From a virus (Duplodnaviria; Caudoviricetes), in the IMG/VR virus record IMGVR_UViG_3300020047_001679, positions 500 through 64,499 of that record: a stretch of 64,000 nt of DNA; one strand, written 5' to 3'. A model generated the notes under the pieces. That model made no database searches and was not told the origin of the DNA. It worked only from the letters and a program-made list of their open reading frames with translations. Positions 1-64,000 of the stretch are shown piece after piece (positions within the stretch are counted from its first letter, which is position 1; every line of letters starts with the position of its first letter). The position numbers were made by a program, and so were the translations under genes.

Positions 1-279
1 ATAGGTGATATTATTAGCACAGGCGACAACCTTTATTGGGTTAACGCAGGTGTGTTAACATTGATTGGGCCGATTACTGCACACACTACAACAACGGTTA
101 CAGTTAACGTAACAGGGACTGCACCGACTAATGGTAGCTTTATTCTTTACGAGAAGAGCCCAGTTGCAGAGTCGACACCAACAAGAGGCACGTACCTTAG
201 CGTAGAGTTCACAAACAGCGATACTGATTACACTGAAATGTTTATGGTAACTTCTGACGTTTTCAAGAGTTATCCTTGA
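1..279 (+). CDS. C-terminal part of a putative virion structural protein (5'-truncated; probable N-terminus at 63929-64000)
   Basis: Frame 1 is open from base 1 to TGA at 277-279; it lies between tail genes and internal virion genes if the genome is circular. Confidence 0.65.
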   Translation: MGDIISTGDNLYWVNAGVLTLIGPITAHTTTTVTVNVTGTAPTNGSFILYEKSPVAESTPTRGTYLSVEFTNSDTDYTEMFMVTSDVFKSYP

Positions 280-300
280 TAATTTAATTATATTTGTAGA

Positions 301-708
301 ATGAAATTTAATATTAGGTTACTAAACGAAAGTGACTACGATAATACGTTGGTAAAATGGTGGCAAGATTGGAGAGGAAGTGCTCCCCCTAAAGATTCAT
401 TGCCAGGCAACGGGGTAGGTGGTTTTATGGTTTCAAAAGAAGATGTGAATATTTGTGCCGGCTATGCATATTTCACGAATTCGGGAATTGCTCTTTGTGA
501 ATTTGTTGTATCTAATTTTTATTATAGAGAAGATGACAGGCATGAAGCTATAGAGTTTTTAATAAATTGCATCGATGAATCTTGCAAACAAGCCGGATAT
601 AAGTATATGTGGATGTGTGGGTTTAATAAAAACTTAGTTAAAAGGTATAAAAATTGTGGTTATATTCAAACGCAAACCGATTGCGTAGAGATGATAAAAA
701 AACTTTAA
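301..708 (+). CDS. GNAT-like acetyltransferase-fold protein
   Basis: 135 aa, IRLLNESDY start and KRYKNCGY motif near the C-terminus; typical podovirus position before internal virion genes. Confidence 0.5.
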   Translation: MKFNIRLLNESDYDNTLVKWWQDWRGSAPPKDSLPGNGVGGFMVSKEDVNICAGYAYFTNSGIALCEFVVSNFYYREDDRHEAIEFLINCIDESCKQAGYKYMWMCGFNKNLVKRYKNCGYIQTQTDCVEMIKKL

Positions 709-709
709 A

Positions 710-1504
710 ATGGGAATAGAAACAGCAATATTAATGGGGCTTGCGGCTGGTAATTCGGCTTACAACATCATTAAGGGGTCAAATGCTAAGGCCGAGGCGA
801 ATCAGGCTGCGTCAGCTGCGGCTCAATCCTTAGTGATGAAAGAGCTTGATCAATATAAGAGTTTAAAGGTTCCTGCATTAGGACTAGAATTAGCTCAACA
901 AAACCTACAACAAAGGCTATCTGGAGGTCTTCAGGCGTTACAACAAGGTGGTGCCAGTACGGTATTAGGAGGGTTAACTGCTTTAAACCAACAATCTGCA
1001 GCAGAAAACCTACAATTAGCATCAAAAGCCCAAGAAGCTCAATATGCTCGCGATGTAGCTCAGGCAGAAAACGCACAAGAAGTTGAGCGTAGAAACTTAG
1101 CAAGGCAAGCAGCGTTGGAGCAGCAAAGACTTGTTGGAGCTCAAAATGCAGCGGCTTATGGTCAAAGACAAATAGAGTCTGGTATGCAAGGATTAGTGGA
1201 GACAGCGGGTAATGCATTGGCTCAAAATTTAGCAAATAAGCCATTATACGATACCGAAAATCAATATACTAGCCAGCTGACAAACCAGCAAACACAACAG
1301 ATTGGCGCCAACGCACAGCAAGCATTTGCTCCTCAGTTAGCATCTATGAATCCAAATGTTGCAATGACTCAAATTGCTCCTACAAGAATGGGTGGATACC
1401 AAACACAGTATGATGACTTCTTGAAATTACAAGGATTAAGAGGGGCTCAAGGTCAATTCGATGCTCAGTATCAATGGTCTCCTGGTTTAGGATGGGCTCA
1501 ATAA
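710..1504 (+). CDS. Internal virion / DNA ejection protein
   Basis: Ala/Gln/Gly-rich helical protein with a hydrophobic N-terminus; position in the structural arm. Confidence 0.55.
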   Translation: MGIETAILMGLAAGNSAYNIIKGSNAKAEANQAASAAAQSLVMKELDQYKSLKVPALGLELAQQNLQQRLSGGLQALQQGGASTVLGGLTALNQQSAAENLQLASKAQEAQYARDVAQAENAQEVERRNLARQAALEQQRLVGAQNAAAYGQRQIESGMQGLVETAGNALAQNLANKPLYDTENQYTSQLTNQQTQQIGANAQQAFAPQLASMNPNVAMTQIAPTRMGGYQTQYDDFLKLQGLRGAQGQFDAQYQWSPGLGWAQ

Positions 1505-1515
1505 TTATATAAAAC

Positions 1516-2988
1516 ATGGCAGAATTCGCAGGATACGTAGGCAATTTAGTTCCTCCAACAGATTGGGGTAAAATTGGTACAGATTTACTTGATAAATACA
1601 ACAAGGTAAAAGAGGATCGTGAGGCTCAAAGAGAGAAGATTGATAACGATTTCACCGAGGCTTTTGCTAAGATTGGTGAGTACGAACAAACTACCGATCA
1701 ATCTGTAAATGAACTTGTTTCTCGTGGAGCAAATGATATTCGCGATGCTTTTAAAACTCAATACGATTTATTAAAAAAGGGTGCGATTACAATGTCTGAC
1801 TATAAGTTATATAAAAATACTTCTATGTCAGATTGGTCTACTTTTAACAAGGGGGTTAAGTCATTTGGAGCCAATATTGCCAATGGTCAAAAAATGATTA
1901 CAGATGGTAAAATGTCTGGATTTGGTCAATACAACATGCTCAACTATGCAAAACTTGGAGACCTAAGGTACGCCAAGATAATGCCAAACCCTCAAACAGG
2001 CCGTTTGTATTTGGCAAAAGTTGACCCTAATACGGGAACTATTGCATCTGATAATGATGTTTACAGCCCATCTGCTATGCTTAACCCAGGAAACTTGGTT
2101 GACTTGAAGGTGGATGTTAACAATGGTGTAACTGAATTCCTTAAGCGTGTAGCTGACTATGGTGTGTCTATTGATAAAGGAAGTGGTAAGATTTTAAATA
2201 TCGAGAGTGCAAAACAAAACCCTTCGTTCACAAAAGCACTAGATGCCCAAGTTAACGCATTAACTGTTACGCCTCGTTCGACTACAAGCGTACTTACTGA
2301 TTACGTTGGAGACTATCAATTCTTTGAGTCTGACGCACAGAAAAAGGAGTTAATAGCAAAAGGTACACCCGAGGATAAATTAATCAAGGTAGAGCGAAAA
2401 AATGGGGTCTACGAGCCTGCTCCTACAGCTAAACAAGAGGAGGTTGCGAAGCAATATGTTCGTGAGCAAATTGAAGTTGGTGTAGGATACAAAGAAACAC
2501 GTACCCAAGGGTATGCTCCTGTTAGAGAAACAGTAGACAAGCCTTCTGTTTATGATAAAAAAGAAGCTGATAAAATTGCTAAACTTGGAATAAAAGCCGA
2601 AACGGCTAATAAGATTTGGGCTGCTAGACAAAATAGCCCGCAATGGCCATTACTTAGATCCGCTGCAGTAGATAGAGGATTAGATAGTCCTAAGGTTACT
2701 TTTGTTAGAGGAAGAGATTCTAGTGGTAATTTACTTCCACCAATTATTCGCATTACAGGAAATGAAATGATTGTTGACGCTGGAGGTAAGAGAAAAAAAG
2801 GAGGATTAGTTACTCGTGATTTAAGAAGTGCCGAAGACGTTTATACCTACATTAATACCAAGCAAGATCCATCATCAGCCTCTGCCGATTATATTGAAGG
2901 TAATGAGTATTTTGAGGCTAATAGAGGAGAATCTTCACCTGCTCCTGCAACAACAAGAACAAGAGTTTCAGCTCAAGGCTGGCAATAG
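1516..2988 (+). CDS. Putative internal virion protein
   Basis: 490-aa ORF between two ejection-protein-like genes. Confidence 0.5.
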   Translation: MAEFAGYVGNLVPPTDWGKIGTDLLDKYNKVKEDREAQREKIDNDFTEAFAKIGEYEQTTDQSVNELVSRGANDIRDAFKTQYDLLKKGAITMSDYKLYKNTSMSDWSTFNKGVKSFGANIANGQKMITDGKMSGFGQYNMLNYAKLGDLRYAKIMPNPQTGRLYLAKVDPNTGTIASDNDVYSPSAMLNPGNLVDLKVDVNNGVTEFLKRVADYGVSIDKGSGKILNIESAKQNPSFTKALDAQVNALTVTPRSTTSVLTDYVGDYQFFESDAQKKELIAKGTPEDKLIKVERKNGVYEPAPTAKQEEVAKQYVREQIEVGVGYKETRTQGYAPVRETVDKPSVYDKKEADKIAKLGIKAETANKIWAARQNSPQWPLLRSAAVDRGLDSPKVTFVRGRDSSGNLLPPIIRITGNEMIVDAGGKRKKGGLVTRDLRSAEDVYTYINTKQDPSSASADYIEGNEYFEANRGESSPAPATTRTRVSAQGWQ

Positions 2989-3004
2989 TTAATATAAATA
3001 TATA

Positions 3005-6000
3005 ATGGCAAAACAAAGATTAGTAAAGAAGGGTAGCCAATATGGTATCTTAGACGAAGCGTCTAACACAGTATTACCTATTTCAGATAACATGAAACTT
3101 GTTCAAAAGCAAGGGCAATACGGTGTTCTTGATGGAGATTCTGTTATACCAATTGACAATTTCTCAGAGAGCATTACTGATTCTGACCTAGACATATTAA
3201 AAAAAAAAAATTCTACGGAATCCGTTGGTCAACCAGCTCCCAAACCTGGTTCATCGGTATCTCCAAAGATGCAAGAGAGTGGTCTTGTGGCATCTCCTGC
3301 AAAGCAAAGTGAGGTTGGTATAATTGATGACCTTTGGAATTCATTCAAAGGAGCTGGAGCTAAAGCATTAGCATCTGTTGCCGCTGTGCCTCAGTTTGCA
3401 CAAAATGCTGCCATGGACATTGTGGCTAGTGCAACAGGTCGTTCGAGCGAGTTCAATAAACTTCCTTCTGCTGTAAAGAAACAAGTGCGTGATGCAATAA
3501 CCGGAACGCTGTCTCAAGGAGCAACAGGCGTTGGTCAATTAGCCGGGGCATCACAAGAGGCTACAAACTATCTTAACAAAAAGTCTGAAGACATCTACAA
3601 GAAAACTCGACAAGAGGAAGTTGATGTGGTGGATGAGTTGTCTAAATTTAAAGATAACCCTTCTGCGGAATCCATTCAGAAAATATTATACCAAGGATTA
3701 AAGACAACAGTAGAGTCTATTCCATACATGGCCATAGGTGCTGTAAGTTTGCCTGCAATGGCTGCTACATCTGCTGCGGCTAAAAGAGAGGAAGATATAT
3801 CTAAAGATGGCAACATTGGTATTGGTAATTTGCTAAATGCAGGTATTACAGGTGCCGCTGAAGCTGTATTTGAAGGAACAACAAATAAGATATTAAAGAA
3901 GGCTGCTGCTGCCGCTATCGGTAGTCCAATTGCTTCTAAAGCAGTCGCCGAAGGTTTTGTTAAATCTATTCTAAAAGACTTCGCCCAAGAAGGTGTTTCT
4001 GAAGGAGCAACCACTTTAATCCAAGACTTGTCTGATAAAATAACAAAAGGTGAAGATGTTGATTACTACAAGCTAGCAAAAAATGTAGCTAATAGTGCTA
4101 TACTTGGTGGTTTATCTGGCGGTGGCATATCTGCCACTGGAGCTGGTGTGGGTGCTGCACGTAAATACGTTGCAGGCAAAATCATGCCTAAAGAACAAGC
4201 GGAGAAAATAAAGAATAACATTAATACCATCCAAAGCCTTAACCTTGAGCATGGTGACGATGTTGATCCTCGTGTAAACAAAATTGTTAACAAAAAGATT
4301 GATGAACTTGTTGCGGAGAATGAAGCCATCATGGCAGAAAACGAAGCAATTGCGTCCAACTTATCTGCTGATCAAGTGAAGCAGATATTTGACATTGATG
4401 ATAAGTTAGAGGAGAACTTTAATAGTGCTAAATCTATTATAGATGACGCATCTATGGATAAGAGTGCGAAGGAGTTATTATTAGACGATTTACTTAAACA
4501 ACAAAATAACCTTAAACAACAAAAAGATGCCGTTCAAAAGCAAACAACAAGTGAAGTACCTGTACAGCCAGAAGCCGGAGTTAGCGGAGAAGTGGCGCAA
4601 GGAATCACCCAAGCAGAACCTCAAGGCACTGCCGAAGAAGTTAAAGTCGAAGAAGAAGTAACTCCTACCGAAACTATTGAAGTGTTTCATGGAGGTAATC
4701 TGCCGTCATTAGAAGAAGGCAAGCCATTGTATGTGTCAGAAGATTCTACACAAGCAAATGAATATGCTAAGATGTCTGATGGTGAGGTATCTAAATTCTT
4801 TTTAGATAAGGGTAAGATTGCTGACGAGGCAGATGCTTATTCTATAATGGAAGAATTAGGTTTACCTACAGATGCTAACTTCTTTGAGTTAATCGACCCT
4901 CGGTTTGAAGAAGCATTGCCAGAAGAAGATATTAAGAAAGTTTTTGATGCGTTAAAAGAAAGAGGTTTTGAAGCGGTAAGATATACTGATATTGACCAAA
5001 AAACATTGAAGCCAGGTATTAAGAATATCTTGGTTATTGATGCGTCTAGGTCACTTAAAACCGAACCTATTATTAAGGAAGAGGTTAAGCCAACTGAGGA
5101 AACGCAAATTAATGCTGTTCAAAAAGGTATTGATGCTGTTAATAAAGCATTACAGCGTGGTCGCCCAAGAAAAGAGGCTGTTCAAGGCGGTATTGCATAC
5201 ATGCAACAAACAGTTGCGTACGAGAAAGCAGATGATGTGACTCGTGAGCAAATGTTGCGTGATATCAACAAAGAGTTTGGTGTAAAAGAAAAGAAAGCCC
5301 CATCTGCTAAAAAAGTATTAGGAGAGCCTACTCAAAAGAAAGTAACAGTCAATGAAATGACTGCACTTAAAGACCAAATTAAACTTGAAGCTAAGGCTGC
5401 TAAAGGTGCAGAAAAAGCTACTGACCAAGTGCGAAAAGATGTAGTAGAAAAGATTAAGTCAATGATTACTCGTGGTGCATTAAGCAAACCACAACAGAAG
5501 TCATTGCTTAATTCATTAGCTAAGACAAACATCCTTAACCCAGTTATGCGTGAGCGTTTGTTCGAGCGTATGGATAAGATGTTCAAGCGTGCGGACTACC
5601 AAGATCGCGTAAAAGAGGCAACTACCTTTAGAAACAGAATCAAGAAGTTAGCTAAGTCAGATACTTTGCAAGCGTCAGTAGCTAAAATGGCTAAGGACTT
5701 TGCAAAAGTAATTCCTGAGTTTACGGATATAGATACATACTTGGAGAATGCAAGACAAGTATATGATGCAATTAAGAAGCCAATTAGAAAAGCGGCTTCA
5801 ATTGATGCTGTGTCTACGTTTACTGCCGATGAATTAGCAAAGCAAGAAGAGAAAGTAAAGAACACTTTACTAGACCAATACGATTACCTAGCTGAAGCTG
5901 GTCTTATTGATACATCTATGAGTCTTGCTGAGATTCAGAAGTACATCTTAGATGTAGAGAATGGTGTTAAGCCAGATGCTAAGGCAAACGAAGAGCAAAT

Positions 6001-8542
6001 CAGATCTAATATATCTGAGTTGTTTGACTCGATGACAGAAATCACTGACTCGATACTAGAAGATGACTACAACCCATTGACCAACGAGGAGGTTGAGCTT
6101 GATGCTTATACAAAGAAGTTGCTTAAAAACTTTACTAGTATGGACTTAAGTAAACTTTCTGTAGCAGAAGCATACAGAGCTACTGAGGCTTTGGAGAATT
6201 ATCTTACAAATGATATTGTGGATAATATGGAGGCCATCTATAAGGTATACGAAGGCGGTTTGGAAGCTAAGTCAATTGAGGACCAGAAGATTGTAGCTCA
6301 AGACTTCAGAAGATTATTTGGAGGAAAGGCAATGAACTTTTTATCAAGAGCTTGGACTGCTGCATTCTCCCCTGTTAAATCCACTTTGGATTTAGTTCAC
6401 AGAAGCCGCTCAGTTGGATCAAAAGTATTTGATGCAATGGGATTAAGAACACTATCAAATGAGGCAAGTAGAGCTAAGACAGAGGCTAACTCTATCGATA
6501 AGGCTTATGTAGAGAAGTTCGATAAAAAGAAACCTAATGGAAAGGATTTCCGTGATGTTGAGAACGTATTTGAAAGAGGTATTTACGCTCATTTAAAACG
6601 TACTATTAATGGAACAGCAGAGCAAGTGGCTACTGAATTCACTAGACGCAAGGAGCAGGTGGTATTGAGTATTGATGCATTACTTAAATCAGAAGATGAG
6701 AAGCTAGTTAAAAGAGGAAGGGTGCTTGAGTCTATTTTTGAAAAGATGAAAGATGCTACCGATATCACTGAGGTTGAATCAGTTATTGATCCAATCAATA
6801 AGGATGCGGTTACATGGTGGAATACCGTATATGATAAGTATTATCCTGAGGTTAAGAAGATTGCTTCTTCTGTTTACAATACCGTATTAGAAGACGATGT
6901 AAACTATACTCCTGATAACTACGAGAAGATTGTAGAAAGCGAAGAAACGGATGTGGATAAGGTTAAGACATTTAAGATGGCGTTTGACTTCTTGAATCAA
7001 AAACCATCTGGCACTTTAATGAAAAATAATTACATTCAAGGAATCCCAGATAACCGTGTTATTAGCTTCGACTTTGATTATAACAACTCGTCTGCGTTTG
7101 GCAAGATGTTGACTGATATCCGTACTGCACCTTCTATGTTACAATACAAGGGATTTGTTCAGTCTCCATCTTTCAAGAAGATTTACCCTAATGCTCAAGA
7201 CAGACAAGTAATCCAAGACAAACTACAATACTATGTTAACGAGACTCGTTCTAAGAACGTTGCTACAGGTTCAGTAGATGCAAAGAAATTTGCTAAAATT
7301 GTTCAAGCAGTTAGCCGTTACGGAACATCTCGTGCTTTAGGCTCACTCACTGCTGGTATTAAGCAAGCTGGAACCGCTTTAATGAACACATCAATTGCTT
7401 TAGCCAACGACCCTAAGTCGGTTACAACAGGCGTTGGTTTGCTGTTCAATAAAGACGCACAGAAATTCTTAGAGAACTCAGGTTACGGAATCGCTAATCG
7501 TGGTTTAGAATCACAAACAGCTATTGAATCTGCTAATAGAACAATTGAGCAAACAGATGTGAATTCTGTTAACAAAGTGGCCGATGCTATTGCTAAAGCA
7601 GGTAAGATTTATTTAGAGTACTCTCTTAAGAATGGTGACGTTCTTGCTGCTCGTGCCTCTTGGTATGCTTATTACTTGCATGACTTAAAGAAACAAGGAG
7701 TTAATGTAACTAATCTTGATTGGAAAAACCATGAGTTAAACAAGAAGGCGGCCGATTACGCAGAAGACCAAATCAATCTTCAGCAGAACGTATCCGATGC
7801 ATCTATGATGGGTAAATTCTTGACATCTAAGAATCCATACATTACAATCACTCGTTCAATGGTGTTACCATTCAGTAGCTTTATCTTTAACGCAAAGGAT
7901 AAGATAACTACAGATATAACCATACTAACATCTAAGAATTCTAATGATTTAGATAAAGTAGATGCAATGAAATCTCTTGCAGCTACCGGTGCTGAGATGA
8001 TTTTATTTGAAGCATTGTCAGCGACAATTAGCTCAGGCATTGTTATTGCAGCTAACTCTATACTAGGAGTTGAAGAGGATGAGGAAGAAAGAGAGAAGCG
8101 TAGAGAGCAATACTTTAAGTCTGCGGTGACTAGATTCACTACCGATGTGTTATCACCTATTCCTAATTTAGGAGACAAGGCGATTGTGGCACTTGTGAAC
8201 AAGTTATTAGACTTAGCTCAGTCTGATTTGGATGAAGAAGAGAAGTTCAAGTTATTTGAATACAAACCACAAAGCGAACTAGATGCTATGCTAAATATCG
8301 TAGGTGGTATCCCTGAGATTGCGGTTAAACCCTTGGTTGACATGGGTGACACAATCTATAAGATTACTAGCGATAGTTACGTGGATAGATTTGGGAACGA
8401 GATTGAACTGTCTTACGAAGATAAATCCAAGTTGGTATATGTACTAGCAGTAGAATTGCTTGCTGCTACCAACATACTTCCTGCTGAGTTTGTTAGGATA
8501 AACGAAAAAGTAAAACAGCAGATTGAGAAAGAAGCTAGGTAA
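3005..8542 (+). CDS. Large internal virion (polyvalent) protein with an ADP-ribosyltransferase-like domain
   Basis: 1845 aa; Gly/Ala-rich segments; segment VFHGG..LYVS..ANEYA..GFEAVRY at ~4676-5050 resembles ART-PolyVal domains. Confidence 0.6.
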   Translation: MAKQRLVKKGSQYGILDEASNTVLPISDNMKLVQKQGQYGVLDGDSVIPIDNFSESITDSDLDILKKKNSTESVGQPAPKPGSSVSPKMQESGLVASPAKQSEVGIIDDLWNSFKGAGAKALASVAAVPQFAQNAAMDIVASATGRSSEFNKLPSAVKKQVRDAITGTLSQGATGVGQLAGASQEATNYLNKKSEDIYKKTRQEEVDVVDELSKFKDNPSAESIQKILYQGLKTTVESIPYMAIGAVSLPAMAATSAAAKREEDISKDGNIGIGNLLNAGITGAAEAVFEGTTNKILKKAAAAAIGSPIASKAVAEGFVKSILKDFAQEGVSEGATTLIQDLSDKITKGEDVDYYKLAKNVANSAILGGLSGGGISATGAGVGAARKYVAGKIMPKEQAEKIKNNINTIQSLNLEHGDDVDPRVNKIVNKKIDELVAENEAIMAENEAIASNLSADQVKQIFDIDDKLEENFNSAKSIIDDASMDKSAKELLLDDLLKQQNNLKQQKDAVQKQTTSEVPVQPEAGVSGEVAQGITQAEPQGTAEEVKVEEEVTPTETIEVFHGGNLPSLEEGKPLYVSEDSTQANEYAKMSDGEVSKFFLDKGKIADEADAYSIMEELGLPTDANFFELIDPRFEEALPEEDIKKVFDALKERGFEAVRYTDIDQKTLKPGIKNILVIDASRSLKTEPIIKEEVKPTEETQINAVQKGIDAVNKALQRGRPRKEAVQGGIAYMQQTVAYEKADDVTREQMLRDINKEFGVKEKKAPSAKKVLGEPTQKKVTVNEMTALKDQIKLEAKAAKGAEKATDQVRKDVVEKIKSMITRGALSKPQQKSLLNSLAKTNILNPVMRERLFERMDKMFKRADYQDRVKEATTFRNRIKKLAKSDTLQASVAKMAKDFAKVIPEFTDIDTYLENARQVYDAIKKPIRKAASIDAVSTFTADELAKQEEKVKNTLLDQYDYLAEAGLIDTSMSLAEIQKYILDVENGVKPDAKANEEQIRSNISELFDSMTEITDSILEDDYNPLTNEEVELDAYTKKLLKNFTSMDLSKLSVAEAYRATEALENYLTNDIVDNMEAIYKVYEGGLEAKSIEDQKIVAQDFRRLFGGKAMNFLSRAWTAAFSPVKSTLDLVHRSRSVGSKVFDAMGLRTLSNEASRAKTEANSIDKAYVEKFDKKKPNGKDFRDVENVFERGIYAHLKRTINGTAEQVATEFTRRKEQVVLSIDALLKSEDEKLVKRGRVLESIFEKMKDATDITEVESVIDPINKDAVTWWNTVYDKYYPEVKKIASSVYNTVLEDDVNYTPDNYEKIVESEETDVDKVKTFKMAFDFLNQKPSGTLMKNNYIQGIPDNRVISFDFDYNNSSAFGKMLTDIRTAPSMLQYKGFVQSPSFKKIYPNAQDRQVIQDKLQYYVNETRSKNVATGSVDAKKFAKIVQAVSRYGTSRALGSLTAGIKQAGTALMNTSIALANDPKSVTTGVGLLFNKDAQKFLENSGYGIANRGLESQTAIESANRTIEQTDVNSVNKVADAIAKAGKIYLEYSLKNGDVLAARASWYAYYLHDLKKQGVNVTNLDWKNHELNKKAADYAEDQINLQQNVSDASMMGKFLTSKNPYITITRSMVLPFSSFIFNAKDKITTDITILTSKNSNDLDKVDAMKSLAATGAEMILFEALSATISSGIVIAANSILGVEEDEEEREKRREQYFKSAVTRFTTDVLSPIPNLGDKAIVALVNKLLDLAQSDLDEEEKFKLFEYKPQSELDAMLNIVGGIPEIAVKPLVDMGDTIYKITSDSYVDRFGNEIELSYEDKSKLVYVLAVELLAATNILPAEFVRINEKVKQQIEKEAR

Positions 8543-8543
8543 T

Positions 8544-8571
8544 AAAAATGGGGACCATGAGTCCCCTTTTT
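8544..8571. terminator. Bidirectional intrinsic terminator between the convergent arms
   Basis: AAAAAT-GGGGAC-catga-GTCCCC-TTTTT between convergent stop codons. Confidence 0.8.
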
Positions 8572-8594
8572 AATTAATCACCTTATACGCAATT

Positions 8595-8954
8595 CTAACT
8601 TAAAAATCTTAATTTGTATAACGTAGAGCTCAATAACTCTTGCGTATTATCAACCATTTGCTGTAAGTATCCGTCAGTTAATGTGCCACGATACGCATCA
8701 AATGCTGTCATTTTTTCTTTCAAGTAAGAAATCATATCGACTCCTTCTTCTAATTTAAAGGATTTGTATCCCTTAATGATACCATACTTACCTTGGTATG
8801 CTTCAACAAATGCATCAAACTGGTCAACAATCCCATCGTATAATTCATTCAAAGCCTTGTGCTCTGCAAATGATGATGTCTGTAGGTGTGCGATATGAGA
8901 TACGTTCTCAATCTCCATTAATGCACTAACGTATTCTTGTACTGTCATTTTCAT
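8595..8954 (-). CDS. Ferritin/Dps-like four-helix bundle protein (DUF5856-like)
   Basis: HIAHLQT..FAEHKALNELYD..D.FVEAYQGKYG..TLYKLRFL pattern. Confidence 0.7.
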   Translation of the reverse strand: MKMTVQEYVSALMEIENVSHIAHLQTSSFAEHKALNELYDGIVDQFDAFVEAYQGKYGIIKGYKSFKLEEGVDMISYLKEKMTAFDAYRGTLTDGYLQQMVDNTQELLSSTLYKLRFLS

Positions 8955-9007
8955 CTATTTTTAATGTTCGCGTTTTCGTGAACTTATAATATTAATGAAC
9001 AAAAATA

Positions 9008-10138
9008 CTAAAATATATTGACTAATCTCGCAACTTGTCCATTCTCTTTGTGGTGAATAAATCCCTCGACTGCCTTAGGCGAGTGAGCATAACCGGAACG
9101 ATGGTGCCAACTATCGGTACCACTAGGAGATCGGAGAGACTCGACGCACACGCCCATGTAATCCTTAGAAGACTTGTGGTGCACGTGATGAGTATAAATG
9201 TAACGGTGTTTGGAGTCTGCCCACTCCTTGCTTGCTTCATGAGCCATTAATAAAGGTAAGTCTGATACTTTAGCTCCATCACCGTGTGTTGTGCCAATTA
9301 AATTCTTTCCGTATTGTGTATACTTTCTGTGTGCAATAGAACAATCGAACGTGATGTTTGGATTATTATGGAACCAAGACTCAATAGCATCTGCTAAGAA
9401 GAAGCCATTTGTGTAGTCGTGGTTTGATGGATTAAAAACAAAATGAACATCAGCTATTCCAATCAACATCTCGATAACCTCGATATATAGCTTCTTAGCG
9501 ATTCTAAAGTTGTCGTACCACATTCCATCTGTATCTTGTGGCGTTCCGCTTGTGGTGGTCCGTTTTGGGGTGTCTATGTGAAGAATGTCGTTGCCACCAA
9601 CAAAAAGAATCTTGTCAATGTTGAATCCTGATGCTTTCTGTACAATTCCACGTACACCCTCAAGTACACGCTGCACAGCAATCTGATTATTATACTCATC
9701 GCCAGTCTCAAAAGAGGAGGCTAATTTGCCGATATGTATGTCAGCTGGGTCAACCACAAGAAGATGGCCATCGATAATATTACTGCGATCTAACTTAGGG
9801 TAAACAGGTGCATGCTTTTGCATCTCAGCCACGATATCCGACCGCATGTCATGATAGGTCTCAATAGGGTCTTTCTTGTCAACCTTAACAAACATGGAGT
9901 GCTTATCTGTCTTTAACCAGTAGTGCGACACCTCGCCTGCGGGTGCTCCTTGTGTATCACACTCATCACTAAGGCTCTTGTGCTCTGACTTTAAAATGTA
10001 TGCGGATATTCTTTTGCGAAGAGTCTCGACATTGCGATCGTGCATGTTGTAATGCTCTTGAACTCTTTTGGCAATCTCGGCTTTGTTAAGGTCGCCTTGT
10101 TGGTGCAACTCTAGTGCGAATTCTAGGTAAGGTTTCAT
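9008..10138 (-). CDS. Calcineurin-like metallophosphoesterase with an N-terminal extension
   Basis: DIHIG, GGNDILH, SNHD, HGD and HHVHH motifs. Confidence 0.75.
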   Translation of the reverse strand: MKPYLEFALELHQQGDLNKAEIAKRVQEHYNMHDRNVETLRKRISAYILKSEHKSLSDECDTQGAPAGEVSHYWLKTDKHSMFVKVDKKDPIETYHDMRSDIVAEMQKHAPVYPKLDRSNIIDGHLLVVDPADIHIGKLASSFETGDEYNNQIAVQRVLEGVRGIVQKASGFNIDKILFVGGNDILHIDTPKRTTTSGTPQDTDGMWYDNFRIAKKLYIEVIEMLIGIADVHFVFNPSNHDYTNGFFLADAIESWFHNNPNITFDCSIAHRKYTQYGKNLIGTTHGDGAKVSDLPLLMAHEASKEWADSKHRYIYTHHVHHKSSKDYMGVCVESLRSPSGTDSWHHRSGYAHSPKAVEGFIHHKENGQVARLVNIF

Positions 10139-10292
10139 TGCGTAATTGATTTAATTTTTCGATTAAAATTGAAATGGAGTCTTGTAAATCTTCGTACTCT
10201 TTGTCGATAAGAGCCTCGTATATCTCGTCTGTCATCTTATTGATGAAGCGAATTGTTGTGTTTGTATAGTCTATATGCTCTTTCATAAACAA
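10086..10292 (-). CDS. Hypothetical protein
   Basis: Short ORF co-oriented with and overlapping the downstream gene. Confidence 0.5.
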   Translation of the reverse strand: MFMKEHIDYTNTTIRFINKMTDEIYEALIDKEYEDLQDSISILIEKLNQLRNETLPRIRTRVAPTRRP

Positions 10293-10294
10293 GT

Positions 10295-10330
10295 AAGGGG
10301 AGATGTAAAACGATAAACACCTCCCCTTTC
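10295..10330 (-). terminator. Hairpin downstream of the NAD+ operon, probable terminator
   Basis: Inverted repeat AAGGGGAG...CTCCCCTT; the U-tract is weak. Confidence 0.45.
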
Positions 10331-10394
10331 AAAATAATTATCACTTTAACCTTTGTAAATTTAGTTAATTATCTAATTACTTGTATACTTTTTT

Positions 10395-11228
10395 TTAGAA
10401 AATATTTAATTGAACCAGTCTTCCGTTTTGTTCTATATCTGAAATTGAATTTGTGCAGTATATTTTATCAAAGTACTCTGATAATAATCCTAATCCCGCA
10501 CTGAATATACCATGAGTAACAACTAGGTAAATAGGTTTATGTGTTTGTTTTCTTATTTCCTTTGCAAGTTCTATAAATGTTCTTCCTCCATCGCAAATGT
10601 CATCAATAATAATTATAGACTCTATGCCATCTAATTTAATTTCAGGTAATTCAGTTCTAATAATATCTCCTGTTTTAATATCACGGATCTTAGATGCTGT
10701 TACCACGTTTGTGATATTGAATTGTTTTGCAACATCATATATCTTTTTCAATGCACCCGCATCAGGTGAAACAATTAAGGTCTCAGCTGAATGGCCATTT
10801 AAAATTTCTAAAGAAAAGTCAACCAACTTATGATTGTCTAGTTTTTTATAATTGTTTAAACACGCCTCCAATACATCACTATGTGGGTCCATAACAGTTA
10901 TGGACGCAAAGTTTTGGCTGTTAATGATTGGACAAATTACTTGTTTCAGATAATTGATTCCGCCATCTTGGAACTTTCTATCACTTCTAGCACCAACAAA
11001 ATATGGTACATATAAATGAATTCGTAATGGGCAAAGGTTTCTCAACGCTTGATTTGCACATATGATAAGTTCAAGGTCTTTAAAATTATTAAGACGCGAT
11101 TTAATCATTACTATTTTATCTAGTAAACCTTTTGGATCGGTGATGTCAACCGTTTGTTGTCCATCGGGAAACTTCGAAATCTTGAATGGGATATCTGATT
11201 TTTCTGGGTAAGCTAAGTTTAATATCAT
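10395..11228 (-). CDS. prs: Ribose-phosphate pyrophosphokinase-like protein (probable NARP1 Adps, ADPR-PP synthetase)
   Basis: KFPDGQ, PYFVGARSDR, DPHS, SPDAGA, IIDDICDGGRTF and VTHGIFS motifs; overlaps the NAMPT-like gene by 4 nt. Confidence 0.85.
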   Translation of the reverse strand: MILNLAYPEKSDIPFKISKFPDGQQTVDITDPKGLLDKIVMIKSRLNNFKDLELIICANQALRNLCPLRIHLYVPYFVGARSDRKFQDGGINYLKQVICPIINSQNFASITVMDPHSDVLEACLNNYKKLDNHKLVDFSLEILNGHSAETLIVSPDAGALKKIYDVAKQFNITNVVTASKIRDIKTGDIIRTELPEIKLDGIESIIIIDDICDGGRTFIELAKEIRKQTHKPIYLVVTHGIFSAGLGLLSEYFDKIYCTNSISDIEQNGRLVQLNIF

Positions 11229-12685
11229 TTTAGTTTATTTCTAATTTCAGTTAATGTAGTTTTATTAATAAAATATCCATCAAGGTAAATGTTTTGTAAC
11301 ATACCTTGTGGCTCTAGGTCCCATGAAACTTTATCTAACAATATCATGTCGCTTGAAATCATTAGTAAACCTGTTGCTGATTTCTTAGTACCGTCGTCTG
11401 TAATGGGATCTTTAAAGATTTCTCTACCAACACCATCCACTTCGACGTAGGTTGCTTTCATAGCAAATCCGAAAGTATCGCGAGTGTTATATTGGTAAGT
11501 GAATGAACCTATACCTAATACTACATTTGTTGATGCAAAACCTTTTGCTTCTAATCTAGCACATATTTCATCTGCTCTATCTATTGTGATTGAGTCACCG
11601 TAGATTGCCCCAATGTGTGGGTCAAGAACTTTATAACCTTGTTCATTAATTGTTCCACCAAATACATCCCAAAGTAATTCTATTACACCTTTTTCTTGTG
11701 GAGTCCAACTATTTCTATGTTCTAATTTTAATAAGATCCTTCCAGGATATGTTCCACATAATATATCTACTGGATCACCGCTATCAGGACGAATAACCAA
11801 CTTACCATCACGAGCAAGAATTTCCTCTTTTAAAGTAACCAAATGTTCGGTGCATACTTTCCATAAGTCCCAAGTGTCAGATACTATTGACAGTATACCT
11901 GTCGGATATGTTTCAAGTAATCTCTTAAACGTACCAACCTCATCATCAGCACCACCAGCACACATGACGGAATGCTCAGTTGCGTTAACACTACCACCGA
12001 TAAATCCATCTTCATTGTAATATTTTCTGGCACCGTAAAGTGTAGGTAATGAATCTGTACCACTAAAGGATGTTAGGTGTCCAAGTCCCGAACTAATAAC
12101 AGCATCCACAGAATCCATTCCTCTCATAGAGAAGTCATGTCCTTGCCAATCAATGAACCACCCCTTTTCAGCATCAGTTTTTTCTTGCCACTTAGTTAAT
12201 ACTTTTCTGTAGGCATGAGCTATTGTAGCTGACGTCATTGGTTTCCATAACAAATTAGATATGATTGTTTCTAGGTAATTGGTTATCCAATAGAAGTCGG
12301 GATGTGTGTTGTATATTGTAAGCACAGGAACTTTCATTGGAACCAGTGTTCCTTCCTCAATGGCTTTAACTCTAATAGGTAGGTAACCTAGGTCATGTAG
12401 TGCCTCAAAATGAGACACGTCATAATCAGTACCTAAGTACATTGACAACTCTCTTTTCATTTCACCGCATACATCATCTTTAGGTTTGCTAAAGAATTCG
12501 TTTTGAAACGCTTCATGTATTTGCTGAATAACCATTTGTTGCCCAAATGATACTACTTTGTCGCATCCTTTAGGAGCATACTTGTTACTACGTGGAGTGA
12601 AGTTTGAGTAAACTAAAGTTGTTCCTTTAGGATACTGTTGGTGATGCCCGGTTTTATAACCGTCAGTGAGCAATAATGGATTCAT
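11225..12685 (-). CDS. nadV: Nicotinamide phosphoribosyltransferase-like protein (probable NARP1 Namat)
   Basis: TDGYKTGH, HDFSMRG, ATEHSVM, SIVSDTWD, VIRPDSGDP, IYGDSIT and RDTFGFAMKAT motifs. Confidence 0.9.
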   Translation of the reverse strand: MNPLLLTDGYKTGHHQQYPKGTTLVYSNFTPRSNKYAPKGCDKVVSFGQQMVIQQIHEAFQNEFFSKPKDDVCGEMKRELSMYLGTDYDVSHFEALHDLGYLPIRVKAIEEGTLVPMKVPVLTIYNTHPDFYWITNYLETIISNLLWKPMTSATIAHAYRKVLTKWQEKTDAEKGWFIDWQGHDFSMRGMDSVDAVISSGLGHLTSFSGTDSLPTLYGARKYYNEDGFIGGSVNATEHSVMCAGGADDEVGTFKRLLETYPTGILSIVSDTWDLWKVCTEHLVTLKEEILARDGKLVIRPDSGDPVDILCGTYPGRILLKLEHRNSWTPQEKGVIELLWDVFGGTINEQGYKVLDPHIGAIYGDSITIDRADEICARLEAKGFASTNVVLGIGSFTYQYNTRDTFGFAMKATYVEVDGVGREIFKDPITDDGTKKSATGLLMISSDMILLDKVSWDLEPQGMLQNIYLDGYFINKTTLTEIRNKLK

Positions 12686-12838
12686 GATTATATTGTATTA
12701 AGGTGAAAAATGAATCGGGCTCAGTTCTTATGGTATGAACCCGATTACTGTTGATAAAACTTCTTTAAGGGTCGCAGTTGTACACCTGGAGAGCCAACCT
12801 TAGCGTGCAGTTCTTATGGAATGCAGGAGAAGTATGTT
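12686..12838 (-). promoter_or_regulatory. Structured 5' leader with tandem CCAUAAGAAC-loop hairpins (candidate cis-regulatory RNA)
   Basis: Repeat CAGTTCTTATGG at 12722-12733 and 12808-12819, each mostly forming a hairpin loop; 11-bp stem at 12713-12746; TACCTTTG box at 12843-12850. Confidence 0.6.
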
Positions 12839-12893
12839 GTAACAAAGGTATGAAAGTTATAATATAATGCTGTGTTAAAATTATAATATATTG

Positions 12894-14675
12894 CTACCCG
12901 TCGCACGAAATGCAACTTTCATCAGTAGCACGTGTAGCAATATCTGCTCTCAATACAGACTCTGTGCGCATGTAGTATAATGTTTTGATGCGTTGTCTCC
13001 AAGCCTCCATGTGCACTTGGTTAATCCACTTAGGTGTAGCCTGAGATGGGAACGCTAGGTTCAATGAAACAGATTGGTCAATGTACTGCTGACGGATACC
13101 TGCCTGCTTAATTAACTCTAATTGGTTTATCTCCTTGAATGTTTTGAATACATCCTTAACTGGAGTACTTCTATGTGCTATGTCATCTATTGATAAATGT
13201 TTGTGGTTAAACAATCTTCCATCTATAAAGCACCAATTATCTAGCTCAGGTATATCTTGGATTGATCCACCATCAGCTAAGATTTGGTCCCAAGTTTCTT
13301 TGGTGTTAATACCAATCTTCTTCAACACTTTCTCAAGCTCTTTGTTCTTGCGAATGAATGTACCCTTAGCAGATTGGTCTGTGAATACGTTAGCGGCCCA
13401 AGGCTCAACACCAGCAGACACATTACCACTTAGCTTAGAGTTGGATACCGTGGGAGCAATAGCACGTAAGTGGGTGTTACGCATCCCTGTCTCTACGCAC
13501 CATAGTGGCTCACCATATTCTGCGGCCATGTCACGTGATGCACGCTCAGACTCAATCTTAATCTGAGAGAATATCTTACGTGTCTCAAACTGAGCAAGTA
13601 ATCCTTCGAACGGAATACCTTTCTGTTGTAAGTATGTATGCCATCCTAGTACACCTAGTCCAATAGCACGACCTTTCTCAGCAAAGCGAACTACATTCTC
13701 AAAGCCTTTCATGTTCTTAGCTTTCTGAATGAACTCCTCAAGCACACCATCTAGAAACCATGTAGCTACATAAATTAAGTCTGTGTCTTTCCACTCGTCA
13801 TACTTAGCTAAGTTGACTGATGATAGACAACACACAAAGCTATGGCTCTCATCTGTATGCAACACGATCTCCGAGCAGATGTTAGTCATGTAAACCTTCA
13901 AGCTATTCTTCTTGTATGCCTCAGGGTTCTGCTTGTTCACGTTACCCTTGAACATAATGTACGGCTCACCTGTAGCCTTACGCTTCTGTAATAACTTGCC
14001 CCACTTGCGACGTGCATCCGGGTCACCATCTTCTAGCTTACGCATAAACTTATCGCCCACTACAGCACACTGGTGTAGGTTTAAGCACTGGCGATTCACA
14101 TCACCCTTAGGCTCACGAATCTCCAACCAATCCTCAAAGTCTTTGTGCTCAATATTAAGGTTGCTTGATGCCGCACCACGACGCACATTACCTTGTGATG
14201 TTGCAAGAATAGTAGAGTCAAAGATTTTAGTGAATGGGATAACACCATCAGATGTTCCGTTCTTAGATATCTTTGATCCTGCAGGACGGATGCGATTGAA
14301 ACCTACGCCTACTCCACCACCGTGCTTTGCAAGTAGCATCATTTCTAAGTTCTTGGTACCAATGTCATATACTGAGTCAGCTATGTCAATACCATAACAA
14401 GAGATAGGCAAGCCACGATCAGTGCCTGTGTTAGATAGCACAGGTGTTGCTAGGTTTAACCATCCATTCCAGATGTATTGAAAGAACTTGTCAGCCATCT
14501 CAGGCTTACCAAGTCTGTCAGCTACAGCACGAGACACACGTGCGTATGCATTAATTGGCTTCTCTCCTGCAAGCAGGTATCCACCTGAGATTGTCTTTAC
14601 GTATTCGGGTGAGTTACCCCAAGCTGGGAAGTCTACATCTAGTTCCCATCCTAGGTTCTCTGCGTGATTAATCAT
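12894..14675 (-). CDS. nrdA: Ribonucleotide reductase class I alpha subunit, no obvious ATP cone
   Basis: ATPVLSN, LPISC, GGGVG, TNICSEI, CCLSSVN, AIAPTVS, DQSVSLN, KTLYY and C-terminal CISC. Confidence 0.95.
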   Translation of the reverse strand: MINHAENLGWELDVDFPAWGNSPEYVKTISGGYLLAGEKPINAYARVSRAVADRLGKPEMADKFFQYIWNGWLNLATPVLSNTGTDRGLPISCYGIDIADSVYDIGTKNLEMMLLAKHGGGVGVGFNRIRPAGSKISKNGTSDGVIPFTKIFDSTILATSQGNVRRGAASSNLNIEHKDFEDWLEIREPKGDVNRQCLNLHQCAVVGDKFMRKLEDGDPDARRKWGKLLQKRKATGEPYIMFKGNVNKQNPEAYKKNSLKVYMTNICSEIVLHTDESHSFVCCLSSVNLAKYDEWKDTDLIYVATWFLDGVLEEFIQKAKNMKGFENVVRFAEKGRAIGLGVLGWHTYLQQKGIPFEGLLAQFETRKIFSQIKIESERASRDMAAEYGEPLWCVETGMRNTHLRAIAPTVSNSKLSGNVSAGVEPWAANVFTDQSAKGTFIRKNKELEKVLKKIGINTKETWDQILADGGSIQDIPELDNWCFIDGRLFNHKHLSIDDIAHRSTPVKDVFKTFKEINQLELIKQAGIRQQYIDQSVSLNLAFPSQATPKWINQVHMEAWRQRIKTLYYMRTESVLRADIATRATDESCISCDG

Positions 14676-14761
14676 TTTCTAAAGATTTAATTAGTTCAAG
14701 TAAAAATTCTATCATTTGTACAGCAGTCTCTGAACTGCTTGCATCTATCGAAGCGGTTGAC

Positions 14762-15061
14762 TTATCTGGCAACACTATCTCCATTTTTATTGGTGATTTT
14801 TGCATAGCTAAAAGATGTTAAAAATGTTGTCAGAGGTTCTATCTCATCGAAGTATAAATACTCGTCATCGAATATATAAACCTTCCATGTACTAAGTTTT
14901 GCCGCATCATCCTCATTTGTAATTAACGTAGTGTGCTTAGACACTACATATACATAGTAGTAGAAGTCGTACTCATGTCCTGACTCATGTTTAGAGATAA
15001 GGACTTTCTCAAAACCTAAATCTATTAGGTCTTGCTCATGGATAGGATGGTGCTTTATCAT
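14762..15061 (-). CDS. Hypothetical protein
   Basis: 99-aa ORF overlapping the MazG-like gene by 4 nt. Confidence 0.6.
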   Translation of the reverse strand: MIKHHPIHEQDLIDLGFEKVLISKHESGHEYDFYYYVYVVSKHTTLITNEDDAAKLSTWKVYIFDDEYLYFDEIEPLTTFLTSFSYAKITNKNGDSVAR

Positions 15062-15366
15062 TCCTTTATGAAGACTCCGTTAGTTGTTTTTCCCTTGCGA
15101 TGTTTAATCTCATTCCATGCGGAGTTCAATGTTTCTTGTGGTGTTAACCCACATTGCATTGTTAAGATGATAAGAGTAACAAACGTGTCACCTAAGCCGT
15201 CAATCAGTTCATCGGGCTTATTCTTGCTGATAGCGGAGGCCGCTTCACCCAACTCCTCAATTACTTTTACGAATTGAGACTTTACAAATGATGGGTCAAT
15301 CAAACCTTTGTCGTTAGCCCAGTCATGCACATTAATAATTAGTTGGTCAAAAGATAATTCTTCCAT
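15058..15366 (-). CDS. MazG-like nucleotide pyrophosphohydrolase
   Basis: WANDKGL..QFVKVIEELGEAA..DGLGDTFVTL..AWNEIKHRKG. Confidence 0.85.
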   Translation of the reverse strand: MEELSFDQLIINVHDWANDKGLIDPSFVKSQFVKVIEELGEAASAISKNKPDELIDGLGDTFVTLIILTMQCGLTPQETLNSAWNEIKHRKGKTTNGVFIKE

Positions 15367-15400
15367 TGTTTATTTGTTTAATTGTTTAAAATTTAATTTA

Positions 15401-16546
15401 TTAATGTGAGTCACCTACATCTTTTTTCTCAGCATAGATGTGGTAGTCTGGATTGATTACTTTAGCTACTCGTTTACGGTCACCGCTGTGATGTTTAATT
15501 ACAATACCTTCATGTGGTACTTTAGTACCATCAATAAATTGATTGAATGTATACTTATCTTGTAATTCTTGTGACCAATTACTAACTTCTAATATAGGTA
15601 CGTAAGGTAAATTTAAAGCTTGGGTTGTTGTATTCCATGAATTGTATGTTGGTAGATATTCACCATTTAATTCAACATCAAATCCAGCGAATTTAATAGT
15701 ATCTAATCCATATTCGTAATTCTTTTGGATACCTTTACCATAGATTTCTCCATATACGATAAAACCAGTACCTAATGTTTCTGTAGTGTATTGTGATTTA
15801 ACATACTTCCATAGAAATCCTTTGATATCATATTGATCAGCAATTGTTCTCCATACATCAGTATCATAGAATCCTTGTGTATCAGATCCTTTCTCCACAT
15901 TATGTGATCCATAAATGAATTCATAATCAACCCATTTATCTGCTACTCGGATTAACTTCTTGAAGTGATTCCATACTGATAACTTAGTCTTCTTGATAAT
16001 ACCATAACGAGCATTTGTACCATGAATCTTACGAGTGATTTCAACTACATCATCTTCAGTAAACATATTAGGTACGTTCTTAAAGTTAGGGAACTTATAG
16101 TAGACATGGAAGTTCGGATTGTCCTTGTATTTAATTTTATGTCCACCTGCTAACTGAACCATTTTCACTGGTGGTTCATATTTGAAGATGCCTAATTCTT
16201 CCATCAAATCTTTACCCTCCATCCCTTTCACTACAGCTAATTTTTGTAATTTAGAGTCTGCACTAATTGGGATAATCAAACATTCAGAATACACACCACG
16301 CAATTTGACAGTACGTACACGTCCACCTTTGCGTAAGTAATGAGTAACACCTATACGATCAGATAGTTCTTGCGGAATAACTGCGTCTGTAGTAGCGATA
16401 ACTATTAATTGGTCTACATAGTTTTCACCTTTCTTACTTATGCAATTCCATCCATTTACTATTACTAATTCAATGTTGTCTGCTCCATCAATTGATTTGA
16501 TGTCGGTTACTTTACCAACAAAGCAAACGCTGTTTTGATTTTCCAT
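15401..16546 (-). CDS. ATP-dependent RNA ligase (DRB0094/Rnl2-like family)
   Basis: N-terminal IDGADNIE..KLRGVYSE module; motif I KIHGTN; YGEIYG, FDV, EGIVIK and AKVIN motifs. Confidence 0.85.
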   Translation of the reverse strand: MENQNSVCFVGKVTDIKSIDGADNIELVIVNGWNCISKKGENYVDQLIVIATTDAVIPQELSDRIGVTHYLRKGGRVRTVKLRGVYSECLIIPISADSKLQKLAVVKGMEGKDLMEELGIFKYEPPVKMVQLAGGHKIKYKDNPNFHVYYKFPNFKNVPNMFTEDDVVEITRKIHGTNARYGIIKKTKLSVWNHFKKLIRVADKWVDYEFIYGSHNVEKGSDTQGFYDTDVWRTIADQYDIKGFLWKYVKSQYTTETLGTGFIVYGEIYGKGIQKNYEYGLDTIKFAGFDVELNGEYLPTYNSWNTTTQALNLPYVPILEVSNWSQELQDKYTFNQFIDGTKVPHEGIVIKHHSGDRKRVAKVINPDYHIYAEKKDVGDSH

Positions 16547-16566
16547 TATATTTAATTTAGTTAAAG

Positions 16567-17559
16567 TTAAAACATGTCACTCCAGTCCTCACCTTCATTG
16601 GCTTTGCTGTAAGCAGTTGGTCTAGTTGCAAAAAAATCTGAGTGCTCAACGCCTGCTGTTAATTGGTAGAACCAATCTAATTGTTCAGCGGCCGCAGGAT
16701 CGTAAGCAAAGATAGGGTCATAGCCTAGCTCTACTAACTTATCGTTGATGCGTTTGTGCATAAAATGTTTAAGGTCGTAAGCCTTTAAGTTTTCTAAGTC
16801 ACCTCTTTCAAATATCTTGTCGATGAAGTTCATCTCCATCTCAAGAGTTAACTTAGCCGCTTCAATGATGGCATCCTTTGCATCTGTCTTTAGGTCAGGG
16901 AATTCCTCACACATATGACGGAACAATTGGCATCCCATCTTAGAGTGCAGAGCCTCATCTCTTACGGACCATTTCATTTGTTGTCCAACACCTTTTAGTT
17001 TGTTGTTCAATTGGAATGAATACAATACAGCGAATGAACTATACAATGCTACACCCTCAGTGAAGGCTGAGAATATAGCTAGTGACCTAGCCACATCTCT
17101 GCGAGCTGGTGCACTGGTGCAAAGAATCTTATAGTTGTAATGGTGTGGCACAGATGTCAATGCCTCCACACGACTAGCAATAGCAGGCTCGTGCATAAAC
17201 CCTTCGTAGTCATCAAGACCAAGCGTGTCATTAAGATACGAGTAAGCCGTTGCGTGAACAGTCTCCTGAGCTCCGAACATCATAGCCATCTGAATGATTT
17301 CATACTTAGGAAACCAATCAGTCACCATACCTGTCCAGTAATCTGACACAGCACATTCTGTCTGAGCAAAGCCGAGTAGGATATTTCCTACCACGTGCTT
17401 CTCATTCTCTGTTAGATTCTCATTCCAATCCTTTACATCGGATGACATAGGAATCTCTGTGTGTAACCAAAATGCCTGGGCCTGCAGGAGCCATCCTTCC
17501 GTATAATATTCAGGGTATTCAAAAGGTTTGTATGCAATACGTTTTTCAAATAAACTCAT
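16567..17559 (-). CDS. nrdB: Ribonucleotide reductase class I beta subunit
   Basis: YKPFEYP, FWLHTE, ETVHATAY, EGVALYSSF, RDEALH and DFFATRPTAY motifs. Confidence 0.95.
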   Translation of the reverse strand: MSLFEKRIAYKPFEYPEYYTEGWLLQAQAFWLHTEIPMSSDVKDWNENLTENEKHVVGNILLGFAQTECAVSDYWTGMVTDWFPKYEIIQMAMMFGAQETVHATAYSYLNDTLGLDDYEGFMHEPAIASRVEALTSVPHHYNYKILCTSAPARRDVARSLAIFSAFTEGVALYSSFAVLYSFQLNNKLKGVGQQMKWSVRDEALHSKMGCQLFRHMCEEFPDLKTDAKDAIIEAAKLTLEMEMNFIDKIFERGDLENLKAYDLKHFMHKRINDKLVELGYDPIFAYDPAAAEQLDWFYQLTAGVEHSDFFATRPTAYSKANEGEDWSDMF

Positions 17560-17890
17560 AAGATGCTATAAATCGTTTTATTGTTTTGTCTTTAACTATT
17601 AAGTTCCCATCTGATATCTCATCCAAGAACTGGTCAATGTCTATTTGCTCAAGCAATTCGACTGTAACCACCTTATCTGGTTCTTCTTTATGGTCAAGAT
17701 ATATCTCACCTTCAGAAGCGTAAAACCTAAAATACTTAGGCTCTTCTTCGACAACACTGAACGCAATTACACGTTCAAAATCTCTGTCTAATTCATTAGA
17801 GAAGTGCACCATTGCATCAGCTATCTGATCAAAAGTATCCTCCCGCATCGAGCTCATCCATTTGAAAAGACTCTGCGGTACTGCTACCAT
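17546..17890 (-). CDS. Hypothetical protein (start uncertain)
   Basis: Acidic ORF coupled to nrdB; start shortened to reduce overlap with the nuclease gene. Confidence 0.5.
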   Translation of the reverse strand: MVAVPQSLFKWMSSMREDTFDQIADAMVHFSNELDRDFERVIAFSVVEEEPKYFRFYASEGEIYLDHKEEPDKVVTVELLEQIDIDQFLDEISDGNLIVKDKTIKRFIASYEFI

Positions 17891-18134
17891 CTGTCTCTCC
17901 TCGAAATACCTCGACACTAAATCCGTGTTTTCTGAGCTCATTTAGTCTAAATTTTTGTAAGTCCGATACTTTTCCTGTGGGTGTCTTCACCTCACTAAAT
18001 AAAACTCCTTTCGTAGGATGCAAGGCTAGTAAATCAGGTATGCCATTCTTGTTCGTCTTAATTAACTTCAAGACATAGTACCCTTCTTTCTCTAGTTGCT
18101 TGATTCTCTTTGATTGGATTTGCTGTTCTGTCAT
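17829..18134 (-). CDS. VRR-NUC domain nuclease
   Basis: EQQIQ..GIPDLL..FSEVKTPTGKVSDLQ PD-(D/E)XK pattern. Confidence 0.85.
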   Translation of the reverse strand: MTEQQIQSKRIKQLEKEGYYVLKLIKTNKNGIPDLLALHPTKGVLFSEVKTPTGKVSDLQKFRLNELRKHGFSVEVFRGETDGSSTAESFQMDELDAGGYF

Positions 18135-18138
18135 GGGG

Positions 18139-19374
18139 TTACGAATTTAAGAAATCTTTCTTGAAAAAATTTAGAGTGTAGTCCTTTTTTTGTTGGACCA
18201 CTTCGTAAATCTTCTCCTCAATTCCTCCGATCGTAAATACCCAGAACACTTTGTTAAACTTGCGGTCGATGGTGGTCATCCTATCCTTGCTCTGCCAGTA
18301 TGATGTTGCACTAAAGTCTATGTTATAGTACACCAAGAAGTCAGCGTTGCGTAGGCTGATACCCTCACGTCCTGATACAATCTGAAGAGCTATGTTCTTC
18401 CTAGTTGTATTGAACTCCTCAAGGTCGTCCGTTAAATCTTCACCGAACACAAACTTTAATGCATCCCACTCAGCCTTGAACTTATAGAATATACCTATCT
18501 TCTTGTTCCTGAACTGCTCCTTAATATACTCAGCCTTGGTGTAGTCAAACACTAATCGTTTGCCTGACTCAAGAATGATCGTGCCGGAGTACATCTGATG
18601 AAGTTTGTTCATCATCTTGGCACCAGTGTCCGCAAGGATTACATCATCATCACCCTGCACAACCGAGTCCTTCTTTAACTTGTTAGCTAACTTGTAGGTC
18701 ATGGGCTTCATGGCTATGCGTAGCACTGCCTCCTCCACTGATGTTGTAAAGCCAGCTTTCTCTTGCGTAAAGGATATCATCAGATGCTTGATGGCATCCA
18801 TAATCTTATCCTTCATAGCACCTGAGTAATCATTGACTTTCATTGCACCGATGTATTTAATTTTAACCTTTACATAATCGTTAGCCCACCGATAAAAGTT
18901 GGCGTACTGTTTGAATGGGTTGTTAGGATGCACATATAACTGGTGGTATATCTGCGAGTAACTCTCGGGGGTAGGTGTTCCTGACAGGAATATAACCTTT
19001 GAGTTAAACTTTTTTATCAAATCCTTAACCTGCTTCGCTCTTTTGCTAGGCTTAGGGAAGGCACCCATCGTGTGTGCTTCATCGCAAATTATAACGTCAC
19101 AATTTAACTCTTCGAGTTTATGTAGGGACTCATAGTTTACACACGTAAGGTTAAAGTTACAACCTAAATCTTTATGGTCTTTCTTAATACCTGGAACTAC
19201 CTTAAGTTTGGTTATAAACAATACTTCTTTCGCACCTAACTTATCGCAAATAGCTAGTGATGTCATCGTTTTACCTGTGCGGACTTCTAATGCCAAGTAC
19301 AACATCCCATGATCTTTAATAATGCCAACCCCGTCGCTTGCTATTTTCTTCTGGTAATCCCTTAGTTGTATCAT
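18139..19374 (-). CDS. SNF2-like superfamily 2 helicase
   Basis: LRDYQ, RTGKT, DEAH, LSGTP and GREGISL motifs; start moved to MIQLRDYQ. Confidence 0.85.
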   Translation of the reverse strand: MIQLRDYQKKIASDGVGIIKDHGMLYLALEVRTGKTMTSLAICDKLGAKEVLFITKLKVVPGIKKDHKDLGCNFNLTCVNYESLHKLEELNCDVIICDEAHTMGAFPKPSKRAKQVKDLIKKFNSKVIFLSGTPTPESYSQIYHQLYVHPNNPFKQYANFYRWANDYVKVKIKYIGAMKVNDYSGAMKDKIMDAIKHLMISFTQEKAGFTTSVEEAVLRIAMKPMTYKLANKLKKDSVVQGDDDVILADTGAKMMNKLHQMYSGTIILESGKRLVFDYTKAEYIKEQFRNKKIGIFYKFKAEWDALKFVFGEDLTDDLEEFNTTRKNIALQIVSGREGISLRNADFLVYYNIDFSATSYWQSKDRMTTIDRKFNKVFWVFTIGGIEEKIYEVVQQKKDYTLNFFKKDFLNS

Positions 19375-19618
19375 TTGCGTATGTTTTATTGTAGTAATCT
19401 TCTGAAGTTTTATATTTAGCATTTCTATTACTTCCTTGCGTATGACTAGTACCCAAAATGTATCCGTCTATTCTGCCATCCCTAAATGATTTAATCACCA
19501 TTTCTTTCTCTGCCTCAATATAGGCAGGGCCAGATATATTTAAAAATCCTTTTATGTTGGATTCAGGCATCCTTAATATCTTTTCTATTAAGTGATTCAT
19601 TGTTGTTTTATTTTCCAT
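19316..19618 (-). CDS. Small protein of the MENK...YY.KTY paralogue family
   Basis: EAEKEM..EDYYNKTY shared with its neighbours. Confidence 0.55.
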   Translation of the reverse strand: MENKTTMNHLIEKILRMPESNIKGFLNISGPAYIEAEKEMVIKSFRDGRIDGYILGTSHTQGSNRNAKYKTSEDYYNKTYANDTTKGLPEENSKRRGWHY

Positions 19619-19823
19619 AAGTTTCGTTATAGTAAGATTCTGCACTATCGTCAATATTAAGCTCCCATATTTCGCCTACTGCCCCAGCTTTGTAGTCTTT
19701 TATTGACTGCTCTTTCTCTATTTCTTTGGCTTTGTCGTATAATTTTTTTGCAAAGTTTTGATCTCGATTGGGATTATTTAACATAAGAAATAACCAATCT
19801 ACTGCTGTATTTTTATTTTCCAT
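19608..19823 (-). CDS. Small protein of the MENK.TAV.W family
   Basis: TAVDWL..KAKEIEKEQ..AESYYNETYGK. Confidence 0.7.
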   Translation of the reverse strand: MENKNTAVDWLFLMLNNPNRDQNFAKKLYDKAKEIEKEQSIKDYKAGAVGEIWELNIDDSAESYYNETYGK

Positions 19824-20040
19824 AAGTGTAGTCGTAATAAGTTTCTGCATCAAACACAGGATTAATAATCTTTTCTTCTCTTACTCTTAAACCTTTCTCA
19901 TAGCCATCGTTCCAAGCATCAATTATTTGCTCCTTCTCCATTTCTTTGGCTTGTTCAATAAGTCTACTCCATTCTTCTTCCTCATAACACCTAATTATCT
20001 TATCAAATACCCATTCTACCGCTGTTTGTTTATTTTCCAT
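19813..20040 (-). CDS. Small protein of the MENK.TAV.W family
   Basis: TAVEW..QAKEMEKEQIIDAW..AETYYDYTYGK. Confidence 0.7.
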   Translation of the reverse strand: MENKQTAVEWVFDKIIRCYEEEEWSRLIEQAKEMEKEQIIDAWNDGYEKGLRVREEKIINPVFDAETYYDYTYGK

Positions 20041-20041
20041 A

Positions 20042-20284
20042 TCATCTATATTTTCTAATTACTTCAAACGTTTTTTTGATATCATTTAGCTGCATTACTT
20101 TACCTTCTTTGTTGGGGTAAAACGCGATCGTGAACCCATGGTTGCCAAGATAATAATCTTCCTTCTTGATTCTATTTCCGTTTACGCTGTCAAGATATAT
20201 CCAAGGGTAGTTACCAAACAATTGAACCTCGATGCCTATCTTCTTAAGCCTAGGCACTAATCTGTTGATTACGTTATCTTCCAT
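20042..20284 (-). CDS. Hypothetical protein
   Basis: GNYPWIYLDSVNG; tightly packed in the operon. Confidence 0.65.
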   Translation of the reverse strand: MEDNVINRLVPRLKKIGIEVQLFGNYPWIYLDSVNGNRIKKEDYYLGNHGFTIAFYPNKEGKVMQLNDIKKTFEVIRKYR

Positions 20285-20499
20285 CAGTGTAGTAAAGTAT
20301 TTACGTCTATATCGTTTTCACTCATTATTTCTCGGAACTTATCTCGGAACCTTACAGCCTCCTCATCGTCTGCGTGCTTATACTGACCTCTTAGCCATTG
20401 GTCGTACTCATTGATAGCTAAGGCCATATTTAATGACAGGTTACATCTCTTGTAATCCTCATTATCATCTGGTAGATTAAAAATTAATTTTGCTTTCAT
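20284..20499 (-). CDS. Hypothetical phage protein
   Basis: MKAKLIFNLPDD start; coupled to neighbouring genes. Confidence 0.65.
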   Translation of the reverse strand: MKAKLIFNLPDDNEDYKRCNLSLNMALAINEYDQWLRGQYKHADDEEAVRFRDKFREIMSENDIDVNTLLH

Positions 20500-21212
20500 A
20501 TTGTGCCAAATTTTACTTCGTCGTCTTCGATTATTAAGTACTCTCTTGATGTTCCTAGTGTGTCAATCAAGTGGTATCTACCACCGGTTGCGTTGCCTTC
20601 TCTATCCATGCGTTTTACTTGGGTGTGCCCAACGACTTGGATGAATCGGTCACGTAGCGTTTCTCTGTTGGAAACAATCAATGATCGAGGTCGTATCCAA
20701 ATCGGTGAAGATATCACGCTATCTCCATAAGGATCCCAACCTGCAAACTTAAATGCTCGTGGTGTAAACTCCCACAAATCATTTACAATTTGTGCCACAT
20801 CTGCGTCGTTATTGTCCTTGTACTCCTTAGAGTGCAACTCTAACCAGTCGTGGCTAACACCTGCGTGAGAGAATAAAAACTCATCCATCTGATAACACAT
20901 CTGCAAGTGATGAAGGTTGTTGTGAAACAAATCATTGATCGCAGCAGCAGCTCCTGCTTGGTATCCAGAGTAGTGCTCAGAGCCATCTATGTAATGTTTG
21001 CAATGGTTTCCGATTAACAATATAACCTCCGACTCACCCGACTCCTTAAACTCAATAATTTCTTTGAAGTTGTGCATCTGCTCAGCCGCAGTATAATCAT
21101 CGTAACTATCAAAGTAGTCGCCAATTAATACAACTCTGTCCGCACTCTCCTTTGCTACGATATCTTTCCAGATTGTTCTGCCGTGGATATCTCCGATTGC
21201 TATGGTTTTCAT
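20496..21212 (-). CDS. Metallophosphoesterase (phosphatase-like)
   Basis: GDIHG, GDYFD, GNH, SHAG and VGHT motifs. Confidence 0.85.
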   Translation of the reverse strand: MKTIAIGDIHGRTIWKDIVAKESADRVVLIGDYFDSYDDYTAAEQMHNFKEIIEFKESGESEVILLIGNHCKHYIDGSEHYSGYQAGAAAAINDLFHNNLHHLQMCYQMDEFLFSHAGVSHDWLELHSKEYKDNNDADVAQIVNDLWEFTPRAFKFAGWDPYGDSVISSPIWIRPRSLIVSNRETLRDRFIQVVGHTQVKRMDREGNATGGRYHLIDTLGTSREYLIIEDDEVKFGTI

Positions 21213-21529
21213 ATCTCGTTTAGTTTAGCTCTAGCCCACTCAGCACCTCTCCGGAATGCTATCTGCAGATTTGAATTATCTTCTAATCTCATGTAACCAA
21301 CGTTCACATGTGGATATCTTCTGTATGCTTCAGCAAGAATATCATCATCACTTACTCCTACATTCCAAGACTTGTAAGCCTTCTCAAATGTAGACTCAAA
21401 CTCTAGACCAGCAAATCTGCTCATCACATGAAATATTTGCGTCAAATCATCCATATCGCTATCGTATGGCGTCTCAACAGTAAGCGTCTTACCGTCGACT
21501 TTAATTGTTAAAATAATTGGTTGTGTCAT
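21209..21529 (-). CDS. Hypothetical protein
   Basis: Overlaps the genes on both sides by 4 nt. Confidence 0.55.
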   Translation of the reverse strand: MTQPIILTIKVDGKTLTVETPYDSDMDDLTQIFHVMSRFAGLEFESTFEKAYKSWNVGVSDDDILAEAYRRYPHVNVGYMRLEDNSNLQIAFRRGAEWARAKLNEI

Positions 21530-23904
21530 ATCAAGTCTAATTGTTTATTGGATTTAGATGGGAACACCATTGATTTACCTGCTCCATCTCTACTCTCTAA
21601 TGGATTCATGCCTGTTAAATACAAGCAGTACGTGCGTAGCCATGAGTTGAATCGTTGCTTAGACAACATCCTAAACATTCCGTTGTTGTCCGCTATGAAC
21701 TTATCAAACACATCATCTGGTCTGAAGCGATGATTAATCGGCATCAATGTAGGACCAAACTCATGTACCCACTCCGCAAACTCAGCGTTCGTCTCTGCCC
21801 TGAACTTACGTTCCTTCAGATTCACAAAGTTGCACTTCACGAGTCCAGTCTTTAGATAACTCTGCAATAACTTAATCATGTAGTTATCAAAGGCACACCA
21901 ATCCTTCTCGTTCCAATCGTTGAACAGCAACCGGCCGAACTCATCCTGGGGCGTGAAGTCCTTGGTGTAAAACTGCTTGAACTCCATCTCCCACTTACGT
22001 CTCTCAAACGAGTTACCCTTACCTTGGATAGCGTAGTTAGTTGTGATCACCACCTTAGGTGATTTGTGAAATGGAATCTTTATTGCGTCCTTGTTCTTAC
22101 GCTCAACCGTAATACCCTCAGTGACTACCGAGAACAAACGCTCAAAGTCAAAGTTCTTCTTCACGTCATCGAACACCAACACCTGCGTGTCTGTGCTAAC
22201 TAGCTGATAAGCAAATGACTTGTCAAACGAGAACGACTTACCATCAATAGTCACCGCCTTCTTCATTCGGCTGATTCCATTCATAAACAAGCCCTTACCC
22301 GTACCACCCTCAGGGTTCTCCGAGATCACCTCATCGTTAATGATCACCGCAGGGCAGTAGCCACCGTTCTTGAATGCGTGAAGGATAAACCCGATCGTTG
22401 ACTCAATCGACGCCACACGTTGGTCATCATTGCCACCAATGTTGCGGATAAACGTCTTGTAGTCACACTCATCAGATGGGCAGAACTTGAAGTCACGCTG
22501 GATAACTTGGTCTGACCACACGTAGCCACCAAGGTCTTCGTAGTTCAAGAGCACCGTTTTGTCCTTAGTCACCTTCACTACACCATTTCTAAAGTACAGA
22601 TACGCCTCATCCTTCGTATCCTCCACAAAGTAGATGCTCACCGACTCAAGCATAGATAGGAAGTCCTCTCTAAAAAACCTGGTCTTATCTGCGAAGTAGT
22701 TATACACACTAAGGTCTTGGAAGTTATTAAGGATGTGGTCAAGCACAAAGTCCTTGATGTCATCCTCAGTACACATCTCAATTAGATTCTGATTGATGCG
22801 TACAAAAATAAATCCCTTGTTTCCTTCTGGTGTATACTTTCGGTATCCACTATTCTCCAAGAATGTCTTTAGCTCATAGTGCACCAAACTCACCACACCT
22901 TTGTCACTCTTAGTCCAGAACGTGTTCTTGCTCTGCTCCTCCTCGATTCGAGTCATCACTGAATCAATAATACCGTCCTTAACCCCGGAGGCTTGCAGTT
23001 GAGAACGGACTTCTTTTTTTGGCACACCTCTGCTTAGCTGTGTCTTTGCGTAGTCAATACGTACCGTGTCCTCGAAGTACTTCGTGGCATGCTTATCCAA
23101 ATGCTTGTAAGCCGAATCCACAATGGACTTAATCTCATCTTGATGGAAGTCCTCAGTAGCAAAGTTCATTAAGCGATACATCGCATCACCCTTGTGTATG
23201 CCATACTCATTGAACGCCATCGCTAGTACGTACAAGTTATTGTTGCGTGCACCTGACACGAACCCAAACTTATTATCCCACCACTTAGCCAAACGGCTAA
23301 TTATCTCGTCCTCATCATCGATCGCAATCGTTGGTCGCATGTCCTTGGTCATGTGCTCAATCTCGCCTTCCTCAATCTTGTTCCACTCTTGTGAGTTAAT
23401 GTTCACGTAAATGGTCGGATCGTAAGACTCGTAGCACACACGTGACACGTTCTTGGATGTCTTGTCAAACTGCTCGCAGTTGTAGTAGTTCTCTAAGGCA
23501 TTGAAGAATGTCTTATGCTTAGAGGTATCCGCTGGTATCTTAACCAACACCTTCAGGCCATTACCTGATGGTGAGATAAACACAGCGAATGTGTATGGGT
23601 CATTAGCCAACTCATCCTTCTTGGCTAGTATCTCATCATTTGATGGGAAGTCATCGAAGTCCAAACATATCAGACCACTATGCTCCAACAATGCTGAGTC
23701 CTCACGCTTAGAGAATTTTCCAGAGAAGCAAATTGCTGGCAGTTCCTGCTTGAGCTTATTGCGGGTCTCCTTGTCCTTCTCCAATCTAATCTTGCGGACT
23801 AGATCCTTGGACTTGCCGTCCTTCACCCTGGCTAGTATAGCTAGGACATCCCGATAGAATGGTACGGACGTTTCCTTGATGTTTGAAAATATAGTTACTT
23901 GCAT
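21526..23904 (-). CDS. Primase-helicase (BT4734/VirE-N-like + PriCT + SF3-like P-loop + C-terminal winged-helix-like domain)
   Basis: KQELPAICFSG, LDFD, SPSGNGLK, GARNNNL, GGTGKG, VFDDV and ITTN motifs. Confidence 0.85.
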   Translation of the reverse strand: MQVTIFSNIKETSVPFYRDVLAILARVKDGKSKDLVRKIRLEKDKETRNKLKQELPAICFSGKFSKREDSALLEHSGLICLDFDDFPSNDEILAKKDELANDPYTFAVFISPSGNGLKVLVKIPADTSKHKTFFNALENYYNCEQFDKTSKNVSRVCYESYDPTIYVNINSQEWNKIEEGEIEHMTKDMRPTIAIDDEDEIISRLAKWWDNKFGFVSGARNNNLYVLAMAFNEYGIHKGDAMYRLMNFATEDFHQDEIKSIVDSAYKHLDKHATKYFEDTVRIDYAKTQLSRGVPKKEVRSQLQASGVKDGIIDSVMTRIEEEQSKNTFWTKSDKGVVSLVHYELKTFLENSGYRKYTPEGNKGFIFVRINQNLIEMCTEDDIKDFVLDHILNNFQDLSVYNYFADKTRFFREDFLSMLESVSIYFVEDTKDEAYLYFRNGVVKVTKDKTVLLNYEDLGGYVWSDQVIQRDFKFCPSDECDYKTFIRNIGGNDDQRVASIESTIGFILHAFKNGGYCPAVIINDEVISENPEGGTGKGLFMNGISRMKKAVTIDGKSFSFDKSFAYQLVSTDTQVLVFDDVKKNFDFERLFSVVTEGITVERKNKDAIKIPFHKSPKVVITTNYAIQGKGNSFERRKWEMEFKQFYTKDFTPQDEFGRLLFNDWNEKDWCAFDNYMIKLLQSYLKTGLVKCNFVNLKERKFRAETNAEFAEWVHEFGPTLMPINHRFRPDDVFDKFIADNNGMFRMLSKQRFNSWLRTYCLYLTGMNPLESRDGAGKSMVFPSKSNKQLDLI

Positions 23905-24194
23905 TTGTGTACTGGTGGTTCAAAGTTTTCTTCTAAGTATTGTGCTAAAGAACTGTATTCTGATTCCAAAAATTCATCATAAACATCCTCCCAAGATAAC
24001 TTAGGCTTCTCTTGCGTAAAACCATCTAAGGTGTATTCGGTGTGAGATAGCAATTCAATCTGCAAGTAGTTGAAATAATAGTTAGCACCAGGCTTGTACT
24101 TATCAAAGTCAACAAGTAAATCTTCTTTAATGATTTCTTTAACTGTACCCCACCCATGTTGGATGTGAAATACTCTGTCGTTTATGTCGAACAT
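23895..24194 (-). CDS. Hypothetical protein, paralogue of 27620-28030
   Basis: DRVFHIQHGWGTV..LSHTEYTLDGFTQEKP. Confidence 0.65.
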   Translation of the reverse strand: MFDINDRVFHIQHGWGTVKEIIKEDLLVDFDKYKPGANYYFNYLQIELLSHTEYTLDGFTQEKPKLSWEDVYDEFLESEYSSLAQYLEENFEPPVHKCK

Positions 24195-24207
24195 ATCGTT
24201 TATTAGA

Positions 24208-24705
24208 TTAAAGTTTGCAATTGTTTTTTGCTTCTTGAGCATCCTTTAGTGTTTTATAACCGCTTTTTCTTTCAAAAAAATAATACTCGTGAGATTCTTT
24301 GTCAAAAAATATTTCATCTATATAGTCTATTTTATTTTGATTTGCCTTAGAATGATTTACATTTTCCTTTGAAGTAACCCATTCTAAATTAACCAATCTA
24401 TTATCGTCTCTTATACTGTTCTTGTGATTGACATAAATCCTTTCGATATCTTTCTTTAAAAATGTTAAAGCAATTAATCTGTGTATGTAGAAGATTTTTG
24501 ATTTATTGTCTTTTCTTAATGCAACCACAGTGTATCCGTTGTCTCTCTTAACAGGAGTTAATACTCTAGCCCCCTTTCGACTTAAGCTAATTATGTTTCC
24601 ATCTACCGAAGCTAGATATCCATCATATCCTGGTATAGCTTTATACTTAGGATCATAAACCAACATTTTGTGGGCATTAACAATAAAACTTATACTATCT
24701 GACAT
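24208..24705 (-). CDS. NUMOD4-HNH homing endonuclease
   Basis: IPGYDGYLASVDGNI, HRLIA, VNHKNSIRDDNRLVNLEW. Confidence 0.85.
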   Translation of the reverse strand: MSDSISFIVNAHKMLVYDPKYKAIPGYDGYLASVDGNIISLSRKGARVLTPVKRDNGYTVVALRKDNKSKIFYIHRLIALTFLKKDIERIYVNHKNSIRDDNRLVNLEWVTSKENVNHSKANQNKIDYIDEIFFDKESHEYYFFERKSGYKTLKDAQEAKNNCKL

Positions 24706-24898
24706 ATTTTACAGTTTTGTACATTAAAGTTTGCATAAGCTAACTTACTTATTATTAGTTAGTTATATATTCTTTTTATGATTAAATGTACAAAATGTAC
24801 AAAATAAAGGAGAATATTAGAAAAAAATAATTCATGTAGAAATATAAAATTATATATAAGCTAATGTTCCTCTACTTTGTACATTTGTACACCTAGGA
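24706..24898. other. Putative replication origin
   Basis: AT-rich gap with five TGTACA copies and an interrupted palindrome CTAACT..AGTTAG, between SSB and the primase region. Confidence 0.5.
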
Positions 24899-25213
24899 TC
24901 AGAAGGGGAGATCTAATGAATCCTCAACCACTTCTGGTGCAGTAGCTGGCTTCGACGTAGAGCCACTTTGCTTGGCCGTAGAGCCACCATCGGATGACCA
25001 TACGAGCTTCGCATTGCCAAGGTAAACTTTAGGGGCTTTAGCCTCACGTTCTTCTTGTGTTTGAGACTCATAGATACTAGCAGTATTGCCATACTGGTCT
25101 GCCTCGTCATTAATCGAGATAGTTACATTTGCGTAAGTACCTTTTTTGCCTTCCACTAATTTAGATTTAGTGATTTTTTTTACATCTAATGATGCTGAAA
25201 ATAATTGTGCCAT
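24899..25213 (-). CDS. Putative single-stranded DNA-binding protein
   Basis: GKKGTY..DQYGN..VYLGN core with a flexible acidic tail ending DLPF. Confidence 0.65.
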   Translation of the reverse strand: MAQLFSASLDVKKITKSKLVEGKKGTYANVTISINDEADQYGNTASIYESQTQEEREAKAPKVYLGNAKLVWSSDGGSTAKQSGSTSKPATAPEVVEDSLDLPF

Positions 25214-25219
25214 AATTGT

Positions 25220-25471
25220 TTATTGTTTAGTAATAATTAATGTTCCTGTTACTTCTACTAGTTTGTCTGTTTTATCTTCCATGAAATAATACCCATCAGA
25301 ACCATTTTCGCTTAAAACTTTGCCTGAAGAAATCCATTTGTGAGTTATTGTCCCATCACAGTTAACTAATTCAACCGAGAACTTATCTCCAAGTCCTCCA
25401 AGTTTTGATTGTTGTGCGTCTGTACATCCAAATGCTACGACAGCGGTGATTAATAATGCAATCTTTTTCAT
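25220..25471 (-). CDS. Small lipoprotein
   Basis: MKK, hydrophobic stretch, then AFGC lipobox. Confidence 0.65.
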   Translation of the reverse strand: MKKIALLITAVVAFGCTDAQQSKLGGLGDKFSVELVNCDGTITHKWISSGKVLSENGSDGYYFMEDKTDKLVEVTGTLIITKQ

Positions 25472-25533
25472 TTTATTTATTGTTTAATTGTTTATCTAAC
25501 TAGTTAATTAAGCCTTATCTAAGACCTATGTTT

Positions 25534-25755
25534 TTAATCATTCATAAATTCATTTGTAAAACCAGTCGAACAAATGCCCTCATAGACTTGAACATTACCA
25601 TGATTAACTATGATAGTACAGTGTGGATGATAATTATCATTTAATAGTTTCATCAATGGCTTAGCTGCTTCAAATAATATTGCAGATTCGCTACCTGGTT
25701 CAAGAATGCTAATGTGTGGCTCTTGATTTTCAATTGTTGTTTTTAAATCTTTCAT
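25534..25755 (-). CDS. Small conserved phage protein (AAKPL..L..N.HPH)
   Basis: FEAAKPLMKLLNDNYHPHCTIIV. Confidence 0.65.
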   Translation of the reverse strand: MKDLKTTIENQEPHISILEPGSESAILFEAAKPLMKLLNDNYHPHCTIIVNHGNVQVYEGICSTGFTNEFMND

Positions 25756-25782
25756 TTGTTTGTTTGTTTAATTGTTTAATTG

Positions 25783-25938
25783 TTATTTTAATTGCTCTAA
25801 TTGACCTGTTGTCCAATTTTGTAAAAGAATAAGTATTTCTAGCTTTTTCTCATCTGATAAAAATTTAAACTCTGGATGTACAGTGATAATTGTGTTGTTT
25901 GTATCAATTTCTCCATTACTATTTATGTATAAGCTCAT
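25783..25938 (-). CDS. Hypothetical protein, 51 aa (not in ORF track)
   Basis: MSLYINSNGE..LEQLK; ATGA-coupled to the upstream gene. Confidence 0.45.
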   Translation of the reverse strand: MSLYINSNGEIDTNNTIITVHPEFKFLSDEKKLEILILLQNWTTGQLEQLK

Positions 25939-26306
25939 TTTTCTTGTTGCTTAGCTATCTCTATAAGTCTATCTATGCAAGCGTTTTCTGCTTCTTCGTA
26001 AGTAGTAAATGTGTTATCATTTGTTTGTCTAACAACAGATGCAGTAGCTGAATGATTAGGTATATCATATCCCCAACCTACACGTCTTAACCAAAAAAAT
26101 ATATATGAACTTAAATCATACTTCTCCCTAAAAAACTTAAACACTTGTTGTTTAAGTGGCAACGATACTTCCGGCAACTCTAACCAATGATTTCTAGATA
26201 GAATGTATACAATCTGTTCTACTGTATCTGCGGCAAAACACATTTCATCAAACCCTAATTCCTTTAAGGCTAATGCTTGCTCGTATGTTACAAATTCTTT
26301 TTCCAT
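25935..26306 (-). CDS. Hypothetical phage protein
   Basis: MEKEFVTYEQALALKELGFDE..TYEEAENACID; start moved to MEKEF. Confidence 0.65.
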   Translation of the reverse strand: MEKEFVTYEQALALKELGFDEMCFAADTVEQIVYILSRNHWLELPEVSLPLKQQVFKFFREKYDLSSYIFFWLRRVGWGYDIPNHSATASVVRQTNDNTFTTYEEAENACIDRLIEIAKQQEK

Positions 26307-26311
26307 TTTAT

Positions 26312-26503
26312 TTATATTTTTTTGATTAAAAATGTAATACCGTCTTCTGACATAATAATACCGTTGCATTTCTTTAGAAACGGAATATACTTTTCATGCG
26401 CAAATTCGACTATCTCTTCTAAGCTAATATGAATTCTTTCGCCTGGTTGTTTTTCTACTTCTTTATCATCAAAGTCACCAGAAAATGATTTTGTTATTTT
26501 CAT
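26312..26503 (-). CDS. Hypothetical protein
   Basis: A-rich initiation region; fills the gap between genes. Confidence 0.5.
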   Translation of the reverse strand: MKITKSFSGDFDDKEVEKQPGERIHISLEEIVEFAHEKYIPFLKKCNGIIMSEDGITFLIKKI

Positions 26504-26556
26504 TTTATTTATTGTTAAATTGTTTATTTAAATTATCATACATTTTAATGATATTA

Positions 26557-26898
26557 TTAATTATCATTCATTTCAGCGATTTTACAAATTATTTTATTTA
26601 TTTCTTCCGCGATAAATCCAGTTAAATACGCTTGTGGCTCATCATTGTTTCGATCTAATTGTATATTGCACTTTATAAAAATTTCGTTTACTACATGAAC
26701 TATCTCATGGCAAATAACAGACCAGTCTGGTCTTTTAATTACTAATACAATAATATCACCATGATTGAATACGAATCCATCGTAATTCTCATTTGAAAAA
26801 CTAGTATTATAAAATGTATTTAACTTTGAGAAATCATTAACAATAACAATATCTAATTCCTGAAAATATAATGGTATTGAAATTCGTGTCTTTTTCAT
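26557..26898 (-). CDS. HExxH-motif protein
   Basis: CHEIVH..NDEPQAYL. Confidence 0.55.
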   Translation of the reverse strand: MKKTRISIPLYFQELDIVIVNDFSKLNTFYNTSFSNENYDGFVFNHGDIIVLVIKRPDWSVICHEIVHVVNEIFIKCNIQLDRNNDEPQAYLTGFIAEEINKIICKIAEMNDN

Positions 26899-26904
26899 GA
26901 TCCA

Positions 26905-27633
26905 TTATAGCGTTTCTAATTTAAAATACTGAGTAATGTCATCGGTCGCATTGGGCCCGAAGAACTTTTGGTATACATCGATAGCCTTGTAGACCTTCTC
27001 TCTGCCACGATCCAAGAACTCATCTGAGCATTCAAATAAGCCCGTACGACAGCTATCTTTCTCTACTGCGATAAACACCATAGGCTTACCGAATAACTGA
27101 TTGTAGATGTAAGCCTGGGAGTCGTAGTTATACTTGCGTGCAGAGAACTTGAAGTCATCAAGGTCAGCCGTGGTCTTGAGGTCAATAAGAATCTCATCTC
27201 CTACAATGTCTGACTTACCTTTCCATTGGATGCCACCAATCTCACCGATGGCCGGAACCTCGTACGCATTAGCTGAGTCACGGATCATGTCGTAAAACGT
27301 AAGGTTGCCCATCAACGCTTTAGCCATGCGTTCACAATCATCAACTTCCTTCTGAAGTAATAACATGTCAGCACCTGAGGAGGCCAACGCATCTTTGTAC
27401 AAGTTAGTCGTACGTGTCGATGCCTCCACTGCCATAAAGTTCTTTAACTTCTCAGGCTCAAGTATGAACGTGTGAAAGTAAGACCCTGCAAGCATAGCAG
27501 GAGTCTTTTCTTTTGCTACGCCAAATTGCGTAGGGTTGTACAATAGAGCACCAATATCTGAGTTAGATAGGTACTGCTTGCCGATGCCAGAGTAGTATTG
27601 GGCATCATCCTTTAGTGTTTCAATTATGCTCAT
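26905..27633 (-). CDS. PD-(D/E)XK exonuclease (RecE/DUF3799-like)
   Basis: YLSNSD, GSYFH..LEP, KGKSD, IDLKTT and YDSQAYIY motifs. Confidence 0.8.
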   Translation of the reverse strand: MSIIETLKDDAQYYSGIGKQYLSNSDIGALLYNPTQFGVAKEKTPAMLAGSYFHTFILEPEKLKNFMAVEASTRTTNLYKDALASSGADMLLLQKEVDDCERMAKALMGNLTFYDMIRDSANAYEVPAIGEIGGIQWKGKSDIVGDEILIDLKTTADLDDFKFSARKYNYDSQAYIYNQLFGKPMVFIAVEKDSCRTGLFECSDEFLDRGREKVYKAIDVYQKFFGPNATDDITQYFKLETL

Positions 27634-28030
27634 TTGCGTATGGGTTAGTTGTTGTTATTTCGATTCCTGCACTCCTCCATCCTAGTGGGTTTTTCGAAGC
27701 TGAAATATAATATGTATTACCATCTTTCTTGACAAAATATCCGACTTCCCATTCGCTTGGAAATTCATTTCTTACCCAACAAATATCACCTGGTTTAGGC
27801 AACTCCTCAGGTCGCTCCTGAGAGAACCCCTGAAGGGTGTATTCGGTGAAGGATAGAGTTGGTTTTTCCCAATTTAATTCTCTGCCATCATGTGTAAACC
27901 AGCATCTCTCCTCAAGGTCAAAACATATACCTACAGGAAATTCTGGCATATCACTATCTATTAATTTAACAGTACCCCACCCATAATGAATATGAAATAC
28001 CCTATCTCCTTTTCTAAATATAGTCTCCAT
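27620..28030 (-). CDS. Hypothetical protein, paralogue of 23895-24194
   Basis: GDRVFHIHYGWGTV..LSFTEYTLQGFSQERP. Confidence 0.65.
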   Translation of the reverse strand: METIFRKGDRVFHIHYGWGTVKLIDSDMPEFPVGICFDLEERCWFTHDGRELNWEKPTLSFTEYTLQGFSQERPEELPKPGDICWVRNEFPSEWEVGYFVKKDGNTYYISASKNPLGWRSAGIEITTTNPYANEHN

Positions 28031-28617
28031 TACTTCTTAAGTTTATTAATTGCTGACTTGACCTCATCTGATAACTCGTACTTCTTGGATAGATTCTTGA
28101 ACACATCCTCAGACTTGAGGCCAATGTTATCAACAACATAGTTGACCACCTTGCTCCAATTTTCATCCCCAACTGCTAACTCCACCTTAGTCGGTGTCTT
28201 AGTCGGTAACTTAGTCGCTGGTTCGTCTTGGAAGTCTTCTTTGTTGTAGATGTTCAATGCTAAACCATGAAGTGCTAATGCTTTAACTGTGCATCGTTGT
28301 ATGGCTTTGTTTACATCAAACGATGTGATCTTCTCTAATCGAATGGATGCGTTACGCATATCCATTATTGGGAGGTATTCCAGATGCTCGATGTTGTTAA
28401 TCGTAACACCAACCTTCACAAATGCAGTCATGCCATCGTGAAAATAATTAACACCTTCTGTAGTCTCAAAGACAGTACGTTGCACGTCTGGGAATTTTTC
28501 TTTTACAGCACTCCAGGCTGTACTCCACGAGATGTAGGATAAGTTACCCCTCTTTTCTACTTTAGACGAGAGGTTGATCGAGGAGAGTACCTCGAATACT
28601 GATTTCGTTTTTTCCAT
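28030..28617 (-). CDS. Sak/Rad52-like ssDNA annealing protein (DUF1071-like)
   Basis: LSYISWSTAW..LPIMD.RN..DVNKAIQRCTVKALALHGLALNIY. Confidence 0.8.
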   Translation of the reverse strand: MEKTKSVFEVLSSINLSSKVEKRGNLSYISWSTAWSAVKEKFPDVQRTVFETTEGVNYFHDGMTAFVKVGVTINNIEHLEYLPIMDMRNASIRLEKITSFDVNKAIQRCTVKALALHGLALNIYNKEDFQDEPATKLPTKTPTKVELAVGDENWSKVVNYVVDNIGLKSEDVFKNLSKKYELSDEVKSAINKLKK

Positions 28618-28647
28618 TATTATATTAAGTTAAAATGATGCACAAAT

Positions 28648-28956
28648 TTAATTTTTTTCCTGAAATAAACAATAGCCAAGCAGTAAATAATTATATAAAT
28701 CTGCAAAGCGTGACTCTAAAGGCTCTGCCTGAGGTAGCCCAGGGTTCTTAATATGGGCCTGCACCGAGCTTAATTGCTTGTCAAAAAAGATTGACCACAC
28801 TTGTAATGGGCTAATGCCCGCACGCTTGGCTGACTCTTTAAAGTTGTGCAGAATATCTGCATTCTCTAGCGTGTACTCAGGTTGCTTTGCCTCTCTGATG
28901 GACATCGCATGGTTATATAGCGTATCGTACGCCTCGTTGAATTGTTCTTGTGTCAT
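28648..28956 (-). CDS. Nucleotide-modification-associated (DUF1599/Nmad1-like) helical protein
   Basis: K..EY....DILHNF..K..EPLESRFADLYNY. Confidence 0.55.
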   Translation of the reverse strand: MTQEQFNEAYDTLYNHAMSIREAKQPEYTLENADILHNFKESAKRAGISPLQVWSIFFDKQLSSVQAHIKNPGLPQAEPLESRFADLYNYLLLGYCLFQEKN

Positions 28957-29231
28957 AATGATTTAGATAAATTTAAAATGATTTCCTCTTGTTCAAATGA
29001 TAATCTTAAATAGTTATTGCTAATCTTTTGCATTGCCTCAAAGAATTCTGTGGTAGCAATAGAGCTAGTGTCGGGAGCTTTGAACTCTGCCTTATATTTA
29101 TTTAACTCATACTCCCATACTTCTTCGTGTTGACTATATATCTCTTTGATTAGTCTTGAGACTTCAGAGTCTGTGCACTCCCGCACATACTCCCATTCAG
29201 ATATTTCTACCTCTGCTGTAAATTCAGGCAT
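28953..29231 (-). CDS. Hypothetical protein
   Basis: Probable start MPEFTAEV. Confidence 0.5.
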   Translation of the reverse strand: MPEFTAEVEISEWEYVRECTDSEVSRLIKEIYSQHEEVWEYELNKYKAEFKAPDTSSIATTEFFEAMQKISNNYLRLSFEQEEIILNLSKSL

Positions 29232-29418
29232 TGTCTTTTTGGTTGAGTGGATTTTCCAAAAATACTTCAAACTCACCAGGCACATCTGTAGATTTATACC
29301 AAACTGGTGCTGGTTGAAAGTATCTCTCTTCGTTTATATAAATTACTGAAGAAGATATATTAAGAAAATCAAATGTATCTTCTGACATATTGACTCTAAT
29401 TATTGGTTCATTAGTCAT
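29224..29418 (-). CDS. Hypothetical protein
   Basis: Small ORF overlapping both neighbours. Confidence 0.45.
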   Translation of the reverse strand: MTNEPIIRVNMSEDTFDFLNISSSVIYINEERYFQPAPVWYKSTDVPGEFEVFLENPLNQKDNA

Positions 29419-29878
29419 TTTCTTCTTGTTTAGGTGATTTAATCACTGCCCAGTGCGTGATTGAATTGTGATTGTATGCCCATCCTGATGTATTCCATGT
29501 TTCCCAATGTATGTTACCATCCTTTCTGCATACTAGATACTTACCAGATTTTATTGGTCGTGTACTTAGGTCATAGAAGTCAAACTTAACCCATTGACCA
29601 GCTGCTGTTTGTGGCAACAACTGTTCTAATGTTTCTGATACAACTTTTTGTACAATATGTGACTTATCAATCTTCTCATTGATAGCATCAGCAATAAACT
29701 TACCCACTTCATCTTGGAATTTAGTAGCTTGTTCCTGATAAGGGAATGAGTTCTGTGTAGCACCCCAACCTCTTATCTCAGCAATCATTTGACTACCACC
29801 ATCTGATGATTGTTTAGACCACAAGTATTGTCCATACTCATCATAGTAAACATCTTTAAGCCATTGTTGTATTGTCAT
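29411..29878 (-). CDS. Hypothetical protein with DUF551-like C-terminus
   Basis: W..RP..SGKYLV..W..ITHW. Confidence 0.5.
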   Translation of the reverse strand: MTIQQWLKDVYYDEYGQYLWSKQSSDGGSQMIAEIRGWGATQNSFPYQEQATKFQDEVGKFIADAINEKIDKSHIVQKVVSETLEQLLPQTAAGQWVKFDFYDLSTRPIKSGKYLVCRKDGNIHWETWNTSGWAYNHNSITHWAVIKSPKQEEND

Positions 29879-29889
29879 TGTCTTGTTGT

Positions 29890-30078
29890 TTAAAATGTTA
29901 TACCTTCTAAAACTTTTTCACTAACCCTAAGTTGTCCGGAGTGCATTGCCCTGGCAAGCGATAATACAGCATCAGCCTCTCTTTCAGTAAGCATAACCTG
30001 CCTGATATTTCCTTTGCTAGTCTTGATAATCAATACTCCACTTAATTCTAATTCTGGTTCTCCCTTCTTCTTTTTCAT
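29890..30078 (-). CDS. Hypothetical protein
   Basis: Small ORF in the early arm. Confidence 0.5.
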   Translation of the reverse strand: MKKKKGEPELELSGVLIIKTSKGNIRQVMLTEREADAVLSLARAMHSGQLRVSEKVLEGITF

Positions 30079-30296
30079 TTGACTTGTTGTTCTATTATTA
30101 AAATTATCTCTCTTGTTAACGAACCTGCTGTCCTGGTACCATCAATAACCCATTTGATGATAGCATGTTCTATGGCTGTGTACAGTTTATTCTCGTCCAT
30201 TGCTGTAATCCTTTTTGTTCGTCAAAATATACCTTCTCAAAATCAGCGATGGGCTCAAAGGTGTCCATCATAAATGAATCTGTCACCACCTCAGGT

Positions 30297-30608
30297 TCAG
30301 ACCGCTTCGGATCGTGCCCCACTCTCAGGCACACGAGTAACATTATCAATGTTTTCATATCTATCTATTGCGTTTAAGATCTGTTCGTAACTAATAGCGT
30401 ACGCTATCTTAAAATTAAAATGCCTCTGGTCGTGTGACCAGTACGCAGGAAGATCCTCAAACTGGATAAGCAGGTAATGGTACTCACCACTTGATTTTAG
30501 TACCAAAATGTTATTGCCTCCAAGCATACTCGAATAGCGTAACCCTCTCTGCCTGAGGGCACGCCTAACCTTGCTCGCAAGGCCAGCGGTGGTTATCTTT
30601 TTGCCCAT
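30297..30608 (-). CDS. Hypothetical protein
   Basis: ORF coupled to the upstream gene. Confidence 0.5.
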   Translation of the reverse strand: MGKKITTAGLASKVRRALRQRGLRYSSMLGGNNILVLKSSGEYHYLLIQFEDLPAYWSHDQRHFNFKIAYAISYEQILNAIDRYENIDNVTRVPESGARSEAV

Positions 30609-30895
30609 TCGCTTGCGTAGTCTATCGGTGCATAGAATTTAGTTTGTACCCAACCAGTCTTCCGTAGTCTACGCTTCTTGTGGTCGATGTAAGGGTAAAA
30701 TGTAAAGTGACCCTGCCGATGCTTTTGCAACTGCATTGTTTTATCACACTCATCACAGACTAGGTTCATGGTTAACTTATTGCCTGACTTGACAAATAAC
30801 TTCTCTACCACCACCAGGTCGTGTTCATGCTTGCACCAGGGGCATCGCATATCGGATTCCTCGAATCCTTTGCGTGATCTAATTAGTTTTTCCAT
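30593..30895 (-). CDS. Zinc-ribbon protein
   Basis: CPWC..CDEC; start moved to MEKLIRS. Confidence 0.55.
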   Translation of the reverse strand: MEKLIRSRKGFEESDMRCPWCKHEHDLVVVEKLFVKSGNKLTMNLVCDECDKTMQLQKHRQGHFTFYPYIDHKKRRLRKTGWVQTKFYAPIDYASEWAKR

Positions 30896-31100
30896 AGGTT
30901 TCGAAATAATATTGTTCAAAATCTTCCCCACTTCCATGGTCTAATAAAGAATAGCTACCATGATTCCAAGTGTTACTATGTTGCTCTTTCTCCATATCTT
31001 TGGCATTGTCCCGTATAACCCTAATGACTAATTGATTTCCTGGTTCAATAAATTTTTCCAGTTTAGAAATTGCATAGTCTACTGCTGTTTGATTTTCCAT
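30879..31100 (-). CDS. Small protein of the MEN.TAV family
   Basis: TAVDY..AKDMEKEQ..FEQYYFETYGK. Confidence 0.65.
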   Translation of the reverse strand: MENQTAVDYAISKLEKFIEPGNQLVIRVIRDNAKDMEKEQHSNTWNHGSYSLLDHGSGEDFEQYYFETYGKTN

Positions 31101-31205
31101 TAGCTTAGATTAATTAAAATGTAAATACATAGTAATGCACTCAATGTGCCGGTGATGCCAATGATGACACCGATCGTAAATTGTTTGAAGGCAATCTCTG
31201 CCACG

Positions 31206-31541
31206 TTAAATTTTTCTTCCATCGCGTTCTCTTGCTAGTTCTTGTTTTGATTTAGCCGTCACCAAGTTAGTAGTGCCAGTCTGATTCTTTTCAAATTCCT
31301 TCATCTTAGTGATACCATACAACACACTCGCATGGTCAATCGGATACCCGTACCGCTCGCAGTACCGCTGTATCTCCCATATCGCTATGCCCTCCATATC
31401 ACATAGCGTGTAAAAATGATGCCTAGCCGATACGATCGGGAAAGCCTTCGTGTTTAAAAACATATCCCTCTTGCGGATACGATGCCGATAACAAATTCGC
31501 CTTGCGATTCTATCGATTTTTTCTACGTCTGATATAATCAT
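31206..31541 (-). CDS. DnaA domain IV-like helix-turn-helix protein
   Basis: IVSARHHFYTLC..IDHASVLYGITK resembles the DnaA C-terminal DH.TV..G motif. Confidence 0.55.
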   Translation of the reverse strand: MIISDVEKIDRIARRICYRHRIRKRDMFLNTKAFPIVSARHHFYTLCDMEGIAIWEIQRYCERYGYPIDHASVLYGITKMKEFEKNQTGTTNLVTAKSKQELARERDGRKI

Positions 31542-31815
31542 ACTATAATAAAAAATAAGATTAATAATACTGCGATACCCACCAGTAAGATGGTCGCTTT
31601 AGTCCCTTGATTCTGCACGATCTTTTACATAAGTGGCGATGGCTAACACCAACACACCAGCGGTGAATAATAAAAACGTGGCCTCGATAAATAATAACAA
31701 GCCTGAAAATAATGCCGATGCAAACAATGCAATCGCAATCCAATGTAGTGTGTTCATAGTATATGTCCGATTATTGCAACCGCTAAGGTCACGATCCAAA
31801 TGATTATTTTAGTTT

Positions 31816-32142
31816 TCATGGCAACAAGTATAAAGGGAGCCGTGGCCTTGACTTGTATGACCACCACTCTGACCCATCGTACTCGGCACGCTCAGACCAA
31901 GTACCATCTTTGTACCAAATAATGCCTGATAATAATTGCGAGCCAAAGCCATCATCGTATTCAAAATTTATCTTCTCTAAAAACTTATCATACTCTTCTT
32001 GCGAGTAAGCCGCAACTAATTGAATTACTACTGGCCTCTCATCATCGTCAGGGTCGACCCAGTCGTACCCATACTTCAAGTCCACGCAAAGAACCTCTTT
32101 GCCTTTGACTTCTTCTAAAAACTCTTCTTTCATGTTAGTCAT
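31816..32142 (-). CDS. Hypothetical phage protein
   Basis: YDDGFGSQ.L.GIIWYKDGTWSER.EYDGSEWW. Confidence 0.65.
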   Translation of the reverse strand: MTNMKEEFLEEVKGKEVLCVDLKYGYDWVDPDDDERPVVIQLVAAYSQEEYDKFLEKINFEYDDGFGSQLLSGIIWYKDGTWSERAEYDGSEWWSYKSRPRLPLYLLP

Positions 32143-32374
32143 TGTACTGCTCGATTATCTCGTTAAAATCCTTGAGTAAATTTGCGGACACATTGTCGTA
32201 GCTTGTCCATAACCAGTCCTTTCCATCGAAACATTTTAGGATGAACTTCTTGGTGATCGCGTCCTTGGTGAACTGGAACTGCACCGTTCGACCGCTTGCT
32301 GTGGGTAGATAAAATCTCCCCCCTTTGAGCCCTGATCTGATCAGCTCTCTGAATTGCTCTATTCTTTCTTTCAT
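32135..32374 (-). CDS. Hypothetical protein
   Basis: Coupled to the downstream gene. Confidence 0.5.
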   Translation of the reverse strand: MKERIEQFRELIRSGLKGGRFYLPTASGRTVQFQFTKDAITKKFILKCFDGKDWLWTSYDNVSANLLKDFNEIIEQYND

Positions 32375-32481
32375 TGTCCATGTAAGTTTGAAATGTTGCG
32401 TTATTGTATTGCTCGATGAACTGCATCGTTCTATCGTCGTATTCGCAGGTACTCCCTATCCCCGAATACTTTGCCCATTCG

Positions 32482-32622
32482 TTAAAATCCATTTAATTGT
32501 CTACCGATTTTGATAACTCTAAGTGCTTTAAACTTACTGATCTCGTAATAATCTGCGAAAGCATCCAGCGTAATGAAATTGTTCAACCAGTCTAGGTACA
32601 TTGCCTCTATTTTAATTCTCAT
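32482..32622 (-). CDS. Small early protein, 46 aa (not in ORF track)
   Basis: MRIKIEAMYLDWLNNFITLDAFADYYEISKFKALRVIKIGRQLNGF; coupled to the upstream gene. Confidence 0.55.
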   Translation of the reverse strand: MRIKIEAMYLDWLNNFITLDAFADYYEISKFKALRVIKIGRQLNGF

Positions 32623-33076
32623 AATAGATTTCTTTTAGTTCGTTTATTTCTTCTTCACTGCAGAAAGTAAAGTCTTCAATAAAACCCTCGAATGAATCCG
32701 CACTATCTAGCCTACGTAACACCTCGCATTCAAGGAACTCATTCCACACCATAGATTTGTGCCTGCCTTCAAGGTATGGTAATTCCATTGTAAACAATAA
32801 CACACCATCCCGAAAACCAAACTTACCCCATATGTCCGAGCCAATTTCCCCGTACTCGCATTCAATTAAAACGCCTGAGAACTTCTCAGTTAGTTCACAT
32901 ACCCACTCCGCAGGTGGTGACCATCTAGACTCTACGGTGAATGTTAGTTCGCCATCGATCGGATCGCCAATGTCCACTATGTCCACATCTTTGTCTTTAA
33001 TCAAGTGATCGCGAAGTTTATCAAGTGCCTCAGGATGTGCAAAGGCTTGAATGTAGTTAAAACAAATGTTTGCCAT
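32612..33076 (-). CDS. YubB/DUF1281 ferredoxin-like fold protein
   Basis: MANICFN..F..ESRWSPP..Y.E.G. Confidence 0.55.
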   Translation of the reverse strand: MANICFNYIQAFAHPEALDKLRDHLIKDKDVDIVDIGDPIDGELTFTVESRWSPPAEWVCELTEKFSGVLIECEYGEIGSDIWGKFGFRDGVLLFTMELPYLEGRHKSMVWNEFLECEVLRRLDSADSFEGFIEDFTFCSEEEINELKEIYYEN

Positions 33077-33077
33077 C

Positions 33078-33287
33078 TTAAATTGTATTTAAAAATTGAG
33101 TAATTGACTCGGTTTTGGTGGTGAACTGGCTAATATAGTCCGTTAATGCTTCGCCTTGCTCGGTGAAAATTGAGCATTCAATCAGGTCTTTATCGCCTCG
33201 CTTGAATACTTTTACAATGATGACCCCACCCTCGGAGGCCACCACGTGGAGGCTATACTCGCCTTGATTTATGATTTTGCGTGCCAT
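33078..33287 (-). CDS. Hypothetical early protein
   Basis: Tight gene packing. Confidence 0.5.
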   Translation of the reverse strand: MARKIINQGEYSLHVVASEGGVIIVKVFKRGDKDLIECSIFTEQGEALTDYISQFTTKTESITQFLNTI

Positions 33288-33289
33288 GA

Positions 33290-33565
33290 TTATTCTATTA
33301 AATGTTTTTTTATTTCATGAGTTAAAATACTGAGTGTAAATTCTCGAATCCTTTCAGATGATAATACCTGATTTAAAATTTCCATTAGCTTTTCGCGTGG
33401 TAGCTCGAATTCTTCCTCATATAATTCCCTTAAATGCTCTTGAATCTCGATGGCCTCATCAATAGGCCAGACCGTTTGGTCTACTGCCCACTCTTTGGGA
33501 TCGAAACATTCGATACCCCTATTATGCAACTCTTTTATAAGCTCTCGCGTGCTAAGATTTTTCAT
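33290..33565 (-). CDS. Hypothetical early protein
   Basis: Tight gene packing. Confidence 0.55.
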   Translation of the reverse strand: MKNLSTRELIKELHNRGIECFDPKEWAVDQTVWPIDEAIEIQEHLRELYEEEFELPREKLMEILNQVLSSERIREFTLSILTHEIKKHLIE

Positions 33566-33697
33566 ATTTTTTTATCGCCTTTTCGAAGGCCGTTTTAGTT
33601 TTGAAAATTTCAATGTCCCAGAACTCGCTCCCATCTTTGTGGGTTTTGATTCCATCGTGCGAACTAATACTATATTTAGCTCGTCCTATCTGTGGAT

Positions 33698-33892
33698 TTA
33701 TTCTGAATTTGCGCATGATTCTATAATTGAATAGTATTTATCATATAACTCATTAAACTCATCTTGGGCCTCTTCTGTGTATGTCGTCGAGTCTTCGCCG
33801 TCTTTGTATACTGAACCATAATGCATATGAAGTATTAAATCAGCGTGGGCCAGTTCACTAGCCAGTTCTAAAATGTTTATCGTTACGTTCAT
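33698..33892 (-). CDS. Hypothetical acidic early protein
   Basis: INILELASELAH..YTEEAQDEFNELYDKY. Confidence 0.6.
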   Translation of the reverse strand: MNVTINILELASELAHADLILHMHYGSVYKDGEDSTTYTEEAQDEFNELYDKYYSIIESCANSE

Positions 33893-33898
33893 TTTTAT

Positions 33899-34549
33899 TT
33901 AGTTTGAGGCGATTATATTTAATTCTTCTGCGGTGTATTCTATCCCGTGCTCATCTATCACGGTGATATATTCTAACTCATCTTCAATTTCGCTTTGTGA
34001 TTTGTATTCCCAAATGTGGTCACCCCAATTATCTACCTTGAATAACTTTGCATCTGTGTACCCTCCGCGAACGTCTGACCCGTTGTGTATTTGAATAAGT
34101 GCGTAGTCCTCATATTGCCCGTCTACAAATAAACGCAATGAGACACCCTGTAAAGTTTGGGACAGGTCGCTGTCTCCGTTGTACGTGTTCCATTCTCTGG
34201 GGTTTTTATCATATCCGATCTCGTTTAAAAATGCTTGATGCTTTGCGGATACTCCGTAGAAATCGCCGTCCCAGTCTGTGGATTTAATGCGGTTGAATTT
34301 ATCACAGATAGAGTCTAATTCGTACATGGTTGATATATAATGGAACACTGATACACTCCGCTCGATATAATCATCGTTTCTATATTTTATATATAGTTCC
34401 GCTGGTTCATTTGCAAAGTCTTCGATTGTTTTCTTTGCGTTGCGTTGCCACATCCGGCCATCTGTCCCACCAGAATCGAGGAAGTGCACGCCCGTGTTTT
34501 CTGTTAACATTTTGTAAACTAACTTTTGGATTTGTGTGTACTTTTTCAT
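33899..34549 (-). CDS. Conserved hypothetical early protein
   Basis: MLTENTGVHFLDSGG..NTYNGDSDLSQ..QIHNGSDVRGGYTDA. Confidence 0.7.
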   Translation of the reverse strand: MKKYTQIQKLVYKMLTENTGVHFLDSGGTDGRMWQRNAKKTIEDFANEPAELYIKYRNDDYIERSVSVFHYISTMYELDSICDKFNRIKSTDWDGDFYGVSAKHQAFLNEIGYDKNPREWNTYNGDSDLSQTLQGVSLRLFVDGQYEDYALIQIHNGSDVRGGYTDAKLFKVDNWGDHIWEYKSQSEIEDELEYITVIDEHGIEYTAEELNIIASN

Positions 34550-34561
34550 GATTGCGTATTT

Positions 34562-34795
34562 TTATAGGTTGTTAATTTCGTTTTCTAAGTCTTTAATATT
34601 GTAAGATTGGAACACAATACCACCACCAAAGGATTTTGTGTGGTATTTTCTCCCGCCTATTGTGTTCGCCTTCTTGCATGCAAGAGCGTATTTTTCGCTA
34701 ATGCTTAAGCCTTCGCCATCAATAGGTATATTTAAAAAATGGGTTACGTAGCGAGGATTCCCGTTAACATCGTTATTAATTCTTGTAAATTCCAT
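34562..34795 (-). CDS. First gene of the leftward early arm, hypothetical
   Basis: NDVNGNPRYV..GGRKY..GGGIVFQSYN. Confidence 0.65.
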   Translation of the reverse strand: MEFTRINNDVNGNPRYVTHFLNIPIDGEGLSISEKYALACKKANTIGGRKYHTKSFGGGIVFQSYNIKDLENEINNL

Positions 34796-34799
34796 AATA

Positions 34800-35400
34800 G
34801 TATTATTTAAGGTGATTAAATTGTTTTGCGTTTTTGTTGATGCAAAGTAATGTATTTTTTCAGATACTTGTCAAGTACTTGTTGAAAACTTTTTTAGCAT
34901 TATTAGAAAAATGCAATGAATAAAGCCTAATTAGGCAAAAGTTCTTTAAAAAATGCAAGGATATTTTTGCAATAGTTTGAGCCTAATTTTGTGGTAATTC
35001 AAATTCTATTTAACATAATGTTAGGTTTGTGGCGGGGGCAAGCGAGTCACTCCCCTCCCTTATTTTTATTTTTGTCCTCCCGAAATAAATTTTTAGACGA
35101 GCCTAAAAATTCTATTTAACATAATGTTAAAAGTAAAGATCCTTTGCAATGGGATAATTAGACAAATGTCTAAACGCTTCGAGTCGGAAAGGTTAGATAG
35201 TTAGATAAATATCTAAACGTTGCGGGGCTATTCAAGCCAAATTATATCCGAGCGTTCACGCCGTGTCCCGCACGCAAGATAAGGCAAAAATCCTCCGAAC
35301 TTTTTCCCAATTCGCACCCCCCGTACCTCGATCCAGGTCGTTTCCTTTTCGGGCCCGGTCGGCTGAGATGGGGGTGTTACCCCCAACCCCTATTTTTCTA
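34800..35400. other. Divergence region with repeats; candidate genome terminus or packaging region
   Basis: Strand switch; 23-bp direct repeat at 35001-35023 and 35107-35129; palindromes; GC-rich block at 35310-35390. Confidence 0.45.
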
Positions 35401-35435
35401 ATCGTATATTTGCATTTTACTAAACAAAAACAACA

Positions 35436-35570
35436 ATGGCAAAAATGATCAAAGAATACGGTGGCAAGGAGAAGTATGCTTCTAAGGCTGCTAAGATGAA
35501 ACACGAGAAGATGGAGGGCAAGAAGGTAGAGAAGATGGAGAAGAAAGGTGTCTTTCCTAAGAAGAAGTAA
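35436..35570 (+). CDS. Small Lys-rich protein, 44 aa (not in ORF track)
   Basis: MAKMIKEYGGKEKYASK..PKKK, preceded by a TATATTTG box and an A-rich leader. Confidence 0.6.
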   Translation: MAKMIKEYGGKEKYASKAAKMKHEKMEGKKVEKMEKKGVFPKKK

Positions 35571-35993
35571 TGTTCGAGATCTTTGATCTTGAATACTAGA
35601 ATCAGACTCAAGTTTATAGCTTGGGTCTTTTTTATTTTCCATTTTTGCGTAATAAATGTGTATAAGTGTATGAGCAAATAATTTTGTACACAAAAGTAGG
35701 CGACTTCTAACTTATTGATTTTCAGTTACTTAACTATTCTATTTTATTATATTTACTTACTTTAATTCTTTATAAGAGGAAAAATATAAAAATATATATT
35801 AAGGGTAAATACACTTTCTATATAAGAGTATATAGAGATAAGTAGGAGTAAAGTTTGCATAATATGGTATAATTAATAATTATTTACTGATTATCAGTTA
35901 GTTAGCTATATTTAACTCATAGAAATAGGTGTTATTCAATAGGTTTATTCACAAATCCTTGCACTTTTAATTTGTTTTTATTAACTTTGTCAC

Positions 35994-36533
35994 ATGATTA
36001 ATAGACAAATGAAAGAATGGCTGGATAAATTGGAATTACCGTTGGGAGAGCGGGTTCTTACAGCGAGTCTACTTTCTTCTTTTTTGAATAGCCCTTTGGG
36101 ATTGCGAAAGGATTATTCGAAGCAGCATTTCAATAATATGCTAAGGGAGTATGCTAAAGACAAGGGATACCAAATCAAGGAGATGAACTCTACGTTTGGT
36201 AAGTACATGGTATTCTACAATGGGGAGATGGATGAGTCAAGCCCGTTGAAGAAGATTTCGGTTGAGCGTTTTATACACGAGACCAGTGTTGATTTTTTTG
36301 AGTGGTCGCAAAACATACCATCAGGAGAAAGGATCAGAGCTAAGAAGGTGAAGAAGAAGTTTGCTGATGAGAAATTAGATGGGTTGCATTATTACACTGC
36401 GGCTAATAAGAGGAACTACTACTTGACCGCTCAGTTGTTTTACAAGTGGTTGACTAAGCTGAATTACTTCAGGAACGGAAGACCGCCAGCAGAGGGTAGA
36501 GATTCACAAGGTAAATGGTTGATTTTAATTTAA
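35994..36533 (+). CDS. Protein with two copies of a domain resembling the primase-helicase C-terminus
   Basis: RFIHETSVDFFEW..FYKWL..EGRDSQGK aligns by eye with primase KFRAETNAEFAEW..FNSWL..ESRDGAGK. Confidence 0.65.
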   Translation: MINRQMKEWLDKLELPLGERVLTASLLSSFLNSPLGLRKDYSKQHFNNMLREYAKDKGYQIKEMNSTFGKYMVFYNGEMDESSPLKKISVERFIHETSVDFFEWSQNIPSGERIRAKKVKKKFADEKLDGLHYYTAANKRNYYLTAQLFYKWLTKLNYFRNGRPPAEGRDSQGKWLILI

Positions 36534-36546
36534 ACAAATACATAGA

Positions 36547-38088
36547 ATGATTGTAAAAGACATTGTCTTCGGAGATGAAGGCAGACAGAAATTAATTAGA
36601 GGTGTAGACAAGATTGCGAACGCAGTAGGGTCAACACTTGGAGCTAGAGGTAGAACGGTGCTGATTGAGTCAGAGAACCACACAGCCGGAATTGTTGTAA
36701 CGAAGGATGGAATTTCTGTGGCCAAAGCCATTAATCTAATGGACCCGGCCGAGAACCTTGCGGTTATGATCATGCGTGAGGCATCTGAGAAGACAGCTAA
36801 CTCGGCAGGAGATGGCACGACAACCAGTATGGTTCTAGCTCAAGCCATTATCCATGCTGCAACGGACTTGATAACACCAGAGGACAATGTCACTCAAGTA
36901 TTGAGAGACATTCAAGAGGCTGCGTTGAAAGTAGCAGATGAGCTAACGGAGATGTCCACAGAGATTACCCCTGAGAAGCTCGTCGATGTGGCGACTATCT
37001 CTGCCAATGGTGACGCGGAGATTGGGCAGATTATCGCTGATGCCTATAACCAGGTTGGTCTAAGTGGTGTGGTGACGGTCGAGAACTCAGCAACGGCTGA
37101 GACCTACTCTGAGGTGGTCAGTGGGATGAAGATAGACAGAGGCTACACGAGCAAGTACTTCGTGACAGACCACAAGAAGCAAGAGGCTGTGATGGACAAG
37201 CCATACATCTTGGTGACTGACCAGCCGATCGGTAACTTGAACGATATCCTGCCGATGCTTGAGTTTATTTTGCAAGGCAAGAAGTCGCTATTGATTATTG
37301 GTGAGCTAGAGGAGAATGCTCTGAACTCATTGAACGTAAACAAGATCAAGAGTGGCCTGAAGGTGTGCACGATCATCCCGCCATCGTTTGGGTATAAGCG
37401 TCACCAGATCATGCAGGACATTGCGACCGCTACGGGTGCTAAGTACTTCAGTGAGCAGACGGGTGATAACCTGTTGATGGCAAGCATCGACGACCTAGGA
37501 AGAGCAGGTAAGGTGGTGAGTGGCAGGTTCAATACGATTATTTTTGGAGCAGAGGGTGCAGGTGAGGAGAGAGTCGAGGAGCTACAAGAGCAGTTAGCTG
37601 TTGAGAGCTCAGCGATTGAGAAGGAGTTCTTGAAGGAACGTATCGCGAACCTGGGGGGTGGTGTTGGTGTGATTAAGGTGGGAGCAAACTCAGACATTGA
37701 GCAGAAGGAGAAGAAGGACCGGGTGGACGATGCGGTGTGTGCGGTGAAGGCTGCTTTGGAGGAGGGTATCCTGCCAGGTGGTGGCGTGGCCTTGAAGGAT
37801 ATCGCGGCTAAGATTCAGATCGAGAACAAGGGTGCGATGATACTGAAGGTGGCGATGCTTGCTCCGATGAGCAAGATATTGTCGAACGCAGGGCTTGAGA
37901 TGGATGGCGACATCTTGACTAAGGAGGGTGTTGGTATTAATGTGTCTAATGGGGCGATGTGCCACATGATGAGCGTTGGTATTATTGACCCGACGAAAGT
38001 GGCTAAAGAAGCCCTAAAAAATTCTGTAAGCGTAGCAACGACCTTGCTATCTACGGAGACGGTCATCACTAACGTAAGGCAGATGTAG
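36547..38088 (+). CDS. groEL: Chaperonin GroEL
   Basis: TLGARGR, TKDGISVA, AGDGTTT, ERIANL.GGV, EEGILPGGG and GIIDPTKV motifs. Confidence 0.97.
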   Translation: MIVKDIVFGDEGRQKLIRGVDKIANAVGSTLGARGRTVLIESENHTAGIVVTKDGISVAKAINLMDPAENLAVMIMREASEKTANSAGDGTTTSMVLAQAIIHAATDLITPEDNVTQVLRDIQEAALKVADELTEMSTEITPEKLVDVATISANGDAEIGQIIADAYNQVGLSGVVTVENSATAETYSEVVSGMKIDRGYTSKYFVTDHKKQEAVMDKPYILVTDQPIGNLNDILPMLEFILQGKKSLLIIGELEENALNSLNVNKIKSGLKVCTIIPPSFGYKRHQIMQDIATATGAKYFSEQTGDNLLMASIDDLGRAGKVVSGRFNTIIFGAEGAGEERVEELQEQLAVESSAIEKEFLKERIANLGGGVGVIKVGANSDIEQKEKKDRVDDAVCAVKAALEEGILPGGGVALKDIAAKIQIENKGAMILKVAMLAPMSKILSNAGLEMDGDILTKEGVGINVSNGAMCHMMSVGIIDPTKVAKEALKNSVSVATTLLSTETVITNVRQM

Positions 38089-38215
38089 TCTTTTCCGAGT
38101 TCTGTAACAAATTTTGCCAAAATCTGTAACAAAATGTTACCAAATTCGGAAGTGCGTTACAAAATGTAACGGTTTGAGTAGTAATAATACTGATTTTAAT
38201 AAAAAAATAAACACA

Positions 38216-38479
38216 ATGGGATTTCACGTAATAGGAAAAAATATCTTAATAGTGCCTCAAGCCGAAGAAACAAAGTCGGCTGGGGGGTTAATCATGACTG
38301 TCTCTGACGCAGGAGAAGTTAGATACAAAAAAGCAACAGTCGTTGCTGCTGGTTCAACAGTGGATGGCATCAAGCCTGGGGCATTTATCTACTTTGATCG
38401 TGCGGCCGGTCACTCCATCCGCATCAATGAGGACCTATATACGGTCATCACTGAGAAAGATGTGGTGGTGGTATTGTAA
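38216..38479 (+). CDS. groES: Co-chaperonin GroES
   Basis: ETKSAGGLIM mobile loop, VVAAG, EKDVV; start moved to ATG 38216. Confidence 0.85.
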   Translation: MGFHVIGKNILIVPQAEETKSAGGLIMTVSDAGEVRYKKATVVAAGSTVDGIKPGAFIYFDRAAGHSIRINEDLYTVITEKDVVVVL

Positions 38480-38530
38480 ATCAGACAATAAGTAGTAAAT
38501 TTGTCTGTCCAAACTTTGATTAACAAACTT

Positions 38531-38550
38531 GACAGCCCGGAAAGACGGGC
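38531..38550 (+). promoter_or_regulatory. GACAGCCCGGAAAGACGGGC hairpin just after a TAAATTTG box
   Basis: GCCCG-GAAAGA-CGGGC stem-loop; promoter box at 38496-38503. Confidence 0.5.
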
Positions 38551-38555
38551 AAATT

Positions 38556-38629
38556 CGAGATATGGCGGAATGGTAGACGCATCTATGGAAACTTGGAAGA
38601 CACAGGTTCGAGTCCTGTTATCTCGGCTA
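38556..38629 (+). ncRNA. tRNA-like RNA lacking a canonical anticodon loop (pseudo-tRNA or tRNA mimic)
   Basis: Acceptor CGAGATA/TATCTCG; D arm GCG-GAATGGTAGA-CGC; T arm ACAGG-TTCGAGT-CCTGT; anticodon arm TCTAT-GGAAAC-TTGGA; ends G-CTA. Confidence 0.75.
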
Positions 38630-38642
38630 AATCAAATAAAAT

Positions 38643-38903
38643 ATGACAGCAGAAGCACACCCATCAGAACTTACACCAGGAGAAAAGCTAGTAGGCAAAA
38701 CATTCAACCCATCAGGAGATGATAAGGTTGCTAGAGCAAAAGCACTATGTGCTGAGTTAGCAGATATGATTTATGATGCTAAATTATTTTCTTACAATCA
38801 CGGTACCCTTACGGTATTAAAAGAGCAGTTAGCAGAAAGAGCATTAATGGACATATTGGCTGCTCAGATGATGGTTGTTAAGACGCTAACAATTAATCTT
38901 TAA
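38643..38903 (+). CDS. Acb2/Tad1-like helical-hairpin protein (putative immune-signal sponge)
   Basis: GEKLVGKTFNPSGDDKVARAKALCAELAD..A..I..AQMMVVKTLT resembles the FNPS..A.MW.VKA.T subfamily as recalled. Confidence 0.55.
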   Translation: MTAEAHPSELTPGEKLVGKTFNPSGDDKVARAKALCAELADMIYDAKLFSYNHGTLTVLKEQLAERALMDILAAQMMVVKTLTINL

Positions 38904-38907
38904 AAAA

Positions 38908-39081
38908 TTAAAGGTGACTACTACGCATAAAAAGCGTGCTGTCTTTGGTATTAGCCATTGAGCTAGTAGAAGCGTTATCTACCCGAAGTACAAGGGCTAG
39001 TTGATACTATGACTGTAAAAAGGATACATTGAGACGTTCAAAGTAGTTTAAATGGTAAGCTGACACACATTCAGCCTTTAA
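38908..39081 (+). ncRNA. Candidate multibranched structured RNA
   Basis: Nested helices TTAAAGG/CCTTTAA, GACTACT/AGTAGTT, GGTATTA/TGATACT, GCTAG/CTAGT, GTAGA/TCTAC, GCTGA/TCAGC; G-U pairs favour the + strand. Confidence 0.5.
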
Positions 39082-39137
39082 AAATATTAGTCGGTGGCTA
39101 TGGGTCGCATCAGGGGTTTTCCCGGCCGGCCACCTGA

Positions 39138-39650
39138 CTAAAACTTCTTATTCATTCGACCAATGACCCGATCATATTGCCTTTTGGCGAAGTGGTTGGG
39201 TCTTTGTGGTTGTATAGGTTTGATGTCAGATAGCTTAGGCACGGGTCGTTCTCCGTTGAGCATCTCGTAAACCATGCGTATGATGGTCTTGGCTTTGTAA
39301 GAAAGCTCATAAATAGCGCGTTTGTGTGGTTCGGGCTTGCGAAAATGTACCACAAGCCCTTTATCCATTAGACTTTTGCGTCTATTTTGGGTAAAATTAA
39401 AGATTTGGCAGTATTGGTCGAACTGATTGGCGTCAAAAACGTGCTCGGAGTACAGATAGCACAGCATTTCGAAGTCTTCTAGGCCCAATCCGTGCTTATG
39501 ACGAGCCCACGCACGCACTACTTTGATGTATTTTAGGTAGTCACGTTTCACTTCGAAGCGATTCACTACGATTGGTTTTGACTTATACTCCCTTACCTTG
39601 ATAGTCCTCGGCTGTATTTTGCGAGGCTTCATGTATGTTCTGATTGACAT
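39138..39650 (-). CDS. MarR/winged-helix-like transcription regulator
   Basis: L..LYSE..SLMDKGLVVHFR..AIYELSYKAK; lone antisense gene with its own TAATTTTG box at 39671-39678. Confidence 0.55.
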   Translation of the reverse strand: MSIRTYMKPRKIQPRTIKVREYKSKPIVVNRFEVKRDYLKYIKVVRAWARHKHGLGLEDFEMLCYLYSEHVFDANQFDQYCQIFNFTQNRRKSLMDKGLVVHFRKPEPHKRAIYELSYKAKTIIRMVYEMLNGERPVPKLSDIKPIQPQRPNHFAKRQYDRVIGRMNKKF

Positions 39651-39706
39651 TCGATTATATATTAATATTACAAAATTACTTATCTTTGTCAAATAATAAG
39701 AAGAAT

Positions 39707-39997
39707 ATGGATAAGAAAAAATCAATGACTACTGTTGGCGACTTAAAGAAAGTTGTTGGTGGTATGAGAAAGGCTCAGGTTGAGCGTGAAGATGAGCGTA
39801 CAATGCTTCAAAAGAATCGCAATTTAGGTTTAGCTCCTGCACAAGATAAAGCTGCTGCTGAGCGTATTGATCGTATTCGCAAGGAGAATGCATACTATGC
39901 ACCAATCGCAGAGCGTTATCAGGGCGTTATTGATAAGGCAACAATGAAGGTTCGTAACTCGAAGATGCCTTTAGCTCCAACAGAATTTAACGACTAG
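39707..39997 (+). CDS. Hypothetical basic protein
   Basis: Start MDKKK after a TATCTTTG box. Confidence 0.55.
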   Translation: MDKKKSMTTVGDLKKVVGGMRKAQVEREDERTMLQKNRNLGLAPAQDKAAAERIDRIRKENAYYAPIAERYQGVIDKATMKVRNSKMPLAPTEFND

Positions 39998-40224
39998 TGA
40001 AAAATATCATAAGCAAAGCGGCAAAGTACGAGTCCAAGGATTCCTTGGATGGTGCGATGAAGTTTTTAAAAGGGAATGTAACCATGCCAAAGCAAGAAAA
40101 AACACCAATGACACGTCCAATGCCTAAGTCGGTAATGGGTATTTCTAAAATCGCACCTGCAAAGAAGGCTGTGAAGGTTGCTAAAGTAGTGAAAGCTGCA
40201 AAAGCAATCAAGAAAATGTGCTAA
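39997..40224 (+). CDS. Small Lys/Ala-rich basic protein
   Basis: PAKKAVKVAKVVKAAKAIKK tail; GTG start overlaps the upstream stop. Confidence 0.5.
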   Translation: MKNIISKAAKYESKDSLDGAMKFLKGNVTMPKQEKTPMTRPMPKSVMGISKIAPAKKAVKVAKVVKAAKAIKKMC

Positions 40225-40367
40225 TGAAGAAGCTGAACAAATTAGGCGTCGAGAACTCATTGTGGAACAATATCCGTGCCAAATCCGGTAGCGGAAAGGA
40301 GCCAACTAAGGAAATGCTCAAGCAAGAAAAGAAGATTATTGCTAAAAAGAAGAATGGCAGACGTTAA
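40224..40367 (+). CDS. Small basic protein, 47 aa (not in ORF track)
   Basis: SLWNNIRAKSGSGKEPTKEMLKQEKKI; TAATG coupling. Confidence 0.55.
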   Translation: MKKLNKLGVENSLWNNIRAKSGSGKEPTKEMLKQEKKIIAKKKNGRR

Positions 40368-40659
40368 AAAAATGTTGGATCGTTATGGTCTTGAGGGTGT
40401 AAATAAACCTAAGAGACAGACATTGGGAGGAAGGTCCCATGTAGTGCTTGCTAAAGAAGGCGATGAGGTGAAACTGATTCGTTTTGGGCAAGCAGGCGTT
40501 AAGACAAACCAAACTGCAGGTCAGCGTGAGGCATTTAAGGCTCGTCATGCCAAGAATATTGCTAAGGGCAAGATGTCTGCGGCGTACTGGGCTAATGTTA
40601 CTAAGTGGGCTCCGTCAAAAACAGCATCACCATCTAAGAAATGGGTAAAAGGATCGTAA
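40354..40659 (+). CDS. Conserved basic phage protein
   Basis: NKPKR..SHVVLAKEGD.VKLIRFGQ..FKARH..SAAYWA. Confidence 0.7.
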   Translation: MADVKKMLDRYGLEGVNKPKRQTLGGRSHVVLAKEGDEVKLIRFGQAGVKTNQTAGQREAFKARHAKNIAKGKMSAAYWANVTKWAPSKTASPSKKWVKGS

Positions 40660-40934
40660 TGGGAGAAACTTCAGAGTTCTACAAGCACAACGAGGAGGCT
40701 AGAAAGAAGCGTTTGGCTTATCAAGCCCGTTACAATAAGCGTGCCGACCAAGTCGCTAAGCGTGTGGAGTTGAATAGGGTTAATAGACAACGTGGCCAGT
40801 ACGGGGATGGGGATTCCAAAGATATGTCGCATCAAAAAGATGGTAGGATTATAGAAGAATCAGCAAGAAAAAACCGCGGATCGAAATCAAATTCAGCAGG
40901 TGATCGTCGGGCTAGAGGTGGTAAGAAAAAATAA
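40659..40934 (+). CDS. Basic protein with a degenerate HNH-like motif
   Basis: GDGDSKDMSHQKDG..KNRG. Confidence 0.55.
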   Translation: MGETSEFYKHNEEARKKRLAYQARYNKRADQVAKRVELNRVNRQRGQYGDGDSKDMSHQKDGRIIEESARKNRGSKSNSAGDRRARGGKKK

Positions 40935-40963
40935 TTAACTTTGTATCTCAAATAATTCATAAG

Positions 40964-41092
40964 ATGAAAAAAGTTAGCAAAAAGACTGCGTTCGATATCA
41001 AAGAAGCTAGTAATCAAAAGTTGAAGCCATCTGCACGTAAGCACTATGCTGAGAATGCTCAGGCTGCAATGAAAAACAAGAAGAAGAAATAA
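40964..41092 (+). CDS. Small basic protein, 42 aa (not in ORF track)
   Basis: EASNQKLKPSARKHYAENA, after a TAACTTTG box. Confidence 0.55.
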   Translation: MKKVSKKTAFDIKEASNQKLKPSARKHYAENAQAAMKNKKKK

Positions 41093-41093
41093 G

Positions 41094-41357
41094 ATGGGTG
41101 TTTTAAATTACGTTCAATCTGGCCGTGCTGCAGCAGTAACGCCATCAGATACAGTTAATATCCCTAGTGTCTCAGGAGGCACAAATGACGAAGGTTGCAT
41201 CCTTTACATTGGTGGAGCAGGAAACTTAAAGGTTCTTACTATCGGTGGCGATGAGGTAACATTCACGGCAGTTCCAGTAGGTACAACACTTCAGGTTCGC
41301 GTTCTTCGTGTTTTTGCAACAGGTACTACAGCTACCGCTATTGTAGCTCTTTGGTAA
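41094..41357 (+). CDS. Head spike base-like protein (Rcc01079-like)
   Basis: AVTPSD..LYIGGAGNLKV..VTF..VPVGT.L.VRV.RV.ATGTTAT.IVAL. Confidence 0.65.
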   Translation: MGVLNYVQSGRAAAVTPSDTVNIPSVSGGTNDEGCILYIGGAGNLKVLTIGGDEVTFTAVPVGTTLQVRVLRVFATGTTATAIVALW

Positions 41358-41358
41358 G

Positions 41359-41511
41359 ATGACAGAAGAGGACTTGAAAATAGGAATCCTAAATGCGATG
41401 ACTTTGATGTTATCGTTCACCAATATCGAGGCGATGCTTCGGGTTGGATTGCTTGCTGTGTCAATTATCTACACAGGCTTTAAGTTGTATAACTTGATTA
41501 AAGGAAAGTAA
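41359..41511 (+). CDS. Putative holin (not in ORF track)
   Basis: 50 aa, two hydrophobic segments, basic C-terminus, upstream of the endolysin. Confidence 0.5.
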   Translation: MTEEDLKIGILNAMTLMLSFTNIEAMLRVGLLAVSIIYTGFKLYNLIKGK

Positions 41512-41513
41512 CA

Positions 41514-41735
41514 ATGTGGCGAATATTTAAGGATTCGAATGACATCAATGAGCAGTCTGTGGCTGCTTTTGTTGCTATTGCCCTTATCGTCATTATTGTT
41601 TTAGCAGTTGTTATTTCTGGCCTAATTGGACGCCAATTAGTTATTGAAGAATTTATATTTGTTTCACTTTTAACATTTGCCGCATCTTCATTGGGGATAG
41701 CGGGATGGAAATCAATCAATGGCAAAAACAGTTGA
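41514..41735 (+). CDS. Two-TM membrane protein (holin-like)
   Basis: Two hydrophobic helices; located in the lysis region. Confidence 0.55.
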   Translation: MWRIFKDSNDINEQSVAAFVAIALIVIIVLAVVISGLIGRQLVIEEFIFVSLLTFAASSLGIAGWKSINGKNS

Positions 41736-41838
41736 TGTCAAGAAGGTTACCTTTGGCGTAAGACGCAAGGGTAAGCACTCAAAAACAAGTGGTCCAAAAG
41801 ATAAGCCAACAAAAAAGAACAGAGGCCAAGGACGATGA
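41719..41838 (+). CDS. Small basic peptide ending RGQGR (not in ORF track)
   Basis: RRKGKHSK..KKNRGQGR. Confidence 0.5.
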   Translation: MAKTVDVKKVTFGVRRKGKHSKTSGPKDKPTKKNRGQGR

Positions 41839-41947
41839 AAACAGCCATTCGTATGGTTGGAGCTATAGTAGCTGTGGCCATGTGTATAGATATTTTATTT
41901 GTATTTTTGCATTTCTTTAACGAAGACTTAATCAGACAAATAATCAA

Positions 41948-42442
41948 ATGAAATTATCACCTAATTTAGATTTAGTGGAAGTGACTCGCTCTGAGTCAGC
42001 CAAAAGAAAAGGGATATCTAATAATCCCACACCAGAACACTTAGAGAATCTCAAGCGACTTGCAGAAAAAGTGTTTCAACCTATCAGAGAGCATTTCGCT
42101 ACTCCAATCAATATCAGCTCAGGCTACAGATCAAAGGCTTTGAATGCAGCAGTAGGTGGATCGACGACATCGGACCACTGTTATGGCAGAGCCATTGACA
42201 TAGATATGGATGGTTCGTCATCTGAGGTAAGTAACAATGACATTTTTCATTGGATAAAAGACAACCTTGAGTTTAAACAACTTATTGCTGAGTTTCCGGA
42301 CGCTAACGGTAAGTTAGGTTGGGTTCATGTGGCGTATGGCGATGGATTGAACAAGGGTGAGATTCTTATCGCGGTAAAGAAGGGTACAAAGACAATGTAT
42401 ATTCCATACAAAGGAAACGAAAAACGAGTATGCGAAAGTTAA
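41948..42442 (+). CDS. Endolysin, peptidase M15A family
   Basis: ISSGYRS..N..VGG..SDH..G.AIDID..WVHV. Confidence 0.9.
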   Translation: MKLSPNLDLVEVTRSESAKRKGISNNPTPEHLENLKRLAEKVFQPIREHFATPINISSGYRSKALNAAVGGSTTSDHCYGRAIDIDMDGSSSEVSNNDIFHWIKDNLEFKQLIAEFPDANGKLGWVHVAYGDGLNKGEILIAVKKGTKTMYIPYKGNEKRVCES

Positions 42443-42876
42443 TCTTATTATTATTTGTGATTATTGCTTCTTGTCGTCCAGTTAAAACGGTGACAGAATA
42501 TAAAGAAGTTGTACGTGTAGATACGTTTAAGATTGAGCGTTCTGCGAAGATACTTCCGGCCGTACATGACACCTTGATCATCGACAACCCGTGCGATTCT
42601 TCTGGCATTTTAAGCACGTTCTATAGCAAGATCAAGATACCACAAGGGCAAGTGGTAATTCGCTCCGTACGTGGCAAGATTCAAGCCTCTGTGGACATTG
42701 ATTCAATCGCTCACGTGTACGAGGATAAGTACAGAAGTAAAAGTGAGTCTAGTGTGCATACGAAAAACGTAGAGATTATTAAATACCGAGTTCCTACTTG
42801 GGCTGTAATTACTATTCTAATCGAGAGCCTAGTGATTGCTGGATTTATTTACTTGAAATTTTTGTTTAGAAAATAG
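42430..42876 (+). CDS. Putative unimolecular spanin
   Basis: N-terminal lipobox IASC and C-terminal TM helix with basic tail, directly after the endolysin. Confidence 0.65.
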   Translation: MRKLILLLFVIIASCRPVKTVTEYKEVVRVDTFKIERSAKILPAVHDTLIIDNPCDSSGILSTFYSKIKIPQGQVVIRSVRGKIQASVDIDSIAHVYEDKYRSKSESSVHTKNVEIIKYRVPTWAVITILIESLVIAGFIYLKFLFRK

Positions 42877-42923
42877 TATCTATAATTTTGCGTATTTTTG
42901 CTAGATAATAAGCAGATATACAC

Positions 42924-45900
42924 ATGAGTAAAATATCAACCTACCCTAAGGATACCAATGTAACAGGACAAGACCTTCTTGTCGGTAGCGACTGGAACAC
43001 TCCAGGGAAGATTACGAAGAATTTCTCGACAAATGCCCTAGCCTCCTACTTCAATAAGTCGGCTATTATTGACACTGGTCAATTCTCTTGGGAGTTTCTT
43101 CCATACAATAACACGCAGCCTCAGCCTGAGAAGACCTTCATGAAGGTCGATTGGTTAGATGATACAATTAATATCAATAACCTTGCTGGCGTATTGCGTG
43201 TATCTGCTTTAACATTAGGAAATACCCAACCAGGTGCGTTTATTGAAAACGAATGGGTTGGTAATAATATATTAATTCACCTTCCTAACTCACCAAGTGC
43301 TTACGCTATTTATACAGTGGATTCATTGGTGCCAGATGGTGATTGGTACTACTTAATGACTCTCTCTTACGTAGGTGGTCAGTCGTTTACAATACTAAAG
43401 AACGAACCCGTTGTGATGGGATACTTTGCGGGAGCAAATGTTATTACCGAAATCACAGGTACATTCCCTATCATTGTTAGCGAAGGCTCTATTCCTGATG
43501 TGTCGATTGACCCAACAGTTAAAGGAGAGTGGGACTTAGCTTACGATAACTCAATTGTATCGGCTGCGGTAACAGGAACGTCAACAAAAACGCTTACATT
43601 AACTCAGCAAGATGGCGGTACAATCACCGCTTCTTGGACTGACGAGGACACAAACTTAGTTACTTCTGTATTTGGAAGAACAGGTGCTGTGGTGGCTGTT
43701 AGTGGCGATTACAACACAAGCCAGGTAACGGAGTCGACTAATTTATATTTCACGCAAGCTAGAGCGATTGCTTCTCCTATTACAGGATACAACCCGACAC
43801 TAGGAACAATTACAGCTATTGATACAATCCTAACAGCTATCAATAAGTTAGCTGGTAGCTATGTGCCTTACACAGGTGCAACAAATAATGTCAACCTAGG
43901 AGAAAAAGGTATTACTGCAGGATATGTAGGGTTTGATTTAACACCTACAGGTACACCTACAGCAGTAGGTACAATGTATTGGGATGCTGCCAATAGAACA
44001 GTTGCTTTAGTTGACGGCGATGGAGACACAACATTACAGATTGGTCAAGAGGAGCGTATCTTAGTTCACAATAATACAGGATCAACTTTAACAGATGGTC
44101 AGTTGGTGTATGTAACAGGATCAACTGGAAACCTACCTTCGGTAGCATTAGCTAGTGCAGCGACAGAATCTACTTCTGCTGCGACCATCGGTATGATTAC
44201 CGAAACAATACTAAACGGAGCAGATGGATTTATTACCGTTAGTGGAATTGTTAACGGATTAAACACATTAGCTTTCAGTGAAGGTGATTTGTTATGGCTA
44301 TCTGATACACCTGGTGGATTTACAACAACAAAACCGATAAGTCCAAGTCACTTGGTGCTAATTGGTTACGTAATCAAGAAGGCGGGAGGAAACGGGTCGG
44401 TATTAGTTAAGATTCAGAACACTCAGGAGTTAAGTGAGTCATCTGATGTATTGATTAGTGCTCCGGAGATAGATGGCCAAGGATTATTCTTGCAGACTAT
44501 TTCAGGTGTTCAGTTGTGGAGAAATAGAAGCATTGTTGATGTACTAGGCTACACTCCTGCTGACGAGGCTACAACACTTACCATTAACGGAACGTCATAC
44601 GACTTATCTGCCAACAGAACATGGTCAGTCGGAACCGTAACTAGTATCGCTGTAGGATTGGGTACATCAGGTACAGATGTTAACGTATCTGGTTCACCAA
44701 TAACAAGTAGTGGTACGATTACATTAAATATCCCATCTGCTAGTGCGGTCAATAGAGGACTATTGACTCCTACAGATTGGACTACATTTAATAATAAGCA
44801 AGATGCAGGCAACTACATCACATCCTTAACAGGTGAGGCTACAGCTAGTGGCCCAGGTGCTGCTGCGGTTACATTGTCAACTCCGGCTGTAACAGGCAAG
44901 TTGCTAACAGGTGTGAACATCACGGGTGGCACGGTTGTGGCTACGGATACAATCCTTGAGGCGTTTGGTAAGGTTCAGAACCAAATAAACGGCTTAGTTG
45001 GAGGATCGATTTATAAGGGTACTTGGAACGCTGCTACTAACACACCGACTATTACGTCAGGTGTTGGTAACACAGGTTGGTACTATATTGTGTCTGTTTC
45101 GGGTTCTACTAACATTGACGGCATCACGGACTGGAATCTAGGAGACTGGATTATTTTCGATGGCACTGCTTGGCAACAAGTTGATAACACAGATGCTGTT
45201 GTATCGGTTAACGGCTACACTGGTGCTGTGTCGTTAGTATCATCTGATGTACCTGAAGGGTTAACGAATTTATACTTCACAAACGCAAGAGCAAGAGGTG
45301 CTGTGTCACTTACTACCACAGGTAGTTCGGGTGCTGCAACGTACGACTCAGTAACGGGCGTATTTAATATTCCGAATTATGCTCCAGATTTAAGTGGCTA
45401 TGTGCCTTACACAGGAGCTACCGGTGCTGTCAACTTGGGACCTTACGACTTAACGGTGAATGGCGTTCTTGTAGGCAAAGGAGCTGGAACAGGAGGAGAA
45501 AGCGTTATTTTAGGATACGAGGCTTTGCGTCTAAACACAACTGGCTATCGAAATGTGGCGATTGGTGCACGCCCTTTATGGAACAACACAACAGGTGTAG
45601 GGAACGTTGCAATTGGTGCAGAAACATTAATTAGTGCAATTTCAGGAAATATAAATATTGCGATTGGTGATAATACTGCAAAGTATATTACTACAGGATC
45701 GTACAATACTGTTATTGGACCTGGTTCAGGCTTAAACGGACTGACAACAGGTTCTTATAACACAATTATTGGTGGGTCTATAGCTTCGTTTGGGGATGTT
45801 TCAAATAATATTGTTTTGGCTGATGGTCAAGGTAATATTAAGTACAAGTGGGATGGAACTAATAATAATTTTTATGGAAACGCTATTTTCTCTGGAAATA

Positions 45901-47315
45901 TTACTGCTAGCACTATTGTTAAATCTGGTGGCACTTCTAGCCAATTCTTAAAAGCAGATGGCTCAGTAGATTCTACGGCTTATCTACCTTTGGCTGGCGG
46001 TACTCTTACGGGAGGATTAAACGGAACTTTTGGTAATTTTAGCTCTTACGTAAATGCACAAACAATAGACATTAGTAATTCAACGGCTTCAAATGCCTTA
46101 AGAATTACGCATACAAATGGAAGTTATCACGCAGTTTCTATTGTTGCTACGGGTAATTCCGCTTTATATGCAAGCGGTAACGTAACCGTAGTTGGTACAA
46201 TTACTTCAACTGGCGTAATAAGTGCCCAGTCAGGTTTAGCTAATGGTATTGGTCAATCTTTTGCTCTGCCTACTACTTCTGGAACGCTTGCCTTAACTTC
46301 TCAATTATCCTCTTACCTACCTTTAAGCGGAGGCACATTAACTGGAGCTTTAAGCGGTACGAGTGCAACGTTTTCGGGTAGTGTTACGGCGCAAGCTATT
46401 TATGCAACAGATGCAACTGGTTCTGCTATTTTAACAACCAACGGAGGAGGCGAGGGTATTCTTTCTGTAAATACTGCAAATCCTTTAAGGGTACTAATTA
46501 ATGGAGGGGAGAAAGTTAGGGTCACTTCCGCTGGCAACGTAGGGATAGGAACGACGGCGCCAAATATGAGACTTTCTGTTGTAGGAGATGGAAGTTATAC
46601 AAGCGGAGAAGTATCCGTTTCAGAACACGTAGACCAAATTGGAACTTCCGGAAAAAGAGGGGTTATTTTAGGATATTATGCTAATGGAACTTTAGCAACT
46701 GCAGGGATGATAAGGGTTCCTAATAATGGTAATTTAGTAATTAATCCTAGCGGAGGAAATGTTTTAGTAGGAACCACAACGGATGCAGGACATAAGTTTC
46801 AAGTTGCAGGAACTTCGTATTTTAGTGGAGTAACAACAATTGGTCAAACTTCCCCAAATGGAGGCGTAAATGGAATTTATTTTCGGCCGGGGATTGAATC
46901 TGGATTTATTGTTACAAGTGATATTGCTTTGCAGTTATCAAGGCTTGGAACAACTGGCGATATTCAATCATTTTATAGTGGAACGACAAGAGTAGGAACT
47001 ATTTCGGTTACTGGAGCAGCAACATTTTATAACAGTATTTCAGATTATAGATTAAAACAAGACTTTAAATCAATAAATGGTCTTGATTTGGTTAATAGAA
47101 TTAATGTTTATAACTACGAATGGAAGTCTGATAAAACTAGAATGGATGGAGTAATAGCTCACGAGCTTGCTGAAGTTCTACCTTATGCAGTAACTGGTAT
47201 AAAAGATGGCGAGCAAATGCAATCAGTAGATTATTCTAAAATAGTTCCAGTAATGGTGCAAGCAATCAAAGAATTAAAAGCAGAATTAGACACATATACG
47301 GGTAAAAATAAGTAA
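42924..47315 (+). CDS. Tail fibre with C-terminal intramolecular chaperone (peptidase S74)
   Basis: Gly/Thr-rich repeats, GNVGIGTT, SDYRLKQ..GVIAHEL..VDYSKIVPVMVQAIKEL. Confidence 0.9.
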   Translation: MSKISTYPKDTNVTGQDLLVGSDWNTPGKITKNFSTNALASYFNKSAIIDTGQFSWEFLPYNNTQPQPEKTFMKVDWLDDTININNLAGVLRVSALTLGNTQPGAFIENEWVGNNILIHLPNSPSAYAIYTVDSLVPDGDWYYLMTLSYVGGQSFTILKNEPVVMGYFAGANVITEITGTFPIIVSEGSIPDVSIDPTVKGEWDLAYDNSIVSAAVTGTSTKTLTLTQQDGGTITASWTDEDTNLVTSVFGRTGAVVAVSGDYNTSQVTESTNLYFTQARAIASPITGYNPTLGTITAIDTILTAINKLAGSYVPYTGATNNVNLGEKGITAGYVGFDLTPTGTPTAVGTMYWDAANRTVALVDGDGDTTLQIGQEERILVHNNTGSTLTDGQLVYVTGSTGNLPSVALASAATESTSAATIGMITETILNGADGFITVSGIVNGLNTLAFSEGDLLWLSDTPGGFTTTKPISPSHLVLIGYVIKKAGGNGSVLVKIQNTQELSESSDVLISAPEIDGQGLFLQTISGVQLWRNRSIVDVLGYTPADEATTLTINGTSYDLSANRTWSVGTVTSIAVGLGTSGTDVNVSGSPITSSGTITLNIPSASAVNRGLLTPTDWTTFNNKQDAGNYITSLTGEATASGPGAAAVTLSTPAVTGKLLTGVNITGGTVVATDTILEAFGKVQNQINGLVGGSIYKGTWNAATNTPTITSGVGNTGWYYIVSVSGSTNIDGITDWNLGDWIIFDGTAWQQVDNTDAVVSVNGYTGAVSLVSSDVPEGLTNLYFTNARARGAVSLTTTGSSGAATYDSVTGVFNIPNYAPDLSGYVPYTGATGAVNLGPYDLTVNGVLVGKGAGTGGESVILGYEALRLNTTGYRNVAIGARPLWNNTTGVGNVAIGAETLISAISGNINIAIGDNTAKYITTGSYNTVIGPGSGLNGLTTGSYNTIIGGSIASFGDVSNNIVLADGQGNIKYKWDGTNNNFYGNAIFSGNITASTIVKSGGTSSQFLKADGSVDSTAYLPLAGGTLTGGLNGTFGNFSSYVNAQTIDISNSTASNALRITHTNGSYHAVSIVATGNSALYASGNVTVVGTITSTGVISAQSGLANGIGQSFALPTTSGTLALTSQLSSYLPLSGGTLTGALSGTSATFSGSVTAQAIYATDATGSAILTTNGGGEGILSVNTANPLRVLINGGEKVRVTSAGNVGIGTTAPNMRLSVVGDGSYTSGEVSVSEHVDQIGTSGKRGVILGYYANGTLATAGMIRVPNNGNLVINPSGGNVLVGTTTDAGHKFQVAGTSYFSGVTTIGQTSPNGGVNGIYFRPGIESGFIVTSDIALQLSRLGTTGDIQSFYSGTTRVGTISVTGAATFYNSISDYRLKQDFKSINGLDLVNRINVYNYEWKSDKTRMDGVIAHELAEVLPYAVTGIKDGEQMQSVDYSKIVPVMVQAIKELKAELDTYTGKNK

Positions 47316-47323
47316 ATTTGTAT

Positions 47324-48121
47324 ATGGCATACGTATACAGACACATTAGATTAGATACCAATAAAGTGTTTTATGTTGGGATTGGTAATGATTTAAAATA
47401 CCAAAGGAGCAAATCTAAATACAACAGAAATAAACATTGGCATAATGTTGTCAATAAAACACCGATAAGAGTAGATATTTTATTTGATGAGATAGATTAT
47501 GAGGAAGCAAAAAACAAGGAAATAGAATTTATATCATTATACGGAAGACGTGATTTTGGTATAGGTACTCTTGTTAATATGACTGATGGAGGAGATGGTA
47601 GCTTGGGAATGGTTGTAACAGATGATGTTAAAAGTAGAATTAGCCAAAAGAATAAAGGCAAAAAAGTATCTCAGGAAACACGAAATAAAATATCTTTAGC
47701 TAGAAAAGGTTTTAAGCATACCGAAGAAGTAAAAAAGAAAATAGGGGAATTTAAAAAAGGTAAAAAGTTGCCACCTAGACAACCTATTTCAGAAGAAACA
47801 AGAAAGAAAATGTCTGATGGTAGAAAAGGTAAAAGCCCATCATATAATTACATTAGAACTGCAGAGCATAGAAAGAGATTAAGCGAGGGGGCATTAGGCA
47901 AAAAAATGTCTGAAGCTTCTAAATTAAAAATGTCTGAAAATAGAAGTATTCCTATTGTTCAGTATTGTAAAGATGGAGAATTAATAAAAGAATGGAAGTC
48001 AGCTAAATTAGCTGCTTTCGAATTATTTGGAAGTAAAAATAGTTCTAGTATAGTTAGGTGTTTAAAAAACAGACAAGACTTAGCTTACGGATATAAATGG
48101 AAATACTTAAATAAACATTAA
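47324..48121 (+). CDS. GIY-YIG-like homing endonuclease with NUMOD3/NUMOD1 motifs
   Basis: YVYRH..FYVGIG..N.TDGGDG; repeated SEETRKKMS-type units; AYGYKWKY. Confidence 0.8.
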   Translation: MAYVYRHIRLDTNKVFYVGIGNDLKYQRSKSKYNRNKHWHNVVNKTPIRVDILFDEIDYEEAKNKEIEFISLYGRRDFGIGTLVNMTDGGDGSLGMVVTDDVKSRISQKNKGKKVSQETRNKISLARKGFKHTEEVKKKIGEFKKGKKLPPRQPISEETRKKMSDGRKGKSPSYNYIRTAEHRKRLSEGALGKKMSEASKLKMSENRSIPIVQYCKDGELIKEWKSAKLAAFELFGSKNSSSIVRCLKNRQDLAYGYKWKYLNKH

Positions 48122-48122
48122 T

Positions 48123-48500
48123 ATGGCAAACTTTACATGGCTCGTAAGCCAATTAGACTCAATCCCTTCCCTTGACGTAATGGACAAAGTAATTTCTGTA
48201 ATTCATTACAGAGCACAAAAGTCTTATCTAAGTAGTCAGATAAGCGAGGGAACTCCCCAGATAAGCGAGGGAACTCCTTTGTTTACGGCTGACCATTATG
48301 AATCGTTAAGTATGCCTAAACCGCACGAATCTAATTTCACCCCCTATCAAGATGTTACCCAAGAAATGGTAATATCTTGGTTAGAAGAACTGTTGGACGT
48401 GAAAAAAATCGAGGCTATACTTGATGCACAGATAGAAAACTTTTTAAATCCCCCTATACAGAATTACGGACTCCCTTGGCAATCCAATAATATTTCTTAA
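48123..48500 (+). CDS. Tail-fibre-associated protein
   Basis: F.PY.DVTQEMVISWL..LPW; contains a QISEGTP tandem duplication. Confidence 0.55.
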   Translation: MANFTWLVSQLDSIPSLDVMDKVISVIHYRAQKSYLSSQISEGTPQISEGTPLFTADHYESLSMPKPHESNFTPYQDVTQEMVISWLEELLDVKKIEAILDAQIENFLNPPIQNYGLPWQSNNIS

Positions 48501-48522
48501 ATTTGTGAAAAATAAATATAAT

Positions 48523-48792
48523 ATGAAACTAAACTTCAATTTCAATCTAGTCGATTTAGATGGTAAAGAAATCGACAACGCAAACGCTGGTAAGCTAATT
48601 GCCAACTCACTTGTTCAACAATCTAAGGGCGATGCTCTTAAGTTCTGGGAATGGGCTTTGTCTCTTAACAAAGGAACTGTCCTTGATTTAGACACGTCTG
48701 ATCAGGAGACTTTAAAGAACTTCGTAAAAGATAGCGAGCAATTCCCTATTATATCTAAGGCTCAAATCCTAAAAGTATTTAAGAAAGACTAA
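48523..48792 (+). CDS. Hypothetical protein
   Basis: LVDLDGKEI..KFWEWA; after a TAAATTTG box. Confidence 0.65.
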   Translation: MKLNFNFNLVDLDGKEIDNANAGKLIANSLVQQSKGDALKFWEWALSLNKGTVLDLDTSDQETLKNFVKDSEQFPIISKAQILKVFKKD

Positions 48793-49034
48793 TGGAAAAG
48801 TTAGAACAAGAAGAATTAGACCAATTACGCTCGACTCACGCTCAGGTTCGTGAATTGCGTAACGCATTAGCAGATGTAGAGATTGCTGCTTACAATGCGA
48901 AAATCGAAAAGGAATCAATCCTTAAGCAATTAGAGCAGTCCTCTTTAGGACTTCGCACAATGCAAGAGGAGTTGCACGCCAAATACGGTGATGTGACGGT
49001 TGATTTTGCCACCGGAGAAGTTAAAAAGAAATGA
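48792..49034 (+). CDS. Coiled-coil protein
   Basis: Ends EL..KYGDVTVDFATGE; coupled to its neighbours. Confidence 0.65.
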   Translation: MEKLEQEELDQLRSTHAQVRELRNALADVEIAAYNAKIEKESILKQLEQSSLGLRTMQEELHAKYGDVTVDFATGEVKKK

Positions 49035-49252
49035 TAATCCGCAAGGTATCAATAGGGTCAGACTACAAGAACGCCATGAATTATATGCATGGCCAGTCTG
49101 TCCTACAGGGCAACTACGTTATCCATCTCATTAAGCAGGATGTGTCGTCTAATGACATTGAAATCTTTATTGAGAGGGATAATGAGGTTGTGTTATGGAA
49201 GAAGATTAACGGTAACATGCCGTTCATAATTGAATATAATATAGACTTCTAA
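49031..49252 (+). CDS. Hypothetical protein
   Basis: IRKVSIGSDYKNAMNY..IEYNIDF. Confidence 0.65.
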   Translation: MIIRKVSIGSDYKNAMNYMHGQSVLQGNYVIHLIKQDVSSNDIEIFIERDNEVVLWKKINGNMPFIIEYNIDF

Positions 49253-49254
49253 CA

Positions 49255-49818
49255 ATGAGAAGCCCATTTTTTTATCTAGTCAGCCCTCGTGATAACAAGA
49301 GGTATGATAACGCACGTGGCGAGATAATTATCTCATCATCGAAGGAAGACCACTTAGCCTCCATGCGTGAGGCTATTGTTATTTCTACGCCTATTGGCTA
49401 CGAAGGTCCGATTGAGCCAGGTGACATGATCATTGTGCACCATAACACGTTTAAGTATTACTATGACATGCGAGGCAGAGAGAAGTCTGCTTGGAATCAT
49501 TTCCAAGAGAACTTGTTCTTTGTGGAGGACCCGTATGCGTACAAGAAGCCAAACGGTGAATGGAAAGGTATCGGCCGCTACGTGTTTGTTTCTCCTGTTG
49601 AGAACGACTGCTCCGGCATACTTACTACAGACACAGAGAAGCCCCTTGTAGGCACGATAAAGTACGTGAACGATGAAGTGCTAGCCTTAGGTTTAAAAGA
49701 GGGCGACAGGGTCAGCTTTGAGCCCGAGAGTGAGTATCCGTTTACGATTGATGGGCAGAAGGTGTACCGAATGTATACCAAGAACATAACCATGCTACTT
49801 GATGAACAGAATAACTGA
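49255..49818 (+). CDS. Protein with possible tandem GroES-like folds
   Basis: AIVISTP..IEPGDMIIV and GTIKY..LKEGDRVSF..IDGQKVYRM. Confidence 0.5.
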   Translation: MRSPFFYLVSPRDNKRYDNARGEIIISSSKEDHLASMREAIVISTPIGYEGPIEPGDMIIVHHNTFKYYYDMRGREKSAWNHFQENLFFVEDPYAYKKPNGEWKGIGRYVFVSPVENDCSGILTTDTEKPLVGTIKYVNDEVLALGLKEGDRVSFEPESEYPFTIDGQKVYRMYTKNITMLLDEQNN

Positions 49819-50086
49819 GCTTAAAAGACGCATTATTGACTCTGGTTACAAAGCTGTTGAAGAGTTAATTAAGGTTGCTGAGGAGAAGATCATTACCCAC
49901 ATGGAGGATGACTTGTCCGCAGACAAACTAAAGTCGGCCAGCCAAGCAAAAAAACTAGCCATACTTGATGCGTTCGAGATTCTTAAACGCATTGAAGATG
50001 AGCAGAATATACTTGATGGTGTGGTAGAAGAAAAGAGTACGATAAACAAAGGTTTTGCTGAGAAATTTGCAAGTAAAAAGAAATGA
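49802..50086 (+). CDS. Putative terminase small subunit
   Basis: Helical protein overlapping the start of the large terminase gene. Confidence 0.55.
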   Translation: MNRITELKRRIIDSGYKAVEELIKVAEEKIITHMEDDLSADKLKSASQAKKLAILDAFEILKRIEDEQNILDGVVEEKSTINKGFAEKFASKKK

Positions 50087-52299
50087 GTTTATATACGATA
50101 GTTGAAAACGTTGTACCTGAAAAGATTCTTAATAAGCGTAACGCTAAGAAGGATTGGGCGTATGGCTATGACCAAGAATACGATATTGTTATTGTATCTA
50201 AGGACGGAACTATTGGCGATATTTACGACATACAGAATCTTAGGGTAGCACTTCCTGCTACGCCTAACAAGGTTGACTATAAGCACAACAAGTGGCAAGT
50301 AGAGGAATACCCTCGTGAGTTATCTCGTATTAAGACTCAGTTTGATTGGGCTCGTCGTGACACTGCGTTTAAATCCCAATGGGTGGATTACATAGAAGAG
50401 CAATTCAAGCGTCGTGAGCAAGGGTATTGGTTCATTAATAATAGTGTACCAACCTATATCACAGGTAGTCATTACATGTACCTTCAGTTCACAAAGACTG
50501 ACGTTGGTAAACCAGACTTCCGTGAATCAAACCGAATATTCTTTTTGTTTTGGGAAGCGTGTAAGGCTGACAACCGATGCTTTGGCCTATGCTACCTAAA
50601 GAACCGTCGTTCTGGATTCTCTTTTATGGCCTCCTCCGAGGTGATTAACATTGCCACATCTACAAGAGATTCTACGGTAGGTATCATGTCAAAGACAGGT
50701 ACCGATGCTAAGATGATGTTTACGGGTAAGGTGGTGCCTATCATTAACAACTACCCATTCTTTTTTATGCCTACTCGTGATGGTAACTCATCGCCTGTTA
50801 CAGAGCTTGCCTTCCGCGTACCTTCATCGAAGATTACTCGCAAGAATATGGACAAGGAGGAGGAAGAGGAGATTGATGGATTAGATACGACAATCACGTG
50901 GAAGAACACGGCCGACAACTCTTTCGATGGTCAAAAGTTAAAACTACTCATTGAGGATGAGGCAGCTAAGTTAGAGAAGCCACTAAGCATACTTAACGGT
51001 TGGCGAGTTAGAAAGACTTGTCTTCGTTTGGGTTCAAGGATTATTGGTAAGTGTATGATGGGTTCAACATCGAACGCATTAGATAAAGGTGGAGAAAACT
51101 ATAAAAAACTATATTATGACTCAGATGTTCGAAAAAGAAACGCGAATGGTCAGACTAAGTCGGGTTTATACTCATTATTTATTGAAATGGGTCAAAACTT
51201 TGAGGGATATATTGACGAGTTTGGTCACGCAGTATTAGAAGACCCAATCGAGCCTGTTGCTTCAGCACAGGAAGGCGAGTTGATTACGAATGGCGTTATC
51301 ACCAACTGGCAGAATGAGGTGGACTCATTGAAGTCCGACCCTGATGCACTTAACGAATTCTATCGTCAGTTCCCTAGAACAGAGTCTCACGCCTTTCGTG
51401 ATGAGACCAAGTCCTCTCTATTCAACCTGACTAAAATCTATCAGCAGATAGACTACAACGACGGCATGATTCAGGACCATGTGCTGACTCGTGGGTATTT
51501 CCACTGGGCAAATGGAGAGAAGGATACGCACGTTGTGTGGACACCTGACAGAAATGGTCGATTCCTTGTGTCGTGGCTACCGGGTCCGGGAGTTAGAAAC
51601 AATTTTATTACCAAGAACGGTAACCGCTATCCAGGTAATGAGCACATTGGTGCATTCGGTTGTGACCCATACGATATCTCAGGTGCTACTTTTGGTGGCT
51701 CGAACGGATCATTGCACGGACTGACTAAGTTCAATATGACGGGTGCTCCATCGAATGCGTTTTTCTTGGAGTACATTGCTCGTCCACAGACAGCTGAGAT
51801 ATTCTTTGAAGAGGTGCTGATGGCTTGTGTGTTCTACGGAATGCCACTGCTTTGCGAGAATAACAAAGCACGTTTGCTCTATCACTTCAAGAACAGAGGC
51901 TACAGAGGCTTCTCAATGAATCGTCCTGATAAGCACGCAAGTAAGTTATCATTCACAGAACGTGAAATTGGGGGTATCCCATCATCAAGTGAGGACATCA
52001 AGCAGGCTCACGCGACAGCGATTGAGACATACATCGAGCGTTATGTAGGTTACGACCTAGAAGGAAGTTACCGTCAGCCTGATGAGATAGGCGATATGCC
52101 GTTTAACAAGACGCTTCAAGACTGGGCTAAATTCGATGTAAACGACAGAACAAAGTTTGACGCATCAATTAGTTCAGGATATGCTATTATGGCAAATCAA
52201 AAGCACGTATATTTGCCTGAGAAAAAAGAGTCAAAAATAAGCATTAAATTTGCAACTTACGATAACACTGGTTCTTTCAGTAGAATTAAGAAGATATGA
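50083..52299 (+). CDS. terL: Terminase large subunit
   Basis: LKNRRSGFS (Walker A), LLIEDEAAK (Walker B), GST, FGCDPY nuclease motif, ENNK. Confidence 0.9.
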   Translation: MSLYTIVENVVPEKILNKRNAKKDWAYGYDQEYDIVIVSKDGTIGDIYDIQNLRVALPATPNKVDYKHNKWQVEEYPRELSRIKTQFDWARRDTAFKSQWVDYIEEQFKRREQGYWFINNSVPTYITGSHYMYLQFTKTDVGKPDFRESNRIFFLFWEACKADNRCFGLCYLKNRRSGFSFMASSEVINIATSTRDSTVGIMSKTGTDAKMMFTGKVVPIINNYPFFFMPTRDGNSSPVTELAFRVPSSKITRKNMDKEEEEEIDGLDTTITWKNTADNSFDGQKLKLLIEDEAAKLEKPLSILNGWRVRKTCLRLGSRIIGKCMMGSTSNALDKGGENYKKLYYDSDVRKRNANGQTKSGLYSLFIEMGQNFEGYIDEFGHAVLEDPIEPVASAQEGELITNGVITNWQNEVDSLKSDPDALNEFYRQFPRTESHAFRDETKSSLFNLTKIYQQIDYNDGMIQDHVLTRGYFHWANGEKDTHVVWTPDRNGRFLVSWLPGPGVRNNFITKNGNRYPGNEHIGAFGCDPYDISGATFGGSNGSLHGLTKFNMTGAPSNAFFLEYIARPQTAEIFFEEVLMACVFYGMPLLCENNKARLLYHFKNRGYRGFSMNRPDKHASKLSFTEREIGGIPSSSEDIKQAHATAIETYIERYVGYDLEGSYRQPDEIGDMPFNKTLQDWAKFDVNDRTKFDASISSGYAIMANQKHVYLPEKKESKISIKFATYDNTGSFSRIKKI

Positions 52300-54728
52300 A
52301 CAAACCCCTTGGAATATTAATGCCCGACACCCAGTTTCCTTCGCAGTTAGCAACTGATCAGGAAAAGGCTTCTTGGGAATACGGCTTAAGAATTGGGCAA
52401 AGCATCTCATACGAATGGTTTGCAAAAACAGGCAATAGCTGCCGATATTACTCACAATGGATTGATTTCCACCGCACTAGACTTTATGCTAGAGGTGAGC
52501 AACCGATTGCTAAATACAAAAGCCAATTCGAGGTAGATGGAGATATGTCTCACATTAACCTAGATTGGACTCCTGTGCCTATTATTCCTAAGTTTGTTGA
52601 CATTGTTGTTAACGGAATGCACGATCGTTTATTTGAAGTTAAGGCGTACGCACAAGATGCGATGTCTGCTGAGAAACGTTCGAAGTTCCAAGACATGGTG
52701 GAGGCTGATATGATTGCCAAGGACTTCTTAGTTCAAACTAAGCAGGAGTTTGGTATCGATGCGTTCAATGTGCCAGAGCAAGACTTGCCTGAGAATGACC
52801 AGGAGCTTTCTCTATACATGCAGATTAACTACAAACCTGCTATTGAGATTGCTGAGGAAGAGGCGATTAACACTATTTTAGATTTAAACCATTACCAAGA
52901 CGTTCGTAAAAGGGTCGACTACGATATCACAACAATTGGAATCGGAGTTGTAAAACACTCGTTTGTTCCAGGAACAGGAGTTCGTGTGGAGTATGTTGAC
53001 CCCGCTAACATTGTATATAGTTACACCGAGTCTCCAACATTTGAAGATTGCTTCTATTGGGGTGAGGTAAAGCAAGTACCAATCACAGAACTAATTAAGA
53101 TTAAGCCAGACATTACAAAAGAGGAGTTGGCAGAGATTCAGCAATTAGGAACTGCGTGGTACAATTATTACGGCATTATGCGTCCGTATCGTAGCGACAT
53201 CTTCAATAGAGATGTTGTGACATTGTTGTATTTCAATTATAAAACAGACAAAACCTTTGTTTACAAGAAGAAATATCTTGAGAACAATGGCGTTCGTGTA
53301 ATCCAAAAAGATGAAAGTTTCAACCCTCCTGAAGGAACTGAAGAAAGATTCGAAAGAATTGAGAAGAGAATTGATGTATGGTACGAAGGTGTTATGGTAC
53401 CTGGATCTCCTTATTTACTTAAGTGGGAGCTTGCTAGGAATATGGTTCGCCCTAAGTCTGCTTCTCAGTATGCCTTACCGAACTACATAGCGGTAGCACC
53501 AAGAATGTACAAGGGTATCATCGAGTCATTGACCCGTCGTATGATTCCTTTTGCTGACTTGATTCAAATGACCCATCTTAAGTTGCAACAAGTATTACAG
53601 CGTGTTGTGCCAGATGGTGTATTCATTGATGCTGATGGTATCAACGAGGTTGACTTGGGAACAGGTGGTGCTTACAATCCAGAAGACGCTTTACGTTTGT
53701 ATTTCCAAACGGGTAGTGTTATTGGACGTAGCATGACAACCGATGGTGATTTAAACCATGGCCGTGTACCTATTCAAGAGCTTAACACTAATAGTGGTCA
53801 AGGTAAGATTACAGCATTGATTAATGCGTACAATCAGTACTTGAGCATGATTCGTGATGTAACAGGATTGAACGAGGCACGTGATGCGTCTACACCTAAC
53901 CCTGATGCATTAGTTGGTGTGCAGAAACTTGCAGCACTCAATTCAAACACAGCTACTCGTCATATCTTAGAGGGTAGTTTATTTATTACTAGAAAATTAT
54001 CGGAGGCGTTATCGCTTCGTATTGCAGATATCTTAGAGTACTCGGACTTCAAGGAAGAGTTCACTATGCAGATTGGCAAGTATGCTGTTGGTATCTTAGA
54101 GGAAATCAAGGACTTGTACTTACACGACTTTGGTATCTTTATCGAGGTTGCTCCTGACGAAGAAGAAAGAGCTCAATTAGAGGCTAACATTCAGATGGCA
54201 TTACAACGCGATCAGATTAGCTTAGAAGATGCGATTGATATCCGTCAAATGAAGAACCTTAAGTTGGCTAATGAGCTACTTAAGATGAAGCGTAAAGACA
54301 AGCAGAAGAAGGATATGCAGAATGAGCAGGCTAAAATTCAGATGCAAACTCAAGGTAATATCCAGTCGTCTCAAGCATCGGCTCAATCAGCATTGCAGAA
54401 AGTTCAAGCGGAGGCTGCGGCTAAGGCACAACTTGCTCAGGCTCAGATGCAGTTTGATATTCAACGTATGCAGGCAGAGGCTCAGATTAAAGAGCAGTTG
54501 ATGAGCGTTGAGTTCAACTACAACATGCAGCTACGTGGCATGGAGGTTGAGAAGGTTAAGCAACTAGATATGGATAAGGAGAAAGCTAAAGATAACCGCA
54601 CAAGGCTTCAAGCTACTCAGCAGTCTAAACTGATTGAACAGCGTCAAAAAGACCTTCCAGCGATGGATTTCGAGTCAACTGAGGATGATTTGGGGGGCTT
54701 TGACTTAGAGCAGTTCAATCCAAGATAA
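52296..54728 (+). CDS. Portal protein
   Basis: 810 aa after terminase; PIIPKFVDIVVNG, VTGLNEARD, Gln-rich C-terminal coil. Confidence 0.85.
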   Translation: MNKPLGILMPDTQFPSQLATDQEKASWEYGLRIGQSISYEWFAKTGNSCRYYSQWIDFHRTRLYARGEQPIAKYKSQFEVDGDMSHINLDWTPVPIIPKFVDIVVNGMHDRLFEVKAYAQDAMSAEKRSKFQDMVEADMIAKDFLVQTKQEFGIDAFNVPEQDLPENDQELSLYMQINYKPAIEIAEEEAINTILDLNHYQDVRKRVDYDITTIGIGVVKHSFVPGTGVRVEYVDPANIVYSYTESPTFEDCFYWGEVKQVPITELIKIKPDITKEELAEIQQLGTAWYNYYGIMRPYRSDIFNRDVVTLLYFNYKTDKTFVYKKKYLENNGVRVIQKDESFNPPEGTEERFERIEKRIDVWYEGVMVPGSPYLLKWELARNMVRPKSASQYALPNYIAVAPRMYKGIIESLTRRMIPFADLIQMTHLKLQQVLQRVVPDGVFIDADGINEVDLGTGGAYNPEDALRLYFQTGSVIGRSMTTDGDLNHGRVPIQELNTNSGQGKITALINAYNQYLSMIRDVTGLNEARDASTPNPDALVGVQKLAALNSNTATRHILEGSLFITRKLSEALSLRIADILEYSDFKEEFTMQIGKYAVGILEEIKDLYLHDFGIFIEVAPDEEERAQLEANIQMALQRDQISLEDAIDIRQMKNLKLANELLKMKRKDKQKKDMQNEQAKIQMQTQGNIQSSQASAQSALQKVQAEAAAKAQLAQAQMQFDIQRMQAEAQIKEQLMSVEFNYNMQLRGMEVEKVKQLDMDKEKAKDNRTRLQATQQSKLIEQRQKDLPAMDFESTEDDLGGFDLEQFNPR

Positions 54729-54765
54729 AATTTATTACTACTTTTGTGCAACTAAATTAAATTAA

Positions 54766-55857
54766 ATGGAGAATATACAAGTAAAACTAGTGGACTTCCA
54801 AGAGAAGTCTGTTGCAGAAGTGGAGCAAGAGTTGCTCGACAAGCACGAAGAAAAGATGGCTGATGTGCCTGCGGAACCAGTTGTGGATATCACTGAAGTC
54901 CAAGTACCAGAGTCACCTACGTTTGGTGACAATGACGTTCTTTCATATATTAAAACTAAGTTCAACAAAGAGGTTAACTCTTTGGATGAATTATTTGTAG
55001 AGAAGCCACAGACACAGCAAGAGATGCTGCCTGAAGACGTAAACGCTTTCTTAAAGTTCAAGAAAGAGACAGGTCGTGGTTTAGAAGATTTCTACCGTGT
55101 TAACCAAGATTATTCTAAGGTTAATCCAGAAAGACTTCTAGCTGACTACATGCGTGAGATTAATCCTGATTTTGATGATGAGGATATTGCGTTCGAGTAC
55201 GAGTCAAGATTTAGTTATGACGAAGACATGGATGACGAGAAAGAAATCAAGCGTAAGAAGTTAGCACTTAAAAAAGAACTTGGAAAGGCTTCAAAGTACT
55301 TTGAAGAGCAGAAGGAAAAATACAAAGCTCCCCTTGAGTCGAGGATGGAGGCTTCAATTCCTACTGAAGACAAAGAGGCTTTGGAATCTTACAAGCAATA
55401 TATCAGCCAGTCTACTGCTATGCAGCAAGAACAGGCTAAAAAGTCGGAGTACTTTTTAAGTAAGACGAGTGAATTGTTTACTGATGAATTCAAAGGTTTT
55501 GATTTCAAGATTGGTGACAAGGATGTATCTTACAAACCAGGAACTCCAGAGCAGCTGAAAGCTCAACAAACAGACATTTCCAAATTCTTCACTAATTTCG
55601 TTGATGAAAATGGATACATTAAGGATGCGAAACAGTATCACAAGACAATTGCTGCGGCAATGAACCCCGATGCTATGGCCAAGTTCTTTTATGACATGGG
55701 CAAAGCAGATGCGATTGATGACAGCGTTCGTCAGAGCAAGAACATCGATATGAGTGTGAGGAATGCTCCACAGAATATTGAGAAAGGTGGGTTTAAAGTT
55801 ACTTCATTGGATGGTGATCATGGTAACAAACTTAAGATCAAATCATTTAAAAACTAA
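54766..55857 (+). CDS. Scaffolding protein
   Basis: Acidic helical protein between portal and capsid genes. Confidence 0.65.
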   Translation: MENIQVKLVDFQEKSVAEVEQELLDKHEEKMADVPAEPVVDITEVQVPESPTFGDNDVLSYIKTKFNKEVNSLDELFVEKPQTQQEMLPEDVNAFLKFKKETGRGLEDFYRVNQDYSKVNPERLLADYMREINPDFDDEDIAFEYESRFSYDEDMDDEKEIKRKKLALKKELGKASKYFEEQKEKYKAPLESRMEASIPTEDKEALESYKQYISQSTAMQQEQAKKSEYFLSKTSELFTDEFKGFDFKIGDKDVSYKPGTPEQLKAQQTDISKFFTNFVDENGYIKDAKQYHKTIAAAMNPDAMAKFFYDMGKADAIDDSVRQSKNIDMSVRNAPQNIEKGGFKVTSLDGDHGNKLKIKSFKN

Positions 55858-55874
55858 AACCAAAAAACAAAACA

Positions 55875-57290
55875 ATGGCTGGATCAGTTCAAGCTACCCC
55901 GAGTTATCAATTAGAGCCCTCAGCGGTAAAGGCAACATTGCCTGCAAACTACATTACTAACTTCGATTTCTTAAACCAGTATCTTCCTGATACTTACGAG
56001 TCTGAATTCGAGCGTTATGGTAATCGTTCTATTGCATCTTTCTTACGTATGGTAGGTGCAGAATTACCCTCTAACTCTGACTTAATTAAGTGGGCAGAGC
56101 AAGGTCGTTTACATACTAAATATGTTGATGTTACTACAACTGCTATTGTTGGAGATGACACAGCTGTTTGGACTGTTAACGATGCAAACGTAACTGTTAA
56201 CTTCCGTGTTAACCAAACTGTTTTCTTATCTGCTAACGCTGGTTCTGCTTCTGATAAAGCGGTTATCACTGCTGTAGACACTGCGAACAATACTTTCACT
56301 GTAGCTTACTACTCTGCTGCTGGTCAAACTATTGCTGCTGCTGCTGAATCTACTGCATTCGTTTACGGATCAGAATTCGCTAAAGGTTCTACAGGAATGG
56401 ATGGTTCTTTAGAGTCTCAAGATTTATTCTTCGAGAACAAGCCAATCATCATCAAGGATAACTACACTGTATCTGGTTCTGACATGGCTCAAATCGGATG
56501 GGTTGAAGTAACTTCTGAGAATGGTGCTACTGGTTACTTATGGTACATCAAATCTGAGCACGAGACTCGTTTACGTTTCGAAGATTACTTAGAGATGTCA
56601 ATGGTTGAAGGTGTTCCTGCTGAAGCTGGTTCTGCTGCTGCTACTTACTTGACAGTTGCTTCTTCTCAAGTACAACCTGGTGCTGCTGGTACTCAAGGTT
56701 TATTTGATGCTGTAGCTGAGCGTGGTAACGTATGGGCTGGTGGTAATCCAACTACTTTGTCTGACTTCGATTCAATCATCCAACGTCTTGACAAGCAAGG
56801 AGCAATCCAAGAGAACGTTATCTTCTTAAATCGTAAGTTTGGTTTCGATATCGACGATATGTTAGCATCACAAAACTCTTACGGAGCAGGTGGTACTTCT
56901 TATGGTTTATTCGACAACGATAAGGACATGGCGTTAAACTTAGGTTTCACAGGCTTTAAGCGTGGATACGATTTCTACAAGACTGACTGGAAATACTTAA
57001 ACGATGCTACTACTCGTGGTGGAATCGTAGGTGGTGGAATCAATGGTATCTTGGTACCTGCAGGTTCAACTAACGTATATGACCAAATCTTAGGAAAGAA
57101 TGCTAAGCGTCCGTTCTTACACGTTCGTTACCGTGCTTCTGAGACTGAAGATCGTCGTTACAAGACTTGGATCACTGGTTCTGCTGGTGGTGCTCAAACA
57201 AGTTCTTTAGATGCAATGGAAGTTAACTTCTTATCTGAGCGTGCTTTATGTACACTTGGTGCGAACAACTTCTTCTTGTTCGAGAACTAG
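55875..57290 (+). CDS. Major capsid protein
   Basis: 471 aa, strongly biased codons (GCT, ACT, GGT, TTC), followed by a terminator. Confidence 0.85.
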   Translation: MAGSVQATPSYQLEPSAVKATLPANYITNFDFLNQYLPDTYESEFERYGNRSIASFLRMVGAELPSNSDLIKWAEQGRLHTKYVDVTTTAIVGDDTAVWTVNDANVTVNFRVNQTVFLSANAGSASDKAVITAVDTANNTFTVAYYSAAGQTIAAAAESTAFVYGSEFAKGSTGMDGSLESQDLFFENKPIIIKDNYTVSGSDMAQIGWVEVTSENGATGYLWYIKSEHETRLRFEDYLEMSMVEGVPAEAGSAAATYLTVASSQVQPGAAGTQGLFDAVAERGNVWAGGNPTTLSDFDSIIQRLDKQGAIQENVIFLNRKFGFDIDDMLASQNSYGAGGTSYGLFDNDKDMALNLGFTGFKRGYDFYKTDWKYLNDATTRGGIVGGGINGILVPAGSTNVYDQILGKNAKRPFLHVRYRASETEDRRYKTWITGSAGGAQTSSLDAMEVNFLSERALCTLGANNFFLFEN

Positions 57291-57297
57291 TAAAACT

Positions 57298-57326
57298 AGG
57301 GGGAGGCTTCGGTCTCCCCTTATTTA
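57298..57326 (+). terminator. Intrinsic terminator after the capsid gene
   Basis: GGGGAGGC-TTCG-GTCTCCCC then TTATTT. Confidence 0.8.
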
Positions 57327-57354
57327 ATTTGTTTAAAATTTAAAATCTAATATA

Positions 57355-58098
57355 ATGTCAAATAAAGAATTCAAGGACAGAGTCTATGTCCTAAAAAGAA
57401 AAACGTTCCCTATCTCGTTTATGTTGTCTGCAAGAAGTACTTCTAGTAGACCATTGTTTTACTTCGATGAGAAGACCGGTGTAAACCGTGCTTTACGTTA
57501 TGCAACAAATCAGAAGTCTCCATTTGAGGATGAGCAAGACGGAAACTTTGTTTTAGCTCCAGTTATTTTCGAGGATGGCTTGTTAAGTGTTAATAAGACC
57601 AATCAAGTGTTACAGCAATTCTTGGCTTTACACCCAGATAATGGCGTGTTATTCGAGGAGATGGACACACAGAAAGATGCTGCGGCTCAGTTCGATAGCA
57701 TTAACTTGCAATTGGATGCTCAATTAGCGGCTCGTGATTTAGATATCAATACAGCAGAGGCTGTTGCTCGTGTACTATTAGGCACACGTGTAGACAAGTT
57801 ATCTAGCGAAGAACTTAGACGTGATTTACTTGTTTATGCAAGAACGCATCCGGCTCAGTTCCTTGGTATGTTGAACGACCCTGAACTTAAGTTACAGAAC
57901 ATTGCGGTGAAGTCTATCCAGGACGGTACATTTGTTTTAAAGAACAAGAACCGTGATATCTTCTACAACTTGTCTGATAACAAGAAGAAGCTAATGGGTG
58001 TGCCGTTTGGCGAAGATCCGGTTAAGTTGTTGGCCTCGTGGCTACAAAGTAATGACGGACTTGAGATCTACGAGTTACTCTCAAAGAAGTACCGATAA
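57355..58098 (+). CDS. Conserved hypothetical protein in the structural module
   Basis: LRYATNQKSPFEDEQ..IFEDG.L.V..LQQFL..HP. Confidence 0.7.
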   Translation: MSNKEFKDRVYVLKRKTFPISFMLSARSTSSRPLFYFDEKTGVNRALRYATNQKSPFEDEQDGNFVLAPVIFEDGLLSVNKTNQVLQQFLALHPDNGVLFEEMDTQKDAAAQFDSINLQLDAQLAARDLDINTAEAVARVLLGTRVDKLSSEELRRDLLVYARTHPAQFLGMLNDPELKLQNIAVKSIQDGTFVLKNKNRDIFYNLSDNKKKLMGVPFGEDPVKLLASWLQSNDGLEIYELLSKKYR

Positions 58099-58101
58099 AC
58101 A

Positions 58102-58130
58102 GAAGGGGATACGAAAGTGTCCCTTTTTTG
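58102..58130 (+). terminator. Intrinsic terminator
   Basis: AAGGGGATAC-GAAA-GTGTCCCCTT then T-run. Confidence 0.8.
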
Positions 58131-58171
58131 TTTTATATTGCATGTGAATAAATATTCGTAAATTTGCCAAC

Positions 58172-58864
58172 ATGATTAATTCGGTATACAACACTGTTCT
58201 CAATATTGTAGCTAAGGAGCGAAACGGCTTCATTACGCCTGAGGAATTCAACAGCTTTGCTAAACAAAGTCAGCTTGAATTATTCCAACAGTACTTTTAC
58301 GACTTCCAGAAAGCTAAGATTTCAGACCTTAAGGGTATGGAGACTAGCGGATATTCTGATATTACAAAGCAGCTGGATCAAACAATCGACGCATTCTCCA
58401 AGAATACCGACTTGGTATACAACGGAGTGGACTTAAAGTTTGACTTACCCGAAAACTTTTTCTTATTAAACGTACTCTATTATAATGGTAAAGAAGTTAC
58501 TCATGTGGACCAAGGTAAATTACATTATTTGCTTAATTCCAATCTGACAGCACCCACAGAAACGTATCCTACGTATGTTATGCAAGGGAACAAAATAGCT
58601 GTGTATCCTACTACCATTACAGATAACATTAATATCTATTACGTTCGTTACCCAGCTGATCCGAAGTGGACTTATACGGTGGTGAACGGAAGTCCTTTGT
58701 TCAATCAATCGGCAAATGACTACCAAGATTTTGAGTTGGCTATATCCGACTTCCCTAAGTTAGTCGTTAAAATTTGTGAATATGCTGGCGTTAGTATTAG
58801 AGAGATGGATGTGGTTACAGCCGCTAGAGCAGAAGAGGCTTACACTGATCAAAAACAACAATAA
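58172..58864 (+). CDS. Head-tail adaptor / ring protein
   Basis: KE..GFITPEEFN.FA..Q..YVRYP.DPKW; position in the structural module. Confidence 0.6.
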   Translation: MINSVYNTVLNIVAKERNGFITPEEFNSFAKQSQLELFQQYFYDFQKAKISDLKGMETSGYSDITKQLDQTIDAFSKNTDLVYNGVDLKFDLPENFFLLNVLYYNGKEVTHVDQGKLHYLLNSNLTAPTETYPTYVMQGNKIAVYPTTITDNINIYYVRYPADPKWTYTVVNGSPLFNQSANDYQDFELAISDFPKLVVKICEYAGVSIREMDVVTAARAEEAYTDQKQQ

Positions 58865-59760
58865 TGAATCAGGAAAAATATTACACCAATGATGGGGTAA
58901 ACCCTACCGATGCCAACTGGGGCTCGTATCAGAACGTTACGTTAGGTGATGTAGTGAATAACTTCATCCTTATGTATACAGATGATGGCGAGTTGCTTAA
59001 TAACATCAATAGATATAAGGTTTTATTTCACGCAAAAAGGGCGATTCAAGAACTGAACTACGATGGTAATCGCCAGGTCAACACACTACAGTTAGATGTG
59101 GGTGATGATTTGAAGTTTGTGCTTCCTCCTGATTATGTGAACTATGTTAGAATCTCTTTGTTTTGGGGTGGTAATTTGTATCCGATGCATGAGAATACTC
59201 AAGCAAATTCTGCTATTGAGTTTTTACAAGATAATGATTATCAAATCTTATTTGATGACCAAGGTAATGCGTTGCAAGGAACCTCGAAACTAGACCTGTC
59301 GCGTATTGATGGTGAGAACTATATGTTGTGCCCATTCAATAACCAGTGGGGTTGGTACGTAGATGGGCTATGGTACTTCACTCAGGGCTTCGGTGCTGCT
59401 TACGGAATGAACACAGAGGTGGCAAACGTCAACCCCTCATTCAGAATCGATAAGGTATCAGGTGTAATTAACTTTAGTTCAGGTGTTGCAAGACAATCTG
59501 TGTTGGTTGAATACATCTCTGATGGCATGTATCCAGGTGATGACAATTTGATTATTGTTAACAAGTTGGCAGAAGAGTACATTTACTCGTACATCAAATG
59601 GGCGATATTGAACAATAAGGCAAACCAGCCTGAGTACATTATCAATAGAGCTCGCAAAGAGAAGGTTTCCAATTGGAGAAACGCAAAGATTAGATTAAGT
59701 AATTTACACACAGGTCGCTTGTTAATGAACATGAGAGGCCAATCTAAGTGGATTAAGTAA
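58864..59760 (+). CDS. Tail ring / tubular protein
   Basis: FHAKRAIQEL.YD..LP.DYVNYVR..EYISDG. Confidence 0.6.
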   Translation: MNQEKYYTNDGVNPTDANWGSYQNVTLGDVVNNFILMYTDDGELLNNINRYKVLFHAKRAIQELNYDGNRQVNTLQLDVGDDLKFVLPPDYVNYVRISLFWGGNLYPMHENTQANSAIEFLQDNDYQILFDDQGNALQGTSKLDLSRIDGENYMLCPFNNQWGWYVDGLWYFTQGFGAAYGMNTEVANVNPSFRIDKVSGVINFSSGVARQSVLVEYISDGMYPGDDNLIIVNKLAEEYIYSYIKWAILNNKANQPEYIINRARKEKVSNWRNAKIRLSNLHTGRLLMNMRGQSKWIK

Positions 59761-62700
59761 ATGATAGAACTTCAAAGAAATTTCCTTTCGGGGGTCATGA
59801 ATAAAGACCTTGACCCTCACTTTTTACCTGATGGTGTATATCAAGATGCACTAAACATTATTGTGGGTGATTCTGACGGAGCATTCGTGTCTTCTGAAGG
59901 GTCTCACAATGGTGTGGCACAGAACTACTTAGGTAATATTCTGAAGGGAACTGACTACGAGTTAACTAACGCATTAACTATTGGGTCGTTAGCATACGAG
60001 GCGAACAACTGTATTTATTGGTTAGTGGCATCTGATACGTTGGATGCTATCTACGAATACAATGAATTAACAGATACGACTACACCTGTGTTGCAGGCTA
60101 CGAAGGCAACACCCACTACGGATTCATTGCTTGGCTTTGACAAGGCGTTCTTTGTTACAGGCATAAACTATATCAACGGACTACTTTTCTGGACTGACAA
60201 TCTAAATCCTCCACGTAGGATCAACATTGATCGTGCTAAGAATTATGCAGTAGATGGATTCACTGAGGCCGACATTAACGTCATCTTGGCACCTCCATTA
60301 TCTGCACCAACTATTAACTTGTATTCAGAAGGTGAGGCAAATAACTTGGAGAACAAGTTTTTGTATTTCTCTTATCGTTACAAGTATTTAGATAACGAGT
60401 ATAGTGCTTTGGCACCATTCTCTCCTGTGGCATTCTTCCCTAAAGAGTATGCCTACGACTATGGTGTGTCTGAGAACATCTCAATGGTGAACAACTTCAA
60501 TACCGCTGACATTACTTTTAATTCAGGTTCAAAGAACGTAAAGGAGGTTCAGTTGGTGTTTAGAGATACACAGAGCACTAACACATATATTATTGACAGC
60601 TTAGTTAAGAGTTTAAATAACTACGACGACAATACAGAGTACTCGTTCACCTTTAAGAACAATAAGGTGTTTACGGTTCTGCCAATCGAGCAGGTTAATA
60701 GACTATTTGATAACGTGCCTATTAAGGCAAAGTCTCAAGAGCTAATTGGTAGTCGTTTGGTTTATGGCAACTACACTCAATTCTTTGATTTAGTAAAGGA
60801 GAACAAAGAGCCTATTGACCCTAAGTTTAGTTTATCATTACTATCTAACAGTGTAGTTGGTGGCACGCCTACGCCTACATTTAAGAGTAATAGAGACTAC
60901 GAGATTGGTATTGTGTACTTGGATGATTACGGTAGAACAACTACTGTCATTACACCAACGGAGAATACAAACACGATATACATCCCTGCATCTAACGCAA
61001 TTGATGCAAATAATATTCGAGTGACAATTGATGGGACTTATCAGCCGCCAGCATTTGCTACGCATTACCGCTTCATGATTAAGCAAGATAAGCAGGAGTA
61101 CTACAATGTATTCCCATTGACTTATTTTGAAGACGGTCAGTTCAAGTGGTTCTTGATTAATCAAGCAGATCAAGATAAAATCGCTGTTGGTTCTTACATG
61201 TTTTTGAAAGGAGCTACTAATAATACTAATATTCAATATAAGGTATTGGATGTTCAATCTAAGTCAGCAAACTTCTTAAACAGTGCTGATACAAATCAGC
61301 CTGCAGGTGTTTACTTTAAGGTTAAGATTGAAAGCACAGTACTTCCTCCTGTTACTTATTACAAGGATGACAACTTAGGTGGTTTTCCTAGTACAGCAAC
61401 TACGTTAGTTGAAAATAGATTTAACGTAGCAGAGGAGTCGATATTCTACGGTATTGGTATTGATGACATGATTACCGGTGGTAGCAATGTTTACACAGGG
61501 ACAAATGATGCTAGATTCTATGTAGAGATAGACTCTACAGGTGGTGTAGCAGATACATTCAAGTATTACGTTTCTTACGATGGCAATTATAAAACATTAG
61601 TTGCCAGTGGTGTTACTATAAACTCGGCAGCAGATCAAACACTTACATACTCTGGAAGTACTTGTTCAATTAGATTTTTATCTAACACAGGTCACACCAC
61701 TAAAGATTACTGGGTTGTTAACTGTAGAGGTAACTTACAAGATGTTTGTTTAAATATATTCGGTGGCCCGATTGATTATGGTGACGATTTCCCTCCAGGA
61801 GTATTCTTTACATTAGATGGCTGGAGTGAGTCATTAGCTTACAATACCGATCGGCCGATTAAGGCAGGTGCTGTTTTGACGTTTAAGTATAAGGAGACTA
61901 ACGGAACAGACCAATGGATTACTCAGACATTTATCTCGACAAGAGATTATGTCAATATAGAGGAGTGGTTCATCGAAGATTCTGCATATCAAAAATGGGT
62001 AGCTTACGACGATGCTGCACAAAGCATTGGCCCTAAGAATGTTTGCTTTAGAAGAGGTCAATTATTAACAACCGGAAGACCAGGAAGTATAGATCAAGGT
62101 ACATCTATTGGACCTGTGACTTTGTCGTATCCTGTTTACATGTATTTTTATTCAGAGCAAGGTGGGACAAACCCTGCTATTGATACCCAGTTCTCATTAC
62201 AACAATCGGAGTTTTCGATTGTGTTTGAGACCGTTCCAGTAGACACCAACCAAGATATATACTATGAGCTTTCACAAACGTATCCTATTATCGATGGCAA
62301 TCACTATGGAAATATTGACAATCAGGACATTGCATTGGGTGCTCCGGCGATAATAGACTTAAATACGCTTGACTTTAACTCAGACTTTAACGCATTTACC
62401 TTTGGTAATGGCGTTGAGAGTTTCAGAATTAGAGACGATTGGAATTCTGCAACGATGCAGTTTAGCCCACGTGCTAACTCTACTATTGAAGGATATGAGC
62501 AGCAGACATTAGTTCAAGCTCTTACTTATAGCGGCATTTACACTCAGACATCTGCTATCAATAGATTGAATGAGTTTAACCTATCGCTTGGTAACTTTAA
62601 GTATTTAGATAGGTTCTTTGGCTCAATCCAAAAACTGTACTCAAGAGACACAGACTTAGTGGTATTCCAAGAGAATAAAATCTCTAAGGTGCTTTATGGG

Positions 62701-63903
62701 AAGAACTTACTAAGCGACTCTACTGGAGGTGGTGTTGTGGCATCTATCCCTGAGGTATTAGGAACGCAGATTTCTTATCAAGGCGAGTATGGTATTAGCC
62801 TTAACCCAGAGAGCTTTGCAATATGGGGTAATGACTTATTCTTTACTGACGCTAGACGTGGTGCTGTTTTAGCTTTGCAACCTAATGGGTTGTTTGAGAT
62901 TTCATCACAAGGATTAAAGAACTGGTTCAAAGCAAACTTAGACACCAATGTAGTAAAGTTAGGTATGTTTGATCCGTACTTTGAGCACTATGTATTATCT
63001 GTTGACAATGATAGAAAACTAAGAACGTGCTCAATATCAGTTACGCCTACTAGTTTATCGTTTGATGGTACGGTTCAAAAGAAGTCGTTCTACATCGAGT
63101 CAAATACGGATTGGGTTGTAACGGTTCCTTCTAATGACTGGTTAACAGTTAGCGATAACTATGGTTCAGACAATGAGGTGATATATGTTGAAGTACTTGA
63201 GAACCTTGGTGCTCCAAGAAACTTAAACATCACAGTATCCGGTTGCACAGAGAATCTTGTTATAGCTGTAACTCAGGCTACTAAGCCAGTTGTTTATGAT
63301 TGGTACGAGTTATTAAATTGTGATACATTAGCAACAACATACTCAGAGCAATACGCAAAGGATTCGTTTGCTTTAAATGAGCGAGTTACTTCTGATGGAG
63401 CAACGTACACTATTACAGATATATTAAATACAGAGCCAGTTGGCACATTGATTCCAATTGTAACCACAGGAGAAGAGGGTTGCCCTACGCCTACGTTTGA
63501 TTGGTATGCGTTATACAAGTGTTCTGACGGATCTACTGCTAACTCACAGGCGTATGCAATAGGTACTTTTGCTGTAAACGATAGAGTCGAATCTGGCGGT
63601 TCTACTTATACTGTAACTAGTGTGTTATCGTCTAGCCCAGGAGGAACGTTACTTGCAATCACAGATACAGGATTGACAGGATGTCCAACTCTTACAACTT
63701 ATTATGAGTTATCTGAGTGTTCTCCAGGTGTTGGAATTACCTATACAACTATCGCTCCTGATTCTGTAGGAAGAAGATATGTGTTACCATTCCCAACTAC
63801 AACATTCTACACTTACACAGGAGCTACGCTTACACAAAGCACACCTCCTCCAGCGTACAATGGCTCAATACAAATAACAGCCTTTTATGGTTGTCCTGTA
63901 TAA
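59761..63903 (+). CDS. Tail stabilisation / nozzle protein with a BACON-like domain and C-terminal Cys-containing repeats
   Basis: MNKDLD..Y.DALNI, LFWTDN.NPPRRINI, RLVYGNY, FFTDARRG; V.PTSLSF..SNTDW..WLTV; DWY.L..C repeats. Confidence 0.7.
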   Translation: MIELQRNFLSGVMNKDLDPHFLPDGVYQDALNIIVGDSDGAFVSSEGSHNGVAQNYLGNILKGTDYELTNALTIGSLAYEANNCIYWLVASDTLDAIYEYNELTDTTTPVLQATKATPTTDSLLGFDKAFFVTGINYINGLLFWTDNLNPPRRINIDRAKNYAVDGFTEADINVILAPPLSAPTINLYSEGEANNLENKFLYFSYRYKYLDNEYSALAPFSPVAFFPKEYAYDYGVSENISMVNNFNTADITFNSGSKNVKEVQLVFRDTQSTNTYIIDSLVKSLNNYDDNTEYSFTFKNNKVFTVLPIEQVNRLFDNVPIKAKSQELIGSRLVYGNYTQFFDLVKENKEPIDPKFSLSLLSNSVVGGTPTPTFKSNRDYEIGIVYLDDYGRTTTVITPTENTNTIYIPASNAIDANNIRVTIDGTYQPPAFATHYRFMIKQDKQEYYNVFPLTYFEDGQFKWFLINQADQDKIAVGSYMFLKGATNNTNIQYKVLDVQSKSANFLNSADTNQPAGVYFKVKIESTVLPPVTYYKDDNLGGFPSTATTLVENRFNVAEESIFYGIGIDDMITGGSNVYTGTNDARFYVEIDSTGGVADTFKYYVSYDGNYKTLVASGVTINSAADQTLTYSGSTCSIRFLSNTGHTTKDYWVVNCRGNLQDVCLNIFGGPIDYGDDFPPGVFFTLDGWSESLAYNTDRPIKAGAVLTFKYKETNGTDQWITQTFISTRDYVNIEEWFIEDSAYQKWVAYDDAAQSIGPKNVCFRRGQLLTTGRPGSIDQGTSIGPVTLSYPVYMYFYSEQGGTNPAIDTQFSLQQSEFSIVFETVPVDTNQDIYYELSQTYPIIDGNHYGNIDNQDIALGAPAIIDLNTLDFNSDFNAFTFGNGVESFRIRDDWNSATMQFSPRANSTIEGYEQQTLVQALTYSGIYTQTSAINRLNEFNLSLGNFKYLDRFFGSIQKLYSRDTDLVVFQENKISKVLYGKNLLSDSTGGGVVASIPEVLGTQISYQGEYGISLNPESFAIWGNDLFFTDARRGAVLALQPNGLFEISSQGLKNWFKANLDTNVVKLGMFDPYFEHYVLSVDNDRKLRTCSISVTPTSLSFDGTVQKKSFYIESNTDWVVTVPSNDWLTVSDNYGSDNEVIYVEVLENLGAPRNLNITVSGCTENLVIAVTQATKPVVYDWYELLNCDTLATTYSEQYAKDSFALNERVTSDGATYTITDILNTEPVGTLIPIVTTGEEGCPTPTFDWYALYKCSDGSTANSQAYAIGTFAVNDRVESGGSTYTVTSVLSSSPGGTLLAITDTGLTGCPTLTTYYELSECSPGVGITYTTIAPDSVGRRYVLPFPTTTFYTYTGATLTQSTPPPAYNGSIQITAFYGCPV

Positions 63904-63928
63904 TTAAATAAGTAAATTTGCATAAGAA

Positions 63929-64000
63929 ATGGCTAACTATACAATAACATATTCACCAAGATTGTCAGGATGGACATCATACCACTCATACTTACCTGAG
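63929..64000 (+). CDS. N-terminus of a putative structural protein (3'-truncated)
   Basis: MANYTITYSPRLSGWTSYHSYLPE, after a TAAATTTG box at 63913-63920. Confidence 0.6.
   Translation, partial: MANYTITYSPRLSGWTSYHSYLPE

Follow-up and report, generated by a model that had tools for sequence, protein, structure and literature searches.

AbiF proteins are the proposed ancestors of Cas13, and the RNA nature of their antitoxins was shown only recently. Both AbiF and AbiD/F are HEPN RNases that serve as toxins of type III systems with an RNA antitoxin, according to two reports (PMC13064643, PMC12737573). In these reports, the AbiF noncoding RNA (ncRNA) is described as binding the AbiF dimer, with one RNA per protomer, and as blocking the RNase site (PMC12737573, PMC13064643). 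This antitoxin mechanism has been shown for an AbiF from Prevotellaceae and for the RNA RCd22 of C. difficile (PMC12737573, PMC13064643, PMC12373285). RCd22 is reported to carry two abiF motifs, both of which are needed, and to act in cis as well as in trans (PMC12373285, bioRxiv version).

Several phage RNAs have been linked to systems of this kind. A phage hairpin, the cos site of sk1, inhibits AbiF (PMC13064643), and the pseudo-ToxI RNA of phage phiTE provides a precedent for phage mimicry of an RNA antitoxin (PMC3475682). The abiF sRNA family (Rfam RF03085) has been annotated in cyanophage S-CREM1, without a decoy reading (PMC9964418). The proposal that an orphan AbiF RNA carried by a phage acts as a decoy was not found in the literature searched, which did not include Zilberzwige-Tal et al. 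2025 (Cell), and AbiF ncRNAs from phages or Bacteroidota may already be included in that paper, in its supplements or in those of PMC12373285.

The locus described here lies in a phage record of 64,499 bp with direct terminal repeats, which is a complete genome. The window, meaning the whole stretch of 64,000 nucleotides that was analysed, comprises almost all of this record. On the minus strand, the RNR large-subunit gene (12894-14675) is followed by a 208-nt intergenic leader (12686-12893), a NAMPT-like gene (11225-12685, with its ATG at 12685) and a PRPP-synthetase-like (PRPS-like) gene (10395-11228). The NAMPT-like product matches the Pfam families NAPRTase (3.3e-39) and NAMPT_N (1.8e-08), whereas the PRPS-type domains of the second product fall just below their cut-offs (Pribosyltran, 26.2 bits with a cut-off of 26.3; Pribosyl_synth, 24.4 bits with a cut-off of 27). 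Reports on NARP1 define this system as a pair of genes, Adps and Namat (PMC12774641, PMC13586617). As judged by Pfam domains alone, including the sub-cut-off PRPS domains, the adjacency of the PRPS-like and NAMPT-like genes (10395-12685, minus strand) matches the NARP1 layout, making these genes candidates for Adps and Namat, respectively. No NMNAT-type gene was found with Pfam among seven neighbouring ORFs. The leader heads a 2.5-kb accessory cassette (10417-12920, minus strand) that, from its domains and layout, is a candidate NARP1-like element.

Both the window and the whole record contain precisely two copies of the sequence CCATAAGAACTG, one at 12808-12819 and the other at 12722-12733; they are 86 nt apart and both fall within the leader. 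When up to two mismatches are allowed, the count rises to 6 matches against 6.37 expected, which is the chance level, and the other four lie elsewhere. Likewise, loops of the CCAUAAGAAC type have only two exact copies in the phage genome. Each copy belongs to one of two structural units. Unit 2, which we also call hairpin 2 (12700-12754, minus strand), begins with the 5' flank CAACAGUA and forms an 11-bp stem (12736-12746 with 12713-12723) closed by the 12-nt loop UACCAUAAGAAC (12724-12735). The stem is followed by CAUUUUUC, which includes a U-run at 12706-12710 within the string C-A-UUUUU. This hairpin has a predicted folding energy of -14.7 kcal/mol (z = -4.99), and none of 200 shuffled sequences folds as well. 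An 11-bp stem followed by C-A-UUUUU may also be an intrinsic terminator, and the U-run suggests that hairpin 2 would additionally act as a leaky one. A simple terminator scan was silent on hairpin 2 because it permits only loops of 3-8 nt; the sigma-70 and terminator scan is in general ill-suited to Bacteroidota promoters and 12-nt loops. Since the NAMPT-like ATG follows only ~20 nt after the U-run, a candidate reading is that this gene is reached solely by polymerases that read through unit 2 or that start further upstream.

Unit 1 (12759-12836, minus strand) has a different construction. Its 12-nt loop (12810-12821) is held between the two arms of a UGCA/UGCA top stem (12822-12825 with 12806-12809), and a candidate lower helix, ACUUCU/AGAAGU, pairs 12828-12833 with 12759-12764. 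Both helices are present in the minimum free energy (MFE) fold. Considered alone, however, this domain folds no better than expected (z = +0.25; 108 of 200 shuffled sequences reach an equally good fold), and the fold of the whole 171-nt leader has a z of -1.23. An earlier reading of this DNA, made from the letters and open reading frames (hereafter the original prediction), had singled out an unusually long noncoding leader, a box at 12843-12850 and two loop-bearing domains. The leader, the box at exactly those positions and the drawing of the second domain all agree with the present analysis. For the first domain, the lower helix and the UGCA stem are retained, the second arm as drawn differs from the arm in the MFE fold, and the shuffles give no sign that the junction as a whole is more than chance.

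Hairpins of the unit 2 type are frequent in bacterial genomes, where they tend to precede genes of the AbiF family. A pattern scan of 185,579 genomes, one per prokaryote species, returned at least 120 rows, overwhelmingly from Bacteroidota. Among the matches listed, 100 of 120 form the hairpin and 99 of these carry a T-run. Behind 62 of these 100 hairpins an Abi_2-like ORF begins at a distance of ~15-100 nt. Two further Abi_2 loci among the host matches listed carry variant hairpins. The remaining 38 of the 100 listed hairpins have no Abi_2 ORF, 7 of them for want of sequence, which indicates that orphan copies can persist without an obvious partner. All six downstream ORFs that were tested match Pfam Abi_2 (E 6e-47 to 5e-60) and PADLOC AbiD, and ORFs behind such leaders match PDB 8VZ6, an "Abi family protein" (E 9e-66 to 4e-43).

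The same association is seen from the side of the toxin gene. In a sample of Bacteroidota genomes that was not chosen by pattern, 7 of 101 carry an Abi_2 gene. A hairpin of the same architecture lies right before the ATG at 11 of 12 Bacteroidota Abi_2 loci, two of which are in genomes first found by the loop pattern. Their loops fall into the classes CCAUAAGAAC, CCGUAAGAUC, CCUUAAGAAC and CCGUCAGAAC, plus a different type with CCUCUG. Only one true tandem (L314) is present among the 100 host hairpin loci in the matches listed.

To relate the phage leader to this class, a covariance model (R2) was built exclusively from 48 host abiF leaders, each of which precedes an Abi_2 gene. R2 matches hairpin 2 from the first to the last of its 56 model positions, so that the 5' flank and the 3' C-A-U-run are covered as well (50.9 bits, E 1e-9), and hairpin 2 is almost certainly homologous to the Bacteroidota abiF leader. 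The match to hairpin 1 is local (12804-12825; 23.1 bits, E 0.0069) and covers model positions 17-38, which correspond to the loop and the top stem. A second model, R1, gives unit 1 a score of 22.3 bits.

The position of the candidate promoter adds a further point of comparison. The box TACCTTTG (12843-12850, minus strand) is a candidate Bacteroidota-type -7 promoter element of the form TAnnTTTG that would serve unit 1; a comparable box is lacking for unit 2. By itself the box is weak evidence, because it is a near-chance motif: TACCTTTG is counted 4 times against 2.6 expected, and TANNTTTG 83 times against 68.3 +/- 8.1. At the host loci among the matches listed, 51 of 62 abiF leaders are boxed and 47 of these have a box-to-stem distance measure of 11 or 12. 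The distance measure for unit 1 is 11, which is the fixed register of these host abiF leaders. Judged by alignment and register, the loop, the top stem and a host-like promoter position are preserved in unit 1. Its 5' half seems to be colinear with the host leader, with the candidate lower helix apparently replacing the host lower stem. It differs from host leaders by ~41 extra nt on its 3' side, an insert that would lie where some host classes have a single-stranded bulge. In the leaders of L314, L320, L476, L478, L481 and L483-L485, the 3' strand has a single-stranded bulge of 7-9 nt beneath the top stem, and the protein of L478 is the closest to PDB 8VZ6 in the sample (225 bits).

The existing Rfam family does not capture these RNAs. 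RF03085, like the host class described here, is associated with RNAs upstream of Abi_2/AbiD/F genes. In contrast to R2, however, the RF03085 model (gathering threshold 37 bits) finds neither of the two window hairpins, with 0 matches in the whole record at E values up to 10, and it also misses 7 host abiF leaders of the same class. The Bacteroidota AbiF leader class that goes undetected by the Rfam model therefore constitutes an annotation gap.

The phage leader thus resembles an AbiF RNA antitoxin in having a hairpin with a conserved exposed loop and a terminator-like U-run directly 5' of the next gene, and in fitting the Bacteroidota leader model along the entire length of hairpin 2. Its tandem layout is also reminiscent of the two abiF motifs of RCd22 (PMC12373285) and of the host tandem at L314. 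Unlike the host leaders, it has no abiF gene behind it or anywhere in the genome. The gene that follows is NAMPT-like, and a search for Abi_2 in the complete phage genome gave no match at E values up to 1. We conclude that the leader is an orphan copy rather than a toxin-antitoxin locus, and that it has the makings of an antitoxin mimic, namely a phage RNA that by its predicted structure resembles a host antitoxin and whose toxin gene is missing.

This situation extends to other phages. Two viral scans yielded 185 loci, of which 75 carry hairpins representing 47 distinct sequences (among the matches listed). No Abi_2-like piece is present within the locus sequences of any of the 185, the 75 hairpin-bearing loci included, and no real match was obtained in five whole viral records. 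One weak Abi_2 match in these records, in G003 (13 bits), was rejected because the protein is an AAA ATPase. Toxin-less copies are common in Bacteroidota-type phages.

We propose that the leader RNA is a promoter-driven tandem mimic of the AbiF antitoxin that serves as a decoy and keeps this defence off, a reading that we hold to be probable, if with moderate confidence. The leader would encode a small RNA of ~130 nt with two loop-bearing hairpins of the AbiF-antitoxin type, whose transcription would begin at the candidate TACCTTTG box or continue from the RNR gene by read-through. As the labile antitoxin of the host runs down during infection, the phage RNA would bind host AbiF and, by the pseudo-ToxI principle, abortive infection would not be triggered. 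Two heads on one RNA could fill both protomers of the AbiF dimer. The U-run after hairpin 2 would provide a leaky terminator before the NARP1-like genes, in the position that the host hairpin occupies before abiF. Like pseudo-ToxI, the proposed decoy resembles the RNA antitoxin of a host type III system, is carried by a phage without the toxin, and would act by suppressing abortive infection, as has been proposed for pseudo-ToxI (PMC3475682). It differs in that the toxin would be the HEPN protein AbiF and not ToxN, in that the RNA is another one, with a hairpin in place of processed 36-nt repeats, and in that the role assigned here is a putative one.

Should toxin-less antitoxin copies be carried by phages across an entire phylum, they would amount to a widespread RNA-only form of anti-defence that is invisible to protein-centred searches. 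The position of such an RNA at the head of an NAD+-reconstitution cassette suggests a compact counter-island directed at more than one defence.

A rather different function had been put forward in the original prediction, in which the leader was seen as a riboswitch or attenuator for NAD+, ADPR, NMN or nicotinamide that controls an NAD+ operon. The NAMPT-like and PRPS-like neighbours on which this idea drew are indeed present, and, together with the tandem layout, this gene neighbourhood is all that the leader shares with the NAD+-I and NAD+-II riboswitches; the proposed link between the leader and NAD sensing found no support. Rfam searches with 801 nt and 171 nt, a check that the original prediction had itself proposed, returned no family on the minus strand at E values up to 10. 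The only matches were sub-threshold and mostly on the opposite strand, and those to the greA leader, snoR13 and TeloSII_ncR30 were set aside as chance. Nor does the motif recur with NAMPT. In a set of 80 viral loci with NAMPT homologues (68-84% identity; three of these loci have <400 nt of upstream sequence), the loop 10-mer with 0-1 mismatch was found within 400 nt upstream in 0 of 80, and with 2 mismatches in 8 of 80. Assignment to NAD+-I or NAD+-II was consequently rejected, there being neither an Rfam match nor a recurrent association with NAMPT. The same hairpin stands before unrelated genes in phages and shows a strong association with Abi_2 in bacterial hosts, an outcome that the original prediction had named as one that would speak against NAD specificity. 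The structure, moreover, is a simple hairpin without a ligand pocket. We regard a metabolite-sensing role as highly improbable.

The hairpin copies in other phages bear on how the loop is used. An exact-pattern scan of IMG/VR returned at least 120 rows, and among the matches listed the extension of the stem beyond the pattern is bimodal, with 25 rows having 9-10 further pairs and the rest 0-4. When 19 distinct phage copies are aligned, both partners vary at 8 of the 11 stem pairs. Of the cells in this alignment 98.6% pair, a percentage that is inflated since the 19 rows were selected for having a stem, whereas the compensatory changes and the bimodality are unaffected by this selection; as a control, partners slid by 1-3 columns pair in 28-36%. 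The original prediction had held that stems that differ around a kept loop point to a binding loop, and had called for a covariation check of this kind, whose result agrees with it. Because the stems vary around a constant loop, the loop is likely to be a binding surface, and a protein-binding role is the likeliest one for it. In the pattern harvests the loop is identical by construction, and loop conservation hence rests on two smaller unbiased samples, the 12 Abi_2 loci and 78 orthologous phage sites. The stem is a perfect 11-bp helix in most of the phage copies examined, whereas in most host leaders a single nucleotide bulges out beneath the top stem. These natural variants of loop and stem form a ready set for dissecting how AbiF recognizes RNA.

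The 78 orthologous sites lie after a capsid-like gene. Seventeen of them carry an AbiF-type loop, in 7 variants resembling host classes, and the other 61 have ordinary small-loop terminators or nothing similar. At one orthologous position the loops thus switch among classes that resemble those of host abiF leaders. Across the phages, the hairpin follows capsid-like genes, lies between tRNA genes or precedes terminase genes. A loosened version of the motif gave 0 matches in 124.7 kb of adjacent coding control sequence.

These contexts give weight to the main rival of the decoy, which is that the phage has captured an abiF promoter-leader or a plain terminator with no function in trans, so that the RNA only starts, stops or attenuates transcription, much as abiF-type hairpins elsewhere in phages would merely terminate after a gene. 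Most phage copies are indeed placed between a stop codon directly 5' and a T-run on the 3' side (32 of 41 and 55 of 75 among the viral matches listed), ordinary terminators occupy sites orthologous to the hairpin (the 61 of 78 above), and in our leader the stem and U-run of hairpin 2 come directly before NAMPT. The orphan copies that persist in bacterial genomes fit this reading as well. Yet termination needs no 12-nt loop, and it is the loop that is kept while the stems are rewritten. The switching among 7 host-like loop variants at one site is not what drift would give, and each of the five whole records searched with model R1 has exactly one copy, so that the hairpin is not simply repeated at all terminators. 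Other terminators of the window are small-looped, for example that at 35599-35636. Taken together, we consider a captured leader without a trans role somewhat unlikely.

A third possibility is that the leader is a cis switch that responds to AbiF. Here AbiF, or another host protein that recognizes the loop, would alter termination at hairpin 2, and NARP1 expression would be tied to the presence of the defence. The hairpin lies downstream of the box and so close to the NARP1-like genes that a further promoter would not fit in between, and the C. difficile RNA is reported to lower abiF expression in cis (PMC12373285, bioRxiv version). In most phages, though, the hairpin does not precede any anti-defence gene, the motif is found at none of the 80 NAMPT loci, and a change in termination upon AbiF binding would have to be supposed. 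A cis switch of this type is quite unlikely in our estimation.

The decoy could also be combined with such a switch. In this joint reading, a two-headed decoy would clamp both AbiF protomers, would act as an AbiF-sensing attenuator whose read-through into the NARP1 genes changes when AbiF titrates the hairpin, and would take part in an arms race between phage and host loops. The combination as a whole is unlikely. If true, one RNA would disarm one defence and turn on the counter-measure to another, and Bacteroidota phages would be rewriting terminator loops that track host AbiF antitoxin classes, which would be an arms race at the level of RNA.

The distribution of the cassette is accessory and sporadic. 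Two relatives, L329 and L331, whose RNR proteins are 93-95% identical in amino acid sequence, are without 10417-12920 in blastn comparisons with the window, and their alignments jump from 12921 to 10416 and from 12895 to 10410, respectively. The loop motif is absent from the locus sequences of six close relatives by RNR (L328-L333). When whole records of five relatives were searched for the hairpin, four had no match and the fifth had one weak match of 27.3 bits. Among 50,697 phage records, blastn likewise found no match to this region. The same two relatives lack a second insertion, an RNA ligase gene (15401-16546, minus strand) located between the RNR small- and large-subunit genes, which matches Pfam RNA_ligase and the OB-fold family PHA02142. 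This ligase could repair RNA that has been cut by host nucleases.

The cassette is carried by L474, a related metagenome contig of 66.5 kb. Its leader is identical to that of the window at 207 of 208 nt, while the flanking parts of RNR and NAMPT are 83.0% and 82.8% identical. Recent recombination could account for the near-identity of the leader. A patch of 100% identity is also found inside NAMPT (11900-12049), which serves as a warning that the near-identity may reflect mosaic recombination.

Contigs from other sequencing runs cover parts of the same region. Two freshwater runs yielded DNA contigs that extend over the leader, and a DNA contig of run X2 spans 12648-13094; runs with small shares were left out of this comparison. 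One RNA-library contig joins 12752 to 12921, with hairpin 2 kept and unit 1 gone (12753-12920 missing). The contigs of the RNA libraries (X15 and X16) are not evidence of transcription, and the parts that they leave uncovered are uninformative. Because one natural variant exists without 12753-12920, the second head (unit 1) may be dispensable. No convincing second loop copy was found near the hairpin in 41 viral hairpin loci among the matches listed.

Several additional features of these loci were recorded. In L106, L171, L414 and L459 the hairpin is located between the tRNA genes of a tRNA array, from which it would be released by tRNA processing. The small-loop terminator at 35599-35636 (plus strand) shares an outer frame (…GAC-stem…GGUC-U-run) with the AbiF-type hairpins, a hint that the mimic may arise by the rewriting of terminator loops from such a frame. 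The window also contains a small DUF5856/ferritin-like gene (8595-8954, minus strand), and in L093 and L182 a 167-aa gene, similar to this kind by eye only, lies directly before an AbiF-type hairpin.

On the host side, the genomes G011 (L257) and G015 (L216) have the hairpin, with Abi_2 not found at E values up to 1e-8, and these orphan hairpins possibly lie in prophages or their remnants. At L220, the start region of abiF is broken by a stop. Finally, loci of an AbiF subfamily of the YYRLS type (L274, L296, L322, L326 and L224) carry a second conserved element, …AAUACACCUCC(C/U)AUGCCUC…, after the hairpin, and their ATG is preceded by another hairpin that resembles a terminator, which suggests that their leader RNA is longer and composed of two parts.
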